A stretch of DNA of 64,000 nt from Candidatus Multivoradales bacterium. Lineage in GTDB: Bacteria; Acidobacteriota; Thermoanaerobaculia; Multivoradales; JAHEKO01. The notes beneath the pieces are model-generated. The model worked only from the letters and a program-made list of their open reading frames with translations. It made no database searches and had not been told where the DNA came from. The DNA lies in assembly GCA_965223855.1 (NCBI GenBank), contig CBDCXM010000003.1:64001-128000 (forward strand), read 5' to 3'. The translations under genes and the position numbers were made by a program. Shown here piece after piece: positions 1 through 64,000 of the stretch; the stretch's first letter is position 1; the number at the start of each line of letters is the position of its first letter.

Positions 1-1115
1 GCCCCGGCGTAGATCCGGTGCGCCAGCGGGTTGTCGAAACCGTTGCGGAAGTGCACCCGGCCCGGGAAGTGGCGGGCAAGGCTGTGGAAGAACTCCTCGT
101 AGCGGCGCTCGCCGCTGCCGAGCACGACAACCTGGCAGGGGCGGCGACCGAGCACCGACGGTAGCGCCTCGAAGCACAGGTCGAACCCCTTCTGCGCCGT
201 CAGCCGCGAGACGATGCCGATAAGCGGCAGCTCGGCGTCGGTCGACAGCCCCGCCTCCTCGCACAACGCCCGCTTGTTCCACGCCTTCCCCTCGAGATCG
301 GCTGCCGAATAGGAATGCGGCAGGAAGCGATCCGTCGCCGGGTTCCACTCGCCGTAGTCGACCCCGTTGAGGATGCCTACCAGGTCGCCGGAGCGCGCTC
401 GCAGCAACGGGTCGAGGCCGAAGCCGAACTCCGGGGTCCGGATCTCCCTGGCGTGGGTCGGACTCACCGTGGAAAGTCCGTCGGCGTGCAGGAGCCCGGT
501 GGTCATGAAGTTGATCCGACCGCGGCCGAGCTCCTCCTGGTGGAGCTGCCCTCGCGCCTGGGACAAGCCGAGCGCTTCGACCTCGCGCGCCGGGAAGATC
601 CCCTGGTAGCCGAGGTTGTGGATCGTCAGGAGCGTCCTGGTGCGGGCGAAGAGCGAGTCCCACCGGTAGTGGGCCCGCAGGTAGAGCGGCAGCATTGCCG
701 TGTGCCAGTCGTGAACGTGGAAGACGTCCGGGCCGAACCCCATCCGCTGGCATGACTCGATCACCGCGCGGACGAAGAAGCTGAAGCGCAGGTGCTCGTC
801 CCCGCGATCGTCGTAGATGCCGGCGCGGTCGTAGAGCGCAGGACAGTGGATCAGGTAGACCGGCAGCGAGCTGCCGGGCAGCGGCGCCGTGTGGACGCTC
901 CATTCGACCTGCCGCCCCGCCACCTCGGTGTGGATGCCCTGGAGGAACTCGACCGGCACCCACCCCTCGACCTTCGCGCTCGAGTAGTGCGGCAGGAAGA
1001 GCCGCAGATCGACGCGCTCGTCGTGGAGGAAGCCGGCGAGGCCGGCGACCGCGTCTCCGAGCCCACCGGTCTTGGCGAACGGCGCCAGTTCGGAGGCGAG
1101 CAGACAGATCTTCAC
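1..1115 (-). CDS. glgA: Glycogen synthase (GT5), 3' end runs off the window
   Basis: Not in the ORF track; minus-strand translation from GTG at 1115 gives MKICLLASELAPFAKTGGLGD (KTGGL ADP-glucose motif), later HVHDWHTA, TIHNLGYQG, GILNGVDY and VSRLTAQKG. Confidence 0.95.
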   Translation of the reverse strand, partial: MKICLLASELAPFAKTGGLGDAVAGLAGFLHDERVDLRLFLPHYSSAKVEGWVPVEFLQGIHTEVAGRQVEWSVHTAPLPGSSLPVYLIHCPALYDRAGIYDDRGDEHLRFSFFVRAVIESCQRMGFGPDVFHVHDWHTAMLPLYLRAHYRWDSLFARTRTLLTIHNLGYQGIFPAREVEALGLSQARGQLHQEELGRGRINFMTTGLLHADGLSTVSPTHAREIRTPEFGFGLDPLLRARSGDLVGILNGVDYGEWNPATDRFLPHSYSAADLEGKAWNKRALCEEAGLSTDAELPLIGIVSRLTAQKGFDLCFEALPSVLGRRPCQVVVLGSGERRYEEFFHSLARHFPGRVHFRNGFDNPLAHRIYAG

Positions 1116-1166
1116 GACCGCGGACTATGGCAGATCGGCGCTTCGGACACGTAGACTCCCCGAATC

Positions 1167-2387
1167 GTGAACGTCGCCTTCGTGGCCCCCTATCTCCCGC
1201 CGACGACGCTGCGCTTCGTCCGTGCGGCCCAGAAGCTCCCCGGCGTGCGCCTCGGCCTGGTGTCGCACGACCCGGTCGAGCGGATTCCCGACGACGTGAG
1301 GGAGCGGCTCGCCGGTCACTGGCGGATCGACAACGCTCTCGACGCCGGCCAGCTGGAGGCGGGAGCGCGCGGGCTCGCCGAGCAGATGGGCGGGCTCGAC
1401 CGGCTGATCGGCATTCTCGAGCACATGCAGGTGCCGCTCGCCCGCGCCCGCGAGGCGTTGGGGATTCCCGGCCTCGGGCTGGAGGCGGCGCTCAACTTCC
1501 GCGACAAGGCGCGGATGAAGACGGTGCTGCGCGAAGCGGGGCTGCCGTGCGCTCGCCACGGCCTCGCCGCCGACCTCGACGCGGCGCGCGTGTTCGCGGG
1601 CGCCACCGGCTACCCGCTGGTCGTCAAGCCGCCGGCCGGCGCCGGTGCGGTCGGCACCTTCCGGGTCGACGACGAGCGCTCGCTCGCCGAGGCGATCGGC
1701 GTGCTGCGGCCGACCGCGGACCAGCCGGCGATGCTCGAGGAGTTCGTGGTCGGCGAGGAGCACTCGTTCGACAGCGTCTTTGTCCGCGGGCAGCCTGTGT
1801 GGCACTCGCAGACGCGCTACCTGCCGACCCCGCTCGAGGTGCTGCGCAACTCGTGGATCCAGTGGTGCGTGCTGCTGCCGCGCGAAGCGGACCAACCCGA
1901 GCACGACGACATCCGCGACGCCGCCTATCGCGCCGTCGAGGTGCTGGGTCTCGAAACCGGCCTGACGCACATGGAGTGGTTCCGGCGGCCAGACGGCTCG
2001 CTGGCGATCTCAGAGGTCGCCGCGCGACCGCCGGGGGCGCAGATCACCACCCTCATCTCCGTCGCCCACGACATCGACTTCTACGAGACCTGGTGCCGGC
2101 TGATGATCGAGGAGGCGTTCGATCCGCCGTATCGGCGCTATGCCGCCGGCGCCGCCTTCCTGCGCGGCCAGGGGGGCGGGCGGGTCGCCGCGGTGCGCGG
2201 TCTCGAGCAGGCGCAGCAGGCGGTCGGCGACCTCGTCGTCGAGGCGCGGCTGCCGCGCGAGGGTCAGCCCAAGGCTTCGAGCTACGAGGGCGAGGGCTAC
2301 GTGATCGTCCGCCACTCGGAGACCGAGAAGGTCGTCGAGGCGCTGCGCACCATCGTCTCGACGATCCGCGTGGAGATGTCCGGCTGA
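1167..2387 (+). CDS. ATP-grasp domain protein (carboxylate-amine/peptide ligase-like), paralog 1
   Basis: FRDKARMK, YPLVVKPPAGAG, EEFVVGEE, GLTHMEWF and EVAARPPG ATP-grasp motifs. Confidence 0.85.
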   Translation: MNVAFVAPYLPPTTLRFVRAAQKLPGVRLGLVSHDPVERIPDDVRERLAGHWRIDNALDAGQLEAGARGLAEQMGGLDRLIGILEHMQVPLARAREALGIPGLGLEAALNFRDKARMKTVLREAGLPCARHGLAADLDAARVFAGATGYPLVVKPPAGAGAVGTFRVDDERSLAEAIGVLRPTADQPAMLEEFVVGEEHSFDSVFVRGQPVWHSQTRYLPTPLEVLRNSWIQWCVLLPREADQPEHDDIRDAAYRAVEVLGLETGLTHMEWFRRPDGSLAISEVAARPPGAQITTLISVAHDIDFYETWCRLMIEEAFDPPYRRYAAGAAFLRGQGGGRVAAVRGLEQAQQAVGDLVVEARLPREGQPKASSYEGEGYVIVRHSETEKVVEALRTIVSTIRVEMSG

Positions 2388-3604
2388 TGCGCGTCCTGAT
2401 GCTCGCCCCCGCCTTCCCGTCGGAGATGCCGTTCTTCGCCCGCGGTCTGGCGAGCGTCGGCGCGAAGGTGGTCGGCGTCGGCGACCAGCCGGTGGCGGCG
2501 CTGCCGTCGCAGACCCGCGAGGCGCTCGACGACTATCTGCAGGTGCCGACGCTCTTCGACAGCGGCGCCGTCCTCGACGCGGTGCGCTCCTACCACTCGC
2601 GAGCGCCGATCGAGAAGGTCGAGACCCTGTGGGAGCCGCTCGTCCTGCTCGCCGCCGAGTTGCGTCAGGCGCTAGGCCTGCCCGGACTTACGGTCGCCCA
2701 GGCGCACGCCTTCCGCGACAAGGAGCGGATGAAGCAGGTGCTCGAAGAGGCCGGCCTTCGGGTGCCGCGGCACTCGAAGGAGAGCACCGCCCGCGGCTGC
2801 TACGAGGCGGCCGAGAGCATCGGCTTCCCGCTCATCCTCAAGCCGATCGCGGGTGCCGGTTCGGCCGACACCTACCGGGTCGACGATCGGGGCGAGCTCG
2901 ACGCCGTCATGCCGTTGCTGCGCCACGTGCCGGTGGTCTCGGTCGAGGAATTCATCGATGGCGAGGAGTACACCTTCGACACCATCTGCGCTGGCGGCGA
3001 GGTGCTCTACCACAACGTCTCCTGGTACCGGCCGCGGCCGCTGGTGGCCCGCACCGTCGAGTGGATCAGCCCGCAGACGGTGACCTTGCGCGACGTCGAG
3101 CGGCCCGAGCTGGCGGCGGGCGTGAAGCTCGGTCACGGGGTGCTCGAGGCGCTCGGCTACCGCGACGGCTTCACCCACATGGAGTGGTTCCGCACCTCCG
3201 AGGGAGAAGCGGTCTTCGGCGAGATCGGCGCCCGACCTCCGGGAGCGCGGTCGGTCGAGATCATGAACTACGCCTGCGACATCGACGTCTTTTCGGGCTG
3301 GGCCGAGGCGGTGGTGCACGGGCGTCTCAGCCAGCCGATCGAGCGGCGCTACAACAGCGCCATCATCTTCAAGCGGGCGAAGGGGCGCGGCCGCATCACC
3401 GGCATCACAGGCCTGGAAGGCTTCCTCACCCGCTTTCATCGCCACGTCGTCTCGGTCGAGCTGCTGCCGCCGGGGACGCCGCGCCGCAACTGGAAGAGCA
3501 CGTTGCTCTCCGACGGCTGGGCCATCGTGCGTCATCCCGACCTCGGGGCGCTGCTCGAGATCGCCGACCGTTTCGGCACCGACGTCCAGATGTACGCCGA
3601 GTAG
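2387..3604 (+). CDS. ATP-grasp domain protein, paralog 2
   Basis: ATG overlaps the upstream TGA (TGATG); MRVLMLAP start; FRDKERMK, FPLILKPIAGAG, EEFIDGEE, GFTHMEWF and EIGARPPG motifs. Confidence 0.85.
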   Translation: MRVLMLAPAFPSEMPFFARGLASVGAKVVGVGDQPVAALPSQTREALDDYLQVPTLFDSGAVLDAVRSYHSRAPIEKVETLWEPLVLLAAELRQALGLPGLTVAQAHAFRDKERMKQVLEEAGLRVPRHSKESTARGCYEAAESIGFPLILKPIAGAGSADTYRVDDRGELDAVMPLLRHVPVVSVEEFIDGEEYTFDTICAGGEVLYHNVSWYRPRPLVARTVEWISPQTVTLRDVERPELAAGVKLGHGVLEALGYRDGFTHMEWFRTSEGEAVFGEIGARPPGARSVEIMNYACDIDVFSGWAEAVVHGRLSQPIERRYNSAIIFKRAKGRGRITGITGLEGFLTRFHRHVVSVELLPPGTPRRNWKSTLLSDGWAIVRHPDLGALLEIADRFGTDVQMYAE

Positions 3605-3660
3605 GACGGCACTGCTAGCCTGAACTTTCAAAGTCACACGAACACCGCGGGGGAGCAACG

Positions 3661-5208
3661 GTGAGGGAATCCGAAACGACCGCCGGGAAGGATGAGAGCA
3701 TCCGCGACCTGCTGTCGGTCTGGAAGCTGGTCGAGAGCGAGGAGCGCACCGGCTACACCTCGATCGTCGTCCCGTCGCTGTCGCTCGACGTCGACGAGCT
3801 CAAGAAGATCCGCGGCGCCTCCGGGTACGAGGAGCGGCTGCTCTTCACCCTGATCCGCCTGCGCGACCCGCGCGCCAGGGTGGTCTACCTCACCAGCCAG
3901 CCGCTCCACCCCGAGATCATCGAGTACTACCTCGACCTGCTGCACGGCGTCTCGACACGCGACGCCCGGGAGCGGCTGACGCTGCTGCCGCTTTACGACT
4001 CGAGCGCCGCGCCGCTGACCGCCAAGGTGCTCGAACGGCCCCGCGTCGTCGCAAGACTGCGGGACCTGGCCGCGCGCACGACCCACTCCTACCTGACCTG
4101 CTTCAACTCGAGCGAGCTCGAAGCGCGCCTGGCACGGGAGATAGGGGTGCCGCTCAACGGAGTCGCACCCGAGCTGCTCGACCTCGGCACCAAGTCGGGC
4201 AGCCGCAAGGTGTTCGCGGCAGCCGGCCTCGACATGCCACGAGGGTTCGAGGACATTCGCAGCCGCGAGCAGGTGATCGAAGCCCTGTCGAATCTGCGCG
4301 ACGCCGAGCCGGACATCCGCAAGGCGGTCGTCAAGCTCGACGAGAGCTTTGCCGGCGCCGGTAACGCGGTGTTCCGCTACCCGCCGGCGGAAGGGAGCAT
4401 CGAGGAGGCACTCGGTCGGCTCGAGTGCGCGAGTGCCGAGGAGACCCACGAACACTTCCTCGCCAAGCTCGATGACAAGAGCGGCATCGTCGAGGAGTTC
4501 ATGGAGGCCTCCGAGGTGCGCTCACCGAGCGCCCAGCTCCGCATCGGTCCGGCAGGCGACATCGATCTCATCTCGACCCACGAGCAGATCCTCGGCGGCA
4601 GCACGGGGCAGACCTACCTGGGCTGCCGCTTCCCGGCCGACCCCGCCTACCGGCGTCGGCTGGGCGAGTTGGGGTACAAGGTCGGCGAGGTACTGCGCGA
4701 CCGCGGCGTGGTGAGCCGCTTCGGCGTCGACTTCCTCGCCTTCCGCGGCGCCGACGGCGAGTGGAAGCTGCCGGCGATCGAGATCAACCTGAGGATGGGG
4801 GGCACCACCGGGCCGTTCCTGGCGCTCCAGTTCCTCACCTCGGGCGCGGTCGATCCCTCGACCGGCCTCTACCGCTCCGCCACCGGGATCGAGAAGTTCT
4901 ACGTCGCCACCGACAACCTCAGCTCCCCCTCCTACCGCGGCCTGCTGACGGAGGACTTCATGGACATCCTCGCCGGCAGCCGCGTCGGCTTCGACCCGGC
5001 GAGCGAGACCGGCGCGGTGTTCCACATGATCGGCTCGCTGTCGCAGTTCGGCAAGATGGGCGTGACTGCCATCGGCGACAGCCGCGAGCAGGCCGACGAG
5101 ATCTACCACCAGGTGATCGAGGTGTTCGATCGCGCCGGCGAACCCGACCCGGGCATCGCGCCCGATTCGATGCACCCGTTCGACCTGGCGATCCGGTCGA
5201 TCGAGTAG
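3661..5208 (+). CDS. Peptide ligase PGM1-related ATP-grasp protein
   Basis: N-terminal VVPSLSL...YEERLLF...RVVYLTS pre-ATP-grasp region; VVKLDESFAGAGNA, SPSAQ, STHEQILGG, FGVDF, IEINLRMGGTT; GGGGAG RBS. Confidence 0.8.
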   Translation: MRESETTAGKDESIRDLLSVWKLVESEERTGYTSIVVPSLSLDVDELKKIRGASGYEERLLFTLIRLRDPRARVVYLTSQPLHPEIIEYYLDLLHGVSTRDARERLTLLPLYDSSAAPLTAKVLERPRVVARLRDLAARTTHSYLTCFNSSELEARLAREIGVPLNGVAPELLDLGTKSGSRKVFAAAGLDMPRGFEDIRSREQVIEALSNLRDAEPDIRKAVVKLDESFAGAGNAVFRYPPAEGSIEEALGRLECASAEETHEHFLAKLDDKSGIVEEFMEASEVRSPSAQLRIGPAGDIDLISTHEQILGGSTGQTYLGCRFPADPAYRRRLGELGYKVGEVLRDRGVVSRFGVDFLAFRGADGEWKLPAIEINLRMGGTTGPFLALQFLTSGAVDPSTGLYRSATGIEKFYVATDNLSSPSYRGLLTEDFMDILAGSRVGFDPASETGAVFHMIGSLSQFGKMGVTAIGDSREQADEIYHQVIEVFDRAGEPDPGIAPDSMHPFDLAIRSIE

Positions 5209-5229
5209 CCGATCGCAGCCCGGTCCAGG

Positions 5230-6360
5230 CTACCCCTGGGCCAACGCGGCCGGCGAATCTCCGGAGAGTCCTTCGACCGGCGAGAAGCGCTCGCGCAGTG
5301 CCTCGTCCAGCCTGTCCAGGCCGGAGCCCTCCAGTGCGGAGAGCGCAATCGCTCCGTCTTCCACCGCAGCCCCCGGCGCCGCATCGATCTTGTTGTAGAC
5401 GACGAGCACCTGCTCGTCCTCGACACCGATGTCGGCCAGCACTTCGTTGCCGACCTCGAGATGCTCTCGCCACTGCGGGTGGCTGCGATCGACGACGTGC
5501 AGCACGACGTCGGCCTCGCGGATTCCCTCGAGCGTGCTCCTGAAGCTCGCCACGAGGTGGTGGGGCAGCTTGCGAATGAAGCCGACGGTGTCGGCGTAGA
5601 CGACCGGGGTGCCGTCGGAGAGCACGGTGCGCCTGAGGCGGGCATCGAGGGTGGCGAAGAGGCGGTCCTCGGCGAGCACGTCGGCCCTGGTCAGCCGATT
5701 GAAAAGGGTCGACTTGCCGGCGTTGGTGTAGCCGGCGAGCGCCACCAGGTTGGCGTGGCGGCGGCCACGGCTCTGGACCTTCCTCGTCTTCTCCACCTTC
5801 TTCAGATCCTTCTCGAGGCGCGCGATCTGGTTGCGCAGCATCCGGCGGTCGGCCTCGAGCTGGGTCTCGCCCTCACCGCCGCGCACGCCGATACCGCCGA
5901 CCTGGCGCGAAAGATGGCTCCAACGCCGGGTCAGGCGCGGCAACAGGTACTGGAGTCGGGCGAGTTCGACCTGGGTCCGCGCCTCTTTGCTTTTCGCCCG
6001 CTGCTGGAAAATCTCGAGGATGAGGCCGCTCCTGTCGAGCACCTGACAGTCGACGATCTTCTCGAGCGCCTTGACCTGGGAGCCGGAGAGGTCGTCATCG
6101 AAGATCAGCAGGTCGGCCTTCGCCCCTTTCGCCGCGGCGCCCACCTCCTCCGCTTTGCCGGGGCCGATGAACGTCCGCGGGTGGGGCGCCTTGCGCGACT
6201 GCAGAACCCGCGCCGCGACCTCGACTCCGGCGCTCGTCGTCAACTCCGCCAGCTCGTCGAGGTGCTCCTCGACCACCGAGGGCGGCTGGCCGGTAACGCT
6301 CAGGCCGACGAGCAGTGCGCGACGCCGGGCGTTCGAGGCGGGATCAGAAGTGGAATGCAA
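5230..6360 (-). CDS. hflX: GTPase HflX
   Basis: ILEIFQQRA..EARTQVELARL, GYTNAGKST, LFATLD, DTVGFI and NKID motifs; start (TTG 6360) inferred. Confidence 0.95.
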   Translation of the reverse strand: MHSTSDPASNARRRALLVGLSVTGQPPSVVEEHLDELAELTTSAGVEVAARVLQSRKAPHPRTFIGPGKAEEVGAAAKGAKADLLIFDDDLSGSQVKALEKIVDCQVLDRSGLILEIFQQRAKSKEARTQVELARLQYLLPRLTRRWSHLSRQVGGIGVRGGEGETQLEADRRMLRNQIARLEKDLKKVEKTRKVQSRGRRHANLVALAGYTNAGKSTLFNRLTRADVLAEDRLFATLDARLRRTVLSDGTPVVYADTVGFIRKLPHHLVASFRSTLEGIREADVVLHVVDRSHPQWREHLEVGNEVLADIGVEDEQVLVVYNKIDAAPGAAVEDGAIALSALEGSGLDRLDEALRERFSPVEGLSGDSPAALAQG

Positions 6361-6931
6361 GTCCGGCGTGGGCGGTGCCCAGGACGCGCATGACGTCCGA
6401 ATCGAGCACGTGGCCGACGATCTCGGCAATGAACACGAAGTTGGGCGTGATCTTGAACTCTCCGGTGGCACCGAGTGCCAGGCCGAGAACCGTGTCGGAA
6501 GTTGCCGGCGCCAGGATGTCGCCCGGCAGGATGCGCCGGCTCTCGAGATCGTAGGCGCCGAGCCCCAGGAATAGACCCGAGTCGTAGAAACTCTCGGCGA
6601 ACTGGTACTCGCCGCCGACGATCGCGTAGGTCGCGGAGCCATCGGTGACGGCACCGACCGAGGAACCGGTCTCGAAGTCGAGCTGCCCGAGACGCAGGAA
6701 GACGTTCGAGCCCGGCTCGAACTGGAGGGCGAGGCCGAGCTGGAAGCCCGGCTCCGTGCCGCCGCTTTCCGAAAGCGCGGCACCGACTCCGCCCATCGCC
6801 GAGACCGTCCAGGTGTAGTCCTGAGCTTCGGCGGTCGCCGCGCACAGCGCCAGGACGATCACGAGCGGCGTGACGAGCAGGAAGCCCCTGATGCCGACCA
6901 GGGCGTGACGGGGGCGGGGCGGGTTCGACAT
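6344..6931 (-). CDS. Small outer-membrane beta-barrel protein
   Basis: Signal peptide (LVIVLALCAATAEA-Q), alternating beta-strand pattern, C-terminal AGLAFHF BAM-type signal; start inferred. Confidence 0.7.
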   Translation of the reverse strand: MSNPPRPRHALVGIRGFLLVTPLVIVLALCAATAEAQDYTWTVSAMGGVGAALSESGGTEPGFQLGLALQFEPGSNVFLRLGQLDFETGSSVGAVTDGSATYAIVGGEYQFAESFYDSGLFLGLGAYDLESRRILPGDILAPATSDTVLGLALGATGEFKITPNFVFIAEIVGHVLDSDVMRVLGTAHAGLAFHF

Positions 6932-7084
6932 CGGCGTCAACGAACGTCTCCTTCTTTCTCGACTGCAGCCATGGGGTCGGTCATCGCGCGAAGAACAGCC
7001 CGGCGGCGGCCGCAAGTATAGCCGTCGCCGTTACGTCTGCAGGGTCGGGTGCAGTGTCGCCCTAGAGGTCTACGGAGGAGACGG

Positions 7085-7888
7085 ATGAATGTCACAGACG
7101 GCCGGCTGGGACGGAGCTTCAGGCGTTGCCTCGACTGGCTCCTGCCGCCGCTGTGTCTCGGCTGCCGCAGCTCGGTCGCGGACGGTATCGACGACTTCCA
7201 CCTTTGCCGGCGTTGCCGGACAGGTTGCCGAGAGGCGAGGACCGGCCGCTGCCCCGGCTGCCTGATCAGGATCGCCGACCGCTCGGCCGGCTCGGAGTTC
7301 CGATGCTCCGCCTGCCGACGACGACCGCAGAGTTTCGACCGCGCGATCGCCGGGTGGGCCTACGAGCCGCCGCTGTCGGCCGTCGTCACCGGACTCAAGT
7401 TCGGTCGCCTCGAGTTCCTCGGCGAGGCGCTGGGGAGATCGCTCGCTACCCTGCGCCGGGCCGAGCTGGGCGAAGCCACCAGCGTCGTACCGGTGCCACT
7501 TCATCGCTGGCGCGACCTTCGACGCGGCTACAACCAGGCGGAACGAATCGCCTCGGGCGTCGCTCGGACGCTCTCGCTGCCCGTCGTCGCAGCCCTGCGA
7601 CGACGAAGGCGCACCGTGCCGCAGACCGGTCTCGACCGCAGAGATCGGCGGACGAACGTCCGGTACGCCTTCGCTCCCCGCAGGCGCTACCAGCGCGACC
7701 CTCGCAGCCTGGAGGCCGCGCTCGGACCGTGCCCCGTGCTCGTGGATGACGTCTTCACCACCGGCGCCACCCTCGACAGCGCGGCCGCGGCGCTGCGCCG
7801 CTCGCTCCCGTCGCGGCGCGGCAATCGGGAGTTCGCGATCCTCGCCCTCGCGGCTGCCTACACCCCCCACACCACCCTGCCACGCTGA
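7085..7888 (+). CDS. comF: ComF family protein (double zinc ribbon + phosphoribosyltransferase)
   Basis: Four CxxC pairs, VVPVPLH, RGYNQA and LVDDVFTTGATL motifs; GGAGGAG RBS before ATG 7085. Confidence 0.88.
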   Translation: MNVTDGRLGRSFRRCLDWLLPPLCLGCRSSVADGIDDFHLCRRCRTGCREARTGRCPGCLIRIADRSAGSEFRCSACRRRPQSFDRAIAGWAYEPPLSAVVTGLKFGRLEFLGEALGRSLATLRRAELGEATSVVPVPLHRWRDLRRGYNQAERIASGVARTLSLPVVAALRRRRRTVPQTGLDRRDRRTNVRYAFAPRRRYQRDPRSLEAALGPCPVLVDDVFTTGATLDSAAAALRRSLPSRRGNREFAILALAAAYTPHTTLPR

Positions 7889-7944
7889 GCACGGAGGCTC
7901 CCGCCCGATCTACCTCCCCGGAACGGGAATACCGGTTTCCGGCT

Positions 7945-7980
7945 GCCCGTTTTCGACCTGCAGAGGCCCGTTTTCGACCT
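7945..7980. repeat. Perfect 15-bp direct repeat GCCCGTTTTCGACCT x2, 21-bp period; candidate operator
   Basis: Copies at 7945-7959 and 7966-7980; degenerate copy at about 7931-7944. Confidence 0.75.
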
Positions 7981-8033
7981 TCGAGAGACAGTGACCACAT
8001 CGATGCCGGCGATCTCTTCGGGCTCTTCGCGTT

Positions 8034-8063
8034 TTGACACCTCGCCGATGCCGGACGTATACT
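8034..8063 (+). promoter_or_regulatory. Sigma70-type promoter
   Basis: TTGACA (8034-8039), 18-bp spacer, TATACT (8058-8063), just upstream of ATG 8082. Confidence 0.75.
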
Positions 8064-8081
8064 GTGGAATAGGCAACTCGT

Positions 8082-10079
8082 ATGAACGCGACGACAGCAA
8101 GGTTGTGCAGCTCGCCCGCCGAACGCCGCTCCGGCGCTCGGTGGAGCGTTGTCTGGCGACGCCTCGCTCGACAGCCGTTCGCCTGGGCAGCAGGCCTGAT
8201 CGCCCTCGCGGCCGCGCCGCTCGCCGCAGAGAGCCCGTCGACCGCTCCCGCCAGCGGCGCCTCCCTTCCCGGAAGTGCGCTCGCGACCACCGGATACGTC
8301 CGCGGGCAGGTCCGGGTGGAGAGCGCTCCACTGCCCGGCAGTCAGGTCTACGCGTACCAGCTCGCCGATCTGTCGCTGCGCAAGGTCGCGGCGGATCAGG
8401 ACGGGCGTTTCTCTTTCGAGTCGCTCCCCGCCGGCCTCTACAAGATCGTCGCTTTCAAGCCCGGCTTCATCCCGGGAGTCGCCCTCCTGACTCGCGCGAG
8501 TTCGGATGCGGCGCAGTTCCTCGAGATGGAGCTGCGCGGCCGCGACAACGCGGCGGACTCTTCGACCGACTTCTGGTCGGTGCGTAAGCAGATCCCGACC
8601 GACGTGCTGCGCGACATCGATCTCGCCTCGGCCGTCTACGAGGGAGATCCGGTGCTGCCGCGAGTCGATCGTCTCTCCGCACAGATGAGGACGGTCACGG
8701 GTGTCGATTCGCTGGCGACCGCGGGAGGCGCGCAGCTCAAGGGCGGGCACGTCGCGGTCGAAGGTGAGATCGACGACATCAACGTCGGTGTCGAAGGGCG
8801 CTTCGTCGCGCTGGAATCGACCTCCGGCCTCCAGACGATGGCCGGCGGCCACTCGCAGGCCGTTTCGGTCGATGTGAGCGGAGTCGGGGAGCACCGCATC
8901 CAGGTGACCTCGATCGACAACCGGCTGCGGACGGCGCCGACCGAGGACGGGCGGATCGGGCTGGCGAGCCATCGCCTCGCCTGGTCGCGCGACGTCGGAG
9001 AAGACGGCGAAGCACGGGCAGCGGCCTGGTACACCGAGGAGAACAACTTCCTCGCCGGAGCGGGCAACGCCTCGCTCCTCGAGCTGCCGAGCGCCAGCCG
9101 CACCTGGAATCTCGAAGGCAACTACACCACGCGGATCGGCGAACGCTCACGGCTCGAAGCCGGCGTCTATTACCGCGACCGCGACCTCAATCTCGCCGAC
9201 TCGGAATGGCTCGATCACCTTCCGCAGGAGCGGGTCGAGGTGTTCGGCCGCGCCGGTACTTCGGTTCATCCCTCGGTCCTCGTCGAGTACGGGGTCTACT
9301 CGACCCTGCGAGACGGCTCGGTGTCGCTCATGCCTCAGGGCGGCGTGGTGGTGCAGCTCAACGACTCCTGGCGGGCCGCTACTTCGGCCAGCCTCAAGAT
9401 GCACGACGACCCGATCGAGGCGCGGCGCCTGAACGACTTTCACACCGGCTACTTCCGCGACTACGCCTCCTGCGAACGCGCGGCTGCCGAGTGCTACCAG
9501 CTCGTACTGTCGAAGTTCGAGGATCGGCAGGAGAAGCTCTCGATCTCGGCGATCCATCGCCGGTTCGACGAGTCCCTGCGCCTCCACTTCGACGAGAATT
9601 TTTTCAATTATCACGAGAACCTGCAGTTGGTTCATGGGGACGCCGTACCCGAGCTGCAGTTCGCGATGACCCAGCGGCTCTCACCGACGATCCGGACGCG
9701 CCTGCAGTCCAATCTCGGCGAGGGCGGCGGGGGTACCCTCGTGCTGGCGGACGGCGACCACCCCTACGAGAACAACGTCCGCTACATGGTTACTTCGGTC
9801 GATACCCAGTTCGAGCAGTCGGCGACCGGTGTCTTTGTCGCCTTCCACCACCTCGAACAGGATCTCGAGCCGCTCCAGGAGGAAGAGCGCCTCGAACTGA
9901 TGGACCTGCAGCGACTCCAGCTCATGCTGACCCAGGATCTGGGTATCCTGAGCACGCTCGCTTCCAACTGGGCCGTTCAGCTCAACATGGAAGTGTCGCG
10001 CGGCACCCTGCCCGACAGCGAAGCGGATCTCGACGAGCTCCGCAGTCGCGTCACGGGTGGGCTCGCTGTCAAGTTCTGA
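8082..10079 (+). CDS. Exported protein: carboxypeptidase-regulatory-like domain plus putative C-terminal outer-membrane barrel
   Basis: Hydrophobic signal-like segment; GYVRGQV...DQDGRFSFESLPAGLYKIVAFKPGF motif; C-terminal GGLAVKF. Confidence 0.65.
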   Translation: MNATTARLCSSPAERRSGARWSVVWRRLARQPFAWAAGLIALAAAPLAAESPSTAPASGASLPGSALATTGYVRGQVRVESAPLPGSQVYAYQLADLSLRKVAADQDGRFSFESLPAGLYKIVAFKPGFIPGVALLTRASSDAAQFLEMELRGRDNAADSSTDFWSVRKQIPTDVLRDIDLASAVYEGDPVLPRVDRLSAQMRTVTGVDSLATAGGAQLKGGHVAVEGEIDDINVGVEGRFVALESTSGLQTMAGGHSQAVSVDVSGVGEHRIQVTSIDNRLRTAPTEDGRIGLASHRLAWSRDVGEDGEARAAAWYTEENNFLAGAGNASLLELPSASRTWNLEGNYTTRIGERSRLEAGVYYRDRDLNLADSEWLDHLPQERVEVFGRAGTSVHPSVLVEYGVYSTLRDGSVSLMPQGGVVVQLNDSWRAATSASLKMHDDPIEARRLNDFHTGYFRDYASCERAAAECYQLVLSKFEDRQEKLSISAIHRRFDESLRLHFDENFFNYHENLQLVHGDAVPELQFAMTQRLSPTIRTRLQSNLGEGGGGTLVLADGDHPYENNVRYMVTSVDTQFEQSATGVFVAFHHLEQDLEPLQEEERLELMDLQRLQLMLTQDLGILSTLASNWAVQLNMEVSRGTLPDSEADLDELRSRVTGGLAVKF

Positions 10080-10088
10080 ACCAGCTCG

Positions 10089-10331
10089 CCGCTGACGGCG
10101 AGCCGGTTCAGGTGTCGCCTGCTCAGGGCGAGAACGCGCTGAGCAGGCAGACAGCTGAATCAGAGCAATCCGCTCGCGGCGAGCTGATTCAGGTGTCGCT
10201 GGTTCAGGGCGAGAATGCCCTGAGCAAGCAGGCAGCTGAGTCAGAGCAAACCGCTGGCGGCGAGCGGAATCAGGCGCCGCTGGCTCAGAGCGGACACACC
10301 CTGTGCAGGCGGCCGGCCGAACGGGCGACTT
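10089..10331. repeat. Degenerate 81-bp tandem repeat, about 3 units
   Basis: Units start at 10089, 10170 and 10251 (CCGCTnnCGGCGAGC...TCAGGYG...). Confidence 0.85.
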
Positions 10332-10470
10332 CGGCGAGCCTGGAGCCCGTCGCGAAGGCCGTCATGCAGACGGTTGAATCCAATCGGCTCTCGTGAATCC
10401 AAATTTCTGGATAGTTGTGCTAAATTCCCTTCAAATCATGGCTTTTCGGCCCCTTCAATGCGCTGATTCG

Positions 10471-10486
10471 TGGCACGAATCGTGCG
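10471..10486 (+). promoter_or_regulatory. Sigma54 (-24/-12) promoter
   Basis: TGGCACGAATCGTGCG has exact GG-N10-GC spacing and a TGGCACG match; preceded by an AT-rich tract; upstream of an operon encoding a sigma54 activator. Confidence 0.75.
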
Positions 10487-10511
10487 AATGTTTCTCATGG
10501 AGTCGTCCGTG

Positions 10512-13276
10512 ATGCCGCATCGCCCCAGTCGCCATCTGTTCCTCGTCGTCGCCGTCCTGGCGGCGATCGGTGTGGCGCTTCTGGGAGCCGCCAGTCTCTA
10601 CCGCAACGTCGGCAGCTTCCAGCAGCTCGGCTTCGAGCCCGAGGCGGCCGGCGGCACGTGGGCGGTCGCCGCGGTGTCGGCTGAATCTACGGGCCTGCTC
10701 GAGGGCGATCAGATCGTCCTCGTCAACGGTTCCGAAGCGCCGACACGCGAGGCGCTCGTGCGGGCGCTGCGGGAGCGGCCGCAGAGCGAGCTCCTGATCG
10801 AGCGCGCCGGCATTCCTGCTCAGGTGCGCTACGAGCGGCCGGGGCTCGCGATCGACTGGCAGTACCTGCTCCTCGCCGTCATCGGCATCGGCTACCTGTT
10901 CATCGGCTTCTACACCCTGCTGCGCGATCGCGAGCGTGCGGGAAGGCTCTTCTACCTCTGGTGCCTCGTCTCCGGCCTCGTTTACGTCGCCTCCGCCCAG
11001 CCGCCGTTCGACACGGTCGGCAAGTGGATCTACATCTCCGAGGAGCTCGGGCGCATCCTGCTCGCCCCGCTGACGCTCCATCTGTTCCTCATCTTCCCGC
11101 GACCGCTGCCGAGTCTCGAGAAGCGGCTCGGCTGGATTCCGTTCCTTTACCTGCCCGCGGCATTCCTGTTGCTCGCCCAGGCCGACCTGATCCTCCTCGG
11201 CGGCCGCGTACTCTCGGGCGGCAACGTCGCCGGCGGTACCAGGCTGCTCGACCAGCTCGTGCTGTTCCAGCTGGCCGGCTTCGCCCTCGCGTCGGCCGCG
11301 GTGCTCTTCACCCGGCTGCGGCGCGGACGGGACTCCGAGCCGCTGCGGCAGTCGATCTGGATTGCGATCGGCCTTCTGGCCGGCTACCTGCCGTTCGTCA
11401 CCCTCTACCTGGTGCCACGCTCATTGGACCTCCAGTGGCCGCCCTACCTGACGACCGCTGCGGTGGCACCGCTGGCGCTGGTACCGCTGACCTTCGCCTA
11501 CTCGATCCTGCGCTACAAGCTGTGGGACATCGGCATCGTGGTGCGCGACACCCTGTCGCTGGCAACGACCATCCTGATCGGCGTGCTCGGCTTCTCGCTC
11601 GTCAATCTGGCGGTCGATCGCGCCGTACCGGAGACGGTCGAGCTCGGCCGCACGCTTCTCTCTTTCACCTCGGGTCTGATGATCGCCGGCCTGATGATCC
11701 CCACCCGCCGACGCATCGGCGCGTCACTCGAGAGGCTCCAGTACGGGGGTGCCTTCCGACGCCGCAGGGGACTCGTCGAGTTCGGCCGCGAGATGCTCGA
11801 GGAGAGAGATCTCGAGCGGTTGTCGAGTGCCCTGCTGGGCGAGCTGACGGCAACCTTCGACCTGGCGCGCGCCAACCTCTACCTCGGGACGAGCGAACGT
11901 CTGAGCGCGCAGCGCCACGAAACCGGCGTGCCGGAGGAGCTGTCGCGTGAGGTCTTCGACGACGCCTTCTGGGGCAGCGACGTCCGCAGCCTCTCGGGAG
12001 TCAGTCTCAGCTCGGAGGCGGCGCCGACCCTCGAGCTCTACTCCGCCGGTTACCGCTATGCCTTCCCGCTGACCTCGCGGCAGCGACCGATCGGGTTGCT
12101 GGTTGTCGGTTACAAGCGGGGCGAGAACGCGCTGTCGAGCGACGACATCGACCTGGTGCGGAATCTGCTCAACCAGGTCTCTCTGGCGATCGACAACGCC
12201 CGTCTGCTCGGCCGCGTTCAGGAGCAGCTGGCGGTCGTTTCGAACCTGCAGGAGACCACCGAGGAGATTCTCGAGTCGTCCCCCGCCGGCATCGCGCTGG
12301 TCGACGGCCACGGCACCGTCGAACGCGCCAACGCCGCTCTCGCCAACCTGCTCGGCGAAGAGCCGAGCGAGCTGACCGGCCGCTCCCTCGCAGCACTCCT
12401 CGGTGAGACCGGCCTCCCCCGCCCCGACGACGGCCTTCGCGAGCTTCGCTGGACCGACGCCGAAGGGGGTGAGCACTATCTCCAGGTGAGCGTCGCTCCG
12501 GTCGCAACCGACCGACAGGGCGCCTCGGTCGTGATGGTCAACGACGTCACCCGCCGGGTGGCGATCGAGAACGCTCTCAAGGAGCAGGAACGACTCGCCT
12601 CTCTCGGCATGCTGGCGGCGGGCGTGGCCCACGAGGTCAACACTCCGATCACCGGCATCTCGAGTTACGCTCAGATGCTGCTCGCGAACACCCCGGAAGA
12701 CGACCCACGCCGCGACCTGCTGCAGAAGGTCGAGCGCCAGACGTTCCGCGCCTCGCGGATCGTCAACAACCTGCTCGAGTTCTCGCGCGACCGGCCGCGC
12801 AAGCCGCGGCCGGTGTCGCTCAACTTCATCGTCGAGGAGTGCCTCGACCTGCTCAAGGAGCGGATCCGGGAGAACGAGGTCGAGGTCGCGTTCACCGCAC
12901 CGGAGACAGAGATCACGGTATCGGGCAACGACGGCGAGCTGCTGCAGGTCTTCACCAACCTGGTCGTCAACGCCACCGACGCGATGAAGGACGGCGGTCG
13001 CCTGGCCGTGAGCTTCGATCTCTCCCACCCGGAGAAGGTGATCGTCGCGGTCGCCGACACCGGCGGCGGCATCCCGGCCGACAAACTCGACCAGATCTTC
13101 CAGCCGTTCTTCTCGACCAAGCTGCACGAGGGCGGCACCGGGCTCGGCCTCTCGATCAGCTACAACATCGTCCAGCGCCACGGCGGCAGCCTGCGGGTGT
13201 CGTCCGCCCCCGGTGAGGGCAGCACCTTCTTCGTCGAACTCCCGACTCAGCAGGAAACACTGACCGCCGGCGACTG

Positions 13277-13277
<1 letters not shown>
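10512..13277 (+). CDS. Membrane sensor histidine kinase (PDZ-like, multi-TM, GAF, PAS, HisKA, HATPase)
   Basis: GLLEGDQIVLVNG PDZ-like motif, many TM segments, AIDNARL GAF end, LAAGVAHEVNTP H-box, NLVVNA, DTGGGI, FQPFFSTK and GTGLGL; start 10497/10509/10512 uncertain. Confidence 0.92.
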
Positions 13278-14656
<1,379 letters not shown>

Positions 14657-14887
14657 AGCGAGACCGGGAGCGACTGTCCCCCGGCCACCCAGGCGCGGAG
14701 ATCGCATCCTGCGAAGCGTCGGAATCCCACTGCGGCCGCCCGGCCCGACGCGCCCGACCCCTGGTCCGTACCTATCTACCGACGCCACGCGCCACCGAGG
14801 CCTGGTGCCGGCCCCGGCCCGACGCACCCGGCCTGTCGGCGACGAACCGGAGGTACCCCTTGACGCCTGCGATATCGTTATCTCCTG

Positions 14888-15949
14888 ATGTTCGAGCAGC
14901 TCTCCGAGCTCGAGAAGAGCCACGCCGAACTGACCGAGGCGCTTGCCGACCCCGCTCTGCTGGCGGACATGGATGCGTACCGGCGGACTTCGAAGAAGCT
15001 GGCCGAGATCGGCCGCACGGTCGAGCTGTATCGGGAGTTCCGCGAGGTGACGACCCAGCGCGACGAGACGAAGGAGATGCTCGACGATCTCGACGCGGGC
15101 GACGAGCTGGCGACGATGGCCGAAGAGGAGCTCGCGACACTCGAAGCCCGGGCCATCGACCTCGAGGAGAAGCTCAAGGTCGAGCTCATGCCGAAGGACC
15201 CGAACGACGATCGCAACGTCGTGCTCGAGATACGGGCGGGAACCGGGGGCGACGAGGCGAGTCTCTTCGCGGCCGAGCTGTTCCGTATGTACTCCCGCTA
15301 CGCCGAGAGCCGGAAATGGAAGGTCGAGATCATCGATCTGTCGGAGTCGGGGGTCAACGGCGTCAAGGAGGTCTCGGCGATCATCGAGGGCGCCGGCGCC
15401 TACAGCCGGATGAAGTACGAGGCCGGCGTCCATCGCGTTCAGCGCGTCCCGGAGACCGAGGCTTCCGGCAGGATCCACACCTCAGCGGTGACCGTCGCCG
15501 TCCTCCCGGAGGCGGAGGAGGTCGAAGTCGAGATCGAGGAGAAGGATCTTCGAATCGACCGCTTCTGCTCGTCGGGGCCCGGCGGCCAGGGAGTCAATAC
15601 CACCTATTCGGCGGTGCGGATCACTCATCTTCCGACCGGCCTCGTCGTCTCCTGTCAGGACGAGCGCTCGCAGATCAAGAACCGGGCGAAGGCGATGCGC
15701 GTGCTCAAGTCGCGGCTGCTCGAGATCGAGCGCGAGAAAGCCGACTCGGAGCTCGGCGCCGAGCGACGCAAGATGGTCGGCTCGGGCGACCGGTCGGAGA
15801 AGATCCGCACCTACAACTTCCGCGAGAACAGGGTGACCGACCACCGCATCTCGCTGACGATCCACCGCCTGCCCGAGATCCTCGAAGGCGACCTCGATCC
15901 GCTGATCGACCCGCTCGCCACCCACGATCAGGCGGAGCGGCTGAAGTAA
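14888..15949 (+). CDS. prfA: Peptide chain release factor 1
   Basis: [21 protein letters not shown] (PxT), GGQ motif and RTYNF. Confidence 0.97.
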
Positions 15950-15984
15950 GCCTCCGAGCAGGCGACCACCTGATCGTTAGAGCC

Positions 15985-18900
15985 TTGCGCGACCTCGCCC
16001 TCCTGCTGCTCACGCTGATCCCGGCGCAGGCAGGGCTCGCGCAGGAGACGGCGGGCACCATCCCGATTCACGGCACGGTTTCCGGCGAAGCCGCCGAGGG
16101 AGTCCCGGTGGCGATCTTCCGGATCGAGGAGTCGTTCGCCGAGGCCGTGCGACAGCTAGAGGGGGCGCCCCTCGAAGCGGCGGCGACCGCCGTCACGGAC
16201 AGCGGCGGCGCCTTCACGATTCGTGCCCCCGAACCGGGCTTCTGGCGGGTCGAGGTCGGCGGCACCGACCATGCGATGAAGAGCTACTCGTTCCGCAGCG
16301 AGCCGCTCCTCCAGGCGGCTCAGCTTCCGCCGGTCGAGCTCAAGCCCGCAGTCGCCACTCGAATCGTCGTCACCGCCCCGGACGGCTCGCCGATCGCCGG
16401 CGCCTGGGTGACGGCGACGCCCAGGGACGAACCGCCGAGGAGCACGAGAGACATCGGCTGGCGGGCGGAGCTCCTCGCAGTGCGAACCTCCGACGACGGT
16501 ACGACGGTTCTGCGACTCGCCGCCGACACCGACTACGAGATCGAGGCCGGCAGCGGGGAGTTCGGCGAGAGTCGCGAAATCGTCGCCTCCGCGGGCGACT
16601 CCGTGGCGGTAGCCCTGCCGTCTCCTGTGGTGCGGTCGCTCCAGGTCGTCGACGCCGCCGGCCGTCCGCTCGCCGCGGTGCCTGTCTGCGTCGGCGGCTG
16701 GAGCCGACCGGCGACGCTCGAGACCGATGGCGAAGGCCGAGTCGCGCTGCCGGGAGGCGAGAGCGAAGCGGAGGCCTACCTGGTGATGACCGATGGAAGG
16801 CGGGTGCGGGTGCGGCTGACCGGCGACGAGGGCACGCTCGGCCGGGAGCACTCTTTCGTCGTCCCCGAGCCGCTCGTCGTCGAGGGGCGAGTGCTCGATG
16901 CCGAGGATCGCAGGCCGATCGCCGCCGCCTGGGTCTACAGACTGCGGGGTCCGCTCTACTCGGCGATCACCGACGGTTCGGGCGCCTTCCGCATGCCGGT
17001 CACCCCCGCCAGCGTCGCCCCGATCGCCGCGGCCGCCCGCGACCGATTGCCCGCCTTCGACGAGCCGAGGGAAGGGGTCGAGCTCGCTCTGCTGCTGGAG
17101 CCGACGGCATCGATCGCCGGGCATGTCGTGGACCCGGCCGGCGATCCTGCGGTCGGTGCGACCGTTCTCGCCGCCCCTCACGTCGACAGCCTTCGGGCGC
17201 TGCGAACGGCGTTCCGCGGGACAATCCGGCACGCTTCGACCGACGGTGACGGCCGCTTTGTCCTCGATCGGCTGCCGACGGGGAGCGCCTACCGGGTCAG
17301 CGCCCGACTCGAGGGCTACGCGCCGGCCGAGGCGATCGTCGCCGACGTCGCGGAGACCTCCGCCGACGGCCCGCTCGTGCTGCGATTGGGTGCCGGCACC
17401 ACCGTCGTCGGCGTTGTCGTCGACGGTCGATCGAGGCCCGTAGGCGGAGCCGCGATCCGACTCGCGGAGGAAGTCGATCCCTCGACGGCTCAGCTGACGA
17501 GGTTCCGGCGCAACTTCGCACCGCCCGCCCCGGAGACGCGAAGCGACTCCGAAGGGACCTTCAGATTCGAGGCAGTGCCGGCGGGGCGTTTCCTCCTCGA
17601 GATCGAGTCTTCCGGCTACGCGCCGCAGGCGGTGCCGGCCTTCGACGTCGCCGAGGGGAGTCGCGAAGTCGATGTCGGCCTCGTCGTCCTCGAACCTGGC
17701 AGCACCCTCGAGGGGGTGGTGCTCGACGGCGACGGTGTGCCGATCGCCGGCGCGACGGTCGGCTACGAGAAGACCCAGGCGGGCTTCTCGTACTTCGTCG
17801 ACAACCGGAGCGTGACGACCGGCGCGGACGGCTCGTTTCGCATCGTCGATCGACGCGAAGGGGAGATGCTGGACCTCGAGGTGGAGCAGGCGGGGTTCGT
17901 CGAGCTCAACCTGCCGCGCGTCGTCGTGCCGACCCTCGGTGGGCTCGAGATCCGCCTCGAGCACGGAGCGGCCCTCGAGGGACGCGTCGTCGGCGCCGGC
18001 TCGGGACCGGTCGCCGGTGCGTCGGTGCTCGTCACCAGAGATTCCGGCGGCACCGGCAGCAGCTCCGGCTTCATGCCGCTCGGCAGCGGGACCACGGACG
18101 AGGACGGTCGTTTCAGGATCGAGGATCTCGAGCCGACGGTGGCGCGGATCAGCGTCACCGCGAGGGGCTGGCTGAAGATGGAGCGCGGGGAGATCGAGCT
18201 CGAGGTGGGGGACGACCCGACCCAGGTCGAGCTCGAGCTCGAGCGCGGCGCCACCGTAGAGGGACGGGTGCTGCTTGCGGACGGCACGCCGGCCGCCGGC
18301 GCCGAGGTGCGAGCTGTCGACAGTGCAGATCGGAGGCGCTTCCGGCGGCAACAGCCGGCGACGGTCAGCGGCGACGGCAGCTACATCCTGGAGGGTGTCG
18401 AGCCGGGATCGCGCCTGATCACGGTGCAGCTCCCGGACGGCCCTCGGGTCTCGGAGGAGCTGGAGGTCGAGCCAGGCATCAACACACTCGACCTCGTCCT
18501 GCCGGCGGGGGTCGAAGTGTCGGGGCGGGTCCTCGACGAGGACGGCGCCGCCGTCGAGGGCGCCCTCGTGTCGCTGCGCGAAGGCGGTAGCTTCTCCGGC
18601 AACTTCACCGCACGCTCGGGCAGCGACGGCGCCGTCGTCCTCGCTTCGGTGCAGCCGGGTCGCTACGCCGTAACGGCGGAGCATGCCGACCTCGCTGCGA
18701 CCACCCTCCCCGAGCCGATCGAGGTGACCGACGCTCCAATCCTCGGTCTCGAGATCCGCCTGACGTCGGGCTCCCTCGTCACGGGACGCGTCCTCGGCCT
18801 CGCCGCCGAGGAGCTCGTCGGAACGGAAGTGGTCGCCTGGCGCCAGTCCGGAGGGCTCTGGAAGCAGGGCTCAGTCGACTCCGAGGGCGGCTTCCGCCTC

Positions 18901-20073
18901 GGGCCGCTGGAGGCGGGATCGTGGTCCGTCAGCGTCCGGACGCTCGGCGGACGGGCGCTCGAGGAGTCGCTCGAGATCCTCCCGGGTGAGCGCAACACCA
19001 CCATCGACCTCGACTTCGGCGACAAGGAGGGGCTGACGGTCACCGGGCTCGTGCTCGCCGGCGGCACGCCGCTCGCCGGCGCGTTCGTGCTGCTCAACGG
19101 CATCGACTCGTCGCAGGGTGGAACGTCTCAGACCGACCACGAGGGCCGCTTCACGGTCCGCGACCTGCCCGGCGGGAACTACCGTCTCACCGTGCGCGGC
19201 TTCGAGAGGGGGGTCAGCCACACCGAGGAGATCGAGCTGCTGCGCGACGACTTCGTGACGATCGAGATCGACGGCAGCGAGGTCGCCGGCTCGGTCGTGG
19301 ACGCCGCCACCGGAGAACCGCTCGGAGGCACCGACCTGCAGCTCGAACTCACCGGCAGCGACCCGGACAACCCGTGGATGCGCGCGGGTAAGAGCGCGAC
19401 GACCGACTCTCAGGGGCGCTTCCGCATGGCCGACGTGCCGGCGGGGACCTACCGACTGAAGCTCTCTCGTGCCGGCTTCGCCACCTCAGCGATGGAGCTC
19501 GAGGTCGGGAGAGCCGACACCTCGGAGCTCGACCTGGCGCTCGATCCGGTTCAGGGGGTGCGCCTGCAGCTGCGCTTCCCCGGCGGCGCCACCGTCTCAC
19601 GCCTGCGCTACGCGGCGGTCGATGCGACGGGTCGGGGTGTGGCGGACGGCTCCGTGCAAGTGGCGAGCGACGGGCTTGCCAGCCTGACGACGCTGCCGGA
19701 CGGCGACTGGATCCTGGTGCTGGCCGCGAACGGTGCGGCGACCACGGAGCTCGACGTGCGCGCACCCGCCGCCGAGCCGATCGACGTCGCACTCGAGATA
19801 CCGGCCCGCTGGAGCGTTCGCGTGACGGAGCTCGTCGGCGACGCCTCGACGGTCGCCCGGGTCCGTCTCCGGACGCCGCAGGGCGTGCCGTTTCGCGATG
19901 TCCAGTCCGGGGGCGGGGTGCGGGATTCGACCCGCCTCTATGGAGGCGAGACCCACTTCGATGACCTCTCGCCGGGGCGATGGCTGGTGACGATCGAGAC
20001 CACCGACGATCGCCGCTGGGAGCGCAGCGTCACCCTCCAGCCGGGCGAGAACGAGTCGCTCGTCATCGACTGA
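15985..20073 (+). CDS. Large exported protein with many tandem carboxypeptidase-regulatory-like (beta-sandwich) repeats
   Basis: Signal peptide [19 protein letters not shown] from inferred TTG 15985; more than 10 units of GxV.D..G.P..GA.V...TD.DG.F....L..G.Y. Confidence 0.8.
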
Positions 20074-20079
20074 TTCACC

Positions 20080-20949
20080 GTGCGAACCGTCGGCGAGATC
20101 CTGCGCGAGGGTCGGGATCAGTGGCAGGGACTCGACGGCGCGAGCGGCGAGGCGTTCGGCTCGAGGGAGGTCTCGCTGCTGCTCGCCCACCAGCTCGGGT
20201 GGACGGAAGCCCAGGTGCTGTCGCGGGACGACGTCGCGGTGGAGCCCGCGGTCGAACGACGCTACTTCCAGCACCTGGCGAGACGCCTCGCCGGCGAGCC
20301 GTTCGCCTATCTGGTCGGCGAGCGGGAGTTCTTCGGCCGCCGGTTCCGGGTCGACGGCCGGGCGCTCATCCCGCGACCGGAGACCGAGCACCTCGTCGAG
20401 GCGTGTCTCGGGCTCGATCTCCCGCCTCGAGCCCTCGTCGTCGACGTCGGCACCGGATCGGGCTGCATCGCCCTCACGCTGGCGCTCGAGCGCCCCTCCT
20501 GGAGGGTCGTGGCGCTCGACCGGTCGCCGGCCGCAGCGGTCGTCGCAGAAACCAACCGTCGCCGGATGGGGGCCACGGCCCTGGTCGGTGCCGGAGACCT
20601 CACCGGCGCGCTCCGTCCGGAAGCAATCGACCTTGTGGTGTCGAACCCTCCCTACGTGCCGCCGACCGACCGTCGGAAACTCTCGCGCGACATCCTCGAT
20701 CACGAGCCTCACGAGGCGCTCTTCGCCGCCGAGAACGGCCTTGCCGTGTATCGCCGCCTCTTCACCGAGCTCGGCGCGCTGCGCTCCGGCAGTGCCCTGG
20801 CACTGGAGGTCGGCGACGGCCAGGCGGAGGCGGTGACACGGCTCGGCACCCGGCTGGGATTCTCCTTCGAGGCGCCGATCCGCGACTTCTCCGGGGTCGA
20901 TCGAGTCGTGATAGGAAGAAGAGCCGCGGCGGTGGCCGCGCCTGGCTGA
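20080..20949 (+). CDS. prmC: Release factor glutamine methyltransferase
   Basis: [27 protein letters not shown] and NPPY motifs. Confidence 0.95.
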
Positions 20950-22205
20950 TGGACCGCTTCGAGATCACCGGACCGACCCGCCTCGAGGGTTCCGTCCGTG
21001 CTGCCGGAGCGAAGAACGCTGCCCTCCCGGCGCTCGCCGCCGCGCTCCTCGCAGACGGCACGGTCACCCTGTCGGGGTTGCCGCTGGTGCAGGACATCCG
21101 CACCATGTCGAGGCTGCTAGAGCACCTTGGCACCACGGTGCGCTGGGACGGCAGCCGGCTCGAGCTCACGCCGAGCGGCACCGCGGTCACCGACGACGCC
21201 GACTACGACCTCGTCAAGACGATGAGGGCTTCGATCCTCGTGCTGGGACCACTCCTGGCGCGACTCGGTCATGCCCGTGTCTCACTACCCGGTGGCTGTG
21301 CCATCGGTGTGCGGCCGATCGACCAGCACCTCGCCGGCCTCGAAGCTCTGGGCGCTCAGGTCGATCTCGAGCACGGCTACGTCACGGCGCGGGCCGAGCG
21401 GCTGATGGGCAACCGCTTCCGCTTCGCGAGCCGGTCGGTGACCGGTACCGAGAACCTGCTGATGGCCGCCTGCCTGGCACGCGGCACCACCGTCTTCGAG
21501 AACTGCGCCTGCGAGCCGGAGGTGGTGGATCTCGCGCGGCTGCTGACCGCGATGGGCGCCCGCATCGACGGCGCCGGCACCGAGAGAATCGAGGTCGAGG
21601 GGGTCGAGCGCCTAGGCGGCACACACCACTCGGTGATCAGCGACCGGATCGAGGGCGGCACCTACCTCGTCGGCGCGGCGATCACCGGCGGCGACGTGAC
21701 GCTCGAGAATGCCCTGCCGGAGGATCTCGAGCCCCTGCTGGCAGTCCTCGAAGCGAGCGGATGCGACGTCGAACGCCGCGCTCGATCGGTCCGGGTCTCC
21801 CGCAACGGTGCGCTCGACGCCTGCTCGATCGAGACCGCTCCTCATCCCGGCTTTCCCACCGACCTTCAGGCTCAGGTGATGGCCCTGATGACGCAGGCCG
21901 AGGGACGCTCCAGCGTGCACGAGACGATCTTCGAGAACCGCTTCCAGCACGCCCCCGAACTCAACCGCATGGGGGCTGCCATCCAGGTCGATGGCGGTCA
22001 CGCCTGGATCGAAGGGCCGACGCCGCTCTCGGGCGCCAAGGTGATGGCCACCGATCTTCGCGCCTCGGCGAGCCTCGTCCTGGCAGGGCTGGTTGCCGAG
22101 GGGACGACGGTCGTCGATCGCATCTACCACCTCGACCGGGGCTACGAGCGGATGGAGGAGAAGCTCGGTGATCTCGGCGCAACGGTCCGCCGCGCTCAGG
22201 GCTGA
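20949..22205 (+). CDS. murA: UDP-N-acetylglucosamine 1-carboxyvinyltransferase
   Basis: [37 protein letters not shown] and DLRASA; ATG overlaps the prmC stop. Confidence 0.97.
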
Positions 22206-22235
22206 GCCGAACTCAGGGCTGAATCGGACTCGGCG

Positions 22236-24539
22236 ATGAACCGACTCTTGCGTCCACTCTCGACTGCTCTCGTCCTGCTGTCGGCACCGGTCCTTCGGGG
22301 CGAAGAGGACCCCCGCATCGGTTGGACCGAGGCCGAGGACCGCGGCGACGCGATCACCGCCGTGGCGGCGCTCGAAGCGGCGCTCGCGAGCGACGCGCCC
22401 CCGCAAGACGGCGTCTACTGGCTCGGCCGACTGCTTCTCGATCTCGGTGATGTCGACCGCGCCGCCGCCGCCTTCGGCCGTTCGCTCGGCTCGGAGCCCG
22501 AGCTCGCTCCCTGGAGCAGCTACCGCCTTGCCGAGATCGAAGAAGCTCGGGGCAACCCGGAAGTCGCGACCGGGTTGCTCGCCACCCTGCTGGGACATCG
22601 CCCGGCGAAAACTCTGGCCACCGCCGCCGCAGCGTTGCTCGAAGACGCGTTGGCACGTGGCGGTGACTGCCGGGTCCTCGCCGGTCGCGAGACCTGGCGA
22701 CTCGACGATTCGACGCGCCGCCTGCTCGAGCTCGCGGCCGCGTCGTGCGAGGACCGCGACGACAAACCCACGGCGGCCCGGGAACTGCTGGAAGTCCTGC
22801 TGGCTGAGGAAACGGGTGACGGTCCGGCCTACGAGGCCGCATCGAGGCTCTTCGATCGCTTCGACGATCTGTCGGTGCTCGACGGCGCGACACAACTGGC
22901 CATGGCGCGGGCGTTCTTCGCTCAGCGCGACTTCGAGCGCGCACTGGAGCTGTTCTCGCTCGCCCTCGACCCCGAGCGCTCGTCGGTCGAGCTGCGGGCC
23001 GACTTCGAGCTCCACTACGCGATCGCGCGCTCGTACTTCTGGCTGGGCGACTATCGCGAGGCTGCCGCCCGGTTCGAGGCGCTGGTGGGACTCGCCCGGC
23101 GCGGCTCCGATCGTGCCCGCGCCCACTACCAGCAGGCCCGCTCCCTCGAACTCGGCGGCGATCGAGCCGGAGCGGGAGCAGCCCTGGCGAAGGTCCGCTC
23201 CGCCGACCCTGCCGGCAACTGGGCTGCGGCAGCCCTCGTCAGCGGCATCCGTCTCGCCTGGCTCGACGGCGACGAGGAGCGGGCGCTCGATCTCTACCAG
23301 ACGCTCGGCGGTCGCCGCGGCTGGCGGGGATCCCGTGCGCGAGCGGCGCTCTTCCTCGCCGCCAGCGAGCTGTCCCAGGATCGCTCCGACCGCGCTACCG
23401 AGTGGCTCGCCGCGGCGGCGGCGCCCTCCGGTATCCACCTTCCCGAGCTGCGCTTCTGGGAAGGCCGACTCGCGGAGATCCAGGGGGATTCGCGCCGCGC
23501 CGTCGAACGCTATCTGGCCGCGATGGTCGAGGACGCCTACGATCCGTGGTCGCTCGGCGCTCGGCGGCGACTCGCCGAGCCGGCGCTGAGGGCGGAGGCC
23601 GATCGGCGCGCCGTCGAGTTCGGTGCCAGCGACCGGGCGCTCGACCTGGTTCGCGCCTGGCTCCTGACCGAGCACGGCCCCGACCGCGCCACGGCGCTCG
23701 GCAGGGCGCGGGCGGCCCTGTCGGCGGCAGCGGAAACACACGACTTCCTCACGCTCCAGCCGGCCCCACCGGCCGCGTGGCCGCTGTGGTCTTCCCCTCG
23801 AGTCGACGTCGAGGAGAGGCTCCTCGCTCTGGGCGACTGGCGCTTCGGCCTCGGCGCCGCGCCCGAGCACTTCCCCACCCAACAACCCAGTCTCGCCCTC
23901 GCCCGGGCGACCCGACTCGCAGCCCAAGGACTTCCGCGCGCGGGGATTCTCACCGCCGAGATCATGAGCCGTACCGCGCCGGCGACCGTGCCGGGGGTGC
24001 TGTGGCCGCAAGCGCTGCGAAAGGCGCTCTATCCTCTCGCCTACGGTGAGCATCTGGTGCGGGAGACGACCGGGAGGGGGCTCGACCCACGCCTCCTCGC
24101 CGGTCTCATTCGCGAGGAGAGCCGCTTCGACGCCGGAGCACTGTCGGCCGCCGCCGCGCGCGGCCTCACCCAGTTCGTCCTGCCGACCGCCCGCCGGCTC
24201 GGCGGCAAGCTCGGAATGGAAGAGGTCGCGGCGGACGACCTCTTCGAGCCGGAGATCGCGGTGCGGCTCGGCGCCGCCTACCTCGAGGAGCTCGGCGAGC
24301 GCTTCGGACCGAGGCCGCATCAGGTGCTCGCCGCCTACAACGCCGGCGAGCCACAGGCCGAGCTGTGGCGCAGCTACTGCTTCACCGACGAGCCGGAGGA
24401 GTTCCTGTCGAAGCTCGGCTTTCGGGAGACACGCGGCTACGTGCGGAAGGTGTTGCGCTCCTACGCCGTCTACCGCGAGCTCTACCCGGTGCTGCCGACC
24501 ACCCTCGCCGGCAACCCCATCTCTACCTCGTCGAAGTAG
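22236..24539 (+). CDS. TPR-containing soluble lytic transglycosylase (Slt-like)
   Basis: TPR-like helices; C-terminal IREESRF, ARGLTQ, AYNAGE and ETRGYV SLT motifs. Confidence 0.88.
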   Translation: MNRLLRPLSTALVLLSAPVLRGEEDPRIGWTEAEDRGDAITAVAALEAALASDAPPQDGVYWLGRLLLDLGDVDRAAAAFGRSLGSEPELAPWSSYRLAEIEEARGNPEVATGLLATLLGHRPAKTLATAAAALLEDALARGGDCRVLAGRETWRLDDSTRRLLELAAASCEDRDDKPTAARELLEVLLAEETGDGPAYEAASRLFDRFDDLSVLDGATQLAMARAFFAQRDFERALELFSLALDPERSSVELRADFELHYAIARSYFWLGDYREAAARFEALVGLARRGSDRARAHYQQARSLELGGDRAGAGAALAKVRSADPAGNWAAAALVSGIRLAWLDGDEERALDLYQTLGGRRGWRGSRARAALFLAASELSQDRSDRATEWLAAAAAPSGIHLPELRFWEGRLAEIQGDSRRAVERYLAAMVEDAYDPWSLGARRRLAEPALRAEADRRAVEFGASDRALDLVRAWLLTEHGPDRATALGRARAALSAAAETHDFLTLQPAPPAAWPLWSSPRVDVEERLLALGDWRFGLGAAPEHFPTQQPSLALARATRLAAQGLPRAGILTAEIMSRTAPATVPGVLWPQALRKALYPLAYGEHLVRETTGRGLDPRLLAGLIREESRFDAGALSAAAARGLTQFVLPTARRLGGKLGMEEVAADDLFEPEIAVRLGAAYLEELGERFGPRPHQVLAAYNAGEPQAELWRSYCFTDEPEEFLSKLGFRETRGYVRKVLRSYAVYRELYPVLPTTLAGNPISTSSK

Positions 24540-25201
24540 TACTCCACGTCGGCAGTGCTGCGGAGCTCCTCGGTCCAGCGCCCGATCTCCTCGTTGAGGC
24601 GCTCTTCCTTGAGCAGCGCGCGGATGTCCTCGCGGACGTCCTGCAGCGGCGGGACGGCACTGCCGCGGCGCTCGAGCTCCGGCACCAGGGTCTGGTCGTA
24701 GTAGACGCGGATGTCGTCGAGATCGACGAACACCCGCGGACCGAGCCGTTCGTTGACGAACGAGAGCACCATCAACTGCCGCGCCACGAGCTGACGCAGG
24801 CTGTCCTCCTCGAGCCCCAGCTCCGAGAGCCGTGCCGCGAACTCGTCGCTCGAGGCGAAGCGGGCGCGAATCTCGTCGAAACGCTTCTCGACCTCGCGCG
24901 TCGGCAGCTCGACGAAGCCGTAGCTGTCGATCTCGTGGAACCTCAGGCGCTGCTCGACGAGCCCGTCGAGCACCCTGCGGCGTAGTTCCCGGTCGCTCTC
25001 GTCCTCGAGCGCGTCCACGAGCCCGAGGGCGACCGCCTGCTCGACCTCCGACTGGAGGATCGGATCCTCGTCGACGACCGCCAGCACCCGGTCGATCCTC
25101 TCCAATTCCGCGTCCTGCGCCGCAAGGGAGGTCGCCGCCAGACCGAGGATCCCGACACCGAGGATTCCCCAAGTACGCACAGCGATTCCCGGGCGGCGCA
25201 T
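24482..25201 (-). CDS. SurA N-terminal domain periplasmic chaperone-like protein
   Basis: Signal peptide; IDRVLAVVDEDPILQSEV...RRRVLDGLVEQRL pattern; no PPIase domain seen. Confidence 0.7.
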   Translation of the reverse strand: MRRPGIAVRTWGILGVGILGLAATSLAAQDAELERIDRVLAVVDEDPILQSEVEQAVALGLVDALEDESDRELRRRVLDGLVEQRLRFHEIDSYGFVELPTREVEKRFDEIRARFASSDEFAARLSELGLEEDSLRQLVARQLMVLSFVNERLGPRVFVDLDDIRVYYDQTLVPELERRGSAVPPLQDVREDIRALLKEERLNEEIGRWTEELRSTADVEYYFDEVEMGLPARVVGSTG

Positions 25202-25240
25202 CGGCGGGATGTTACCAGCCTGCTATCGTCCTCCCGAGCC

Positions 25241-25966
25241 ATGAGTTCCGTCTCCAGCGACGCGAGCGGCGGAGTCCTCCACGTCGTCGCCACCCCGATC
25301 GGCAACCTCGAAGACCTCTCACCACGCGCCGCGAGAGTGCTGGGCGAGGCGGACGTCGTCGCCTGTGAGGACACGCGGCGTACCGGCCGCCTGATGCAGC
25401 ATCTCGGGCTCGAGAACCGCCTGATTTCACTCCACGAGCACAACGAAGCGCGAAGGGTCCCCGGTCTCGTCGAGCGGCTGCTCGAAGGCCGGCAGATCGC
25501 CCTCGTGAGCGACGCCGGCACCCCCCTGCTGGCCGATCCCGGCTTCGTGCTCGTGCGCGCAGCGGTCGCCGCCGGGATCCGGGTCGAGGCGGTGCCCGGT
25601 CCCTCGGCCGCTCTGAGCGCACTGGCGATTTCGGCGTTGCCGCCCTATCCGTTCACCTTCGCCGGCTTCGCACCACGCAAGGCCGGCAAGCGGAAGCGCT
25701 TCCTGGAAGAGCTCGCGCCCCTCGGACACACCGTCGTCCTCTTCGAGAGCCCTCATCGCATTCTCGCCACGCTCGAGGCGGCAGCGGAGATCTTCGGGGA
25801 GCGTCCGGCGGCATTGTGCCGGGAGCTGACGAAGCTCCATGAAGAGACCCTTCGGGGCACGGCGAGCGAGCTTCACGCCGAACTCGCCGCGCGCGACTCG
25901 ATCAAGGGGGAGTTCGTGCTCGTCGTCGGACCGCCCGCGACAGGCCGTCGCGCCGAGGACTCGTGA
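25241..25966 (+). CDS. rsmI: 16S rRNA C1402 2'-O-methyltransferase
   Basis: VATPIGNLEDLSPRA, CEDTR, SDAGTP, FESPHR and RELTKLHEE motifs. Confidence 0.95.
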   Translation: MSSVSSDASGGVLHVVATPIGNLEDLSPRAARVLGEADVVACEDTRRTGRLMQHLGLENRLISLHEHNEARRVPGLVERLLEGRQIALVSDAGTPLLADPGFVLVRAAVAAGIRVEAVPGPSAALSALAISALPPYPFTFAGFAPRKAGKRKRFLEELAPLGHTVVLFESPHRILATLEAAAEIFGERPAALCRELTKLHEETLRGTASELHAELAARDSIKGEFVLVVGPPATGRRAEDS

Positions 25967-25998
25967 CGGCGGCCTCGCAGGCGTAGAATTCGGCCGCG

Positions 25999-27150
25999 AT
26001 GGCCGAGAGCTACTTCGACTACAACGCCACCACTCCGCTCGAGCCCCGGGTTCTCGAGGCGATGCTGCCGTGGTTCGCCACCACCGGGAACGCCGCCTCC
26101 GTCCATGGTTTCGGCCGCAGGGCGAGAGAGGCGACCGAGGGCGCTCGCGCCGCCGTCGCCCGCCTGCTGGGGGGCTCGGCTCCCGAGCAGGTCGTCTTCA
26201 CCGCTTCGGGCACCGAGGCCAACAACGCAGTCCTCGAGGCGGTCGGCAGTGAGTTCGACGGCGGCCACGTCGTCGTCTCCGCCTTCGAGCATCCCTCGGT
26301 GCTGCGCGCCGCTTCAAGGCTCGAGCGGCACGGCTTCGAGGTCTCGCGGGTCCGCCCACGCGAGGACGGGAGGGTCGCCGTCGAGGACGTCGCCGCAGCC
26401 CTGCGCCCGGACACCCGCCTCGTCGCCCTCATGCTCGCCAACAACGAGATCGGCACCCTGCAGCCGGTGGCCGAGGTCGCTCGCCTGGCCCGCCAGACCG
26501 GAACGCTCTTCCTGTGCGACGCTGTTCAGGCGGTCGGCAAGGTACCGGTGTCGGTCGACGAGCTCGACGTCGACTATCTCGTCCTCGGAGCTCACAAGTT
26601 CTACGGACCGCTCGGCGCCGCCGCCCTGTGGGTTCGGACGGGAGCGCCGTTCGAGGCCTTCCTCGTCGGTGGCAGCCAGGAACGCAGGCGCCGTGCCGGC
26701 ACGCTCAACGTGCCGGCCATCGTCGGTCTGGGAAAGGCAGCCGAACTCGCCGAAGATGAACTGACCGACTGGTCGGCGCGCATGCTGGCCGCGCGTGACG
26801 CCTTCGAGTCCGGGCTCGCGCGGATCCCCGGTGCCTTCGTCCACGCAGCCGCGTCGCCGCGTCTCCCCAATACCACCAACGTCGCGACCGAAGGTGCCGA
26901 GGCGGAGGCGTTGATGGTGCGACTCGACCTCCGAGGCTTCGCCGTGTCGGCCGGCTCCGCCTGCTCGTCGGGCAGGGTCGAGGTCAGCACCACCATGGCG
27001 GCGCTGGGCGTCGAGCAGGAGATCGCGCTCTCCTCGCTACGCGTGAGCTTCGGCAAGGACACCCGGAGCGAGGAGGTGGAAGGGCTGCTCGCGGCGCTGT
27101 CGGCCGAGGTCGCCGAACTGCGCGGATTGCGCGCCGCGAGCCGCGAATGA
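25999..27150 (+). CDS. iscS: Cysteine desulfurase (IscS/NifS family)
   Basis: YFDYNATTP, ANNEIG, DAVQ, HKFYGP (PLP Lys) and AGSACSS motifs. Confidence 0.9.
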   Translation: MAESYFDYNATTPLEPRVLEAMLPWFATTGNAASVHGFGRRAREATEGARAAVARLLGGSAPEQVVFTASGTEANNAVLEAVGSEFDGGHVVVSAFEHPSVLRAASRLERHGFEVSRVRPREDGRVAVEDVAAALRPDTRLVALMLANNEIGTLQPVAEVARLARQTGTLFLCDAVQAVGKVPVSVDELDVDYLVLGAHKFYGPLGAAALWVRTGAPFEAFLVGGSQERRRRAGTLNVPAIVGLGKAAELAEDELTDWSARMLAARDAFESGLARIPGAFVHAAASPRLPNTTNVATEGAEAEALMVRLDLRGFAVSAGSACSSGRVEVSTTMAALGVEQEIALSSLRVSFGKDTRSEEVEGLLAALSAEVAELRGLRAASRE

Positions 27151-28256
27151 GCGAGCGCACGGCGGTCGCGATGAGCGGCGGCCTCGACTCCTCGGTCGTC
27201 GCCTGGCTGCTGTCGCGAGACGACCCGGGTGTCATCGGCCTGTCGATGCTCCTGTGGGACGAGTCCGGGGCCGGCCCCGGCAGCGTGCCCGCTGCGGGCC
27301 GTTGCTGCGGCGCCCTCGACCTGGGCGACGCGCGGCGGGTGGCCGAGCAGTGCGGCATCGCTCACTACACCATCGAGATGGAGGACGACTTCCGCCGTGA
27401 GGTGGTCGATCCGTTCGTCGATGCCTATCTCGACGGCCGGACGCCGGTGCCCTGCACGCGGTGCAACACCTTCATCAAGTTCGACCGCTTCGTCGAGCGG
27501 GCGCGGCGCCTCGGCGCCGGCACGATCGCCACCGGGCACTACGCCCGCGTCGAGCAGGGTGACGACGGATGGGAGCTTCACGCCGCGATCGACGGGGACA
27601 AGGACCAGAGCTACTACCTTTTCGAGCTCACGCAGGAGCAGCTCGCCGTCAGCCACTTCCCGCTCGGTCACCGCCGCAAGTCCGAGATCCGCGAGCTCGC
27701 CCGCGAGGCCGGCCTGCTCGTCGCCGAGAAGGGGGAGAGCATGGAGCTGTGCTTCGTCTCCGGCTCGGTGCGCGAGTTCGTAGAGGAGCAGGCGGCGAAC
27801 CACCCCGATCGCTACTCCCGCCCTGTCGGGGGCGACGACAGCCGCCTCGTAGACCGGGACGGCAACACCCTCGGCAGCGGCGAGCCCTACTACCGCTACA
27901 CCGTGGGACAGCGGCGGGGTCTCGGGCTGACCAGTCCGAGTCCGCTCTACGTCCTCGGTGTCGAGCCCGATTCCAACGAGGTGAGAGTCGGAGACGCCGA
28001 GGCGCTCGATGCCAACGGCCTCCTCGGCACTCCGGCGCACTGGATCGGCTCGCAGCCGGCGGGCGAGGTCGAGGCGACGGTCCGGATCCGATCCCGCCAT
28101 GCCGGGGTCGAGAGCCGCATCCGGATGAGGAGCGACGGCACGACCGAGGTCCGCTTTGCGGAGCCTCAGCGCAGCGTCGCTCCCGGACAGGCGGCGGTCT
28201 TCTACCAGGGGACGAGGGTGCTCGGCGGTTGCTGGATCGAGGCCTCGCTCGACTGA
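27147..28256 (+). CDS. mnmA: tRNA-specific 2-thiouridylase
   Basis: AMSGGLDS, GRTPVPCTRCN, ATGHYAR, KDQSYYL, YTVGQRRGLG and PGQAAVFY motifs. Confidence 0.96.
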   Translation: MSERTAVAMSGGLDSSVVAWLLSRDDPGVIGLSMLLWDESGAGPGSVPAAGRCCGALDLGDARRVAEQCGIAHYTIEMEDDFRREVVDPFVDAYLDGRTPVPCTRCNTFIKFDRFVERARRLGAGTIATGHYARVEQGDDGWELHAAIDGDKDQSYYLFELTQEQLAVSHFPLGHRRKSEIRELAREAGLLVAEKGESMELCFVSGSVREFVEEQAANHPDRYSRPVGGDDSRLVDRDGNTLGSGEPYYRYTVGQRRGLGLTSPSPLYVLGVEPDSNEVRVGDAEALDANGLLGTPAHWIGSQPAGEVEATVRIRSRHAGVESRIRMRSDGTTEVRFAEPQRSVAPGQAAVFYQGTRVLGGCWIEASLD

Positions 28257-28274
28257 GCGGTCGGGGTAGGCCCC

Positions 28275-28343
28275 GTCGGGTTGGCCGACTGTGGGAGGCC
28301 AGGTTGCCGGACATTGGAAGGCCGGGTTGCCCGACCGTCGAAA
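28275..28343. repeat. Degenerate 23-bp tandem repeat x3
   Basis: GTCGGGTTGGCCGACTGTGGGAG / GCCAGGTTGCCGGACATTGGAAG / GCCGGGTTGCCCGACCGTCGAAA. Confidence 0.7.
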
Positions 28344-28417
28344 TACCCGCAGCCCTCGTCGACGTTCTTGCCGACAGGCCCGTACCAGCCTGACCGTCTC
28401 AGGCTAGGATGACATCC

Positions 28418-30940
28418 ATGCCTCACCGCCTCCGCCTTCCCCTCGTCCTGCTGTTGACGCTCGCGCTCGCCCTGCCGTGGGCCGCGGAGGCGAAGCGGCC
28501 GAAGGACGAGGAGCTGGAGGCTCTGCCCGAGCGTTATCGGCACTGGCTCGCTTCGGTGGAGCTCATCATCTCGGAGCAGGAAGTCGAGTCGTTCCTCGCC
28601 ATCGAGGAGGACTACCAGCGCGACGCCTTCATCGAGCGCTTCTGGCGCACACGGGATCCCTATCCCGACACCGCCCGCAACGAGTTCCGCGAGCGCTACG
28701 AGCAACGGGTCGAGGAGGCGCTGCTGCGGTTCGGATCGACCACCACCGAGCGCGCCCGGATCCTGCTGCTCAACGGCACGCCGGATGCCATCGTGCCGAT
28801 CGACTGCTCCGACCTTTGGCCCGCCGAGGTCTGGTACTACTCGCGGGCCGAGACTCTCGGCTCCGAGGTGCTGCTGCTGTTCCTCAACCACTGGGGATCG
28901 GGCAAATGGAGGATGTGGCAGGTGGGGCCGATGGGAGACATGCTGCGCTTCGGCGGCATGTCGACGCCCACCGGCACGGTCGTTCAGGCGATCCAGGACA
29001 CCTGCTCCTTCAGCGAACAGGAGGCGCTTTTTGCCGTCTTCGCCTTCGTGCAGAAGGCGGGCGGCAACATGGGCTACACGTCGCTGACCGCCGAGATGCA
29101 GCAGAACCCGGAGACGCCGAGCGGCGAGTGGGTGGCGACTTTCCACGCCTACTCGACCCAGCTCGATGACGCCATCGAGCGCATGCCGGTCGAGGTCGAG
29201 GTGACCTACCCCGGCCGCAACCAGAGCCGCACGATCACCCACGTTCTGGCCACCGTACCGAAGGCGAACGTCGGACAGGCGGAACTCGCAGGCCACCGCT
29301 CCTACAATCTGCTGGCGACGGGTGAGATCCTGCGCGAGGACCGGCTGTTCGAGAACTTCCGCTACCGCTTCAACCTCTCCGACACCGAGGTACCCGGCGA
29401 GACCATACCGATGGTGCTCGAGAGGAGCCTGCGTCCGGGCGACTACAAGCTGATCCTCAAGATCGAAGATCTCAACAGCGGCAAGGCCCAGCGGATCACG
29501 CGCGATCTGTCCGTGCCCGAGGTCGACCGACTGCCGCCGACGATCGTGGACGAGGAGACCCGGCTGCTCTTCGAGGAGGCGAACCGGGCGATCTCGACCA
29601 CCGACAACACGATCGCGCTGGTCGAGCCCTACGGCGACCTGCAGGCGGGTCTGCTGCGCATCGACACCCTCACCACCGGCCGGGACATCGACCACGTCAC
29701 CTTTTCCATGGAGGGTCGTCCGATCCTCACCAAGCGGCAGGCTCCCTTCAGCGTGGAGCTCGACCTCGGGGACATGCCGCGGATGCGGACACTCACGGCG
29801 ATCGCCTACGACGCCACGGGCGAAGAGCTCGCCCGCGATCAGATGGTGCTCAACGCCAGCTCCCATCGCTTCGATGTCCGCCTCATCGAACCGCGCCGGG
29901 GCGGTCGCTACGAGCAGAGCCTGCGCGCCGAGGCACGGGTCGAGGTCCCGGAGGGCAGGGTCGTCGAGCGGGTCGAGTTCTACCTCAACGAGACCGAGAT
30001 CGCGACCCTCTATCAGGAACCGTGGGTCCAGCCGATCCTGCTGCCTCCTGGCGAGGAGCTCGCCTACGTGCGGGCGGTCGCCTACCAGCCCGACGGCAAC
30101 TCGACCGAGGACCTGGTCTTCGTCAACGCCCCGGACTATCTGGAGGAAGTGGACATCCAGTTCGTCGAGCTCTACATCGCGGTGCTCGACCAGAACCGGC
30201 GGCCGGTCGAAGGGCTGTCCGAGACCGATTTCGTGATCGAGGAGGACGGGGTCGAGCAGACGCCGATGCGCTTCGACGTCGTCTCCAACCTGGCGATCCA
30301 CGCCGGCATCCTGCTCGACGTCTCGGCCTCGATGGAAGAGAACCTCGAGGACTCCAAGCAGGCGGCGCTCGCCTTCTTCGAGCAGACGATCACGCCGCGC
30401 GACCGGGCCACGCTCATCACCTTCAACGACACCCCGTTCCTGGCGACCAAGTTCACCAACCGGCTCCAGGATCTCGGAAAGGGGCTCGCCGGCCTCAAGG
30501 CCGAGCGGGGGACGTCGCTCTACGACAGCCTGATCTTCGCGCTCCACTACTTCAACGGCATCAAGGGGCAGCGGGCGTTGATCGTCCTTTCCGACGGTCA
30601 GGACGAAAGCAGCCGCTTCAGCTTCGAGGACACGCGCGAGTTCGCTCAACGCGCCGGCGTCGCCGTCTACGCCGTCGGCCTCGCCCTCGACAACAAGCAG
30701 CGCGACGCGCGGCGCAAGCTGACGAAGATCGCCGAGGAAACCGGCGGCCGGTCGTTCTTCATCGACGACGCCTCCGAGCTGACCTCGATCTACGCCACGA
30801 TCCAGAACGAGCTCCGAAGCCGCTACTACCTCGCCTACCAGTCGACCAACACCTCACCCGACGAGGAGTTCCGGTCGATCGAGGTCGAACTGTCGCAACG
30901 CGACCTCGAAGCGAAGACGCTGCGGGGCTACTACCCATGA
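28418..30940 (+). CDS. GWxTD-like domain + Ig-like + VWA domain exported protein
   Basis: Signal peptide; FIERFWRTRDP..TARNEF..E...R GWxTD-family pattern; C-terminal VWA with LLDVSASM MIDAS, GTSLYDS, LSDGQD and LAEETGGR-like motif; start 28409 or 28418. Confidence 0.82.
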   Translation: MPHRLRLPLVLLLTLALALPWAAEAKRPKDEELEALPERYRHWLASVELIISEQEVESFLAIEEDYQRDAFIERFWRTRDPYPDTARNEFRERYEQRVEEALLRFGSTTTERARILLLNGTPDAIVPIDCSDLWPAEVWYYSRAETLGSEVLLLFLNHWGSGKWRMWQVGPMGDMLRFGGMSTPTGTVVQAIQDTCSFSEQEALFAVFAFVQKAGGNMGYTSLTAEMQQNPETPSGEWVATFHAYSTQLDDAIERMPVEVEVTYPGRNQSRTITHVLATVPKANVGQAELAGHRSYNLLATGEILREDRLFENFRYRFNLSDTEVPGETIPMVLERSLRPGDYKLILKIEDLNSGKAQRITRDLSVPEVDRLPPTIVDEETRLLFEEANRAISTTDNTIALVEPYGDLQAGLLRIDTLTTGRDIDHVTFSMEGRPILTKRQAPFSVELDLGDMPRMRTLTAIAYDATGEELARDQMVLNASSHRFDVRLIEPRRGGRYEQSLRAEARVEVPEGRVVERVEFYLNETEIATLYQEPWVQPILLPPGEELAYVRAVAYQPDGNSTEDLVFVNAPDYLEEVDIQFVELYIAVLDQNRRPVEGLSETDFVIEEDGVEQTPMRFDVVSNLAIHAGILLDVSASMEENLEDSKQAALAFFEQTITPRDRATLITFNDTPFLATKFTNRLQDLGKGLAGLKAERGTSLYDSLIFALHYFNGIKGQRALIVLSDGQDESSRFSFEDTREFAQRAGVAVYAVGLALDNKQRDARRKLTKIAEETGGRSFFIDDASELTSIYATIQNELRSRYYLAYQSTNTSPDEEFRSIEVELSQRDLEAKTLRGYYP

Positions 30941-31527
30941 GCCGGCTCATCCTCGCCTCCGGCTCGCCGCGGCGCCGCGACATCCTCGAACAGCTCGGCT
31001 TCGACTTCGAGGTGCGACCGGTCGATCTCGACGAGTCGCGACTCGAGGGCGAGGACGCGATGGCCTACGTCTCCCGCCTGGCGAAGGCGAAGTGCCGGGC
31101 CGAAGCCCGCCCCGGAGAGCTCGTCCTGGCGGCCGACACGATCGTCGCGATCGACGGCCATCTGCTGGGGAAGCCGAAGGACGAGGCCGACGCTCGCGGC
31201 ATGCTGAAACGACTGTCGGGCCGTGAGCACCAGGTGGCGACCGGCGTCGCCGTCTTCGACGTCGACAGCGACCTCGTCGAGCACGCCGTCGTCTCGACGA
31301 CCGTGGCCTTCAACCCTCTGAGCGACACCGAGATCGACTGGTACGTCGCCAGCGGCGAGCCGATGGACAAGGCGGGCGGCTACGCCATTCAGGGCCTCGG
31401 CCGCCTCTTCGTCGGCCGCATCGACGGCAACTACACCAACGTCGTCGGCCTGCCGGTGCCGACCGTCTACGCGCTCCTCACCCGGCTCGGCGCCACCGAG
31501 CTGCCCGCGTTCCCGCCGGCGAACTGA
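30937..31527 (+). CDS. maf: Maf family nucleoside triphosphate pyrophosphatase
   Basis: LILASGSPRR, AADTIV, GKP and DKAGGYAIQG motifs; ATGA overlap with upstream gene. Confidence 0.94.
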   Translation: MSRLILASGSPRRRDILEQLGFDFEVRPVDLDESRLEGEDAMAYVSRLAKAKCRAEARPGELVLAADTIVAIDGHLLGKPKDEADARGMLKRLSGREHQVATGVAVFDVDSDLVEHAVVSTTVAFNPLSDTEIDWYVASGEPMDKAGGYAIQGLGRLFVGRIDGNYTNVVGLPVPTVYALLTRLGATELPAFPPAN

Positions 31528-31530
31528 GCG

Positions 31531-31803
31531 TCAGCCGGGTGTTTCGGAAGGCGTCTCGTCCCGAGGCGCTGAATCCACTCCCGAGTCGCCCCCAGCGTCG
31601 CCGTGCGGCGCGACCTTGTGCGTGCGGACGTAGTAGAAGAGGTACAGACCGAACGCGATCAGGACCACTCCGATGATGTTGTGGATCAGGTCCGAGAACA
31701 CGAGCAGCAACCCACCCGCGGCTACGTCCACCGCTGCAGCGGTGTTGATGACGGCTCCAGTCGGCGGATCGTGATCCTTGATTGTGCTTCCACCGTTGCC
31801 CAT
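31531..31803 (-). CDS. Small hypothetical membrane protein (90 aa)
   Basis: GGAGG RBS before ATG; two hydrophobic segments; acidic tail. Confidence 0.6.
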   Translation of the reverse strand: MGNGGSTIKDHDPPTGAVINTAAAVDVAAGGLLLVFSDLIHNIIGVVLIAFGLYLFYYVRTHKVAPHGDAGGDSGVDSAPRDETPSETPG

Positions 31804-31893
31804 TCGGCACCTCCTGGCTGCGGCACCTCACCGGCGCCGACTCTTCGAGACTGTTGGTATTGGGATTGGCGTCAGTCTAGCAGCGAGCCATCC

Positions 31894-34800
31894 TCAAGAA
31901 CTGGCTCCGATGAGAACGAACGGCGCCCAATAGTAGGGATGCGAATGCACGCCGCTCCTCATGTGCTCGAGCTTCGCCCTTCGCAGTGCCTCGGCCGAGC
32001 CCAGACCCTCCGTCAGCCCGGAGTAGAAGGTCGTCATCAAGGCGGCGGTCGACAGGTCTTCGACCGGCCACAGACTGACAGTGACGCTGTTGGCCCCTGC
32101 GTAGAGAAAGGCCCGAGTCAGGCCGACGAATCCCTCGCCGCGAATCGCCCGGCCGAGCGCCGTCTCGCACCCGGAGAGGACCACCATCTGCGCCGACAGT
32201 TCCAGCTCGAAGATCTCGTGGGGCTGCAGGAGGCCATCTCCGCCACCGCCGCCAACGCCGAGGAGGAGCGACGACAGAGCCGGCTCCTCGTCATCGACCA
32301 GAGCATGAGACGCGAAATGGACGAACCGCGAGTCCTTGACCGACCGCTCATCACGTAGCCGATCTTCGGACGCGGCCGGCCCCGACCAGACCTCCACCTC
32401 GGCCGGGTCGAAGAGTGCCGCGATCGACCGCACCTCCTCGAGGGCACCGGAAAGCCGCCTCCAGCGCCAGTCCTCCGCCTCGCCGAGGCCGCGCAGCACC
32501 GGTCCATCGCCCCTCATCGACGCCGACGACTCCGGCAGTTCGGGATCCGCGAACGCGGCCAGCTGGAAACTCCAGTCCGCCCTGCCGGCTTCACGCTCAC
32601 TCAGGATCCTCAGGGTCGAAGCCGAGGGAAGGTACGAGACCGCCCAACGGCCGAGAACATAGCCGCCGAACGAACGATCACGGCGATCCACGAGAGCCTC
32701 GAAGGGCAGGTAATGCAACGGGCCGTCAGGGGAGACCAGAATGTGTGGGTGGCTCGTCAGAACCGCCTCGACCGGCCTGAGCAAAGCGTCGTAGAGGTCT
32801 CTCGCTACGACCTCGTAGCGGCCGAACGAACGCCGCCCCGGCCGGGTCAGCAACCTTCTCGCCTCTTCGATCTTCGGCTCGAGCCCTCCCTCCGGAGGAA
32901 GCTCCTCGAACAGCATCTCGTCCCGCGTCAGCGCGAGTACGTACGAAGCCCTCTCGCCAAGCACGTAGCTCAGCAGGACCTGCTCGCCGGTGAGGAACTC
33001 TCGTGCCACTGCCGCCGATAGCGGCTCGGGGTAGTCGAGCCTCTCCCAGCGCGGATCGGAAAGCCGGATCGTGCGGTCGAGCGCCTCCCTCTCGCGATGG
33101 AGCTCACTGACCTCCTGACGCAGCGCCACGACATCCCGATCCTCCGCACGGTCGGATGCGAGGAGCCGAGTCAGTCGCCTCTGTGAAGCGGACAGCGCAC
33201 CTCCGATGTCGGCTCGGGCCCGGCGAAGGTCCTCCGGCAGGAGTCTCACCAGGTCGGCTTCGGACTCGGTCAACAACTCCACCAGGCTTCGCGCTCGCGC
33301 CCGCTCCGCGACCTCGAACGCCTGGCTCGCGTATCCCTCGTCCGGGTAGCGTTGATGGAGCTCCCACAGGATCGAGACGAGGAGCGAGAACTCCCCCTGG
33401 CTCCTGGAGAGCAGTCCGGCGCGCAAGTCGGGATGCACGACTCGTTCCCGCAGCGACTCGATGGTGGTGAGGGCCACACTGACCTGCTCCCTCGCTTCGT
33501 CGAGTCGCGACTCTCCCAGAAGGTGGTGCGCGAGACGAGCGCGGCTCAGCGCCTCCTGGTAGCGATCTCCGGTACGACCTGCCAGGTCGATCGCCGTCTC
33601 GAGGTCTTGCCTTGCTCGAACGGCCTCACCGGCCTGACTCCGGACTCTCCCCAGCTCGCGCAGCGTCGAGAGTTCGCCGGGTCGGTCCCCGGAGTCGCGG
33701 AACAGGCCGAGCGCTTCCACGAGGAGGCCGATCGACTCGCTCAACTCCTCCCGGTCGAGCGCCGCTCTGCCGAGCCCGTAGAGACCGTACGCCTGCGCCA
33801 CCTGGTTTCCGGTCTCCCGTCCGCGATCGAGCGACCGGCGGAAGAAGTCGACCGCCTCCGGATCGCCCGCCTCACGCCGGATCTCACCGAGAGTGAGAAG
33901 AGCCCAGATCTCGTCCTCGACAGACTGGGTCGTTACGGCCGCATCGAGAGCCTGGGACAGCAGCTCCTGCGCCCTTCGGCGATGACCCATGATCCGATAG
34001 ATCGCTCCGAGATTCGCACTGAGCCCCCCGAGCCACTCCTGGTCACCGAGTTGACGGGCGATCTCGATGCCCGCCTCGTACGCATCGACCGCCCCTCTCA
34101 GGTCGCCTACGCTCTTGAGCAGAACACCCCGGTTGTTGAGAACCCTCATCTGGGCGGGAATGTCCCCCGTGTCGCGGGCAATCGCGAGCGCCTCTTCGGA
34201 CAGGCCGAGAGCGTCCGAGTAGCGGCCCAGCGCCCGGTAGACCGCACCCAGGTTGGTGAGGGTGTTGGCGCGATCGTCATCGCGCCCGACTCGAGTCGAC
34301 AGCTCCAGCGACCGCTGGAACGCCTCGACCACACGGTCGAGATCGCCCTCGTAGTAGTGGTAGACCCCGAGGTTGTTGTGTGCGAGCGCCTGGAGGCGAA
34401 GGTCGCCGTGTCGACCGGCCACCTCGAGCGCCTCGTCGAAGCTCTGCTTCGCGATCGCGCGTTGCTCGCCACCTTGAAAGAGGTCACCGAAGGTCGACAG
34501 AGCTTCCGACAGCCAACGCCCTTCGTCCCCCTGCCTCAGCAGCTCGACGGCGCGTTGGACCAGTTGTCGTGCCATTTCGCTCGCGCCGAGCCTCTGGTGA
34601 CAACGACCCGCCTCGGTCAGCATCCTGGCCTGCCACACCGCGACCCCGGCCTCCTCGAACGTTGCGGCAGCTTCTTCGAAGAGTCCCGCCGAAGCTCGGA
34701 GGTCATTCTCCGTGTCGAGCAACTTGCGTCGGACCGCTGCGTCTCGAGTCTTCAGGCCCGAGATCCGCCTGTCGTCTCCGCCGCCACCACCCTTGTGGAC

Positions 34801-35181
34801 GGCGCCCAGCAGCCGAAAGCGTCCTCCTTCGCTACCGGATACGCGCCAACGATGAACACCGGGAGAGCGAACAGACCAGCCGACCACCTCGCCCACCCAC
34901 GGGAAACCGGGAAGGTCGCTGCGCGCGACGACGTTCCCACCCGGATCGATCAGCTCCAGAGCAAGGTCGCCTCTCGTCTGCTCGACCTCCACTTCGAGGT
35001 AATCGCCGGGTGAGGCCTCCCACTCTCCCCCGGAGGTCGCCCCGGCCGCGAGATCGACGCCCCGGGTCGCCGCTCGAGGGTCTGCCCCACGGCCGGACTC
35101 GATCTCGCCTGGCGAGGTGGAACCCCCGAGGCATGCGACACACAGAGCCATCCAGACGAGCCTTCGTGAGCTTTCGGTCAT
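31894..35181 (-). CDS. TPR + CHAT (caspase HetF-associated) domain protein
   Basis: N-terminal hydrophobic leader, multiple TPRs (NNLG, LTNLG), PDGPLHYLPFEAL, HFASHA (His), LSGCETALG (Cys), SLWPV and HPYYWAPF. Confidence 0.92.
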   Translation of the reverse strand: MTESSRRLVWMALCVACLGGSTSPGEIESGRGADPRAATRGVDLAAGATSGGEWEASPGDYLEVEVEQTRGDLALELIDPGGNVVARSDLPGFPWVGEVVGWSVRSPGVHRWRVSGSEGGRFRLLGAVHKGGGGGDDRRISGLKTRDAAVRRKLLDTENDLRASAGLFEEAAATFEEAGVAVWQARMLTEAGRCHQRLGASEMARQLVQRAVELLRQGDEGRWLSEALSTFGDLFQGGEQRAIAKQSFDEALEVAGRHGDLRLQALAHNNLGVYHYYEGDLDRVVEAFQRSLELSTRVGRDDDRANTLTNLGAVYRALGRYSDALGLSEEALAIARDTGDIPAQMRVLNNRGVLLKSVGDLRGAVDAYEAGIEIARQLGDQEWLGGLSANLGAIYRIMGHRRRAQELLSQALDAAVTTQSVEDEIWALLTLGEIRREAGDPEAVDFFRRSLDRGRETGNQVAQAYGLYGLGRAALDREELSESIGLLVEALGLFRDSGDRPGELSTLRELGRVRSQAGEAVRARQDLETAIDLAGRTGDRYQEALSRARLAHHLLGESRLDEAREQVSVALTTIESLRERVVHPDLRAGLLSRSQGEFSLLVSILWELHQRYPDEGYASQAFEVAERARARSLVELLTESEADLVRLLPEDLRRARADIGGALSASQRRLTRLLASDRAEDRDVVALRQEVSELHREREALDRTIRLSDPRWERLDYPEPLSAAVAREFLTGEQVLLSYVLGERASYVLALTRDEMLFEELPPEGGLEPKIEEARRLLTRPGRRSFGRYEVVARDLYDALLRPVEAVLTSHPHILVSPDGPLHYLPFEALVDRRDRSFGGYVLGRWAVSYLPSASTLRILSEREAGRADWSFQLAAFADPELPESSASMRGDGPVLRGLGEAEDWRWRRLSGALEEVRSIAALFDPAEVEVWSGPAASEDRLRDERSVKDSRFVHFASHALVDDEEPALSSLLLGVGGGGGDGLLQPHEIFELELSAQMVVLSGCETALGRAIRGEGFVGLTRAFLYAGANSVTVSLWPVEDLSTAALMTTFYSGLTEGLGSAEALRRAKLEHMRSGVHSHPYYWAPFVLIGASS

Positions 35182-35314
35182 CGCTGTACCCGCCGGCTCG
35201 CGACGCGAGCCGACAGTCTCACGGGCGCTCGACGAGCGCTGTTCGTTACGAACCTGAGAGTCCCGCGGACCTGCTCCGGACCGCGAGTAAAGCTCGTTCC
35301 GGCCGTTCAGCGGC

Positions 35315-35620
35315 TCAGTCGCCGAACTTGATCGGCTCCCCGAGCTCCGCCAGCGAGAAGTTCGCCATGATCTGGTGACCGTTGAAGTCGAGAACCCGGA
35401 TGTCCTCGACCCCCCGCAGATCTTCGCTCACGCTCTGGTAGGAATCGGGATAGCGGCCTGCGACCGCATCGAGGTCGACGGCGTAGGCGATGAACTTGTC
35501 GATCCCCTTGTAGCGCAGCTTGGCGACGAGCCGTTCGTCGGTGACTTCGTCGTAGGTCGACAGGGCGAGGATCGGGCCGGTGCCGGTGAAGATCAGGTAC
35601 GCGCGGGGATCGGTCGTCAT
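35315..35620 (-). CDS. Conserved hypothetical cytosolic protein (101 aa)
   Basis: Clean ORF with protein-like composition (YLIFTGTGP, KGIDKFIAY, DIRVLDFNG); -10 box upstream. Confidence 0.7.
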   Translation of the reverse strand: MTTDPRAYLIFTGTGPILALSTYDEVTDERLVAKLRYKGIDKFIAYAVDLDAVAGRYPDSYQSVSEDLRGVEDIRVLDFNGHQIMANFSLAELGEPIKFGD

Positions 35621-35659
35621 CTGCCGACGAGCTTATCGGCTGGGGATAAGCTGTCAACA

Positions 35660-36487
35660 ATGGAAGAGTTCGCCTCGGACGCCAAGCCTGCCGTCGTCCT
35701 CGTGAGGACGCAGGAGGAGGGCAACATCGGCTCCACCGCGCGGGCGATGGCCAACATGGGGCTCGAGCAGCTGGTGCTGGTGGCGCCGCAGGCCACGATC
35801 GGCCGCGTGGCGCGCGCCTTCGCGGTCGGGGCCGGCGAGATCCTCGACCGAGCTCGGATCGAGGACGATCTCGAGACGGCCCTCGCCCCGTATCGGCGGG
35901 TCGTCGGCACGACCTCGCTGCGCGGCCGCAGCCTCGGAGCACAGCCGATCACACCGCAGGAGCTGCCCTCTGTGCTCGACGCCGACCCGGCCGGCACGTC
36001 GACGGCGCTCGTCTTCGGTCCCGAGGCGTCGGGGCTCAAGGTCGAGGAGCTCACCCTGTGCTCTCCGTGTGTGCGCATCCCGTGCTCGCCCGTGCAGCCG
36101 ACTCTCAATCTGGCGCAGGCGGTGCTGATCGTCGCCTGGGAGCTTGCCAAGGCCCGCCGGGCGTCAGCGGGACCGGCGTCTGCAGGACGGGTGTCGGAGG
36201 ACGCCGACGAGGGGGACGCATTTCCGCTCGCCTCCCAACGTGAGCTGGCGGGGCTCTTCGAGCAGATGCGGCCGGTGTTGGGAGAGGTCGGCTTCGACCG
36301 CGACGGCTCGTTCGAGACGGTGATGCGGGATCTGCGCCTGCTGGCAGGGAGGGCGAGCCTGACGGAACGCGAGGTCAAGATCCTCCGCGGGATCTGCCGG
36401 CGTACCCGGCGGTCGCTCGAGCAGCGAGGTGCCTCGCAGCTAGGGGAACCCGCCTCCGCAGCGCCCGTCGATGCCGAAGGGGATTGA
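35660..36487 (+). CDS. trmJ: TrmJ/LasT family SPOUT RNA methyltransferase
   Basis: VVLVRTQEEGNIGSTARAMANMG, VFGPEASGL and LNLAQAV motifs. Confidence 0.85.
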   Translation: MEEFASDAKPAVVLVRTQEEGNIGSTARAMANMGLEQLVLVAPQATIGRVARAFAVGAGEILDRARIEDDLETALAPYRRVVGTTSLRGRSLGAQPITPQELPSVLDADPAGTSTALVFGPEASGLKVEELTLCSPCVRIPCSPVQPTLNLAQAVLIVAWELAKARRASAGPASAGRVSEDADEGDAFPLASQRELAGLFEQMRPVLGEVGFDRDGSFETVMRDLRLLAGRASLTEREVKILRGICRRTRRSLEQRGASQLGEPASAAPVDAEGD

Positions 36488-36505
36488 TAAGCTCCCCGGC
36501 CTCTC

Positions 36506-37147
36506 ATGGAACCCGCCGTCGCAGCAGCAGCCTCGCCCTCCGCCGTCGCTTCGACCCTCGCGTCCGACCCCGTCATCGGGGTGGTTCGCACCGACTCGAC
36601 CGATACCGCACGGGATCAGGCGCGGCGCCTTCTCGACACTCCGATCGGCCTCGTCGAAATCACCTTCACGGTGCCTTCGGCTGTCGATCTGGTGCGGGAG
36701 CTGCGCCAGGGCACCGACCTGCCCTGGATCGGCATGGGCAGTGTGACGACCGCGGCACGCGCCCGGGAAGCGGTCGCAGCGGGGGCCGACTTCCTCGTCT
36801 CCCCCAACGCCTCGCCCGAGGTCGCCGCCGTGGCGCACGAGAGCGGCCGCTTCCTGGTGATGGGAGCGCTGACGCCGACCGAGATCGTCAGCGCCAACGA
36901 GCTCGGTGCGCATCTGGTCAAGGTCTACCCGTTGCCCGCGGTCGGTGGCGCCGCCTATCTGCGCACCGTACGCGGGCCGTTGTGGGACATCGACATGCTG
37001 GCCGCAGGAGGTTTCGGTGTCGACGAGATTTCCGACTATCGCGCCGCCGGAGCGCGGGCGTTCGGCATGATGGCCCCAATGCTGCTCGAAGACGACGGCG
37101 CCGCCGCCGGGCGGGCGCTCGCCCTGGCGCGAGGAGAGAGCTCGTGA
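36506..37147 (+). CDS. eda: KDPG/KHG aldolase
   Basis: VEITF, GMGSV, GADFLVSP, GALTPTEI, VKVYP and GGAAYL motifs. Confidence 0.85.
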   Translation: MEPAVAAAASPSAVASTLASDPVIGVVRTDSTDTARDQARRLLDTPIGLVEITFTVPSAVDLVRELRQGTDLPWIGMGSVTTAARAREAVAAGADFLVSPNASPEVAAVAHESGRFLVMGALTPTEIVSANELGAHLVKVYPLPAVGGAAYLRTVRGPLWDIDMLAAGGFGVDEISDYRAAGARAFGMMAPMLLEDDGAAAGRALALARGESS

Positions 37148-37563
37148 CCAACTCGCATCCGCCGCGCCACGTCGTCTTCGATCGGACACCCGAGATCTTC
37201 GCTACCGACAACAACGGCTCGTTCTGGTTGCCGCTCCAGGTAGAGGGGGCGCCGCACGTCGAAACCCACCACTTCGACGAGGTGCGGCTGATGATCTCGG
37301 TCTGGCATCCCTCCAACCAGCGATCGATCGACCTCGACAGCGCCTACGTCGAGCTGCGCGGGCTGATCGATCCCGAGGACGACCACTGGTGCAAGCTGGC
37401 GGAGATCGAGCCGGTCGTCCCCGCCTACTCGGCCGGCGCATCGTTCGACGGCTGGATCGTGCTGCCGATCTTCTCGGTCAAGACGGCGCTCGCCCTCTCC
37501 GGCAGCGGCTTCGCCGGGCGGGCGCGTTTGCAGGCGCGCGCCAGCGGCTACTTCGTTTCCTGA
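37144..37563 (+). CDS. Hypothetical protein (139 aa)
   Basis: GTG overlaps the eda stop (GTGA); GGAG RBS; protein-like composition between co-oriented genes. Confidence 0.65.
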   Translation: MTNSHPPRHVVFDRTPEIFATDNNGSFWLPLQVEGAPHVETHHFDEVRLMISVWHPSNQRSIDLDSAYVELRGLIDPEDDHWCKLAEIEPVVPAYSAGASFDGWIVLPIFSVKTALALSGSGFAGRARLQARASGYFVS

Positions 37564-37580
37564 CGGGAGGTCCAACAGCC

Positions 37581-38798
37581 ATGCAGCATCTTCGATTCCT
37601 CGCCGAACTCGCCCGAGAGGCGGACTCGAAGATCGTCCTGCTGATCCTCGACGGTGTCGGCGACCTTCGCACCGAGGCACAGCCACAGACGGCGCTCGAC
37701 CTCGCCTCCACCCCCAACCTCGATGCTCTCGCAGCAAGGGGCGCGCTGGGTCGGATGATCCCGGTGCTGCCGGGAGTCACGCCCGGCTCCGGCCCGGGGC
37801 ATCTCGGCCTCTTCGGCTACGACCCGGCCCTGCCGCAGTTCGACATCGGGCGGGGCGTGCTCGAAGCGCTCGGCCTCGGCCTCGCCTTCGGTGCGCGTGA
37901 CCTCCTCGCACGCGGCAACTTCGCCACCGCGGACAGCGACGGTCATCTGACCGATCGACGCGCGGGCCGGATCCCCACCTCCGAATGCGAGCGTCTCTGC
38001 GCCCGGATCAACGACGCGATCGGCGAGGTTGCGGGGATGAGGGTTCGCGTGGCGCCCGGCGAGAGCCACCGCTTCGTCCTGGTCCTCGAGGGGAGAGGCC
38101 TGCGCTCGGAACTCGCGGACACCGATCCCCAGCAGCTCGGCGTTCCGCCGCTCGCCCCCGAGGCTCAGACCCCCGAGGCCGAGGAAACCGCCGAACGAGT
38201 CGCCGAGGTCGTCGCCGCCCTCGACGCCGTCATCGCCGACGAGCCACAGGCGAACCGGGTGCTCCTGAGGGGCTTCTCGAAGATGCCCGAGATTCCGCAG
38301 ATGCCGGAGCTCTACCGGATGCGCTGCGGCGCCTTCGCCGGCTATCCGCTCTACCGCGGCGTCGCCTCGGCCTGCGGCATGGAGGTGGTCGAGTGCGGCA
38401 AGCACCTCGACGAGGTCGTCGCTGCGGTACGCGAGCGCTGGGAGGACTTCGACTACTTCTTCCTCCACATCAAGCAGACCGACGCCGCGGGCGAGGACGG
38501 CGATCTGCGCAAGAAGGCGGACGTTCTCAAGGAGGTCGACGGCCACCTTCCCGATCTGCTCGCCCTCGAACCGGACGTGCTCGCCGTCACCGGCGACCAC
38601 TCGACGCCGGCGCTGATGGCGGCGCATTCGTGGCATCCGATTCCGCTGCTGCTGGCAGGGCCGCTCGTTTTCGTCGACGAGACTTCGGCTTTCGACGAGG
38701 GGCAAGCGATCCGGGGCCATCTCGGGGTGCTCAAGTCTCGCGAGCTGATGGGCCTGCTGTTGGCCCACGCCGGCAGGCTCGCCAAGTTCGGCGCCTGA
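37581..38798 (+). CDS. apgM: 2,3-bisphosphoglycerate-independent phosphoglycerate mutase, archaeal/ApgM type
   Basis: LLILDGVGD, TPNLD, PGSGPGHL, DRRAGRI, TDAAGEDG, TGDHSTP and HSWHP motifs; GGGAGG RBS. Confidence 0.92.
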   Translation: MQHLRFLAELAREADSKIVLLILDGVGDLRTEAQPQTALDLASTPNLDALAARGALGRMIPVLPGVTPGSGPGHLGLFGYDPALPQFDIGRGVLEALGLGLAFGARDLLARGNFATADSDGHLTDRRAGRIPTSECERLCARINDAIGEVAGMRVRVAPGESHRFVLVLEGRGLRSELADTDPQQLGVPPLAPEAQTPEAEETAERVAEVVAALDAVIADEPQANRVLLRGFSKMPEIPQMPELYRMRCGAFAGYPLYRGVASACGMEVVECGKHLDEVVAAVRERWEDFDYFFLHIKQTDAAGEDGDLRKKADVLKEVDGHLPDLLALEPDVLAVTGDHSTPALMAAHSWHPIPLLLAGPLVFVDETSAFDEGQAIRGHLGVLKSRELMGLLLAHAGRLAKFGA

Positions 38799-38813
38799 CC
38801 CTACTCGCGGGGA

Positions 38814-38981
38814 GGCGAAGAGAGATCCTGGCGACTCAGCAGGGGGCTCTTCGCCGGGGCGACAAGTAGGAATCCGCAGTCAGAAGTCGATGGCGCCCCA
38901 GGCGAAGCGCAGGGAGCCACAACGCCATCCTCCGACCGATGGCTCCCGGCCCCTGGGGAGTCGCCAGGATCTCTCTTCGCC
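38814..38981 (+). ncRNA. Putative structured element, copy A (long basal stem + three-way junction); family unknown
   Basis: Perfect 24-bp inverted repeat 38814-38837/38958-38981 enclosing stems CTTCGCC/GGCGAAG and GGGAGCC/GGCTCCC; homologous to copy B. Confidence 0.55.
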
Positions 38982-39058
38982 GTTCGGTCTCGGGCTGAAG
39001 CGTTGACGAGGCTGAACTCGGCGTTCGCTGCTCGCGCCAACCTCGGAGACTCGAAGCC

Positions 39059-39223
39059 GGAGGACAGAGACGCCAAGGGTCGCCAGGGGCCGGGAGCCGT
39101 CAGTCGGTGGGCGGTGGACCGGCTCCCTGCGCTTCGCCTCGGGCGCCACCGTTGCAGGACTGCAGGGGTCCGAGTGTCGCCCTGGCGAAGAGCCCCCTGG
39201 CACCCTTGGAGCCCCTGTCCTCC
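39059..39223 (-). ncRNA. Putative structured element, copy B (inverted relative to A)
   Basis: Reverse complement matches the core blocks of copy A at 24/25, 27/28 and 16/16; basal stem diverged but still paired. Confidence 0.55.
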
Positions 39224-39306
39224 TGCGATCGACGCACCGCAGCAGTTCCCTGCCCACGCCGCTTCGCGTGGGAACCTCCTCAGCGAGGGGGTGTAGAAAA
39301 CGCGGT

Positions 39307-39861
39307 CTACCGGAAGCCGCGCCGCAGTTCCTGGCGGAACGTGGTGAACGCGTCCTCTCCGTAGAGGACGACGACCACCCGGTCGAGCTTGGTGCCGCCC
39401 TGCAGGTAGCGGTGGATCTCCGTGAGGGTGACGCGGGCACAGCGGTCGAACGGGAAGCCGAAGGCGCCGGTCGAAATCGCCGGCAGGGCGATCGACTTGA
39501 GACCGTGGCGGTCGGCGAGAGCGAGCGACGCCCGGACCGCGGAGGCGAGCTTGCGATCTTCGTCACCTTCGCCCTTCTTCGGGCCGACGGCATGGATGAC
39601 GTGGCGCGCGGAGAGCTCCCCGGCGCCGGTCAGCACGGCCGTGCCTACAGCGGTTCCACCGATGCGGTCGCATTCGTTCTGGATCGCCTCGCCGGCCTTC
39701 TTGAGAATGGCGCCGGCGACTCCTCCGCCGAGCTTCAGCTCTTCATTGGCGGCATTGACGATGGCATCGACCGTCAGCTCGGTAATGTCTCCTTCGAGGA
39801 GCTCGAGCTGGGCCGAATCCATCCGGATGGTGATATGTCGGGTCTCGGTCGTCTGAGCCAT
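39307..39861 (-). CDS. Macro domain protein (ADP-ribose/O-acetyl-ADP-ribose processing, YmdB-like)
   Basis: GDIT, DAIVNAAN, GGGVAGAI, VIHAVGP and PAISTGAFG motifs. Confidence 0.92.
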   Translation of the reverse strand: MAQTTETRHITIRMDSAQLELLEGDITELTVDAIVNAANEELKLGGGVAGAILKKAGEAIQNECDRIGGTAVGTAVLTGAGELSARHVIHAVGPKKGEGDEDRKLASAVRASLALADRHGLKSIALPAISTGAFGFPFDRCARVTLTEIHRYLQGGTKLDRVVVVLYGEDAFTTFRQELRRGFR

Positions 39862-40019
39862 ACAGCACTACTCTCCCCACGTCTGGCGCGGTCGATTTCG
39901 GGGCCCGGAGGAATCTCAGGGCAGAACGCTGAGTGTATCAAGGCTCGGCGAAGTCGAAAAATCCCCCTGGGCAAGCCTGTCTTTGCGCGACGCACGGCCG
40001 CAGGTAGACTCCGCTCGCC

Positions 40020-41939
40020 GTGCTGACAGAACTCAAGCAGGAATTGCGTCACCACGTGGCCCGGCGCGTTCGGGAGCTCTACGACCTCGAGCATGAGCCG
40101 GTGGTCGAGGTGCCGCCGCGCCGTGATCTCGGGGACTTCGCCTTCCCCGTGGGTCTCCACCTGGCGCGAGAGCTCAAGCGCAACCCGCGCCAGATCGGCG
40201 AGGAGATCGCGAACGGCCTCGAGCTGCCCGACATCGTCGTCGAGACCCGGGTGGAAGGGGCGGGCTACGTCAACGTCTTCCTCGATCGTTCGCGGATTGC
40301 GGCGGGACTGCTCGAAGCGCCTGTCCTCGAGAAGCCGGGCGAGCCGCTGCCCAAGGTGGTGGTCGAGCACACGAACATCAACCCCAACAAGGCGGCGCAC
40401 ATCGGCCACCTGCGCAACTCGGTGCTCGGGGACGTGCTGGCGAAGGTCCTCCAGACGCTCGGGCACCCGGTCGAGATCCAGAACTACATCGACGACACCG
40501 GCGTTCAGGTCGCTGACGTCGTCGTCGGATTCTGCGACCTGCGTGGGATGGGTGCCGACGATATTGCCGCGCTGCCGGAGCCTTTCGACTACACCTGCTG
40601 GGATCTCTACGCCGAGGTCGGCCGCTGGTACGAGGAGGATCCGACGCGCCAGGAGCTGCGTCGAAGCACGCTCCACGAGCTCGAGTCGGGCGAGGGGGAA
40701 CGGGCAGAGATCGGCCGGCTGGTAGCGAGCCGCATCGTGCTGCGCCATCTCGCGACGATGGCGCGCCTCGGGATCGACTATCACCTTCTGACCCACGAGA
40801 GCGCGATCCTCGAGCTCGACTTCTTCGCCGACGCCTTCGAGCGGCTGAAGGAGAGCGGCGCCGTGCGGCTCGAGACCGACGGCAAGAACGAAGGATGCTG
40901 GGTGATGCCGCTCTCCCAGAGCGAGGAGTTTCAGGGCCTCGAGGACCCCGACAAGGTGATCGTCCGCTCCGACGGCACCGTCACCTACGTCGGCAAGGAC
41001 ATCGCCTACCAGATGTGGAAACTCGGGGTCCTGGGGCGGGACTTCGGCTACCGCTTCTGGGACGAGGCCAAGCTGTGGCAGACCGTCGCCGACGGCGTGG
41101 TCGAGCACCCCGAGTTCGGGGGCGGCCACACGGTCATCAACGTCATCGACGCGCGCCAGAGCTACCTGCAGAAGATCGTGCGCGCCGGCGTCGAGGCGGT
41201 CGGTCACCCGGAGGAGGCGGAGCGCTCGATCCACTTCGCCTACGAGTTCGTCTCGCTCTCCGCCGCCACGGCGCGGCAGCTCGGCTTCCTCGGCGACGAC
41301 GACGAGGGGGAGAGCCTCGAGATGTCGGGCCGCAAGGGGATCGGAGTCAAGGCGGACGATCTGATCGACCAGCTCGAAGCGAAGAGCCGGGAAGAGATCG
41401 CGAGCCGCAACCGCGACCTCGCGGACGAAGAGCTCGACGCCCTCGCTCACGACATCGCGGTGGCGGCGATCCGTTTCTTCATGACCAAGGCGACCACGAC
41501 CCGCACCATCGCCTTCGACATCGACGAGGCGCTCGCCTTCGAGGGGGAATCGGGCCCCTACCTGCAGTACTCGATGGTGCGGGCGCGCAACATCCGGCGC
41601 AAGCTCGAGGAGGCCGGGCTCTCCTCAGACGTCACCGGCGGCGAGATGGCGGCGCTGGCGCCCGAGGTGTGGAGCGACGACCTGTGGAATCTGGTGCTGG
41701 CGGTCGGGCACTGCCAGGAGAAGGTCGCGGCGACCGGTGAGACGCTCGAGCTGTCGATCGTCGCCCGCCATGCGCTCGACCTCGCGCAGCAGTTCAACGG
41801 GCTCTACCACAAGCACCCGATCCTCCACGAGGAGGACGAGGCGCTGCGAATCGCGAGGCTCGGGGTCACCCGGATCTTCGGTCGCGGCCTCGCCGCAATG
41901 ACTGAGCTGCTCGGCATCCCGCTGCCGCAGCGGATGTAG
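40020..41939 (+). CDS. argS: Arginine--tRNA ligase
   Basis: VEHTNINPNKAAHIGHLRN, MSGRKG and GPYLQYS motifs. Confidence 0.95.
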   Translation: MLTELKQELRHHVARRVRELYDLEHEPVVEVPPRRDLGDFAFPVGLHLARELKRNPRQIGEEIANGLELPDIVVETRVEGAGYVNVFLDRSRIAAGLLEAPVLEKPGEPLPKVVVEHTNINPNKAAHIGHLRNSVLGDVLAKVLQTLGHPVEIQNYIDDTGVQVADVVVGFCDLRGMGADDIAALPEPFDYTCWDLYAEVGRWYEEDPTRQELRRSTLHELESGEGERAEIGRLVASRIVLRHLATMARLGIDYHLLTHESAILELDFFADAFERLKESGAVRLETDGKNEGCWVMPLSQSEEFQGLEDPDKVIVRSDGTVTYVGKDIAYQMWKLGVLGRDFGYRFWDEAKLWQTVADGVVEHPEFGGGHTVINVIDARQSYLQKIVRAGVEAVGHPEEAERSIHFAYEFVSLSAATARQLGFLGDDDEGESLEMSGRKGIGVKADDLIDQLEAKSREEIASRNRDLADEELDALAHDIAVAAIRFFMTKATTTRTIAFDIDEALAFEGESGPYLQYSMVRARNIRRKLEEAGLSSDVTGGEMAALAPEVWSDDLWNLVLAVGHCQEKVAATGETLELSIVARHALDLAQQFNGLYHKHPILHEEDEALRIARLGVTRIFGRGLAAMTELLGIPLPQRM

Positions 41940-41960
41940 CCGCGCCTTACCGCCTCGGTC

Positions 41961-44021
41961 TCAGTACGCGAGCAGCTCGCGGGCGGCCGCGACGACGTCG
42001 TCGGACGACGGCAGCAGCTCCGACTCGAGCGGACGGGCGTACGGCACCGGCCGGTCGGGGTAGGTCACCCGCCGGACCGGCGCGTCGAGCCAGGCGAAAG
42101 CCGAGTCGGCCACCCGCGCCGCCACTTCGGCGCCGAAGCCCGCCGTCCCCTGCGCCTCGTGCGCCACCACCACCCGCCCGGTCTTGCGCGCCGAGGCGAG
42201 CACCGTCTCCTCGTCGAAGGGGACGAGGGTGCGCAGATCGACGACCTCGGCGGCAACTCCCTCAGCTGCCAGTTTCTCCGCCGCGTCGAGGCACCACCAG
42301 GTCGAAGAGCCGTAGCCGACCAGGGTCACGTCGCTCCCTTCGCGCCGCACCGTAGCCACACCGAGCGACGCCGGAGGCACCTCCTCCGGCAGCTCCTCCT
42401 TGATCCGCCGATAGAGGAACTTGTGCTCGCAGAAGAGGACCGGGTTCGGATCTCGGATCGCTGCTCGCAGCAGCGCCGCCGCGTCCCGCGCGGTCGCCGG
42501 GCAGACGACCTTGAGGCCGGCCACATGGGCGAACCACGCCTCCGGGTTCTGCGAGTGGAACGGACCCGCCGTGACGCCGCCGCCGGAGGGCAGCCGCACC
42601 ACGATCGGGCACGGCACCTCCCAGCGGTAGTAGAGCTTCGCCGCCACGTTGACGAGCTGGTTGAATCCGCAGGAGACGAAATCGGCGAACTGCATCTCGA
42701 CCACCGACGGGCGACCCGAGAGTGCGGCGCCGATAGCGATGCCGATCGTGCCGCTCTCGGCGATCGGCGTGTCGAGCACCCGCTCGGGCCACCGCTGGTG
42801 GAAGCCGCGGGTGACCCGGAAGGCCCCTTCGAAGGCGCCGATGTCCTGCCCCATCACGAGCAGGTTCGGATCGGCCTCGAGCTCCGCCTCGAGGGCGCGA
42901 TGGATCGCCTCGACATAAGTCACCGGCTCGCCGGCGACCGCAGGTGACTCCTCCACCTCCTCGGTTCGCTGTAGCGACTCCGCAGGCGCGAAAACCGGAC
43001 GTCTCGCCGACGCCGGTTCCGGAGGATCGGCCGCCAGGGCACCGTCGATCGCCTCCTCCACCATCACCGCGATCCGCGCCTCGAGTTGTTCCCGCACCTT
43101 CGGCTCGAGCACTCCTTCCGCTTCGAGGCGTTCCGCGTAGTTGGGCACCGGGTCGGCCGCGAGATAGGCCTCGAGCTCCGCCGGCGGCACCACCTTGAGC
43201 GAGTCGTCGCCTTCGCTGTGACCGCGCATCCGGCCGAGCATCGCCTCGATCAGGGTGGGGCCTCTGCCGTCACGGCCTCGCGCCACCGCCTTGTCCAGCG
43301 CCGCCGCCATCGCATCGGGATCGTTGCCGTCGACCGTCTCGGCCGCCATGCCGTAGCCCGCGCCGCGATCGGAGAGCTGCTCGCACGCATACTGCAGGGA
43401 GGTCGGGGTCGAGAAGGCGTAGCGGTTGTTCTCGATCACCAGCACCAGTGGCAGCTTCCAGACCGCCGCCATGTTGAGTGCTTCGTGAAAGTCGCCGGTC
43501 GAGGTGCCGCCGTCGCCGATGAAGTTGATCGCCACACGGTCGGAGCCGGCCTTGCGGTGAGCGAGCGCAGCACCGGCGGCCACCGGGATCATCGAGCCGA
43601 GGTGGCTGATCATCCCGATATGGTGAATCCCGGCCTCCGGCTCGAAGTAGCCGTAGTGAAACGAACGCTCCACACCCTGCGAGAAGCCCGAGCCCCTGCC
43701 CAGGAGCTGGCAGGAGAGACGATGCATCAGCACCATCGGGTCGGGCCGCCGACCGTCGCTCGCGCCGAACCCGAAGCCGGGGAAGGCGCGCGCCGGGTCG
43801 AGATAGCAGGCGAGGATCGCCCCGAGATCGCGATGGAGCGAGCACAGCGTGTCTCCCGGGCCGATCGAGAGGCCCGCGGGCACGGTCGTCGCCTCGTTGC
43901 CGACCTCGCTATACCACTTCGCCACCCGCCCGGTCTTGAGCAGGTACTCGAAACGCGCGTCGAAGTCGCGCGTGAGCTTCATGAGGGCGTACCGCAGCAG
44001 GCGGTCGCGGGAGCCGGTCAC
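41961..44021 (-). CDS. 2-oxoacid dehydrogenase E1 alpha/beta fusion
   Basis: GDGGTSTG...ENNRYA TPP motif, RMRGHSEGD, DTPIAE, EMQFADF, GPFHSQ and VDLRTL; GTG start at 44021 inferred. Confidence 0.92.
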   Translation of the reverse strand: MTGSRDRLLRYALMKLTRDFDARFEYLLKTGRVAKWYSEVGNEATTVPAGLSIGPGDTLCSLHRDLGAILACYLDPARAFPGFGFGASDGRRPDPMVLMHRLSCQLLGRGSGFSQGVERSFHYGYFEPEAGIHHIGMISHLGSMIPVAAGAALAHRKAGSDRVAINFIGDGGTSTGDFHEALNMAAVWKLPLVLVIENNRYAFSTPTSLQYACEQLSDRGAGYGMAAETVDGNDPDAMAAALDKAVARGRDGRGPTLIEAMLGRMRGHSEGDDSLKVVPPAELEAYLAADPVPNYAERLEAEGVLEPKVREQLEARIAVMVEEAIDGALAADPPEPASARRPVFAPAESLQRTEEVEESPAVAGEPVTYVEAIHRALEAELEADPNLLVMGQDIGAFEGAFRVTRGFHQRWPERVLDTPIAESGTIGIAIGAALSGRPSVVEMQFADFVSCGFNQLVNVAAKLYYRWEVPCPIVVRLPSGGGVTAGPFHSQNPEAWFAHVAGLKVVCPATARDAAALLRAAIRDPNPVLFCEHKFLYRRIKEELPEEVPPASLGVATVRREGSDVTLVGYGSSTWWCLDAAEKLAAEGVAAEVVDLRTLVPFDEETVLASARKTGRVVVAHEAQGTAGFGAEVAARVADSAFAWLDAPVRRVTYPDRPVPYARPLESELLPSSDDVVAAARELLAY

Positions 44022-44166
44022 CGGCGGTGCTCGGTCATGACGCGCGGAGTCTACGGCCGGCTCTCGGGAGCGGGCAAGAGCCGGGAAAGGGGGGACGGTG
44101 GACCGTCGCACGAGGTCGCACGGAGCGCTCTCCGCTTCGAAGCCACTACGGATCGAAAGTTCGGGC

Positions 44167-46431
44167 CTAGAAGATCTGTCCGAGGAACAGATAGACGGAG
44201 TTCGTTCCCCGGTCCGACGAACCGTAGCCCAGATAGAGCGGGCCGACGAGCGTCTCGCGACCGACAAACAGAGCTCCCGAGGTGACGAGGTCGCTCAGGT
44301 CAGCCTCTGTCGTGCTCTCCCAGACGTTTCCTGCCTCGAGCGCCGCGCCCGCATAGAACCCACCGATCCGCCGGTAGTAGCTCAAGCTTGCCAAACCGAG
44401 CACCTGGCCCCGGAGCTCACCCGCCTCGAACCCCGACAGGTTCAGGAACCCGCCCAGCTCGAACTCGGCGTAGATGGGCAGCTCGCTTCCGAGCGGCTCG
44501 CCGTAGCGCACCTTCGCGAGAAGCGTGTCGGGGCCACGGCTCCAGGCCTGAACTCCCCGGACTTCAAGGCGCTCGAACTCCAGGTCGGCACCGAGGTCGG
44601 CGCGCGACGCCGCGAGGTCGACGGAGACGAAGGCCCCTTCGCGAGGGAAGTGAGTATCGTCGAGCTGGTCGAGCGCGATCCTGACTCTGAGCGCTCCGGT
44701 GTCCGAGTCCAGCTCTGCGCCCTGCTGTGGTGCGAGGTTGACGCGCCCGGTTTCCACGCCCAGGGATAGCTCAGCGTAGTTCTGCAGGTGCACCCCGACA
44801 TCGATACCCAGGCTGTAGGCCTGGACATCGACCTGGCCGGAGTCGTCGGCCCTGTCCAACACCTGGTCTCTCACTCCCGTGACGTAGGGTCTCAGGAAAC
44901 CGAAGCCGCGGTAATCCAGGGGCTGGAAGAGCTCCGTCGATATGGAGGTGACGTCACCAGCCTGCACGATCGTTCTCCACTCGGCTCCGAAGGCGTTGAG
45001 CTGGCTGCGGCGGATGTTTGCCAGAGCGAGAAACGAGGACTCGCCCTTGAGATTGGCGCTGAAGGCGAGCCCCGAACGCAGGTAGCCCGGGCCCCAGGTC
45101 TTGTCGATGGTGTCGATCGCCAGAACGGTTCGATTGCGATCCTGCTCGAGCCGGAAGATGACCTGCTCGAACTCACCAATCTGGTAGATGCGATCGAGGT
45201 CTGCCCGCAGGACCTCGAGATCGAGGACCGATCCGGCTCGGGTTTTCATCCGCCCCCGAATCTGGCGCTCGTCAACCCGCTCCGAACCGCCGACCGCGAT
45301 TTCCTGCACGACGAGATCACGGGGGCCTTCCGTCCGCCGCCGTTCCCGGTGCCGAAGGTGCTCGCGGTACTCCTCCTCCGGAACCGAGAGGCGAGCGAGA
45401 CGTTCCCGCTCACTCCGTGCCGCCTTCTCGCCAGCTTCGATTGCCTCGACGACCCGATCGAAGCTGGACGAGGTGATGTCCCCCAGCTCCGGAGTCAACA
45501 GGAGGTCGCGGCTACCGAGGCTCGCGAGGGCTCGCTCCCGCTCTCTACGGTTCAGCACACTGAAGGTCTGGCGGACGACCCCCACCGGGGTCTCCTCGTC
45601 GCGAAGAGACCGCTTCGGACTTCCGATATCGACGGCCAGCAGGCGCTCGGCCCCCATCGCCCGTCCGACGTCCAAAGGCAGGTTGGAGGCGATGCCGCCG
45701 TCCACGAGGGTTCGTCCGTCTCTGTGAACCGGCGAGAAGATGCCTGGAACCGCCATGCTCGCTCGGAGCGCTTCGGCCAGACTCCCGTCCTCCAGCACCA
45801 CGGCGTCTCCGGTCTCGAGGTCTGCCGCCACCGCCCGAAAGGGAATGGACAGGTCGTCGAAGTGTTCGATCGCCACCGTGTGCAGGGTCAGCTGCCGGAA
45901 GATGAAGCTGAGTGTCTGGCCGGAGATGAGGCCGGCTGAGGACTTGAGCCCGCCCCGCCCCACTCCGAGTTCCAGCCGCAGCAGCGGAAGCAGGTCGTCC
46001 TGCTTTCTTCGAAAGTGGATCTTCCGGCGCGCAGGGTAGTCGTTGAAAGCCTCGGCCCAGTCGACGGCCCGCAGCGCCGCATCCATCTCCTCCGGCGACA
46101 GCCCCGAAGCATAGAGACCCCCAACGATGGAGCCCATGCTGGTACCAACGACGCAATCGACCGGGATCCGCAGCTCTTCGAGCACCTTCAACACCCCGAC
46201 GTGGGCTGCTCCTCTGGCACCTCCGCCGCTCAGTACGAGACACGTCCTCGGTTGAGGAGCATCCTTCGCCCCGGCCGACCGGGGAGACTCGCACCATCCC
46301 CGGCCCGCCGCCAGGAGCAGCAAGGAGGCCACCAGGCTATGGACTGCATAGGTACGCCCACGGCCGGCACCGCCCCTCCAGGCCGACGGCAGGCTCCAGC
46401 AGCCAGAGCTCCTGTGCTTCCGACATCTCAT
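44167..46431 (-). CDS. Patatin-like phospholipase + POTRA + Omp85-type barrel (PlpD-like)
   Basis: LSGGGARG, GTSMG and DGG patatin motifs; POTRA-like middle region; C-terminal YLFLGQIF; start uncertain. Confidence 0.88.
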   Translation of the reverse strand: MRCRKHRSSGCWSLPSAWRGGAGRGRTYAVHSLVASLLLLAAGRGWCESPRSAGAKDAPQPRTCLVLSGGGARGAAHVGVLKVLEELRIPVDCVVGTSMGSIVGGLYASGLSPEEMDAALRAVDWAEAFNDYPARRKIHFRRKQDDLLPLLRLELGVGRGGLKSSAGLISGQTLSFIFRQLTLHTVAIEHFDDLSIPFRAVAADLETGDAVVLEDGSLAEALRASMAVPGIFSPVHRDGRTLVDGGIASNLPLDVGRAMGAERLLAVDIGSPKRSLRDEETPVGVVRQTFSVLNRRERERALASLGSRDLLLTPELGDITSSSFDRVVEAIEAGEKAARSERERLARLSVPEEEYREHLRHRERRRTEGPRDLVVQEIAVGGSERVDERQIRGRMKTRAGSVLDLEVLRADLDRIYQIGEFEQVIFRLEQDRNRTVLAIDTIDKTWGPGYLRSGLAFSANLKGESSFLALANIRRSQLNAFGAEWRTIVQAGDVTSISTELFQPLDYRGFGFLRPYVTGVRDQVLDRADDSGQVDVQAYSLGIDVGVHLQNYAELSLGVETGRVNLAPQQGAELDSDTGALRVRIALDQLDDTHFPREGAFVSVDLAASRADLGADLEFERLEVRGVQAWSRGPDTLLAKVRYGEPLGSELPIYAEFELGGFLNLSGFEAGELRGQVLGLASLSYYRRIGGFYAGAALEAGNVWESTTEADLSDLVTSGALFVGRETLVGPLYLGYGSSDRGTNSVYLFLGQIF

Positions 46432-46689
46432 CGCCACGTTTCTTCCAGCAGGACTTTCCGCAAGTCTACTTCGGCCGTCTATGGCGTCACGGTGGCTTCG
46501 AGCCGCGAAGCGGCAAACCACGCACTCGTGGAAGCACGGAAAGACGGGACTCTCGAAGCCGCGGGCGGTAACGAATGAGCGCCGCGCTCCACCAGCGAAG
46601 CCAATCCAGCGGCCGTAACGAAGCCGCCGCCCGGACCCACCATAATGGGCGTATCGGAACCGCCCCTCTTTCCTCCTGCGGAGATCCTC

Positions 46690-47949
46690 ATGCCTCGACT
46701 GCGACCCGTACGCCTATCAGCCACCCCCCGTCTCCTCGCCGCCCTCGCGGCACTCGTGCCGACGCTGGTCGCCACTGGCTGCGACGAGCCCGTCCAGGTC
46801 ACCCCGCAGTCGGCGACCGCGACCGGGCGGGTCGTCGGGACCGACGGCACCGGCGCTCCGCATGCTCCGGTGTCGATCACGGTCGCTCACACTCCCGGCA
46901 CCTCCGCTCCAAGGGTCGCGTCCACCAGCGCCGGTCTTCAGAACGTGCAGGGGATCGATCTGACGATCACCCGCACCGGAATCCCGATTGCCGAGAGCTT
47001 CTATCTGATGAGCCTCTCGCGACCGACACTCCATCCCGACAGCAACGATCCCGACGACGCCGTCGCCGGCGGTGCGGACGCCGACTTCGTCCGCGACAAT
47101 GTCGGCGACCTCGCCGAAGCCTACGTCGACACGCACGAGCTCGACGCGACTCTCACCCACAGTTTCAACGACTTTCCTGCGCCGCTTCCGAACGGCGAGA
47201 CCAATCCGATCCGGCCGGCCGGCGCTACCTATCTGGGGAGGATCGAGATCGACGACATCGCCATCCCGTTCAGCGATCCGTCGGCGGTGATCGACGTCCA
47301 GCGGCTGGCAACCCTCTTCTTCGACACCTTCTCGGCCGCGATCACCGGCGGCGCCGGGGCGAGCTACGTTCTGGGCGGGCCGGACGGCGACGGCGACTTC
47401 CGCATGCACTTCGTCCCCCACGTCACGCACTCGACGGTCACCCTCCCCGACCGCAACGTCAAGGGATTCGGTTTCATCTTCGCGGCGAGTCTCGGGATCC
47501 TCGATCCGGTCGTCGGCGCCGTCCCGATCGGCTCCGCCGACGTCTACCTGCCGGTCACCGTGCTGCTCGAGCCCGACGGCACAGTCGCCCCCTTCCGGGT
47601 GTTCGTCGATCCGTTCAGCATGCTGAACTCGGACACCAACCCGCCCGACAACCTCGAGCGGATCATGGTGGTCGCCGAAGGACTGGTCCCGGGCGCGATC
47701 GCCTCCGGCGTGCTCGACGCGGTGACCACCTCGATCGCCTCGACTTCCCAGGCGACCCTCGACACCCTCGACGACGGGCTCGACCTGATGGCGTCGGTCC
47801 TCGATGCTGCCCTGCCCTCGAGCGTCGACGATCTGCCCGACGATTGGGACCTGCTTCTCGTTCCGGAGAGCGCCCTCGGCGGCGTGGTGCGCAACCGGAT
47901 CCTGCCCGCGGCAGGGGGGGTTCCCGTCAAGCTCTACATCCTGCAGTAG
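46690..47949 (+). CDS. Hypothetical lipoprotein
   Basis: GGAG RBS; basic N-region, hydrophobic stretch and LVATG-C lipobox; no recognised domain. Confidence 0.65.
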   Translation: MPRLRPVRLSATPRLLAALAALVPTLVATGCDEPVQVTPQSATATGRVVGTDGTGAPHAPVSITVAHTPGTSAPRVASTSAGLQNVQGIDLTITRTGIPIAESFYLMSLSRPTLHPDSNDPDDAVAGGADADFVRDNVGDLAEAYVDTHELDATLTHSFNDFPAPLPNGETNPIRPAGATYLGRIEIDDIAIPFSDPSAVIDVQRLATLFFDTFSAAITGGAGASYVLGGPDGDGDFRMHFVPHVTHSTVTLPDRNVKGFGFIFAASLGILDPVVGAVPIGSADVYLPVTVLLEPDGTVAPFRVFVDPFSMLNSDTNPPDNLERIMVVAEGLVPGAIASGVLDAVTTSIASTSQATLDTLDDGLDLMASVLDAALPSSVDDLPDDWDLLLVPESALGGVVRNRILPAAGGVPVKLYILQ

Positions 47950-49590
<1,641 letters not shown>

Positions 49591-49678
49591 CGTCTGCTTT
49601 CCTCCTCCGCCCATTCCAGCAGGGGCGGTGGGAAATCCAACGATCCCGGCCGTCTCACCGACCGAAGGGAGGTTGGCC

Positions 49679-51091
49679 ATGCCATCAGTGATCTACGTAC
49701 CCGGGCTCCCCGGTTCCACGCTGCGGGCGCGCGACGGCGCCGGCAGCCGGAAGGTCTTCCCGCCGTCTGTGTTCGACGCCCTGCTCGGGCCCTCGGATGC
49801 CTACAAGGCGCTGCTCAAGGGCCCCGACGATCTCATGCAGGACGACGGCGTCTTCGCCGGCGAGCCGGTGCGGACGACGAGGTTCCTCGGCTTCGACCTC
49901 ATGAAGCAGGCCGACACCCTTTACGACCTGCTCGAAGGAGCGGGCGTGCCAGCGGCCATGCAGAACCGCTTCGGCTGGGACTGGCGGCGGCCGGTGACCG
50001 ACGACGCGCTTCCCGGCAGCGCGCTGAACCGGCTCGCGCTGGCTCTCGAGCAGACGGCGCAGCCGGTCGCCATCGTCGCTCATTCGACCGGCGGCCTGCT
50101 GGTGCGTCATCTCCTCGAGAACCGGCCCGATCTCCTCGGCGCAGTTTCTCGGGTGATCACGTTCGGCGTTCCATGGGCAGGAACTCTCAAGCCGCTCGCC
50201 GTCCTCGCCGGGCAGCACGGTTTCGGGCCGGTGTCGGCAGCCGACGCGCAGGAGATCTTCGCCTCCGCCTGGTCGGCGCTCGATGTCCTGCCTCGCGACA
50301 ACGACGTCGGCCTGGTGCGCGACGAGGCCGGACAGCGGGTCGATCCGTTGTCCGATCTGAGCTGGGTACCGACCGAGTACGAGACCGCGATCGGGAGCCG
50401 CGCCGCTCATTCCCTGGCGACGCTCGGCACACCCGACCAGCGCTGGGAACTGCCGATCCCGCTGACGAACGTCTGCGGATGGGGCACGCCCACCCTGATC
50501 GGGGCACTCCTGCGCAACGACGGCTCCCTGGCCTTCCAGCCCACGGAGTACGAGAACGACACCGGCATCCCGGTCGTCAACCTGCCGGAGGCGTTCCACG
50601 AGGGCGACGGCACGGTGCCGTTCGCCTCGGCCTCGTGGATCGAGGGACCGCTCGTCACCCACCACTTCGTGCCGATCGGATCGACCGAGAACGTGCACGC
50701 CTCGAACCGCAGACACAGCGAGCTGTGGCGCAACTCGTCGGTCGCGGCCCTCGTCGGCAGCCTGCTCGACAGCGGCTTCGCCGAACCGTTCACTACCGCT
50801 GCGGTCGATTGGTCGGACAAGGTCGACCCCGGCGTTCCGGTCAGGGTTCGCTACGTCCTCAGGTCGGCCGAAGGCGCACCGCTGCTCAACGCTCGAGCGC
50901 GGCTCGTCAACCTCGCGGGTGGCGGCGAGATCGTCTCAGTTCCAGACGCGGACGGCCGCGGACGCTTCGACGACGTCCCGCGCAGCCGCTTTCTGCGGAC
51001 CCAGGGCGGGCGCTTCCGGCGCGTCGAGTTTCTGCCGGAGTGGGACGGTGCGCCTACGCAGGAGGTGCAGCGGATGTTCATCGAGCCGTGA
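49679..51091 (+). CDS. Lipase/acyltransferase (LCAT/PGAP1-like alpha/beta hydrolase) with C-terminal extension
   Basis: YVPGLPGSTL, WDWRR, VAHSTGG nucleophile elbow, GVPWAG, GDGTVP and H-S-E-L; GGGAGG RBS. Confidence 0.8.
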   Translation: MPSVIYVPGLPGSTLRARDGAGSRKVFPPSVFDALLGPSDAYKALLKGPDDLMQDDGVFAGEPVRTTRFLGFDLMKQADTLYDLLEGAGVPAAMQNRFGWDWRRPVTDDALPGSALNRLALALEQTAQPVAIVAHSTGGLLVRHLLENRPDLLGAVSRVITFGVPWAGTLKPLAVLAGQHGFGPVSAADAQEIFASAWSALDVLPRDNDVGLVRDEAGQRVDPLSDLSWVPTEYETAIGSRAAHSLATLGTPDQRWELPIPLTNVCGWGTPTLIGALLRNDGSLAFQPTEYENDTGIPVVNLPEAFHEGDGTVPFASASWIEGPLVTHHFVPIGSTENVHASNRRHSELWRNSSVAALVGSLLDSGFAEPFTTAAVDWSDKVDPGVPVRVRYVLRSAEGAPLLNARARLVNLAGGGEIVSVPDADGRGRFDDVPRSRFLRTQGGRFRRVEFLPEWDGAPTQEVQRMFIEP

Positions 51092-51628
51092 TCAGGCGGT
51101 CGGCTCCTCCGAGTTCCCGAGCCGATCGAGCGACCACAACATGGTGACCGCCATCGCACCGGCGAGGGCGTTGATGACGACGTCCATGAGATCGTAGAAA
51201 CGATTCGGCAGCAGGTACTGGATCCCCTCGTCCAGCCAGCCGCAGGCGGCGGTCACCAGCACGGCCCAGATCGGCGCCAACCGGCCCCCGCCTGCGCGGA
51301 AGGCCTGATAGAGCAGCCCGCCCAGCACGCCGTACTGCGCGAAGTGCAGCTTCACCTCGACCGGCGAGACGGAGCGGATGGCGTAGAGATACGCCGCCGC
51401 AGCGATCGCCAGCACCGCGAACTGGGGAGGGCGAAAACGGCGCCTCACCGCCCAGGCCAGCACTGCGACCCCGAGCAGTGCAAGAACGGCCCAGACGGTG
51501 AGGCGCAGAAGGTCACGCTCCCGCAGGAACTCGGCGGCCGGCCGTGCGACGTACAGGGTCGAGTAGATCGCTGCGACCCAGGCGACGGCCAGCCACCCGT
51601 ACCAGCGTCCCTTGCGGGAAGGCGTCAC
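51092..51628 (-). CDS. VanZ family membrane protein
   Basis: Multi-TM; KLHFAQYGVLG, DEGIQYLLPNR and DVVINALAG VanZ pattern. Confidence 0.8.
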   Translation of the reverse strand: MTPSRKGRWYGWLAVAWVAAIYSTLYVARPAAEFLRERDLLRLTVWAVLALLGVAVLAWAVRRRFRPPQFAVLAIAAAAYLYAIRSVSPVEVKLHFAQYGVLGGLLYQAFRAGGGRLAPIWAVLVTAACGWLDEGIQYLLPNRFYDLMDVVINALAGAMAVTMLWSLDRLGNSEEPTA

Positions 51629-51631
51629 CGG

Positions 51632-53020
51632 TCAGTCCATCTGCTTGCGCAACACCGTCGGAATGTCGAAGTCGTCGACGTTCGACCAGTTCGGGCCGTA
51701 GCCTCCCGGATCCTCGGGCTGACTCTTGGCGAGGAACTTGCGATAGAAGGGGATCTCCTCCTGTTCGCCTTCCGCCTCCGGCTCCTGAGCCGGCAGGTCG
51801 AGGTTGGTGACCGTGTCGTCTTCGATCCGGATGCTCCGGGCCACCCGGCGCTCGCGCTGCGGCGGCTCGACCGGTTCGGGCTCGGCCGCCGGCTCAGGTG
51901 TGGGAGGGGCAGCCTCGAACGAGGTCAGGGGCGCAGCCGCTACGGGCGGCTCCGCCTCGGCCCGCTCGAGAGCCTCCCGTGCTTCGCGAGCTTCGCGGGC
52001 GCGCTCGGCCATCGGCACGTTGTCGGCAGCGCTGTCGAAGCCGGTGGCGATGACCGTCACCTTCATCTCGTCCTCGAGCTCCTCGTCGACCACCATGCCG
52101 GCGATGATGTTGGCGCCCGCATCGACCGCGTCGGCGATCACTCGCGCCGCCTCGTCCACCTCGTGGAGCGACAGGTCGCGGCCGCCCGAGATATTGAGAA
52201 GCACGCCGCGCGCCCCCTGGACCGAAGTTTCCTCCAGCAGCGGCGACGAGATCGCCCGCTGCGCCGCCTCGAGGGCGCGGTTCTCGCCCTTGGCGATACC
52301 GGTCCCCATGAGCGCCATCCCCATGCCCGACATCACCGTCTTGACGTCGGCGAAGTCGACGTTGACCTCGCCCGGCACCGTGATCAGGTCGCTGATCCCC
52401 TGCACCGCCTGCTGCAGGACGTTGTCGGCGATCTGGAACGCCTCCGAAAGCGGCGTGCCCCGATCGACGAAGCTCAGCAGCCGCTCGTTGGGAATCGTGA
52501 TCAGGGTGTCGACGCTGGCTCGCAGCTCCTCCACCCCCTTGTCGGCCAGATCCCAACGCCGGCGCCCCTCGAAGCCGAACGGCTTGGTGACGACCGCCAC
52601 CGTCAGCGCTCCGACCTCGGCGGCGAGCGAAGCGATGATCGGAGCGGCACCGGTGCCGCTCCCACCGCCGAGACCGGCGGTGAGGAAGATCATGTCGCTC
52701 CCCTCGAGGAGCTCGAGGATGCGCTCGGTGTCCTCGAGCGCAGCCTTGCGGCCGATCTCGGGGTCTCCGCCGGCACCAAGCCCGCGGGTCAGCGTCGGCC
52801 CGAGCTGCAGCTTGTGCGGCGCTCTGCAGTTGCGCAGCGCCTGCACGTCGGTGTTGGCGGCGATGAACTCGATGCCGCGCATGCGCGAATCGATCATCCG
52901 GTTTACCGCGTTTCCGCCTCCGCCGCCCACGCCGATCACCTTGATCCGCGCAGGCACCATCTGCTCTTCGAGCGTGATGGGGAGACTGCTCTCGGTTTCT
53001 CTTTCGTCAAACAAAATCAT
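51632..53020 (-). CDS. ftsZ: Cell division protein FtsZ
   Basis: [26 protein letters not shown] and C-terminal [11 protein letters not shown]. Confidence 0.98.
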
Positions 53021-53066
53021 CTTGAAACCTCCTCATTCGGGGTCGTGTTGCAGCCGCCACCACACC

Positions 53067-54305
53067 TCACACGAGGTCGGCGAACATGCTGCGGAGGTTG
53101 CCCACCATTTGCTTCACGCTGAAGGGCGAGCGGCGCGCGTTGCGCGCCTCCTGCGCCTCAGCGGTTCGTCCATAGAGAAGAAGCCCCGACGCGGTGCACC
53201 ACGTCGGAGAACTGATCACGTCCACCAGCCCGCCCAGGCCTTGCGGCAGGCCGAATCTCACGGCGCAGTTGAAGACCTGCTCGGCGAGTTCCGGCAGCCC
53301 GTCGAGCTGCGCGCCACCGCCCGTCAGGACGATGCCGCCTCGCAGGCAGTCGGCCGCGCCGTTGCGATCGAGATCCTGTCGTACCAGCGTCAGGAGCTCC
53401 TCGGCGCGCGGTTGCATGATCGCGCACAGCTCCCGCTTCGGCACCACCCGGGCCGGCCCTCCGGCCACCGCCGGCACCGACACACCCTCCTGGTCGCTCA
53501 GCAGCCCGTCCATGCAGCAGCCGTGCTGCACCTTGAGGCGCTCCGCTTCGGCGAAGGGGGTTCGCAGCACCATCGCCAGGTCGTTCGTGAAGTGGCTCGA
53601 CCCGACCGGAACGACGGCCGAGATGAGAACCTCGCCCTCGATGTAGAGGGCGTACTCGGTCGTGCCGCTTCCGATGTCGATCAGGAGCGTCCCGAGTTCT
53701 CTTTCGTCGTGAGTCATGACGGCGTGCGCCGTGGCGAGCGGCTCGAAGACGATCTCGATCGCCTCGATGCCGGCCCGGTTGATGCAGGTCAGCACGGTGC
53801 GCGCACGGGTCTGATTGCCGGTCACGAGGTGCACAGCAGCTTCGAGGCGGCTTCCCTGCATGCCGAGCGGGTCGGCGATCCCCTCCTGCTCGTCGACGAC
53901 GAACTCGCGGACGATCGCGTGCAGGATCTCGCGGTCGGACGGCAACGCGGCGGCCTGCGCCGCCTCGAGGACCCGGTCGATGTCCTGGCGCGTGATCTCC
54001 CGGTCGCCCCGCGCCACCGACACCATTCCCTTGGAGTTGACGCTGCGAATGTCGCTGCCGGCCACACCGACGTAGGCGCCGGAGATCTCGACCCCGGCCA
54101 TCACCTCCGCCTCTTCGACCGCCTGCTTGAGCGCCTCGACGGTCGCCTCGACGTTGACGATGTTTCCCTTGCGACTGCCGCGATTGGGAGCGGAGCCCTT
54201 CCCCACCACCTCGAGGCCTCCCTCGTCGGTGTGTTGGGCGATGAGGATGCCGATCTTCGACGAACCGACGTCGATCGCTGCCAGATAGGGATCTTTCTTG
54301 GGCAT
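53067..54305 (-). CDS. ftsA: Cell division protein FtsA
   Basis: IDVGSSK, IDIGSGTT, AEAERLK and LTGGGAQL motifs; synteny. Confidence 0.96.
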   Translation of the reverse strand: MPKKDPYLAAIDVGSSKIGILIAQHTDEGGLEVVGKGSAPNRGSRKGNIVNVEATVEALKQAVEEAEVMAGVEISGAYVGVAGSDIRSVNSKGMVSVARGDREITRQDIDRVLEAAQAAALPSDREILHAIVREFVVDEQEGIADPLGMQGSRLEAAVHLVTGNQTRARTVLTCINRAGIEAIEIVFEPLATAHAVMTHDERELGTLLIDIGSGTTEYALYIEGEVLISAVVPVGSSHFTNDLAMVLRTPFAEAERLKVQHGCCMDGLLSDQEGVSVPAVAGGPARVVPKRELCAIMQPRAEELLTLVRQDLDRNGAADCLRGGIVLTGGGAQLDGLPELAEQVFNCAVRFGLPQGLGGLVDVISSPTWCTASGLLLYGRTAEAQEARNARRSPFSVKQMVGNLRSMFADLV

Positions 54306-54309
54306 GGGG

Positions 54310-55113
54310 TCAGGCCTCCGGGAACTGCATGACGATTTGGCGGTGGTAGCGCAGATCCACCGCGGAGAATCCTTCGAAGCGTTCCTCGATGCGGGAGCGC
54401 AGTTCGAGAAAACGGGAAACGGCCGGCTCGAGGCGATCCGGTCGCAGCAACAGGTCGTAGGGCAGGCCGGCCACCTCGACCCGCAGGTCGGTGCCATCGA
54501 CGAGCTGCGCCGTAGCGATGCCGGCGAACATCGCCGAATCGCGCGCAGCGAGGGTCTCGATCGCGTGAATCGCGCCGGCGATCGCCGACGACCGCGCGAC
54601 CGGAGCGTCGATCGTCACAAGGCCGGCGAGGACGATCTGTCCCACGCGGTCGATTCGTCTTCCCTCGCGATCGACGTAGTGGCGCCCGTCCTCGGCTCGC
54701 TGGATGGCGGCAGGGATCCGCTCGAGGATCCGCACCACCAGGGCGTCGGGGAGCTTCTTCGACACTTCCACCCCGTCGATCCATCGGTGGTCGCCGAGGA
54801 GCCCCTCCACCTCTGCCAGCGACAGCAGCAGCAGATGGCGGCCGCGGAGCGGCTCGAGGTTCTCGGCCACCCACTCCATCGGCACCCGCTCGCCGGTGGC
54901 GATCCTCACCGTCGAGAGCTCGAAGCGCGGCGACTGGAGCGCCCACGTCGCGGCGCCCACCGGCAGGCCGACGATGATCACCGCGAGCGTCAGCGGCCGG
55001 AGGATCGAGCGGATCCAGCCGGGGCGACGGTGGGAGGCGTCGAAGCGGCGTCGCCGGAACATCGGCGGACGCTCGGCGCCCGGCGGCGAGAGGCGCGGAT
55101 CGGTGCGACTCAT
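54310..55113 (-). CDS. ftsQ: Cell division protein FtsQ/DivIB
   Basis: Single TM, POTRA region (WIDGVEVSKKLPDALVVRILER), C-terminal VDLRY; position between murC and ftsA. Confidence 0.88.
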   Translation of the reverse strand: MSRTDPRLSPPGAERPPMFRRRRFDASHRRPGWIRSILRPLTLAVIIVGLPVGAATWALQSPRFELSTVRIATGERVPMEWVAENLEPLRGRHLLLLSLAEVEGLLGDHRWIDGVEVSKKLPDALVVRILERIPAAIQRAEDGRHYVDREGRRIDRVGQIVLAGLVTIDAPVARSSAIAGAIHAIETLAARDSAMFAGIATAQLVDGTDLRVEVAGLPYDLLLRPDRLEPAVSRFLELRSRIEERFEGFSAVDLRYHRQIVMQFPEA

Positions 55114-56534
55114 CCTCGACCCTCCTCAGCCGTCCGGCGCGCGTCGGCGAGCCCGCCTTCCACTGCCAGACGGTGCGCCAGTCGGTAGATGTCGCCGGCC
55201 CCCATCGTCAGCACGAGGTCACCCTCGGAAACTCCCGGGCCGAGCGCCTCCGGCAGCTCCCGCCAGTCCGGGCGCAGGTGGCAGTGACGGTGGCCGCTCT
55301 GTCGCGCCGCGTCGACCACCAGATCCGCCGAGACTCCGGGGATCGGCGTCTCACGGGAGCCGTAGATCTCGGTCACCCACGCCTCGTCGGCGGCCAGCAG
55401 GGCGCGACCGAACTCCTCCGCCAGATCGCGCGTTCGCGAGTAGAGGTGCGGCTGGAAGACGGCATGAATCCGTGCCTCGGGGTAAGCGTGGCGCGCCGCT
55501 TCGAGGGTCGCCGCCACCTCCGCAGGATGATGCGCGTAGTCGTCCACCACCTGAGCCCCGTGCCAGGAGCCGAGTCGCTCGAAGCGACGGTGAACGCCGC
55601 CGAAGCCTGCCAGAGCGCTGCTGATGCGCTCGAAGTCGAGCCCGAGGGCCAACCCGACCGCGACCGCCGCCAGCGCGTTCTGAACGTTGTGACGTCCCGG
55701 CAGCGGCAGCGTCAGTTCGCCGAGGGTGCCGGTCTCGGCGTGCCGCACCTCGAAGCGGGTGCTGGTGCCGTCGGCCTCGATCGACGCCGCCCTCAGCGTC
55801 GCCTGCGGCGAGGTCCCGTAGGTCACCACCCGACGATCGGAGAGCTCCGGCAAGATCTGCTGGATGTTGGCATCGTCGAGGCAGACGATCACCCGGCCGA
55901 AGAACGGCACCTTGTCGGCGAAGGTCAGGAACGCCTGCCGGATCTCGTCGAGGTCGGCGTAGGTGTCGAGGTGATCGCGGTCGATGTTGGTGACGATGGC
56001 GAGAATCGGCTGCAGCCGCAGGAAGCTGCGGTCGTACTCGTCCGCCTCCGCCACGAGGAACTCGCTGCGACCGAGCCGGGCCCCGGTGCCGGAAACCCGC
56101 AGCCGGCCGCCGACGATCACCGTTGGATCGAATCCCGTCTCCGTGAGCAGCGCGCCGATCAGCGAGGTCGTCGTCGTCTTGCCGTGGGTGCCGGCGACCG
56201 CGATCCCGTACTTGAGCCGCATCAGCTCGCCGAGCATCTCGGCCCGGCGAACGATCGGAATGCCGAGCCGCTCTCCTTCGAGACGCTCCGGGTTGTCGCG
56301 CGGCACTGCCGAAGAGACGACGATCAGATCCGCCCCCTCGACGTTGCCGGCATCGTGGCCGAGCGAGATTCGCACCCCCGCCTCTTCGAGACGGGCCGTC
56401 GTCTCGCTCGCCGCGAGATCGGAACCGGTGACCTCGAGATCGTAGTCGGCGAGCACCTCGGCGATGCCGCTCATACCCGCACCGCCGATGCCGACGAAGT
56501 GCACCCGCTCGAGGTTCATGTGGCGGCGGAACAT
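55110..56534 (-). CDS. murC: UDP-N-acetylmuramate--L-alanine ligase
   Basis: HFVGIGGAGMSGIA, GTHGKTTT, EADEYD and DDYAHHP motifs. Confidence 0.97.
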   Translation of the reverse strand: MFRRHMNLERVHFVGIGGAGMSGIAEVLADYDLEVTGSDLAASETTARLEEAGVRISLGHDAGNVEGADLIVVSSAVPRDNPERLEGERLGIPIVRRAEMLGELMRLKYGIAVAGTHGKTTTTSLIGALLTETGFDPTVIVGGRLRVSGTGARLGRSEFLVAEADEYDRSFLRLQPILAIVTNIDRDHLDTYADLDEIRQAFLTFADKVPFFGRVIVCLDDANIQQILPELSDRRVVTYGTSPQATLRAASIEADGTSTRFEVRHAETGTLGELTLPLPGRHNVQNALAAVAVGLALGLDFERISSALAGFGGVHRRFERLGSWHGAQVVDDYAHHPAEVAATLEAARHAYPEARIHAVFQPHLYSRTRDLAEEFGRALLAADEAWVTEIYGSRETPIPGVSADLVVDAARQSGHRHCHLRPDWRELPEALGPGVSEGDLVLTMGAGDIYRLAHRLAVEGGLADARRTAEEGRG

Positions 56535-57652
56535 CAGGCGGCCTCCCCGAGACTCGAGACCAGCTCGGCGATCCGCTGTGCCGCGCCTTCGTGCGCCAGG
56601 TCGCGAGCAGCCACCGACATCCGCCGGCGCCGCTCGGAGTCCTCGAGCAAGGTGCCGAGCACCTCGGCGAGCGCCTCGGCTCCGGCGCCGCCGTCGAGTT
56701 CGCCGTCGAGGACCACCGAGGCTCCTGCTTCCTCCAGACGCCTTGCATTGTCGAGCTGGTGGCCACCGGCGATCCGCAGCGGCACCAGCACCGACGGCCT
56801 GCCGGAGGCGCACAGTTCCGCCAGGGTGATCGCGCCCGCGCGAGAGACGACGAGGTCCGCCTCCCCCATCGCCGACGCCAGATCCTCGAAGTAGCCCTGC
56901 ACCCGCACCGGAATGCCGCCGAGATCGCGAGCCGCATAGTCGGCCGTCACCCCTTCCGCATGAGCGGCGCCCGCCTGGTGGACGACTTCCAACTCGCGGC
57001 CGGCAGCGGCGAGAGCTTCGATCGCAGGCGGCAGAAGGGTGTTGATCTGCGCCGCCCCCTGCGAGCCGCCGACGACCAGCAGGCGGAGCTGCGAGTCGGA
57101 GTGCGTTGGTGGAACGTGGAAGAACTCCTCCCTCACGGGCACCCCGGTCACCTCTGCGCGGCAGGCGAGCGTCTCCTCGGAACCGGGATAGGCGAGTGTC
57201 GCCAGCGACGCCCAGCGCGAGAGGAATCGATTGGCGGCACCGGGGGCGGCGTTGGGCTCGATCAGCAGGCTCGGGATCCGTGCGATCCGCGCCCCCAGCA
57301 CCGCCGGGGCGCAGACGTAGCCGCCCGTGCCGACCACGACGTCGGCACCGAGCTTGCGCAGCACCCCACGGGCCCGCAGCCCCGAGACGAGGAGTGTCAC
57401 GAGCGCCCTGAGCTTGCGCACGAGGCCCTTGCCCACGAGCGGCGCCGCCGGCACCGCGACATAGGGAGTCCCCGACCGCTCGACGAGCTGCCGCTCCATC
57501 CCGCCCGGGCGGCCCATCCAGGTCACGACCCAGCCCTCGGCAACCAGGGCTTCCGCCACGGCCAGCCCCGGGTAGACATGGCCGCCCGAGCCGCCACCCG
57601 CCAACAGCGCGTGACGGGGCGGACGTACCTGTGGGTTCGGTTCATGATCCAT
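56534..57652 (-). CDS. murG: Undecaprenyl-PP-MurNAc-pentapeptide GlcNAc transferase
   Basis: GGGSGGHVYP, GGYV, GGSQGA, RAGAITLAE and HQLDNA motifs. Confidence 0.96.
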   Translation of the reverse strand: MDHEPNPQVRPPRHALLAGGGSGGHVYPGLAVAEALVAEGWVVTWMGRPGGMERQLVERSGTPYVAVPAAPLVGKGLVRKLRALVTLLVSGLRARGVLRKLGADVVVGTGGYVCAPAVLGARIARIPSLLIEPNAAPGAANRFLSRWASLATLAYPGSEETLACRAEVTGVPVREEFFHVPPTHSDSQLRLLVVGGSQGAAQINTLLPPAIEALAAAGRELEVVHQAGAAHAEGVTADYAARDLGGIPVRVQGYFEDLASAMGEADLVVSRAGAITLAELCASGRPSVLVPLRIAGGHQLDNARRLEEAGASVVLDGELDGGAGAEALAEVLGTLLEDSERRRRMSVAARDLAHEGAAQRIAELVSSLGEAA

Positions 57653-57658
57653 CGCTGT

Positions 57659-58741
57659 TCACGCATGCTGGGAGACGTTGAGCAGGAGTCCGAACGCCAT
57701 GAGGGTGGCGACCACCGACGAACCACCCGCCGACAGGAGCGGCAGCGGCACACCGGTCGTCGGCACGACGGAGAGGGAGACACTGATGTGGAGCAGCGCC
57801 TGCAGGACAACCACCGCCGTCAGCCCCCAGGCGAGGTGGCGCCCGAAGACGTCCGGCGCCTCGAGACCGGCTCGAACCCCGCGCCACAGCACCACGGCGA
57901 AAAGACCGAGGAGAGTGAGCGCGCCGATGAGGCCGAGCTCCTCGGCGACGATCGAGTAGATGAAGTCGGAGTGCGGATACGGCAGGAAATGGAGCTTCTG
58001 CACACTGTCGCCGAGGCCGAGCCCGAAGACCCCTCCCGAACCGACCGCGATCAGCGACTGATCGGCCTGAAAACCGGCTCCAAGGGCGTACTTCTCGGGA
58101 TCGAGGAACGCGGTCACCCGCTGCCACCGGTAGGGAGCGGCGCGGACGGCGAAGTAGCCGAGCGGGACGGCCACCGCGCCGGCAACAGCGAAATAGCGCC
58201 ACGGTACGCCGGCGAGGAAGAGCATTACCGCCCCGGCGAGAGCGACCAGCCCGGCAGTGCCGAAATCGGGCTCGACCATCACGAGACCGGCGAGCACCGC
58301 GATCGCCAGCGCAGAGGGAACGAGCAGCTCGTAGGGGCGCTGCCGCTCTTCCTGGCGCGCAATCTGGTAGGCGAGGTAGATGACCACCGCCAGCTTGGCG
58401 AGCTCCGACGGCTGAAGCGAGAACCCTCCGACGAGAATCCAGCGACGGGTGCCGTTGACCGCCGGCTGGAAGAGGGCGAAGACCAGTAGCGTCAGCACCG
58501 CGAAGAAGACCGCGTAGACGACCGGACGCGAAGCGAGATGGCGGTAGTCGACGTGCATCGCCAGCCACATCCCGACGAGCCCCACGACCACTGCCAGGAT
58601 CTGCTTGACGACGAACGGATTGCGCCCGCTCTCGTCGGCACCGACCACCGAGCTCGCCGAATAGACCATCGTCAGCCCGGTCATCAGGAGGGCGACGATG
58701 GCGACGAAGAGCACCTTGTCGAAGGCGAGCTTCTTAGCCAT
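57659..58741 (-). CDS. ftsW: Cell division protein FtsW
   Basis: MVYSAS, RRWI, QPSELAK, EPDFGT, HSDFI, EELG and SAGGSS motifs. Confidence 0.96.
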   Translation of the reverse strand: MAKKLAFDKVLFVAIVALLMTGLTMVYSASSVVGADESGRNPFVVKQILAVVVGLVGMWLAMHVDYRHLASRPVVYAVFFAVLTLLVFALFQPAVNGTRRWILVGGFSLQPSELAKLAVVIYLAYQIARQEERQRPYELLVPSALAIAVLAGLVMVEPDFGTAGLVALAGAVMLFLAGVPWRYFAVAGAVAVPLGYFAVRAAPYRWQRVTAFLDPEKYALGAGFQADQSLIAVGSGGVFGLGLGDSVQKLHFLPYPHSDFIYSIVAEELGLIGALTLLGLFAVVLWRGVRAGLEAPDVFGRHLAWGLTAVVVLQALLHISVSLSVVPTTGVPLPLLSAGGSSVVATLMAFGLLLNVSQHA

Positions 58742-60113
58742 CGGCCGCCTCCGACAGGTTCTCGACGAGGCGCTGGAAATGATCCCCTCGGGCGGCGAAA
58801 TTGGCGTACTGGTCGAAGCTCGCACAGGCCGGCGACAGCAGCACGACGTCGCCCGCGCGTGCGCGAGCCGCGGCCGAGGCGACGGCGGCCTCCAGATCGC
58901 CGGCCATCTCCCACGGTGCCGCCTCGCCGAGCGCCGACGCCAGCTCGGACGCCGATTCGCCGATCAGGTAGAGCCTCGTCGCCTTCGCCCTTACCAACTC
59001 TTCCAGTTCGGTGACGGAAGCACCCTTGCCCCGGCCACCGAGGATCAAGTGCACGCTGCCGTCGGCGAACCCTTCCAGCGAACGGGCGGTCGCTCCGACA
59101 TTGGTGCCCTTGGAGTCGTCGAACCAGCGCACCCCTGCCCGGTCGCGCACCATCTGCAGCCGGTGCGGCAGCGCGCGGAACTGTGCGAGACCGGCGCCGA
59201 GCGCTTCGACCTCGGTACCGACAGCGCGCGCCAGGAGCGCCGACGCCATCGCGTTCTCGAGGTTGTGCGGACCCGGCACCGGCACGTCGCCGACGGCGAA
59301 CATCGTTCGGGGCCTCACTCCGGGCTCCACCTCGACCACCCTGTCGCCGTCGACGTAGCAGCCGTCGCCGACCGCACCGCGGCGTGAGAAGTAACGACGA
59401 CGCGGTGCCAGTTCCTCTCCGGAAAACCGCTCGACGAGAGGATCGTCCGCGTTGAGCACCGCGACGTCGGACGGTTCCTGACGAGCGAAGATGCGCGCCT
59501 TGGCACGCCCGTAGGCGTCGAGATCGCCGTGTCGATCGAGGTGGTCGGGCGACAGGTTTAGGAACGCCGCCGCCCGCGGGCGGAACGTATCGACCGACTC
59601 GAGTTGAAAGCTGGAGAGCTCGGCGACGTAGACCTCACCCCCCTCCTCCACACAGTCGATCAGCGGTCGGCCGAAGTTTCCGCAGACCACCGCCCGGCGA
59701 CCCGAAGCGTCGATCATCGCGCCGGTCATCGCAGTGGTCGTGCTCTTGCCGTTCGAACCGGTAATCGCGAGGATCGGCGCCTCCACGAACGGGAAGGCGA
59801 GCTCGATCTCGCCGACGACCGGTAGCGAACGGCGTTTCGCCTCCAGGAGGAGGTCGCGCTCGCTCGGCACGCCTGGGCTGACGACGATCCCGTCGACATC
59901 TCCCGGCAGCTCTTCGAGTTGTGCTGCGCTCACCGCCTCGAAGCGCGGATCCTCGGCCCACTCGCCGAGCTCGAGCTGGTCGAGTGGTCGGTCGTCGACA
60001 CCGAGCACGCGGACCTCCCTCCTCAGCAGGAAACGTGCGACCGCAGTGCCGCTGACGCCGAGTCCGTAGACCAGCACCCGGTTCCACTCCCCCTCTGACC
60101 AGGGCGTCTTCAT
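58734..60113 (-). CDS. murD: UDP-MurNAc-L-Ala--D-glutamate ligase
   Basis: [36 protein letters not shown] and [10 protein letters not shown] motifs. Confidence 0.96.
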
Positions 60114-61195
60114 CGCAGCTTCAGGGTCGACAGAGAGACGAGAGCGAAGACAATCGCGACGATCCAGAAGCGGACGATGATCTTCGGCTCCGACCAGCCG
60201 GCCAGTTCGAAGTGGTGGTGGAGCGGAGCCATGCGGAAGATCCGCTTGCCCCGCAGCTTGAAGGAGGCGACCTGGAGGATCACCGACAACGCTTCGACGA
60301 CGAACAGGCCGCCGACGAGGACCAGCAACACCTCCTGCTTGGCGAGCACCGCGACCATGCCGATCGCCCCTCCGAGCCCGAGCGACCCGACGTCTCCCAT
60401 GATCATCTGCGCCGGGTGCGAGTTGAACCACAGGAAGCCCATGCTCGCGCCGACGAGGGCGCCGCAGAAGATCGCCACTTCGCCGACGCCGCGGATGTAG
60501 GGGACCTGGAGGTAGTTGGCGACCACCGAGTTGCCGGCGATGTAGGTGAAGATCGCGTAGGTCGCCGCCGCGATCAGTGTGGCACCGATCGCCAGCCCAT
60601 CGAGCCCGTCGGTCAGATTGACGGCGCTCGAAGAGCCGAAGAGGACGACGACCAGGAACGGGATGTAGAACAGTCCGAGGTCGAAGATCGCGCGCTTGAA
60701 GAACGGCAGCGCCACGGTCGGAGCGAATGAGAAGGCCTCGGGCAGATTGAGCAATGCCACCCCGGCGACGACCGAGACGAGCGCCGAGAGCGCCATCTTG
60801 GTGCGCGCGCTCAGCCCCTTGTTGTGGCGTCGACGCACCTTCAGGAAGTCGTCGGCGAAGCCGATCGCCCCGAAGCCGGAGGTGACGCCGACCGCGAGCC
60901 ACACGTAGGGGTTGTCGAGCCGCGCCCAGAGGAGCGTCGGCACGACCACCGCGAAGAGGATCAGGAGCCCCCCCATCGTCGGCGTCCCCGCCTTCGCCTG
61001 ATGCCTCTCGGGCGCCACGTCGCGGATGCTCTGGCCGACCGACAGCCGCTGCAGCAGGCGGATGAAGTAGGGCCCGAGCAGCAGGCTCAGCAGCAGGGCG
61101 CTCAGCACCGCTCCCGCCGTGCGAAAGGTGATGTAGCGGAAGACGTTGAAGACGGCAAAGCGGTCGGCGAGGCCGAACAGGAGGTGGTAGAGCAT
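60110..61195 (-). CDS. mraY: Phospho-N-acetylmuramoyl-pentapeptide transferase
   Basis: [30 protein letters not shown] and MAPLHHHFE motifs. Confidence 0.98.
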
Positions 61196-62553
61196 CAGTC
61201 GCCCTTTCCCAGGAGCGCCTGCACGACCGCTTCGAGACCGATCCCGCGCGAGCCCTTGACGAGCACCACGTCACCGGCTCCGGGTCGTGGCAGCTCGCGG
61301 GCGGCGGCAGCGGCATCGGCCCACCAGCCGGTCTCGGCACCGTGCTGGCCGGCAGCGGTCACCAGCTCGCCTGAGAGCTCGCCGACGCCGTAGACCCGGT
61401 CGAAGCCGCTCTCGACCGCCAGATAACCGGCCTCGCGATGGAAGCGACTCTGCGCCTCGCCGAGCTCGAGCATGTCGCCGAGGACCGCCCAGTGACGCTC
61501 CCCCTCGATCTGAGCAGCGGCTTCGAGCGCCCGTTCGACGGCCGACGGGTTCGAGTTGTAGCTGTCGTCGATGACGATCGCGCCGCTCGACGTGGTGTGG
61601 AACTCACCACGGCCGGCTGCCGGCCGCAGGCCCCGCACCGCTTCGGCGATCTCTTCGAGGGTCACCCCGGCGACGAGCGCGGCGGCAGCGGCGGCGAGGC
61701 AGTTCTCGACGTTATGGCGCCCCAGCAGCGGCAACTCGATGCGCGCCGTCGCGCCGCGCCACACGAGCTCGAAGGCGCTGCCGGTCGGAGCGAGAGGCTG
61801 AAGGTCCCGTGCCGCCAGATCGACGTCCTGGCGATCGATCCCGTAGGTAGCGAGCGGGCCGTTGTGGCGCTCGCTGATCCACATCACTTCCGGGTCGTCG
61901 GCGTTGGCCACCATCAGGCCGTCCGGGTCGAGCCCCTCGAGCAGCTCCGCCTTGGCGCGGGCGATGGCGCGCAAGCTGCCGAACGCCTCGAGGTGAGCCG
62001 CGCGCACGTTCGTGAAGACGGCGATGTCGGGCCGGCCGAGGCGGCTGATGGCGGCGAGCTCGCCCGGGGTGGACATCCCCATCTCGGCGACCATCCAGTC
62101 CGCTTCCTCGTCGATCGCCAGGAGCGACAGCGGGAATCCCAGCAGATTGTTGAAGTTGCCGAGCGAGCGGCCTACCGCGAAGCGTTGCTCGAGCATGGCC
62201 GCCAGCAGCTCCTTGGTCGTCGTCTTGCCGGCGGAGCCGGTGATGGCCACCAACTGCCGCGGAGCGCGGCGACGGGCCGTGCGGGTCAGCGCATGGAGCG
62301 CTCCATAGGGATCGGCGACCTCGATCTGGCGCCCTGCCCGCTCGACGGCGCCCGACACCACGGCGGCGGCGGCTCCCGCTTCGAGAGCAGCGCCGACGAA
62401 CGCGTGCCCGTCGGTGTGCTCGCCGGGAAGGGCGAAGAAGAGCTCCCCTCCCTCGACCTTCCGCGAGTCGATCACGGCGCCCTCCCAGCGCCCGTCGAGA
62501 CCGATCAAGCGACCTCCCATGGCCCGCGCCGCATCAGTCAGCCGTCCCTGCAC
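61195..62553 (-). CDS. murF: UDP-MurNAc-tripeptide--D-Ala-D-Ala ligase
   Basis: [37 protein letters not shown] and VKGSRG motifs. Confidence 0.96.
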
Positions 62554-64000
62554 CGAAGCGCTCCTCCACGGCCGCCGTCAGTTCGAGTCGATCGGAGAAC
62601 GGCAGCACCCGGTCACCGACGAGCTGTACCTCCTCGTGCCCCTTCCCGGCCACGAGGACGGCGTAGCGATCGTCTGAGCGAGCCGCCCGCTCGACCGCCA
62701 TGCCGATCGCCCTGCGGCGATCGACTTCCGTCTCCCAGGGCGCCGGAGCCCGCTCGAGCCCCTCCGTCACCTGTGCCAGGATCGTCGCGGGATCCTCGCT
62801 TCGCGGGTTGTCGCTCGTCGCGATCACGAAGTCGCCCTCACGGCCGGCGGCCTCCCCCATCTGAGAGCGCTTCCCCGGATCACGGTCGCCCCCACATCCG
62901 AAAACGACCAGCACTTCGCGGCCGGTGCAGGTGCGCACGGCTTCGATCGCCGACTCGAGCGCCGCCGGCGTGTGGGCGTAGTCGATGAAGAGAGGGAACG
63001 GCTGCCCGGCGACGACCGGCTCCAGTCTCCCCGGCAGGGGTCGCGCTTCGGCGAGCGCGCGATGAATCGCTCCCTTCTCCACCCCGAGGGAGACGGCGGC
63101 GGCGACCGCAGCCAGCAGGTTCTCGACGTTGAACGGCCCGAGAAGACCGGTGTGAAACTCCAGCCGGCCGGCCGGCGTCGCGAGCACGCCCCGGGTAGAG
63201 GTCGGCTCGTACCGGATCACCTCGACCGCGACGTCTCCTCCGGCGCCGAACGTCGTCGCTTCCGGCAGCGCTTCGGCGAGCCGACGCCCCCAACGGTCGC
63301 CGACGCCGACGACGGCGCGGCCGCCGGTCTCGAGCTGGTCGAACAGTCGCTTCTTGGCGGCGAAATAGCCCTCGAGGTCGCCGTGGAAGTCGAGATGGTC
63401 GCGACTGAGGTTCGTGAACACCGCCACGTCGAAGGTCACACCCTCGACCCGTGACAGCGACAGCGCGTGGGACGACACCTCCATCGCCGCCGCCTCGGCA
63501 CCGGCATCGCGCATCGTCCGCAGCATCCGCAGCAGCTCCGAGGCTTCCGGCGTGGTGCGCTCCGCCCCCGAGATCATCTCGCCGAAGCGGTAGCCGAGCG
63601 TCCCGAGGGTGGCGGTCGGTCGCCCGGCCGCCTCGAGGATCAGCCTCACGAGCTCGACCACGGTCGACTTGCCGTTGGTCCCGGTGACTCCGATCATCGC
63701 GAGCTCGCGGTGGGGGTGCTCGTAGAGGCGCGCTGCCAGCGGCCCCAGGAGCGCCCTGGGATCGTCGGTCGACAGCCACGGCACCTGGAGCCCCTCCGGC
63801 GCTTCACCGCGGCCGAGAACGGCGGCCGCTCCTCTCCCGGCGGCGTCCGCGGCGAAATCGCGGCCGTCGTAGCGCTCCCCCGGCATCGCCACGAACAACG
63901 CTCCCGGCTCGGCCTGGCGGGAGTCGTGTGTGATCGCCGCCACTTCCGGCAGCGTCGTCGCACGGGTAGTGACCGGCAGCCCTCGAATGAGATCGACCAT
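62534..64000 (-). CDS. murE: UDP-MurNAc-dipeptide--diaminopimelate ligase (start may lie at or beyond the window edge)
   Basis: VTGTNGKST, TTPE, MEVSSH, DHLDFH, DYAHTP, DNPR (DAP specificity) and AGKGHE motifs. Confidence 0.96.
   Translation of the reverse strand: MVDLIRGLPVTTRATTLPEVAAITHDSRQAEPGALFVAMPGERYDGRDFAADAAGRGAAAVLGRGEAPEGLQVPWLSTDDPRALLGPLAARLYEHPHRELAMIGVTGTNGKSTVVELVRLILEAAGRPTATLGTLGYRFGEMISGAERTTPEASELLRMLRTMRDAGAEAAAMEVSSHALSLSRVEGVTFDVAVFTNLSRDHLDFHGDLEGYFAAKKRLFDQLETGGRAVVGVGDRWGRRLAEALPEATTFGAGGDVAVEVIRYEPTSTRGVLATPAGRLEFHTGLLGPFNVENLLAAVAAAVSLGVEKGAIHRALAEARPLPGRLEPVVAGQPFPLFIDYAHTPAALESAIEAVRTCTGREVLVVFGCGGDRDPGKRSQMGEAAGREGDFVIATSDNPRSEDPATILAQVTEGLERAPAPWETEVDRRRAIGMAVERAARSDDRYAVLVAGKGHEEVQLVGDRVLPFSDRLELTAAVEERFGAGTAD

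Follow-up and report, generated by a model that had tools for sequence, protein, structure and literature searches.

A structured interspersed repeat with a covarying three-way junction in Thermoanaerobaculia-labelled Acidobacteriota

Described repeats and the copies between two convergent genes

The REP/BIME elements and REPINs of Proteobacteria are high-copy, GC-rich, extragenic and palindromic sequences that are concentrated at the 3' ends of genes and between convergent genes, that are arranged as inverted pairs or tandem arrays or mixed with other modules into mosaics, and in which the folding of one strand matters; the element described here shares all of these properties. It differs from them in size and architecture, full elements being 143–183 nt long (median 163.5) and built around a three-way junction whereas a REP is a hairpin of 20–40 nt. 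The GTAG/CGTC tag that defines a REP, according to the abstract of PMC3733652, is absent from the element, whose 5' flank motif, where present, is instead approximately CGGTSCCA. Furthermore, unlike in REP/RAYT systems, no gene for a cognate Y1 transposase is flanked by copies of the element, and its stem sequence is free between subfamilies while its internal loops are conserved.

MITEs, the pneumococcal repeats BOX, RUP and SPRITE, and the ERIC and Correia elements resemble the element in being non-coding, 100–200 nt long and closed by a long stem that is formed by terminal inverted repeats. Like them it is also multi-copy, over-represented between convergent genes and without a transposase of its own, and for BOX, RUP and SPRITE the convergent-gene enrichment is read as parasitic by Croucher et al. 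(PMC3049150). As with MITEs, presence or absence of the element varies between relatives at orthologous sites. The ends of a MITE are conserved in sequence, copying the end of an IS, and make target-site duplications. The ends of the present element, in contrast, differ completely between subfamilies with pairing kept, the conserved part being internal; no target-site duplication was seen at ends that are themselves undefined, nor a parent IS among the arm matches listed; and, unlike in MITEs and BOX-type repeats, covariation extends over a whole order.

The ends of IS200/IS605 elements and the attC sites of integrons are folded single-strand recombination substrates. The element is like them in that a strand-specific fold is conserved rather than a sequence, in that a few extra-helical or loop bases are invariant and identity of terminal sequence is unneeded, and in the short motif (approximately CGGTSCCA) that stands just 5' of the stem in several subfamilies. 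Unlike them, it has no adjacent TnpA, TnpB or integrase, and its copies lie in both orientations within short distances, with no replication-strand bias seen in the coordinates; nor, unlike attC sites, do they lie in cassette arrays. The element works most like REP/BIME, ERIC, BOX-type repeats and MITEs, from all of which it differs in that its terminal sequence is free and its internal junction is fixed and branched, a layout that, with its variable ends and fixed junction and loops, is the reverse of the classical MITE.

Two copies of the element, A and B, were recognised in a window of 64,000 nt (the whole stretch of DNA analysed), where both are contained in the 508-nt spacer between convergent genes for an apgM-like phosphoglycerate mutase and a macro-domain protein (Table 1); the start codon of the former is uncertain, its ORF being open from position 37389. 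The first-pass annotation had described two inverted copies with near-identical core blocks (24/25, 27/28 and 16/16) and loops of 26 and 22 nt. The sequence is as described, the blocks match in the alignment of A(+) with B(-), which has a column identity of 83%, and the loops are as had been stated. Within copy A, 38814-38845 is complementary to 38950-38981 (32 nt, 94%), within copy B 39056-39090 is complementary to 39192-39226 (35 nt, 77%), and between the copies 38840-38864 forms an inverted block with 39175-39199 (25 nt, 96%, that is, 24/25). Both copies fold into a 24-bp basal stem, a 6-bp helix (P1b, which covaries across the family) and a junction with two arms; the basal stem of copy B contains three G–U pairs, one mismatch and one bulge. 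In copy A the helices of arm 1 close a 32-nt loop (38862-38893) containing the family-conserved G-N-A-G, and the arm 2 loop reads CCUCCGA at the place where the family consensus is A-G-U-C-Y.

Table 1. Positions of the two window copies, their parts and flanking genes, and of the third copy in the same genome (R1 and R2 are the first and second covariance models, built from three sequences and from 33 matches, respectively)
Feature	Position	Strand	Remarks
apgM-like gene, cofactor-independent phosphoglycerate mutase	37602..38798	+	Pfam PF10143 1.7e-40, PF01676 1.8e-35
Copy A, whole element, 168 nt	38814..38981	+	basal stem and three-way junction
Copy A, covariance model match	38826-38969		160.9 bits with R1, 119.4 bits with R2
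Copy A, basal stem 5' arm, 24 nt	38814..38837	+	perfect pairing with 38958-38981
Copy A, helix P1b 5' strand CAGGGG	38840..38845	+	junction-proximal; partner 38950-38955
Copy A, arm 1	38846..38910	+	helices GC/GC, CTTCGCC/GGCGAAG, GGGGCG/CGCCCC
Copy A, arm 2	38912..38947	+	GGGAGCCA/TGGCTCCC hairpin, 20-nt loop
Copy A, basal stem 3' arm	38958..38981	+	
A–B spacer, 77 nt	38982..39058	.	separates the 3' ends; copies tail-to-tail
Copy B, whole element, 165 nt	39059..39223	-	architecture as copy A
Copy B, covariance model match	39071-39211		127.1 bits with R1
Macro-domain protein gene	39307..39861	-	Pfam PF01661 2.3e-38
Third copy	G000 contig C8:189182-189364 (L005 about 1463-1645; L032 1483-1665)		between two + strand genes

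A small GC hairpin (CCCACGC/GCGTGGG) lies at 39244-39263 between the macro-domain gene and copy B, ~45 nt downstream of the stop codon of that gene on the minus strand, and may be the gene's own 3' structure. Three long ORFs nearby, 39774-41450 (-), 35617-36591 (-) and 36484-37563 (+), have no Pfam match at E <= 0.001, and some of them may be spurious frames, given the GC-rich DNA.

The conserved fold and the strand that forms it

Folding of the two window copies gave the three-way junction in each, at energies far below those of shuffled sequences: -111.1 kcal/mol for copy A against -73.6 ± 4.6 in 200 shuffles (z = -8.1), and -114.6 kcal/mol for copy B against -84.4 ± 4.4 in 200 shuffles (z = -6.8), with 0 of 200 shuffles folding as well in either case. 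The first-pass annotation had held that G–U pairs limit the fold to the plus strand of A and the minus strand of B. This is borne out for copy B, whose three basal-stem G–U pairs favour the minus strand (-110.3 versus -105.8), but not for copy A, which has none and whose reverse complement is slightly more stable (-114.9 versus -108.9), so that the strand of A is set only by its homology to B and to the rest of the family. Copies A and C (the third copy in the genome) fold about equally well on both strands, and folding energy alone was therefore discarded as a guide to strand.

When 33 copies of the family were aligned by fitting to the model, pairing was found in 92.9% of cells, compared with 64.0% in shuffles; 38 of the 39 pairs are changed on both sides; and the covariation score is 0.678, whereas shuffles reach 0.164 and partners displaced by 1–3 columns about 0.1. 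A model-fitted alignment leans towards the structure to which it was fitted, and two independent checks were therefore made. APC-corrected mutual information among 99 distinct copies places modelled pairs at 24 of the top 25 ranks, the sole exception being one base pair that extends arm 2; it contains no loop–loop contact or covarying pseudoknot, and the idea of a loop–loop pseudoknot, having no support there, was dropped. A sequence-only MAFFT alignment of 60 copies analysed with RNAalifold recovers the three-way junction, with 33 of 35 pairs compensated. Compensatory double substitutions had originally been claimed between the basal stems of A and B. Those stems, together with that of the third copy, are unalignable, and at this level the claim falls, but compensation is convincing in the wider family, where the terminal stem sequence is completely different between subfamilies with pairing kept.

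Among unpaired positions, conservation is seen at the A that precedes GCGC and at the G-N-A-G of the loop in arm 1, at GCGCAGG in the junction, and at A-G-U-C-Y in the arm 2 loop. In addition to the motif 5' of the stem, several subfamilies have C/A-rich 3' flanks, and some have additional outer helices.

The strand that folds can be read from non-Watson–Crick pairs. In the modelled helices G–U leads A–C only modestly (48 versus 31 among 3251 cells), whereas in the outer stem, which is scored by no model, there are 23 G–U against 2 A–C, at least a dozen of the G–U pairs coming from different subfamilies; in G028, a high-copy genome, three U–G pairs recur on one arm in the copies listed. One defined strand therefore folds. 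This result upholds the earlier proposal of selection on a single-stranded fold, for which the strong covariation also speaks; it argues against a purely duplex or cruciform role and does not separate RNA from single-stranded DNA.

A nucleoid or supercoiling role has been proposed for REP/BIME elements, and a double-stranded DNA site of that kind, either a cruciform or a protein-binding site that organises the nucleoid or supercoiling with no single-stranded form, would comport with a long near-perfect palindrome between convergent genes, with the mosaic clusters that the repeat forms with other modules in G028, with the nearly equal minimum free energies of the two strands in copies A and C, and with an orientation that is indifferent to gene direction. 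We consider it very unlikely, because a duplex-binding site would conserve sequence and not pairing, and because the outer-stem G–U excess and the U–G pairs confined to one arm in G028 mean that only one strand pairs fully.

The element matches no described RNA family, consistent with the first-pass annotation, in which it had gone unrecognised. Rfam 15 gave, for window positions 38600-39450 at E <= 10, only VA RNA (17.6 bits, gathering threshold 62) and BcKCsr2 (14.3 bits, threshold 40), and for another eight members, at E <= 1, nothing but two miRNA-precursor matches at noise level, far below gathering; ribozymes, Acido-1, Acido-Lenti-1, HEARO, 6S, SRP and Y RNA were thus rejected as identities, there being no score at or near a gathering threshold. 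In the literature on repeats of Acidobacteria and Thermoanaerobaculia such an element is described in none of the titles and abstracts listed. The structured ~165-base repeat family is previously undescribed and is of the structured interspersed-repeat kind. These results also bear on the proposal that it is a catalytic or retro-mobile RNA, that is, a self-cleaving or self-processing ribozyme or the template of a reverse transcriptase encoded elsewhere. Small ribozymes are often carried on repeats, and a three-way junction whose junction and loop bases are invariant and whose stems are free in sequence, present in high copy and with mobile-like behaviour in a family unlike any known RNA, would suit that habit. 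It is nonetheless very unlikely in our estimate: the Rfam models detect no known catalytic core, there is no covarying pseudoknot or loop–loop contact, and G–U pairs, at 48 of 3251 cells, are rare for an RNA.

Distribution, insertion sites and gene context

BLAST and R1 revealed one further copy in the window's genome, giving three in total. Its 31-bp basal stem is unrelated to that of A or B, and two inner helices carry compensatory changes; it is followed by a small hairpin (GCACGCTGTAACAGCGTAC) that has no U-tract. R1 matched 14 of 61 related genomes. With R2, and with the window's genome included, matches were obtained in 38 of 45 genomes of its family (f1) and in 63 of 151 genomes of the order, representing 32 of 64 genera, but in only 1 of 114 genomes of the class outside the order and 0 of 138 of the phylum outside the class; family f8 has matches in 17 of 21 genomes, and in the window's own genus only 1 of 4 other genomes matches, weakly. 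To judge from these sequence matches, the family is restricted to a single order of Thermoanaerobaculia-labelled Acidobacteriota. When species, each represented by one genome, were scanned with a motif, 80 loci were obtained, of which the model confirmed 53, with record titles that are all Acidobacteria, Acidobacteriota, Thermoanaerobaculia or 'uncultured bacterium'. The 27 others, mostly from other phyla (they include Streptomyces, Kitasatospora, Sorangium, Pseudomonadota, Chloroflexi, one Pyrinomonadaceae and one Thermoanaerobaculia record), received no confirmation from the model and were taken as chance. One alignment row comes from an unpublished genome (G005), on which no claim depends.

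The number of copies varies widely, from zero in families f6 and f2 to high values in G028, G018, G062, G030 and G146. Scored R2 matches per matching genome in the family range from 1 to at least 70, and the strict model filters under-count diverged subfamilies: with a copy from the genus g27 as BLAST query, ~7–18 further copies were found in each of five g27 genomes in which the model saw 1–5. The terminal-arm motif was counted 97 + 83 times in G028 and its reversed control 0 + 1 times, which implies ~90–100 copies. The covariance-model search suggested in the first-pass annotation thus uncovered a multi-copy family with copy numbers of 1 to about 100, and the family searches rule out that the pair is a chance palindrome or was duplicated privately. 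In an abundant uncultured lineage of soil and sediment, the family takes up as many as about 100 intergenic sites per genome, and the covariance model would allow this otherwise unexplained intergenic DNA to be labelled.

Comparison of orthologous sites shows gain and loss of copies. Of four same-genus genomes, three retain the convergent mutase and macro-domain gene pair, the fourth having no match to the mutase query, and the spacers of the three are ~55, 36 and 150 nt without the element (best model E = 0.21), compared with 508 nt in the window; it follows that A and B were inserted in this lineage. Four runs of one sample, possibly the window's source, have DNA contigs across the locus, none of them with a skipped or alternative allele, and no RNA run containing the stretch was found. 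At one orthologous site in the genus g16 the element is present in G028 and absent from G065; at another, G028 and G067 are both filled, with different arm 1 subfamilies, G019 holds a fragment on the opposite strand, and three other assemblies break there. As a separate matter, the mutase–macro spacer of G004 (L105) contains two direct copies of a ~50-nt stretch (GGCGCGCTGGCGCTGTATCCC.GGGGCCGGCTCCGCCGG), a repeat unlike the present one at the position that A and B occupy in the window.

Gene context was assessed with crude GC3-based ORF calls, by which 59 of the 99 distinct copies could be placed, the copies being related and hence non-independent. On this basis 33 of the 59 lie between convergent genes, 21 between genes of the same direction and 5 between divergent genes (p = 4e-7 versus 25% convergent); 8 more are inside a called ORF, probably through mis-calls. 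The family inserts chiefly into intergenic DNA 3' of genes, where genes are sparse. The first-pass annotation had noted that both copies read in the sense direction of the genes they follow. That is correct in the window but is not a rule of the family, since same-direction contexts comprise 11 sense and 10 antisense copies; in convergent contexts the element is nearer the gene to which it is antisense in 23 of 33 cases.

The arrangement of neighbouring copies is also varied. Inverted pairs occur in at least eight other places, mostly head-to-head, and same-strand tandem arrays of two or three copies are present at L082, G222:C4:227465-227793, G033:C1:21365-21751 and L074; the tail-to-tail, sense-to-neighbour layout of the window is thus one arrangement among several. 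The array at L082 (G026:C13) consists of three copies at 201-nt spacing, each preceded by a common leader of ~45 nt. In closed genomes the orientation, as read from the coordinates, switches within a few kilobases, which speaks against a strong replication-strand bias. Many copies are located at contig ends. In g27, the segments flanking a copy at L219-L224 (G070, G079, G097, G113 and G167) compared with L206 are mutually inverted in 3 of 5 cases, and a second inverted copy of 89% identity lies 0.8-2.3 kb away in two genomes; from the inverted flanks it follows that the repeats mark inversion breakpoints there. The copies are accordingly of practical consequence, as they break short-read assemblies as well as marking such breakpoints.

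The copies of G028 are set in neighbourhoods that are BIME-like mosaics of separate repeat families. Octamer arrays (CCCTAAGCC/CCCTACGCC and variants; CCCTAMGCC) are observed 60-250 nt upstream of each copy (L083-L102, L199), and at least three other repeat modules of ~100-195 nt adjoin the three-way-junction unit; octamer arrays of the CCCTAY type are candidates for the target motif. The neighbouring module of ~195 nt also occurs alone, and one module is found alone in G019, G035 and G067.

Mobility, host use and the search for an enzyme

Three possibilities had been left side by side in the first-pass annotation: a non-coding RNA, a 3'-UTR or processing element, and a REP/MITE-like mobile unit. 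The evidence favours the last, in the form of a non-autonomous repeat, on account of its multi-copy nature, its patchy copy number, the empty orthologous sites and the enrichment between convergent genes. The family is most likely a small parasitic mobile element, and A and B are probably independent insertions of such a non-autonomous repeat, one that spreads by way of a folded single-stranded intermediate and is recognised in trans. In the mechanism that we propose, the intermediate would have a defined polarity and would be either an RNA copy or single-stranded DNA; its junction and loops, and not its terminal sequence, would be recognised by a protein whose gene lies elsewhere in the genome; and the inserted copy would be a passenger, which, if transcribed by read-through, would fold into a highly stable RNA structure where the neighbouring messages end.

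The main competing explanation, which we judge unlikely, is that the element is a structured RNA useful to the host, acting within neighbouring messages or alone, whose copies arose by ordinary duplication. Possible roles are those of a barrier to exonucleases at 3' ends, an element that separates convergent genes as terminator or insulator, or a platform for a loop-reading RNA-binding protein. The conserved loop and junction bases (A-GCGC, G-N-A-G, GCGCAGG and A-G-U-C-Y) on a scaffold that covaries across the order would be expected of such an RNA, as would strand-specific folding and a location at gene 3' ends, both window copies following the adjacent gene directly and in its sense direction. 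The retention of the element in most genomes of several families (37 of 44 in f1, 17 of 21 in f8) would also fit a host function, and so would the almost flawless stems of the three diverged copies in the window's genome. Were the copies used by the host, they would provide Acidobacteria with a large repertoire of RNA structures at 3' ends. Against this stand the lack of an orientation preference in same-direction contexts and the proximity to the antisense gene in most convergent ones, the copy number of 0 to about 100 among close relatives with empty orthologous sites, and the signals around the element. A scan of A and B for signals found neither a sigma-70-like promoter nor a U-tract preceding or following either copy, and a consensus scan for U-tract terminators gave one weak internal match and none at the 3' end of the element, where the flanks are C/A-rich.

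The distribution of mutations bears on the same question. It was analysed in a small sample, 20 copies from a single genome (G028) that carries roughly 100. Diversity there is 0.089 in paired columns compared with 0.233 in unpaired columns, whereas private variants are equally frequent in the two classes (26 in 84 paired columns, 23 in 80 unpaired). Among 19 private single changes to Watson–Crick pairs, 12 break the pair (3 A–C and 9 transversions) and 7 give G–U; in contrast, all five of the single-side variants shared between copies give G–U. Older variants, common to several copies, therefore respect the fold and recent ones do not. In G028, private mutations fall in loops and disrupt stems equally often, and shared ones keep pairing, so that the fold is selected in the lineages that multiply and not at each inserted copy, which decays; this is a further point against use by the host. 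Taken with covariation over the whole order, the decay of single copies points to a step of mobility that reads shape and not sequence.

No mobilising enzyme was found for the element, and no ORF lies within it or regularly beside it. A RAYT-type partner, which had been suggested among possible neighbours, is not supported: a Y1 (HUH, IS200-type) transposase (PF01797) is encoded in 4 of 5 high-copy genomes but not in G146, where at least 21 copies are present, and none of the 10 Y1 loci has a repeat copy within 1.5 kb. A composite transposon in g27, with one gene between two inverted copies, was rejected, the genes of the region being housekeeping genes (a carbamoyltransferase, an RlpA-like lytic transglycosylase and adenylosuccinate lyase). 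No direct repeat was evident by eye where 20 G028 copies and 98 family copies, the exact limits of which are undefined, come to an end, and the filled and empty sites that were compared, being only 75-88% identical and within other repeats, gave no readable target-site duplication. Among the 100 of 180 arm matches listed for G028, the pairs that could be matched are ~143 or 187 nt apart, and none of kilobase spacing stood out.

The reading of the family as a parasitic repeat could be taken a step further, to a substrate or RNA component of an undiscovered structure-specific mobility system, in which a protein or ribozyme would read the junction and its fixed loop bases on one strand, and copy or move the unit independently of terminal sequence. 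We regard this extension as quite unlikely; if true, it would amount to a new mechanism of bacterial transposition or retro-mobility, distinct from the sequence-end DDE, HUH, serine and tyrosine systems. Identification of the enzyme that spreads the repeat could bring to light a mode of spread new among small DNA or RNA parasites. The Y1 genes themselves were observed as open frames of 230-366 aa with PF01797 (L209-L218), 1-4 per genome in four genomes of the family, and, being unlinked to the three-way-junction repeat, they may serve another repeat family.
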